From the NCBI GenBank assembly GCA_048939625.1, contig JBHLPH010000027.1, positions 1 through 12,926 on the forward strand: DNA of 12,926 bases, written 5' to 3'. The notes below the pieces were generated by a model. It saw only the letters and a list, made by a program, of their open reading frames with translations, did no database searches and had not been told where the DNA came from. How positions within the stretch are numbered: position 1 is the first letter of the stretch; the number at the start of each line of letters is the position of its first letter. The stretch comes from Promethearchaeota archaeon (GTDB taxonomy: Archaea; Asgardarchaeota; Hermodarchaeia; Hermodarchaeales; Hermodarchaeaceae). Made by a program: the position numbers and the translations under genes. Shown here one piece after another: positions 1 to 12,926 of the stretch.

Positions 1-479
1 GTGTTTACTTCGCGTTGAATTACTCCTTTCTCTTTCTGATCCTCAAAGAAGTCAGTCAGATACTTGAAGGCTTCATCATACATGGATTGCAACGAATTCG
101 CGAGGTCTTGATTCCTTGATGCTTCCGAGACAATTTCGAACATCAGACTTGGAGGCCAACTTGGCTCTGAAAAGAATAGTGGGGTACTCCAGAGTTTGTC
201 ATAGAATGTGTTGGAAGAAATATCCAAGAGGTTACCAGATTCAAGGAGCTCCGAAAGGGGTTCTTCCTGGATTTTCCGAAAGGGTATCTGTACCACTGCC
301 TCAAACAACTCTTTCTTGCTCTTAAAATATTGGTACAGGGTGCCTTTACTAACACCAACTTCTTTTGCAATATCCGCCATCTTGGTTTTGTGATACCCTT
401 TCTTAGCAAAGACCGTGATGGCTGCTTCAACGATTCGCTTCTTAGCACGAATCTTGTAGTCTTGTAAGACACGTGGCAT
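1..479 (-). CDS. TetR/AcrR family transcriptional regulator (3' end runs off the window)
   Basis: Not in the ORF track because it has no stop in the window. My translation from ATG 479 is MPRVLQDYKIRAKKRIVEAAITVFAKKGYHKTKMADIAKEVGVSKGTLYQYFKSKKELFEAVV..., a textbook TetR HTH. The frame stays open to position 3. A GGTGA SD lies at 489-485. Confidence 0.96.
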   Translation of the reverse strand, partial: MPRVLQDYKIRAKKRIVEAAITVFAKKGYHKTKMADIAKEVGVSKGTLYQYFKSKKELFEAVVQIPFRKIQEEPLSELLESGNLLDISSNTFYDKLWSTPLFFSEPSWPPSLMFEIVSEASRNQDLANSLQSMYDEAFKYLTDFFEDQKEKGVIQREVN

Positions 480-517
480 TTTACTCACCGATTAATTGTG
501 CTAAAATATATCCATCG

Positions 518-568
518 TATATAAAAGTAACTGACCAGTCAGTCAATAAACTGACCGAATAGTATAAA
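518..568. promoter_or_regulatory. Divergent promoter with tandem TetR-type operators
   Basis: Perfect inverted repeat ACTGAC-CA-GTCAGT (530-543) and a degenerate copy ACTGAC-CG-AATAGT (550-563) 20 bp away. They lie between a minus-strand TATA (TTTATATA, 525-518) and a plus-strand TATAAA (563-568). Confidence 0.75.
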
Positions 569-607
569 GACGAAGTTTACTCCTCCAGCTAATCTAAGGT
601 AGTACTG

Positions 608-1243
608 ATGAATGGTGACTTCTTATTTCTCATTCTTTTTTTAGTCATCTTCATTACAGGTATGATTATTCGTGGATACTTTGGCCGACGCTCCCCTGAC
701 CTCCAAAAATCTCGGCGCGAACGTTTGAGAACGGCTGTGGAACATGAAGGACGACTCAGTTTCGCATTGCTAATGCTGCAGATGGTCTTCATGCTCGTTG
801 CAGTCGTTCTCTACATCTTTTTCACACCAACCTTTCCCTGGCTTAGCCTTCCTCTCCCAGATTGGATACGCTGGATAGGAGTGATCATAGGTATCATCTC
901 ATTAGCGTTTCTTTGGTGGGTGCAAGCAATCTTAGATCGCGGCTTTTCACCATCATTGACTATTCAGGATCAGCATGTTCTTGTCACCGATGGCCCGTAT
1001 CGTCGGGTTCGGCATCCGATGTATACAGTACACATTTTCTATTTTCTTTCATGGTTTTTTGTTTCAGCAAATATCCTTTTCTTCTTCGTTTGGCTGTTGA
1101 TGCTGTTTTACATTATTGCTCGAATCCCTAAAGAAGAAGAGATGCTCCTCTCCCAATTTGGTGAGGAATATCAGGATTATATTGCTCGAACAGGGCGTCT
1201 GCTACCACCTCTCACGAAGAAAGAGAAAACCAATTCAAAATAG
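608..1243 (+). CDS. Isoprenylcysteine carboxyl methyltransferase (ICMT/Ste14) family membrane methyltransferase
   Basis: Multi-TM protein carrying LVTDGPYRRVRHPMY and RIPKEEEML...FGEEYQDY...TGRLLP, the ICMT-family SAM-binding signature. Confidence 0.92.
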   Translation: MNGDFLFLILFLVIFITGMIIRGYFGRRSPDLQKSRRERLRTAVEHEGRLSFALLMLQMVFMLVAVVLYIFFTPTFPWLSLPLPDWIRWIGVIIGIISLAFLWWVQAILDRGFSPSLTIQDQHVLVTDGPYRRVRHPMYTVHIFYFLSWFFVSANILFFFVWLLMLFYIIARIPKEEEMLLSQFGEEYQDYIARTGRLLPPLTKKEKTNSK

Positions 1244-1256
1244 ATGGGTTGTATAA

Positions 1257-1991
1257 ATGGTCGCTTCCTCAGACTCAGTTAACAAATACGGGATAAGTAG
1301 TATTATCCGTGAATTTGTCATTGTCCTTTTCATTGCAGTTCTACTCTGGATCTCCGCAGGATTCCAGTTATGGCTGAATGCCTGGGTATACATCATCTTC
1401 CTGCTCTTCTTTTCAACCATCTTCATGATTGCTATGGCTTGGAAGAATCCAGAGCTACTAAACATTCGGGGGGCACCTCGACGAGCCATACAACAAACGC
1501 AATTACCTCATTACGAAAAGTTCTTTCTTACTGTCTTTACGATTCTTCTCATCTTGATTCCTATTTTTGCTGGTCTCGATTATCGGGGGCTCTTCAATCT
1601 ATGGCTTCCACTTCCCATTCAGGTTCCTGTCTGGCTTGTGGGCATTGGATTCGGACTCGTAATCATGGGTGAGTTCCTATTTGGGTGGGCCATGATATCA
1701 AATCCCTTCTTTCATGGAATGATAGCGATTCAAACCGAACGAAGTCATCGCGTCATTTCAAAAGGGCCCTATCGGTTGGTACGACATCCCGGGTATCTCG
1801 GTCAAAGCCTCTATTATCTTGGGATGCCTCTGCTCCTAGCTTCTTGGTGGGCATTCTTCCTTGGAATTATCATGACCATCGCTTTCGTTTATCGGACAAC
1901 GAAAGAAGATCGGGCTCTATTAGCTGGGCTCCCAGGCTACGGTGTATATGCTGAGAAAACCAGCAAGCGCCTTTTTCCAGGACTTTGGTAA
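1257..1991 (+). CDS. Second ICMT/Ste14 family membrane methyltransferase
   Basis: Carries VISKGPYRLVRHPGY and RTTKEDRALLAGLPGYGVYAEKTSKRLFPGLW. It starts 13 bp after the first gene, so the two are probably co-transcribed. Confidence 0.92.
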   Translation: MVASSDSVNKYGISSIIREFVIVLFIAVLLWISAGFQLWLNAWVYIIFLLFFSTIFMIAMAWKNPELLNIRGAPRRAIQQTQLPHYEKFFLTVFTILLILIPIFAGLDYRGLFNLWLPLPIQVPVWLVGIGFGLVIMGEFLFGWAMISNPFFHGMIAIQTERSHRVISKGPYRLVRHPGYLGQSLYYLGMPLLLASWWAFFLGIIMTIAFVYRTTKEDRALLAGLPGYGVYAEKTSKRLFPGLW

Positions 1992-2007
1992 CTCCTGGGT
2001 TCCTCGC

Positions 2008-2035
2008 TTTTTTAAGAGAACATAGGAAGAAAAAA
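2008..2035. terminator. Convergent oligo-U terminators
   Basis: T6 at 2008-2013 follows the plus-strand operon, and A6 at 2030-2035 reads as T6 on the minus strand after the convergent gene. This is archaeal U-tract style. Confidence 0.45.
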
Positions 2036-2066
2036 CACCTGATGTAATTACTTTTACTGGATATTT

Positions 2067-3422
2067 CTATAGAACCTCAACGATTTTCTGGATGACCTGC
2101 AATCCTGCTGCTTCTGCATCTCGTGCCTTCTTCAGATATTCTACTCCTTTCTTGCTTGTATCGTTAATTCCGATTGGATTGTTGGTTAATTTGTCTTTGT
2201 CAAAGGGATAAAGTTTCGCGAACTCATGCAGTTGCTCTGCAACCTGTCCATAGAACTCAACTGCTTTTTCCAAGTAGGGTTTGGCCTTACCCTTTAGACG
2301 GTCTTTGGCTTCTTGGAAAAATTTGTGTCCCATATCACGGCATTCCCACCATACCATTGCATTATAAGCGTTCCCGAATTGCCCAGCTTTACCTTTCTCG
2401 ATATTCTCAATCCAGGCATCAAAACCCGCTATTCCTGCCTGATACTTTGGACTCATAATCCACTCCTTATCATTCGTGGCAATGCGTAAAACGGCTTGCA
2501 GCGCTTCCTTGACCTGGATCGTATCATCAACGGGTGACTTAACCCGTTTAACAGTGGTGATGTCGATAAACATTTGTCCGATGTTCTTCCATGGTTTCGG
2601 ACCTGCTCCTTCTTCTTGATAATAGCCCTTGAAATAATACCCTGAATCATCGACGCCGTAAATGATATAGTAGTCGGGGATGTCACCTATTTGCCAGCCA
2701 TAACAAGGATGGCCTTCGGAAAGTGCTTGTGACACTAATTTCCAAGCCTTTTCTTTCTTCTTCGTGTACTCAGCTTCTGTACTTTGTTGAGGCCAGGCGA
2801 AAACGCCATCAAATTCGACACCAAGATTCTTGGTCCCGGTGAACAGTGGTATTGGTTTCCATGCCGTGGGTCCACTTGGACAAATATCATCAACGGCTAT
2901 GTTAATCATTAATCCATGGCCAGTTATTCCGTACAGCCAGGGCTGTGTCACGTTAATCTCTAAAAATTCTAAACAGCCATGTAATGCTCCTAGATGGGAG
3001 ACTGCATAATCTTTGAATTGTAACTTGTGTAGTTTAACCATATTTCGACCCAATCCTGATCGAGTTGTTGAGTAGCGTTCCATCATGTGCCGTCGTCCAT
3101 TTGATAGACGTATCTGGGAGTCAACATAAGACTCCACGATGGCCTGTAGTAGTTCCTGACCATCTTTTGTTACTTGGTATGATCCTCTTTCTAAGCGACG
3201 GATTAGTCCTCGGATAATCAGTTGTTGTAGATGGTTTGCAAGGGCAGTTCGACTAATTTGAGTTGCTTTGAGGAGTTGCACAAAAGTCTTTGTTGTATCC
3301 GTAAGCAGGCTGAGAATTTCTAATCGCTTTGGATGTGAAACGGCCTTGAGGGTCCGGGCTAGATCGTCTTTGGATTCTTGGACAGTTGCTCGGAGGTCTT
3401 CTATATTGATCGGCTCATCCAT
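2067..3422 (-). CDS. ArsR-like winged-HTH regulator fused to a degenerate papain/C39-like (BtrH_N/DUF4872-like) domain, 451 aa
   Basis: The N-terminal LKAVSHPKRLEILSLL...ISRTALANHLQQL...GLIRRLERGSYQVTKDG is an ArsR wHTH. The C-terminal domain has WLYGITGHG, CPSGPTAW and YYIIYGVDDSGYY followed by a helical bundle. I moved the start from 3548 to ATG 3422, which has a GGTGG SD at 3435-3431, its own TATA and no overlap with the upstream gene. Confidence 0.85.
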   Translation of the reverse strand: MDEPINIEDLRATVQESKDDLARTLKAVSHPKRLEILSLLTDTTKTFVQLLKATQISRTALANHLQQLIIRGLIRRLERGSYQVTKDGQELLQAIVESYVDSQIRLSNGRRHMMERYSTTRSGLGRNMVKLHKLQFKDYAVSHLGALHGCLEFLEINVTQPWLYGITGHGLMINIAVDDICPSGPTAWKPIPLFTGTKNLGVEFDGVFAWPQQSTEAEYTKKKEKAWKLVSQALSEGHPCYGWQIGDIPDYYIIYGVDDSGYYFKGYYQEEGAGPKPWKNIGQMFIDITTVKRVKSPVDDTIQVKEALQAVLRIATNDKEWIMSPKYQAGIAGFDAWIENIEKGKAGQFGNAYNAMVWWECRDMGHKFFQEAKDRLKGKAKPYLEKAVEFYGQVAEQLHEFAKLYPFDKDKLTNNPIGINDTSKKGVEYLKKARDAEAAGLQVIQKIVEVL

Positions 3423-3430
3423 CGGAACCG

Positions 3431-3505
3431 CCACCAATTGGTGATTGGGGGTGATGTAAAATATAAGGGTTTTCGTGAATAATAAACCTAAATTACGTGA
3501 ATAAT
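3431..3505 (-). promoter_or_regulatory. BRE/TATA promoter with upstream direct repeats
   Basis: The minus strand reads CGAAAACCC-TTATATTTT (about 3475-3458). The exact repeat CGTGAATAAT occurs at 3474-3483 and 3496-3505. The SD GGTGG is at 3435-3431. Confidence 0.65.
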
Positions 3506-3507
3506 CG

Positions 3508-4233
3508 TCATTGGTTTCTCTTAACTTCCCGGGCAATTCGGAGCTCACGCACGAAGCGATATAATTCCCCTATTTTTCGGAAGTAAATTAAAACGTAAAA
3601 GATCGCAAACATGATGATAATTAGCATAGGAGCATAAATGCCTGAGAAGTTGAAGAACCAGGTAATTGCGAGGAGAATGAAGAGTATCCCGAAAACCCAA
3701 ATGATAGGAACGCCAAAGACCCATTTCCGTCGGCTGGGAGTGGTTCGCAGATAACTGCGGTATTCTATTTTCAATCCCAGCTCGCCCGGTGAGTAACGGT
3801 ACAGACCTTCGAACTTCACCCGGGCAATACAGCCACCAAAGAATCGTCCGAGAGGGTAGGATCCATAGGCAACGAAGATGCTGATTACACCGAGTACGAA
3901 ATTGAGAGCAAGAAAAACAATCAATGAAGGCAGGATAATGAACTGAGCGAGTGTTGTTTCAAAGTATGCCAGAACCCACAGATACCCAAGGAATGAGAAG
4001 AAGAATAAAAGAAAATAGAGTGCTAATCCTTTTCCGACACTGATGACGATATCCTGTTTGAATAAGCGGTTTCGAATCACTGTAGTTCGCTCTATTATTT
4101 CATCGTCTAGCTCGATTGAGTTCTTTCGCTTGATTTGACCAACGATGCGCCAGAAGTCTCTACGAACCTTTGAGGTGTCACCTTCTTGGTCGAGGCGCTG
4201 CTCAATCTTTTGCAGTTCGGTTAGAATTTCCAT
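3508..4233 (-). CDS. Membrane protein, peptidase M50/site-2-protease-like fold with degenerate zinc motif
   Basis: A soluble helical N-terminus is followed by about 4 TM segments. SYPLGRFFGGCIARVKF occupies the position of the usual HExxH...G.lG..v motif, followed by GLKIEYRSYLRTTPSRRKWVFG and a terminal GELYRF. The CDS is secure and the family call is tentative. Confidence 0.6.
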   Translation of the reverse strand: MEILTELQKIEQRLDQEGDTSKVRRDFWRIVGQIKRKNSIELDDEIIERTTVIRNRLFKQDIVISVGKGLALYFLLFFFSFLGYLWVLAYFETTLAQFIILPSLIVFLALNFVLGVISIFVAYGSYPLGRFFGGCIARVKFEGLYRYSPGELGLKIEYRSYLRTTPSRRKWVFGVPIIWVFGILFILLAITWFFNFSGIYAPMLIIIMFAIFYVLIYFRKIGELYRFVRELRIAREVKRNQ

Positions 4234-4373
4234 GGTTTCTCAGTTCCTTTTTCCAAGTTCAGAACACACACCACGGTTAGATGTTGTGAAGGATTCTCCT
4301 GTAAAAACGCTACAAGAGGATATTTATGTTAACAAAGGGTAGTAATCCATTATCATAAATTTGGGGTGTAGAT

Positions 4374-5039
4374 GTGAGTGCAACGGAATTCTTCGCGATT
4401 ATCGCGGCATATAACTCAGTTTACCTAATCGCTACAATTCTTACAATCATTCTTGGAATCGTTGCCGTCATCTTTGCGATTAGAAAAACGGCTTATTCAG
4501 ACCAACTCATCTCATTGACATTAGCATTTCTTTGGCTTTGGGTTGGAATTGTATTTGGCTTTATCACGTTTGGCGCTTGGACTCCTATTATATTGGGAGT
4601 ACCCATTCCTGGTTTCGGATATTTCTTTGGGCTAACCTTTACAATTCAAGGTCTTCTCTTCCTGTATTTCGGTGTATACCGGAAATCCCTGTCCTTTCAA
4701 TTTCAACAAAATCTCCACGGATTTCTCGGCTTGATTCTCATCATCTATGCCATCGTAATTTATGGGCTCATAGGATTCGTAACTGGTCATCCTTTCCCCT
4801 TCTATCCTCTCTTTGGCACCTCACCATGTCCGGTTTCCATCTTCACTATTGGTCTATTCTTGTGGGCTGACGAACGAATCTCCCCAGTAGTACTTATCAT
4901 TCCCCTCGTTCACGGACTCATCGCAATCGTTCCGATAATTGGCTTTGGCATCTATGCTGACATTCTGCTATTCCTCTCTGGACTCATCACAATCTTCATT
5001 CTCTATCGACACTGGAAATGGGAACAGACCACTGAATGA
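4374..5039 (+). CDS. DUF6064-like multi-pass membrane protein
   Basis: GTG start after a GGGGTG SD (4363-4368). About 7 TM segments with the motifs LAFLWLWVGIVF, FTIQGLLFL and PLFGTSPCPVSIFTIGL that I associate with DUF6064. Confidence 0.8.
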   Translation: MSATEFFAIIAAYNSVYLIATILTIILGIVAVIFAIRKTAYSDQLISLTLAFLWLWVGIVFGFITFGAWTPIILGVPIPGFGYFFGLTFTIQGLLFLYFGVYRKSLSFQFQQNLHGFLGLILIIYAIVIYGLIGFVTGHPFPFYPLFGTSPCPVSIFTIGLFLWADERISPVVLIIPLVHGLIAIVPIIGFGIYADILLFLSGLITIFILYRHWKWEQTTE

Positions 5040-5130
5040 TCTGTCGACTAATTTGCCTTTCATTACCGAATCCGTAAATCTTAAACTACGCAGTGAACGC
5101 GTTCCTCATCATCCTTCCCTGGTGGACAAC

Positions 5131-6657
5131 GTGTCAAAGAGGCCCCACATTCTATCGCTAGTCCTATTCTTAGCATTCCTTGTAGCCTTAGCACCGATAA
5201 GCTTCTTCCAAGGGACCGCTTCTACCACGACAATGAAAATACGCATTTCCTCTGAATACACTAACCGATCACCACTGCAACATAATCCCCCAGCACAAGA
5301 AAGCCGAACAGAATCACCTCTTCCATCCACGCTTCCACAATATCTGACCATGGACTATACACCTCACAGCGCAATGGTGATTTCCAGTGATGCTGATTTT
5401 CCATTGCTAGGTTGGAATGGTACTGGAACACCAGACGATCCGTATTCCATCTCAAACCTCCATATCATAAACAACCAAACCATTGGCATTCTCATACAAC
5501 ATACTCGTGCCCATTTTGTAGTGAATAACTGCCTGATTACCGGTGCTCAGGTTGGGATAAAACATCACGGCATCTATTTCCTAAATGTCTCCAATGGTGT
5601 GATTGCTGATTCAATCTTCCAATATACTTGGACAGCAATCCTGCTTAATCAATCTCATTCCAACCACATTCTCCGCAACTGGTGCACTGATGCAAGAAAT
5701 AGCCTCCAACTCCTCTCAGCAAACGATAATCATGTTCGCAATAATTCACTTGTGTACAACTCCTTAGGCTTAGATTTGGATGAAGGGAGTAACAATCAGT
5801 TCTGGTGGAATGTCTTTTCAGGTAATCGACTGAATGCCTTTGATAATGGGGGACCTAATATCTTCGAGTATAATTATTGGTCCACCTACTTATACGGTGA
5901 TGCCAATGATGATGGGATTGGGGATATCGAATTCCAACTTTCAGGAACAGCTCAGACTTTTGATAATCACCCCTTGATGTGGCTTCCAGAGGGGCATCCC
6001 GTAGTTTGGCACGACTCGCTAGAGACCTCCTATGTTGTTGAAGCTGGATGGTATTTCACGTTACTTTTCGAAGCTGCAAGTGCTCCTCCTGGCAATCTCC
6101 AATGGTTAGTCAACGATTCATATCACTTTGAAGTGACTGATGGGCTCCTCGAAAGCCGCATGGGTCTATATGGAGATCGTTATGTTTTGAACATCACTGC
6201 TGTCGATACCCTGGGTTATTCGGTCCACACGCTACTCTTTCTCACTGTCTGGGACACAAGAGCTCCTGAATGGATTGATCCGCCAGAATATCTCATGCTA
6301 TGGGCGTACGATGAACCAGTTTCGATTTACTTCAACGCAACTGACCCCTCCGGTATTGACACCTACTATCTGGAAGACACTGAGACCTTCTCTATTAACG
6401 AATCTGGCTATCTAACTAATCGCACATCACTTGTCCTTAATTCCGTTTACGACATCTGGGTCAATGTAAATGACACATGGGGTCACACCACAAGTCTTGG
6501 TGTAACTCTTATTGCTATCATACCCCTACCACCCCGGTTACCTGAAATCTATTATCAAATCACTTGGGTTGTCATTTTTCTGACAATTCTGCTGCTTGTT
6601 GGATTCACATGGCATTTTCTGAAGTGGAAACATTACCGAACTGATATCTACCATTAA
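5131..6657 (+). CDS. Cell-surface protein: signal peptide, NosD/CASH-type right-handed beta-helix, two cadherin/Ig-like repeats and a C-terminal TM anchor (508 aa)
   Basis: The likely start is GTG 5131 (GGTGG SD at 5121-5125), giving MSKRPHILSLVLFLAFLVALAP. Also present: GWNGTGTPDDPYSISNL, Asn-ladder repeats (GIYFLNVSNGVI, AILLNQSHSNHI), the Ca-type motif DANDDGIGD, DTRAPEW/NATDPSGI repeats, a TM helix ending KWKH, and about 12 N-x-S/T sequons. Confidence 0.85.
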   Translation: MSKRPHILSLVLFLAFLVALAPISFFQGTASTTTMKIRISSEYTNRSPLQHNPPAQESRTESPLPSTLPQYLTMDYTPHSAMVISSDADFPLLGWNGTGTPDDPYSISNLHIINNQTIGILIQHTRAHFVVNNCLITGAQVGIKHHGIYFLNVSNGVIADSIFQYTWTAILLNQSHSNHILRNWCTDARNSLQLLSANDNHVRNNSLVYNSLGLDLDEGSNNQFWWNVFSGNRLNAFDNGGPNIFEYNYWSTYLYGDANDDGIGDIEFQLSGTAQTFDNHPLMWLPEGHPVVWHDSLETSYVVEAGWYFTLLFEAASAPPGNLQWLVNDSYHFEVTDGLLESRMGLYGDRYVLNITAVDTLGYSVHTLLFLTVWDTRAPEWIDPPEYLMLWAYDEPVSIYFNATDPSGIDTYYLEDTETFSINESGYLTNRTSLVLNSVYDIWVNVNDTWGHTTSLGVTLIAIIPLPPRLPEIYYQITWVVIFLTILLLVGFTWHFLKWKHYRTDIYH

Positions 6658-6663
6658 GTCGGC

Positions 6664-6718
6664 AAAGGAAAAGAAAGAGGGGAGACAACTGCCTAGGTGC
6701 GAACCCAGTCAATTGTCT
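6664..6718 (-). terminator. Long hairpin plus pyrimidine tract downstream of the MFS gene
   Basis: The minus strand reads AGACAATTGACTGGGT-TCGC-ACCTAGGCAGTTGTCT, pairing 15 of 16 positions including two G-U, followed by CCCCTCTTTCTTTTCCTTT. Confidence 0.6.
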
Positions 6719-6725
6719 TACATGG

Positions 6726-7970
6726 TTATTTTGCTGGTTCTTCCTCACTTGGCTTCTTTATGAGATACCATCCGACGACCAATGCAAGGATGAAGAAGAG
6801 AATGGTGATTTGTAAACCAAGTATGTAGTTACCACCAAACACATAGATTGCCATGAAGGCGATGATGATGGCACCAAGCCCTAGTTGTCCAATATTGGAT
6901 AGGCTGTTGTAGAGATTCATCATTGTACCCCCAAGGATGCTGGGGGAATTGTCCATTCCAATTCGCATGTATGTTGCTTCATAACCACCGTTGGCCATGC
7001 CGACAAGGAAGAAGAAGCCTGCTGTGATTGTCCAAGTAAGTAAGTAGGGGGCAGCAATAAGAGCTGAAATTACTGCAATGATGTAAAGGATTGTAGCTAC
7101 TGGTAACATCGTTCGAAGTGAAACTTTATCACCTAAGACTCCGATGATAATCGCTCCAAGGAACCATCCAATCGCGAAGATCATGAAGATGATTCCGACA
7201 GTGATGAGATCGAATCCAAGGCCTTCTTCTAGAAGCGTTTGAAGAATTGGAACAATGGCGATTGCTATTCCAGCCAGAATTTGGAAGAGTAGGCAAATTT
7301 GGACTTTTCTCATTGAAAAGACATCTTTGTACGTTGAGAAGGGTACGGCAGAGAAGTCTGGAGGAAGTGGGTTTTCTTTGATAACTAGTGTTAAGAAGGT
7401 GAAGACTGCGAGGAGTATTCCGGGAATGAGAAAGACGAGAGTCCAGAGATCGGCAAATGAGAGTAATCCCATACCGACCGCAGCAAGACCTAGTCCAAGG
7501 CCTCGAAAGCCCCAGGATATGCCTTGTATACTTCCTCGTCTACGTGGAGGTGTAACATCTACAGCCATGGCATCGATAACTGCATCGCTCATAGCGGCTC
7601 CAGTCGATGCTAAGAGACCAACTACGACCAGAAGAGGTCCAAAGCCAAATGATCCGCCAACGAAAGGAATACTTAGCCATCCAATGAGCCCAAATGCTGC
7701 GGCAATGAAGATATAGGGTTTCCGACGACCCCAGCTTTTCAAGGGTACATTATCTGACAGAATCCCAAAGATGATTTTCAGATACCATGGAAGCAAAATT
7801 ATGGATTGCCAGAGGATACTATCGAAATCACTGAGTCCAAGATACCGTAAATAACTGGGAAGAAAAACTAGTGCACCGAAGGCAACACCCTGGGCGAGGT
7901 AGAAGAGTCCCACCCAGCCAAGGTTGCTGTTTCGCCAGACGGCTTCATAATCAGGTTCTTTGAGGGACAT
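6726..7970 (-). CDS. MFS transporter, BT1 (folate/biopterin)/AmpG-related
   Basis: About 12 TM segments with LFYLAQGV, LPWYLKIIFGILSD...WGRRKPYI, SDAVIDAMAVD and GVLGDKVS. Confidence 0.88.
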   Translation of the reverse strand: MSLKEPDYEAVWRNSNLGWVGLFYLAQGVAFGALVFLPSYLRYLGLSDFDSILWQSIILLPWYLKIIFGILSDNVPLKSWGRRKPYIFIAAAFGLIGWLSIPFVGGSFGFGPLLVVVGLLASTGAAMSDAVIDAMAVDVTPPRRRGSIQGISWGFRGLGLGLAAVGMGLLSFADLWTLVFLIPGILLAVFTFLTLVIKENPLPPDFSAVPFSTYKDVFSMRKVQICLLFQILAGIAIAIVPILQTLLEEGLGFDLITVGIIFMIFAIGWFLGAIIIGVLGDKVSLRTMLPVATILYIIAVISALIAAPYLLTWTITAGFFFLVGMANGGYEATYMRIGMDNSPSILGGTMMNLYNSLSNIGQLGLGAIIIAFMAIYVFGGNYILGLQITILFFILALVVGWYLIKKPSEEEPAK

Positions 7971-7996
7971 ATCTTACATTTTTCATGATAGGAGGC

Positions 7997-8004
7997 TTAT
8001 ATAA
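7997..8004 (-). promoter_or_regulatory. TATA box of the MFS gene (probably leaderless mRNA)
   Basis: TTATATAA lies 26 nt upstream of ATG 7970 with no SD in between. Confidence 0.55.
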
Positions 8005-8025
8005 TTACAAGCTTGAAGAAATATC

Positions 8026-8067
8026 AAAAAAAGAGATAGAGGGGGCGGGTTTAGTTGGTTCGCCCCC
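8026..8067 (-). terminator. GC hairpin plus U7 terminator of the surface glycoprotein gene
   Basis: Inverted repeat GGGGGCG (8041-8047) / CGCCCCC (8061-8067), followed on the minus strand by TCTATCTCTTTTTTT. Confidence 0.7.
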
Positions 8068-8096
8068 CAATAGTTTTGATGTGATGAGCTTGGTAA

Positions 8097-10328
8097 TTAG
8101 CTTCGTCGTTTCCAGACAATATAGCCAATGAGTAGTCCGATCGCAAGCATTACAACGCCAACAGCAATCAATGCACCAATCATCAATGGGGAGATTAGGG
8201 GTTGGGCTGGGCCGATGATGAGAGAATAGGTTCCATCACCGACAATTGCTAGACTTATCCGCCCAGAGTGTCGTGCTGTGAAGGTTCCGGTGAATGTCAT
8301 GCTGAAGGGGAATGATGCTCCTGCTCCAATGATGCTATCGAATAATGATCCGATGATAAATGGATTTTCACCAATGACATTAGTGAAGTAACCATAAGCA
8401 TAATTGGCATCAGGATGCAGCTCTAAGGTAACAGCGTATGTATTTCCAGCTGCGACATCAAAGGTGTAACACTTGAAGTCCTCTGGGGTTAGGTTTTCTG
8501 AAACTACCGTACCAAATAGGTAGAATTCAGGAGGCGTAATAGTGACGTTGACAACACCTTGTGTCATGTCTCCGCCAACCATGCCTGGTCCCCAAACCCA
8601 TAAGTAATTGACAATATCGCGAACTGAAACGTAGTTGAGTGTAGCAGTGTCATTAGTGTTAATTGATTGACCGGTTCCAGTATTGGGATCAGCATATCCA
8701 AGTGGTGGTCCAAAAAAGCTAATGTACTGCCAGTCACGGAAGCTCTCAGGTTGCAAGTAGTCTTCGATTCCAATAACACCACTGGTGTTATATTGAGTAG
8801 CAAGCGCGCTAACAGTGTATACGCCTCCGCTCGCTTGAGGAAGTGCAAAGCAATGGTAGAAGGGTCCAACAGTACTATTGAAGTCAAAGGTTAATCCTGC
8901 TTCGGTAAGTTCAGGGAAGGGTGTGAGGTCGATGTTGGCTGTGATATTAAAGGTCTCGGTTGTGATAGCGCTAATCGGACTTGCAAGTACGTACATGTAG
9001 AAGGTATTGAAGCGGCTATAAGTTCCTGCGAAAGGCGGAACAGCACTCACTATGGTTCCGTTTACAGACATGGTATAGGTACCTGTTGCCATCCATTGTT
9101 CCATGTAAGAACTTCCAAGCACAGAACTAGATGGGTAGCCCATACTTTGTGCCGTGGCGTATCCATGTTCAAGAGTATCGTGGAGAGTGTAAGAACTTGA
9201 CATATCCTGATAAATTTCGAAGAGTGGACCAGTGAAACCAAAGCTCCACGCGTCAAAGGTCATCACAGACCAGTTCATTCCTTGGTGATTGGAGAAGTAT
9301 GCATCAAAATAATGACCTTCTGGAATGGTAACTCGGACGAAGTTATAATACACATTCGGAGTCGTGTTGAATTGGAGTTCTAACGGAGTTCCAGGTATTA
9401 ATTCAAGTGTTGGTACTGGATCGACATTCAATGTGAATGTTGTCATCGAGCTATTAAGGAATTCAATAGGATTACTTAATCCGACAACATAATACACTCC
9501 ACCTTCAAGAACTATTTGTTCTTTGGCTGGTCCCCATGTGGTACTGTTAACACTTGGTCCTGCAGGAACATCGTAGGTTGGGCTCCAAAGATTATAGGGC
9601 ATCATTTGGCCGTACGTGAGGTCAATGAGCATCATCTCATCAAGAGAATCAAAGAATGCGTCTCCACCCCAACCTGCTGTTGTACTCCAATTCAGGCTAC
9701 CAAATGCTGTGAAGTTATAGAAGTCATTCGCTGGAAGATGCAGTCGGAAACCTGTCCAAGTATCATCCGTTGTCCATTCGAGGGTCGTATTCTCTCCCAT
9801 TGGCATTGCATCGGGTAAGGTGCTGAATACTAATTTTTGGTCAACAACTAATTCTCCTGTGACCTGGTCACCAGCAGAATAGTCGTCAATTTCGAAGTCG
9901 ATTCGGATATAGCCAGGTTCCACACAAATCATGTCAAATTCTACATAATCTGTGTCATTTTCTGCTTGGTTATTAAAGTTGTATGAATCAAATTGTTGAA
10001 TAGAACTGAAGGGTGTACCAAATCCTGGCCAGAACATTTGCATTGTCTGGTACCAGTCAGTCTCGACATCGAGTATCGGCGTTGCTGCGATATCTACATA
10101 GAACGATAGGTTGAACGAATAAATGCCTGGTTCAATGATTTCAACGATAAAGCTGTCTAGTGGATCTGTATCGTTAACGATGATTGATCCCATGCCGTTC
10201 ACTGGGACGCTAACAGCCATCACTGTGGAAGAGAACGCATCCTCTTGGGTCAGTGGTGGAGGAATACCAAATGTAAACACTAGTAAACTGATCACTAGAA
10301 GACTCATTTTCATAATTTTATGGTTCAT
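8097..10328 (-). CDS. Large membrane-anchored extracellular glycoprotein with repeated beta-sandwich (PPC-like) domains
   Basis: N-terminal signal peptide (MNHKIMKMSLLVISLLVFTFG), an acidic and aromatic beta-rich body, 17 N-x-S/T sequons, and a C-terminal TM helix ending WKRRS. The start is uncertain: GTG 10343, ATG 10328, 10313 or 10307. Confidence 0.85.
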   Translation of the reverse strand: MNHKIMKMSLLVISLLVFTFGIPPPLTQEDAFSSTVMAVSVPVNGMGSIIVNDTDPLDSFIVEIIEPGIYSFNLSFYVDIAATPILDVETDWYQTMQMFWPGFGTPFSSIQQFDSYNFNNQAENDTDYVEFDMICVEPGYIRIDFEIDDYSAGDQVTGELVVDQKLVFSTLPDAMPMGENTTLEWTTDDTWTGFRLHLPANDFYNFTAFGSLNWSTTAGWGGDAFFDSLDEMMLIDLTYGQMMPYNLWSPTYDVPAGPSVNSTTWGPAKEQIVLEGGVYYVVGLSNPIEFLNSSMTTFTLNVDPVPTLELIPGTPLELQFNTTPNVYYNFVRVTIPEGHYFDAYFSNHQGMNWSVMTFDAWSFGFTGPLFEIYQDMSSSYTLHDTLEHGYATAQSMGYPSSSVLGSSYMEQWMATGTYTMSVNGTIVSAVPPFAGTYSRFNTFYMYVLASPISAITTETFNITANIDLTPFPELTEAGLTFDFNSTVGPFYHCFALPQASGGVYTVSALATQYNTSGVIGIEDYLQPESFRDWQYISFFGPPLGYADPNTGTGQSINTNDTATLNYVSVRDIVNYLWVWGPGMVGGDMTQGVVNVTITPPEFYLFGTVVSENLTPEDFKCYTFDVAAGNTYAVTLELHPDANYAYGYFTNVIGENPFIIGSLFDSIIGAGASFPFSMTFTGTFTARHSGRISLAIVGDGTYSLIIGPAQPLISPLMIGALIAVGVVMLAIGLLIGYIVWKRRS

Positions 10329-10431
10329 TTTCTCAAATCTCACTATAGTTCGATTTTTTATGCAGTAGGATAGACGATTCCCGCTGGAAGATTCGAATCG
10401 CCAACTGCTTACCGCTGACTAAAGAAACCAG

Positions 10432-10439
10432 TATAAAAA
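10432..10439 (-). promoter_or_regulatory. Candidate TATA box for the glycoprotein gene
   Basis: TTTTTATA on the minus strand. The predicted TSS near 10408 coincides with the start of a hairpin. Confidence 0.5.
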
Positions 10440-10525
10440 TTGTATCGGTGTGAAAAAATCGCTGGCTTTTTATTGAATTCTTCAAGATGCGTAATATAGC
10501 CATTTTAAACTGGTTTTAGTGCGTT

Positions 10526-11374
10526 CTAACGGATTTTATTTCCACATTTCGGACAAAAGTTACCTTGAAACATGAACAATGGGTACTCAGAATCACACTT
10601 GGAACAATGGACAATCAGTTCCTTTCCACATTGGGTGCAACGTTCACTTATTGGAACAGTCTTATGACAATGTGGACATTGAACTTGGGGAATGGCTGGC
10701 ATACCACCAGGCATCATAGCCGGACCAGTTACTGGTGGTGCTGGACTCGGCGAACTCGGTGCACCACTTGTTACTGGAGCAGCACAATGGGGGCAATGTG
10801 TATCTCCGGCAGGGATGGATGATCCGCAGAATGGACATTTATTCTTAACCTTCGCTGCTTCGATTTGGGCCTCAATCACTGCAAACATCTGAGGCTTCTT
10901 ACTTTCGAACTGTATGTCTTCTCCGCTAGTCAATGTAATGACGAGTTTGTTTTGGGGGCTATCGATATTATCAATGACCATCAGAGGAACAGCAAGGGAC
11001 TCTGCAACACCGCCTTTTCCACGAGCGACCATTTGATTAGTTGAAATTGTATCGAGGACAATAGCAGTTGCTGTAGCATGGGTTGCATGACTAATACCTC
11101 GTCCAATCGCCCGACCTGCAAAGCCACCATGACGGCGAGCCGCACCCGCAGCAACGGATCCAGCAACCCCCACTGCGAAGGCTTTGGCGAATCCACCTAG
11201 GAGTCCGCCTCCCTTTTGTTTCTCAAGTTTATACCAGACGATGCGAATATCCGAGACGGCAAGATTTCCCGAATTTCCTTCGAATTTAACGTCATCAATG
11301 GTTGTTTCGATTTTTTCATATCCCAGGGGGACCAATTGACCGTTCTGGACTGACACGTTGAGAAATTCTGTCAT
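10526..11374 (-). CDS. PH-like (GRAM/GLUE-like) domain with Gly-rich insertion, Pro-rich linker and three zinc ribbons
   Basis: Six CxxC motifs (CPFC/CPHC, CPHC/CTQC, CSKC/CPKC). GNLAVSDIRIVW...SLAVPLMVIDNI...KLVITL...IQF plus a terminal helix follows the PH-fold pattern. A TTATA about 25 nt upstream of the ATG (11403-11399) suggests its own promoter. Confidence 0.8.
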   Translation of the reverse strand: MTEFLNVSVQNGQLVPLGYEKIETTIDDVKFEGNSGNLAVSDIRIVWYKLEKQKGGGLLGGFAKAFAVGVAGSVAAGAARRHGGFAGRAIGRGISHATHATATAIVLDTISTNQMVARGKGGVAESLAVPLMVIDNIDSPQNKLVITLTSGEDIQFESKKPQMFAVIEAQIEAAKVKNKCPFCGSSIPAGDTHCPHCAAPVTSGAPSSPSPAPPVTGPAMMPGGMPAIPQVQCPHCHKTVPISERCTQCGKELIVHCSKCDSEYPLFMFQGNFCPKCGNKIR

Positions 11375-11467
11375 ATCTCAACCCGCGTATTCCCTGCCTA
11401 TAACTTTTGTACCTCAATTGAAAGAGGAACGAAATATTCCAGATATCGCAAAGCATGTAAGCGCTAG

Positions 11468-12790
11468 TCATTCACTTTCAATTACTTGGTTTTTTTCAGA
11501 ACTGCTTTGCTTCTTTATATATTCGAGATCATCCTTTTCGAGATGTTTTTCAACACGGGGTAGATCAGTAAGTACCCACGCAAGAATCAATACTGTGACT
11601 AGTATCGAGCCAAACACTATGAATATCAAAGGAATTGAAAACAGCTCCGCGAAAATGCCTGCAACCAGAAACGCGAAGGGTGCAGTGAATTGGGCAATTG
11701 TCGTACGCACTGAAAAGACGCGACCTAATTTCTCTGGGGGCACCATCTTTTGCCAAATTGTCTGACTAGACACATTCGCAATTGGCAGGGTGAAACCAAT
11801 GAGGACAACGCCAAACGCCGCAACCCAAAAAATGCCAGGTGGGGTCAATGCAATAATAATCATCCCAAAAGCACCACAGAAGATGCCTAAAAAGACTCCA
11901 ATGATATTTCGCTTGAATCCTCCCCAAACCATCATGACGGCTGAGGCTACCATCATACTGCCGCTCTGCAGAGACAATAGAGTGGCTAGATAAATTACTG
12001 CAAGATTAAGATCGCCCAATGCGAGAATGTTTGTACTAAAGAGGGGAAGTAGGATGAAAATAGGGGGTAGTAAAAAGTTCGTTATGGCGAAGAGGGTTAG
12101 GAGGGTCAGGAGTCCGGAACGAGTGCGGATGAAAGATAAGCCTTCAGAAAACTCTCGTCTAAAAGAGGGTTTCTCCGTAACAATCTTCATCATGCGTACC
12201 GATGGAATTGTGACAAGGATGGCAGGGATAATGGCAATTAGATAAGTGCCAATATCAATGAAGAGGATACGAGCCATATCTCCGAGGAAGACGAGGAATA
12301 CAAGGGCTCCAATTGCGGGACCAATCGTCTGGATGAAGGCTGTGGCAAATAGGTTTAGGCTGTTCATGCGGGTTAGGTGCTTTCGGGCAACCATGATGGG
12401 GATTATTGCTTGAACAGCCATTGCATGGAAGGCTCCCACCATTCCTCCAATTAGCTGTAGAATGAGTACATGGATTATATTTGCTATTCCGATAAAGAAG
12501 AGTATCACTAAAACAAAACTCAGTAAGGCTAGTAGGCTATCGGCGATGATAATGACTTTCTTCCGAGACCATCGGTCGACGAGAACTCCTGCAATTGGTG
12601 TGATCAGGATGAAGCTGCCAAACCCGAAAAAGGCGGATATTCCCAGAAAGAATGCACTTCCTGTTTGGATTGTAATCCACCAGGTGAGGCTGAAGTTAAC
12701 GATGTTCGTACCTGCTAGTGAGGCTAGTTGACCTCCCCAGAAAATCAGATAGCTACGAAAGGTTTTGCGATCTGGCTCTGGTTGTTCCAT
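11468..12790 (-). CDS. MFS exporter, DHA3/MefA-like
   Basis: FWGGQLASLAGT, WWITIQTGSA, motif A GVLVDRWSRKKVIIIAD, QKMVPPEKLGRVFS, about 12 TM segments, and SD GAAGGAG at 12803-12797. Confidence 0.92.
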   Translation of the reverse strand: MEQPEPDRKTFRSYLIFWGGQLASLAGTNIVNFSLTWWITIQTGSAFFLGISAFFGFGSFILITPIAGVLVDRWSRKKVIIIADSLLALLSFVLVILFFIGIANIIHVLILQLIGGMVGAFHAMAVQAIIPIMVARKHLTRMNSLNLFATAFIQTIGPAIGALVFLVFLGDMARILFIDIGTYLIAIIPAILVTIPSVRMMKIVTEKPSFRREFSEGLSFIRTRSGLLTLLTLFAITNFLLPPIFILLPLFSTNILALGDLNLAVIYLATLLSLQSGSMMVASAVMMVWGGFKRNIIGVFLGIFCGAFGMIIIALTPPGIFWVAAFGVVLIGFTLPIANVSSQTIWQKMVPPEKLGRVFSVRTTIAQFTAPFAFLVAGIFAELFSIPLIFIVFGSILVTVLILAWVLTDLPRVEKHLEKDDLEYIKKQSSSEKNQVIESE

Positions 12791-12833
12791 GCTGTTCTCC
12801 TTCCATATGGTAAAGAGGTTGTATAATCAGAAG

Positions 12834-12854
12834 CGTTCTCAAGTAATGAGAACG
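12834..12854. promoter_or_regulatory. Perfect 8-5-8 inverted repeat upstream of the exporter
   Basis: CGTTCTCA-AGTAA-TGAGAACG lies just upstream of a minus-strand TTATAC (12826-12821). Confidence 0.6.
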
Positions 12855-12926
12855 TCCTCTTATTCTATGATATAAGCTTTTGGAATGGTGAGGAATTTAA
12901 TTATAATTTAATTTCTTTTGATTATC

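Follow-up and report, generated by a model that had tools for sequence, protein, structure and literature searches.

At positions 10526-11374 on the minus strand, the 12,926-nucleotide stretch of DNA analyzed here (the window) carries an open reading frame with an ATG start that encodes a protein of 282 amino acids plus stop (P0001). The protein is a single-copy, Asgard-specific one, and it combines a PH domain akin to those of BBS5, GRAM, GLUE, and p62 with an insert in one of its loops and with zinc ribbons. An earlier note on this DNA had taken the protein to be archaeal, and the source is indeed an Asgard archaeon.

A split PH domain and its relatives

We predicted the structure of the N-terminal region with AlphaFold2 from an alignment of 43 homologous sequences; this alignment was needed, as a full-length run with 18 close homologs gave a pLDDT of 40.6 and was unusable. 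In the resulting model residues 1-53 and 107-178 fold as one PH domain at a pLDDT of about 90 (77-94 and 84-93 for the two segments, respectively), and residues 54-106 between them stay below 50. The N-half (residues 7-53; positions 11216-11356, minus strand) comprises a short N-terminal hairpin and strands beta1-3 and bears the invariant signature residues G36, D42, R44, and W47. The C-half (residues 107-178; positions 10841-11056, minus strand) comprises beta4-7 and a C-terminal helix (161-177), and as modeled the two halves complete the seven-stranded beta sandwich with a C-terminal helix cap that characterizes the PH fold. A homodimer prediction for residues 1-178 with the 43-sequence alignment scored 0.00 in both of two runs without controls and speaks neither for nor against a dimer.

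Structural searches with the model returned BBS5 as the best VIA-align match (Z 13.3, rmsd 2.1, 104 residues, 21% identity), with scores of Z 12.2 for the PH-GRAM domain of MTMR2, Z 11.6 for the GLUE domain of Vps36, and Z 11.5 for TFIIH p62. Foldseek likewise placed BBS5 (E 2e-4) and Vps36 (E 2.4e-4) ahead of Lam6, MTMR2, and EAP45, and the matches of both programs span to residue 178. VIA-align scored 101 chains at a Z of at least 8; all of the best 50 contain a PH-like domain and all are eukaryotic, with no bacterial PH chain among them. The earlier note had read the two segments as halves of a single PH fold, and both the model and these matches bear this out.

The relationship to BBS5 was also found at the level of sequence. 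A profile of the family, built from the 43-sequence alignment, matched BBS5 at E 1.2e-6 in three collinear stretches, with BBS5 residues 147-192 pairing with the N-half, residues 199-220 pairing with beta4-6, and residues 193-198 standing at the site of the insert; a 6-residue beta3-beta4 loop in BBS5 corresponds to residues 54-106 in the family. Common to both are a Q-N-x-Q-L-x-x-L-P-x-E lead-in, a G-x-l-x-v-T/S-x-v-R-i-v-W strand pair, and an i-P-l/y strand. The earlier note had compared the NG/GQ-x-P lead-in and the G.l.vsD.RivW motif to Vps36 and WBP2; the motif is statistically backed, but its closest counterpart is the second PH-like domain of BBS5 and not Vps36 or WBP2. Both BBS5 repeats align with the same region of the query, and where BBS5 requires two tandem DM16 repeats the family protein has one PH domain only. 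Furthermore, BBS5 has its two tandem PH-like domains without zinc ribbons and works within the eight-subunit BBSome (PDB 6vbu chain 5 / 6xtb), whereas P0001 pairs three ribbons with one domain that carries a hydrophobic insert of 53 residues. The profile match indicates homology of the domain and not membership of the BBS5 family.

Matches of individual family members to Pfam PH families, every one below the curated cut-off, were distributed as BBL5 in 25/43, PH_TFIIH in 10/43, DUF6232 in 7/43, Vps36 in 4/43, and bPH_3 in 2/43. The BBL5 (PF07289) match recurs across all subfamilies, at 12.6-13.4 bits for P0001 and 18.2 bits for the best member against a gathering threshold of 23.8. Vps36_ESCRT-II (PF11605) reached at best E 0.015 among the 43 members (15.9 bits, cut-off 24.1), and a search of the genome with this model at E<=10 found nothing. 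At E<=10, GRAM (PF02893) matched none of the 43 members, although the GRAM-type PH structures of MTMR2 and Lam6 are among the top fold matches. The best bPH_3 match was sub-threshold (E 0.014), bPH_1 and bPH_2 gave no match, and sequence matches to p62 were weak (E 0.15-0.2). A phmmer search of 1.84 billion representatives found no relatives beyond the family itself, and none that were bacterial. Since sequence and predicted fold both place its nearest relatives in the BBS5/GRAM/GLUE/p62 group, the domain appears to be eukaryote-like, as the earlier note had supposed, and its best matches do not fall among bPH_1, bPH_2, or bPH_3.

Other split PH domains share parts of this layout. The GLUE domain of Vps36/EAP45 (PDB 2cay, 2hth, 2dx5; Z 11.6 and 9.9) is of the same PH subtype, and in yeast Vps36, as in the family, a split PH domain is associated with zinc fingers. 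However, the yeast domain is split at beta6-beta7 with its NZF fingers inside the split, whereas the family domain is split at beta3-beta4 by a hydrophobic segment, has its ribbons outside the domain, and lacks the NZF marks, the EAP30 winged-helix part, and the ESCRT linkage of Vps36. The PH domains of PLC-gamma1 and alpha-syntrophin are split at the same beta3-beta4 site, but they are of another PH subtype and their inserts are folded signaling domains (SH2/SH3 and PDZ, respectively) in place of a Gly/Ala-rich hydrophobic one; structure 2fjl stood at Foldseek rank 24. Compared via its Pfam model, DUF6232 pairs positions 17-116 of 117 with residues 40-174 of P0001, that is, with beta3, the insert region, and the C-half (E 0.015, 16.1 bits against a cut-off of 27.4). 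The DUF6232 model is without zinc ribbons, and the match hints at a similar order of strand, hydrophobic stretch, strands, and helix.

The beta3-beta4 insert and the zinc ribbons

The beta3-beta4 insert (residues 54-106; positions 11057-11215, minus strand) had been treated in the earlier note as a mere gap between the halves, yet it is conserved as strongly as the fold, with a column identity of 0.85 compared to 0.81 and 0.82 for the fold halves and 0.57 for the linker. Across the family the insert is 55-70 residues long. It is predicted to form a Gly/Ala-rich hydrophobic helix of small-xxx-small character (about residues 57-77) and, next to it, an amphipathic segment of basic character (about residues 78-95), with a hydrophobic moment (muH) of up to 0.59. 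Gly and Ala make up about 40% of residues 50-123, the insert has 5-12 small-xxx-small zippers, and residues 54-110 carry a net charge of +5 and 3 His, against net charges of -3 and -1 for the halves of the PH core. The Kyte-Doolittle maximum is 1.3-1.9, and the first insert helix reaches the 1.6 threshold in several lineages; Hessa-scale sums for the insert helices range from +2.8 to +6.6 kcal/mol, and because these simple sums are positive, neither helix is a confident transmembrane segment. Members of the Atabey type have two hydrophobic segments with a basic turn between them. Against Pfam the insert matched no known (membrane) family and gave only sub-threshold, compositional matches (TraT, C19orf12, LptF/G). 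Its conservation on a par with the fold, its Gly and Ala content, and its positive charge together suggest a hairpin that would dip into the membrane, and the insert is probably the key functional element of the protein.

Zinc ribbon 1 (residues 180-197; positions 10784-10837, minus strand) stands directly after the PH helix with the pattern C180-x2-C183-x10-C194-x2-C197 and is covered by a Zn_Ribbon_1 match at residues 179-201 (E 4.7e-7). It is followed by a Pro/Ser-rich linker (residues 198-229; positions 10688-10783, minus strand), the least conserved of all parts and variable in length among lineages. Beyond the linker lie ribbon 2 (residues 233-249; positions 10628-10678, minus strand), C233-x2-C236-x9-C246-x2-C249, and ribbon 3 (residues 257-277; positions 10544-10606, minus strand), C257-x2-C260-x13-C274-x2-C277, which brings the CxxC knuckles to six in all; DZR (PF12773) matched well above its cut-off (43.7 against 27.3 bits, E 3.1e-11). 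The Cys spacing and the DZR match agree with the three ribbons and Pro-rich linker described in the earlier note, which had also remarked correctly on the absence of the W and TF motifs of NZF fingers. Only the C-x2-C-x10-C-x2-C spacing is shared with the NZF pattern W-x-C-x2-C-x3-N-x6-C-x2-C and its T-F/phi marks: residues 178-179 are N-K and not W-x, G-S-S takes the place of T-F after the first knuckle, and zf-RanBP/NZF (PF00641) gave no match at E<=10. The number of ribbons varies from 1 to 3 by lineage. Ribbon 1 was found in every lineage checked except Atabeyarchaeia, where the one ribbon that remains is on the tether. Depending on the lineage, the tether bears two further ribbons (as here), one, or none, and the distal ribbons are truncated, lost, or decaying in some close relatives.

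Distribution, gene neighborhood, and the ESCRT question

We searched 400 Asgard genomes and found the family in 104, with exactly one match in each; it was found in Asgard archaea only. It is near-universal in five families, and so in Hermod-, Frey/Jord-, and Atabeyarchaeia and one further large family (f31), and it was found in 0/135 genomes of a 135-species family inferred to be Lokiarchaeia. By family, the pattern is presence in f1, f3, f14, f30, and f31 and absence from f20 and f7. A 20-bit match in one Asgard genome lay within the reading frame of a surface protein and was discarded as spurious.

The neighborhoods examined hold no neighbor conserved across classes that would point to a partner. 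A 748-aa surface glycoprotein, directly downstream of the gene in the two other close-relative neighborhoods examined, was rejected as an operon partner; it was not found adjoining the gene in the neighborhoods examined from other lineages. Both here and in family f31 the gene immediately upstream, in the same orientation, encodes an MFS transporter, and we regard this adjacency as unproven: the two MFS proteins have no detectable BLASTP similarity, the orthologs of the f31 type lie on other contigs in the present genome, and a sister genus (g2) has a DNA methylase in place of the transporter. In family f31 the gene is two genes from topoisomerase VI, a synteny seen within that one family only. 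A search for longer, fused forms of the protein, which stands alone as the earlier note had proposed, found none, which is weak evidence.

The tie to ESCRT-II and Vps36 proposed in the earlier note was not supported, given that BBS5 is the best match, the NZF marks are absent, and linkage to ESCRT genes was not found. In five genomes that carry both on one long contig, no EAP30 or Snf7 match comes closer to the gene than 131 kb. In the present genome the EAP30 gene is on another contig, neither fused to the family gene nor in an operon with it; it lies within a ubiquitin/ESCRT-I/II cluster and encodes a protein of 244 aa whose only Pfam domain, EAP30, spans nearly its whole length.

The same genome encodes, beside Snf7, a separate protein of the ESCRT-linked Asgard family Znr_CC_PH_SB (asCOG cog.011556; Makarova et al., 2024, PMC10936438). 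Both families are Asgard-specific and have a GRAM-like PH domain and three zinc ribbons. However, Znr_CC_PH_SB proteins (500-740 aa) bear their ribbons at the N-terminus, contain a coiled coil as well as a steadiness box, and are encoded beside ESCRT-III/II genes, whereas the present family has C-terminal ribbons, the loop insert, a narrower range, and neither coiled coil, steadiness box, nor ESCRT linkage; P0001 gave no match to Vps23_core and none to a coiled coil and is not a Znr_CC_PH_SB member. Znr_CC_PH_SB was found in 141/201 genomes, including 37/41 searched in the family inferred to be Lokiarchaeia. Its PH domain, which matches bPH_3 at E 2.7e-4, aligned with that of the present family over 92 columns in hhalign (score 33.4, P 1.2e-4), the insert standing unpaired at the corresponding loop, and reversed, shuffled, and off-domain controls scored 17.8 or less. 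The alignment points to a remote relationship between the two PH domains. A ribbon-to-ribbon hhalign match (P 7.5e-5, 35 columns) was driven by the Cys knuckles and was set aside as a sign of specific relatedness.

A putative membrane adaptor and competing explanations

The explanation that we favor, with modest confidence, is that the protein is a single-copy Asgard adaptor in which a PH domain with a membrane-dipping insert is joined to ribbons that would capture a partner; both membrane insertion and the adaptor role are putative. The insert would leave and re-enter the PH fold at one point. By textbook PH topology, this point should be on the side of the fold whose loops usually contact membranes. 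From there the insert, as a wedge or helical hairpin, would dip into the cytoplasmic leaflet and keep the PH core at the membrane, and the ribbons would then capture a partner.

An unlikely alternative is a soluble protein or nucleic-acid scaffold in the manner of p62 or FACT, with PH domain and ribbons, and with the insert as an oligomerization or low-complexity loop and not an anchor. The PH_TFIIH matches (10/43), the Z scores of 9-11.5 for the PH domains of p62/Tfb1, SSRP1, Pob3, and Rtt106, the frequency of zinc ribbons in archaeal nucleic-acid machinery, the resemblance of the distal ribbon pair to the ribbons of PolD DP2 (E 0.0025), the marginal hydrophobicity of the insert, and topoisomerase VI two genes away in f31 are all compatible with such a scaffold. 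However, an insert that combines a hydrophobic helix with a cationic amphipathic one, and whose ends adjoin, fits a membrane surface better, the p62 sequence matches are weak, and the proximity to topoisomerase VI is synteny in one family. The repeated small-xxx-small motifs of the insert, a feature that as glycine zippers occurs in channel-forming helices, would also suit an oligomeric membrane pore or lesion, toxin- or holin-like, with PH domain and ribbons as regulators. We regard this as very improbable: the gene is single-copy, near-universal, and apparently vertically kept in whole classes, the neighborhoods examined contain no antitoxin-like or mobile-element context, and the insert is not hydrophobic enough to make a stable transmembrane helix.

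We consider two further explanations improbable. One is that the protein is a member of some prokaryotic PH family of wide occurrence, bPH_3- or DUF6232-like, and that its likeness to eukaryotic GRAM, GLUE, and BBS5 domains is generic to PH folds. DUF6232 matches 7/43 members (best E 3.3e-4), with the P0001 match spanning the insert, bPH_3 matches two members, and bPH_3 is also matched by the PH domain of Znr_CC_PH_SB; moreover, the PDB may hold few structures of bPH_3 or DUF6232, and the fold ranking is therefore no bar to these families. Nevertheless, the BBS5 sequence match is much stronger and occurs in all subfamilies, the best 50 structural matches are all eukaryotic, and phmmer found no bacterial relatives. 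The other is that the protein acts in trans as an ESCRT-II GLUE equivalent, binding membrane, ubiquitin, and Vps28 on behalf of the GLUE-less Asgard EAP30 (Vps22/36-like) protein. The GLUE domain of Vps36 is among the top fold matches, the EAP30 protein of this genome consists of an EAP30 domain only and is encoded in a ubiquitin/ESCRT-I/II cluster, triple zinc ribbons recur in Asgard ESCRT components (PMC10936438), and the ESCRT-linked Znr_CC_PH_SB has a PH domain that is a remote relative of this one. Against this stand the physical distance from EAP30 and Snf7, the lack of any family match in the 135 genomes of the family inferred to be Lokiarchaeia, where Znr_CC_PH_SB is common, the lack of a zf-RanBP/NZF match and of the W and TF marks, the lack of a Vps36_ESCRT-II match in the genome, and a dedicated protein with ribbons, PH domain, and steadiness box already beside Snf7.

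On a reading that we hold to be rather unlikely, no other prokaryotic family stands closer to the BBS5/GLUE/GRAM branch of PH domains than this one, and this subtype, known from eukaryotic membrane trafficking, therefore arose in Asgard archaea before eukaryotes. If true, the conserved glycine-zipper hairpin would be a membrane wedge independent of lipid headgroups, an archaeal counterpart of phosphoinositide binding. It would serve to tether the membrane or to shape it, with cargo being recruited by the ribbons.

In eukaryotes, much of membrane trafficking relies on PH domains of the GRAM/GLUE/BBS5 type; their Asgard record is scant beyond the single ESCRT-linked family that was described in 2024. 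A link between the present family and BBS5 was not found in the literature library searched, where two papers mention both Asgard and BBS5, each naming BBS5 once in passing and outside title and abstract. Our analysis cautions that a PH domain with zinc fingers is not ESCRT by default. Altogether these data suggest that diversification of this PH subtype in Asgard archaea gave rise to two or more architectures, and they provide an example, open to experiment, of a PH domain that perhaps reaches the membrane through an inserted hydrophobic hairpin and not through a phosphoinositide pocket.

A split PH domain and its relatives

An earlier note had read two halves of one PH fold in the 282-aa protein P0001, encoded on the minus strand at window positions 10526-11374 with an ATG start, and structure prediction bore this out. 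With 18 close sequences AF2 gave an unusable model (pLDDT 40.6); with alignment A3, which holds 43 diverse N-terminal domains of the family, pLDDT reached 77-94 for residues 1-53 and 84-93 for residues 107-178, and stayed below 50 for residues 54-106. Strands were predicted at residues 8-10, 13-15, 22-31, 34-41 and 44-49 before this insert, and at residues 124-130, 134-138, 143-148 and 153-158 after it, followed by a C-terminal helix at residues 161-177. On this model, the N-terminal part of P0001 is a PH sandwich split between β3 and β4.

Comparison against 48,161 representative chains with VIA-align placed BBS5 first (Z 13.3, rmsd 2.1, 104 residues, 21% identity), followed by the PH-GRAM domain of MTMR2 (Z 12.2), pICln (11.8), the Vps36 GLUE domain (11.6) and TFIIH p62 (11.5). 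Foldseek likewise ranked BBS5 (E 2e-4) and Vps36 (E 2.4e-4) ahead of Lam6, MTMR2 and the EAP45 GLUE domain, and in the VIA-align ranking each of the best 50 chains was eukaryotic. Independently of the model, the A3 sequence profile matched bovine BBS5 (E 1.2e-6) and human BBS5 (E 7.9e-5), with TFIIH p62 behind (E 0.15-0.2). The BBS5 match comprised three collinear stretches, among them query residues 11-52 with BBS5 147-192 and 129-150 with BBS5 199-220; six BBS5 residues therefore occupy the place of the insert and its flanks. Pfam scans of single members matched BBL5 (25/43), PH_TFIIH (10/43), DUF6232 (7/43), Vps36_ESCRT-II (4/43) and bPH_3 (2/43), all below the curated cut-offs. We looked both for the lack of a PH fold and for best matches among the bPH families, and found neither. 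Thus, the eukaryote-like affinity proposed for this domain holds, and the protein represents a family new to the PH clan; the BBS5/GRAM/GLUE/p62 group contains its nearest detectable relatives.

The β3-β4 insert and the zinc ribbons

Residues 54-106 are not a mere spacer. Column identity among the close homologues was 0.85 in the insert, 0.81 and 0.82 in the PH halves and 0.57 in the Pro-rich linker. The diverse set gave 0.54 for the insert, and 0.56 and 0.49 for the PH halves. In the insert, which had no family match in Pfam, Gly and Ala make up about 40% of residues, and there are 5-12 small-xxx-small motifs that overlap one another. Over residues 54-110 the net charge is +5, three His being present, compared to -3 and -1 for the halves of the PH core. 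In the Hermod-type insert a hydrophobic low-moment helix (~57-77) precedes a basic amphipathic stretch (μH 0.5-0.6 at 75-95); in the Atabey type, two hydrophobic stretches flank a basic Pro-containing turn. Hydrophobicity is marginal (Kyte-Doolittle maximum 1.3-1.9; Hessa sums +2.8 to +6.6). In PH domains generally, the β3-β4 loop is found at the open end of the sandwich, the one that faces membranes. Because of this, and because both ends of the insert must join the fold at a single point, we infer as the simplest reading a re-entrant or interfacial hairpin that would anchor the PH domain to the cytoplasmic leaflet.

The three zinc ribbons and Pro-rich linker described earlier were recovered. 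Ribbon 1 (residues 180-197), which begins two residues past the PH helix, has the highest conservation of any part of the protein (column identity 0.86); the linker (198-229) connects it to ribbons 2 (233-249) and 3 (257-277). The ribbons match the generic Pfam models DZR and Zn_Ribbon_1; P0001 had no NZF/zf-RanBP match and, as the earlier note had stated, lacks the W and T-F marks. The number of ribbons follows lineage: three occur in the window's own Hermod-type genome family (f1), in f14 and in f30, two in f31 and one, the distal, in Atabey members. In some close relatives (P0016, P0017; L016:6001-6846, plus strand) the gene is cut short behind ribbon 1; beyond it the old frame, interrupted by stops, still shows a decayed double ribbon with several Cys codons lost. 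These decayed frames record recent loss of the distal ribbons, and the distal pair is therefore dispensable.

Phyletic range and gene neighbourhood

The family is small: word-indexed and exhaustive HMMER searches gave 18 homologues at 53-93% identity, the latter finding only 14 representatives among 1.84 billion proteins, and a profile search added Atabeyarchaeia-type members. Source names, wherever given, were all Asgard; the close set is labelled Hermodarchaeota, with one record each of Hod- and Odinarchaeota and several of generic Promethearchaeota, and other members are labelled Freyarchaeota/Jordarchaeia or Atabeyarchaeia. Existing database names ('zinc ribbon domain-containing protein', 'hypothetical protein', once 'predicted amidophosphoribosyltransferase') are uninformative, and our search of a literature library found this family described in no paper. 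By profile search, 104 of 400 Asgard species genomes had exactly one match each. The gene was found in 17/18 genomes of f1, 3/3 of f3 (Atabey), 6/6 of f14 (Frey/Jord), 1/1 of f30, and 75/89 in a tally that pools f31 (possibly Thorarchaeia, as a guess) with two further families, the listed matches all being from f31. It was found in 0/135 genomes of f20 and 0/31 of f7. The former is probably Lokiarchaeia, since its proteins of a separate ESCRT-linked family, Znr_CC_PH_SB, are 620-740 aa long, like the 650-aa Lokiarchaeum one.

The N-terminus M-T-E-F-L-N-V is identical in all close homologues, and GC content is ~43-46% throughout the window. Directly downstream on the same strand lies a 748-aa protein (P0051; 8097-10343, minus) with no Pfam match. 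It has a hydrophobic helix at its N-terminus (signal or anchor), a TM helix with a K-R-R-S tail at its C-terminus and 17 N-x-S/T sequons, and by these features resembles a type I surface glycoprotein. In the two further close-relative neighbourhoods inspected (L003/L004, L006), this place is taken by a protein of similar size (746-756 aa), likewise lacking a Pfam match; among the neighbourhoods inspected from other lineages, no such protein adjoined the family gene. An MFS transporter (11468-12790, minus) lies upstream, in the same orientation. Same-strand MFS genes are also immediately upstream at L035:4442-5890, L036:4317-5855 and most f31 loci; BLASTP detected no similarity between the window's MFS protein and the f31 one, and the sister genus g2 has no MFS transporter at this position. 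The recurrence may reflect a loose functional theme or chance.

Elsewhere in the window, two adjacent paralogous ICMT/PEMT-family (isoprenylcysteine carboxyl methyltransferase-like) membrane methyltransferases are encoded at 608-1243 and 1257-1991 (both plus). A DUF6064 membrane protein (4374-5039) lies just upstream of another probable surface protein (572 aa; 4939-6657, plus), which has a NosD/right-handed β-helix domain, a TM helix at its C-terminus and 13 N-glycosylation sequons.

Relation to ESCRT

The window's genome (87.6% complete) encodes ubiquitin/ESCRT machinery. One contig (L031:83-5601) carries a full ubiquitin/ESCRT-I/II cluster of EAP30, Vps28, UEV-Vps23, E2 and an E1-ubiquitin fusion; another (L032:3774-6485) carries two Snf7 genes and, beside them, a gene whose 500-aa product combines ribbons at its N-terminus with a GRAM-like PH domain (bPH_3 E 2.7e-4, GRAM E 0.018) and a steadiness box (Vps23_core). 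This protein matches Znr_CC_PH_SB (cog.011556), which Makarova et al. (2024; PMC10936438) describe as probably a component of Asgard ESCRT-I. Of 201 Asgard genomes searched, 141 had this family; where contigs are long, its gene adjoins ESCRT genes. Hermodarchaeia were reported to lack ESCRT components in a 78-genome set (PMC10936438), whereas the present genome, whose close relatives are labelled Hermodarchaeota, carries ESCRT genes.

The P0001 gene lies on a contig apart from both. In five genomes whose family gene shares one long contig with ESCRT genes, no EAP30 or Snf7 match lay closer to it than 131 kb; the neighbours of the family gene varied from class to class in the neighbourhoods examined. 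The eukaryote-like fold reading was right, but the relation to ESCRT put forward with it is unsupported. The best-supported mechanism would make P0001 a membrane-anchored adaptor; taken whole, we give this statement slightly better than even chances, and we regard its fold and architecture part as very likely correct.

Profile-profile comparison nevertheless links the PH domains of the two families: hhalign aligned 92 columns that cover both halves, looping out the insert, with a score of 33.4 (P 1.2e-4), compared to 11.4 for a reversed alignment, at most 17.8 for twenty column shuffles and at most 16.1 for other protein parts. The β3-β4 loop of the Znr_CC_PH_SB protein (L032:4983-6485, minus; residues ~300-316) opens K-G-F-F-N-K and resembles the start of the P0001 insert, G-G-L-L-G-G-F-A-K, which may hint that the P0001-type insert grew out of such a loop. 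Znr_CC_PH_SB is wired into ESCRT, whereas the P0001 family has the loop insert and stands alone. At least two diverged 'PH plus zinc ribbon' families therefore exist in Asgard archaea.
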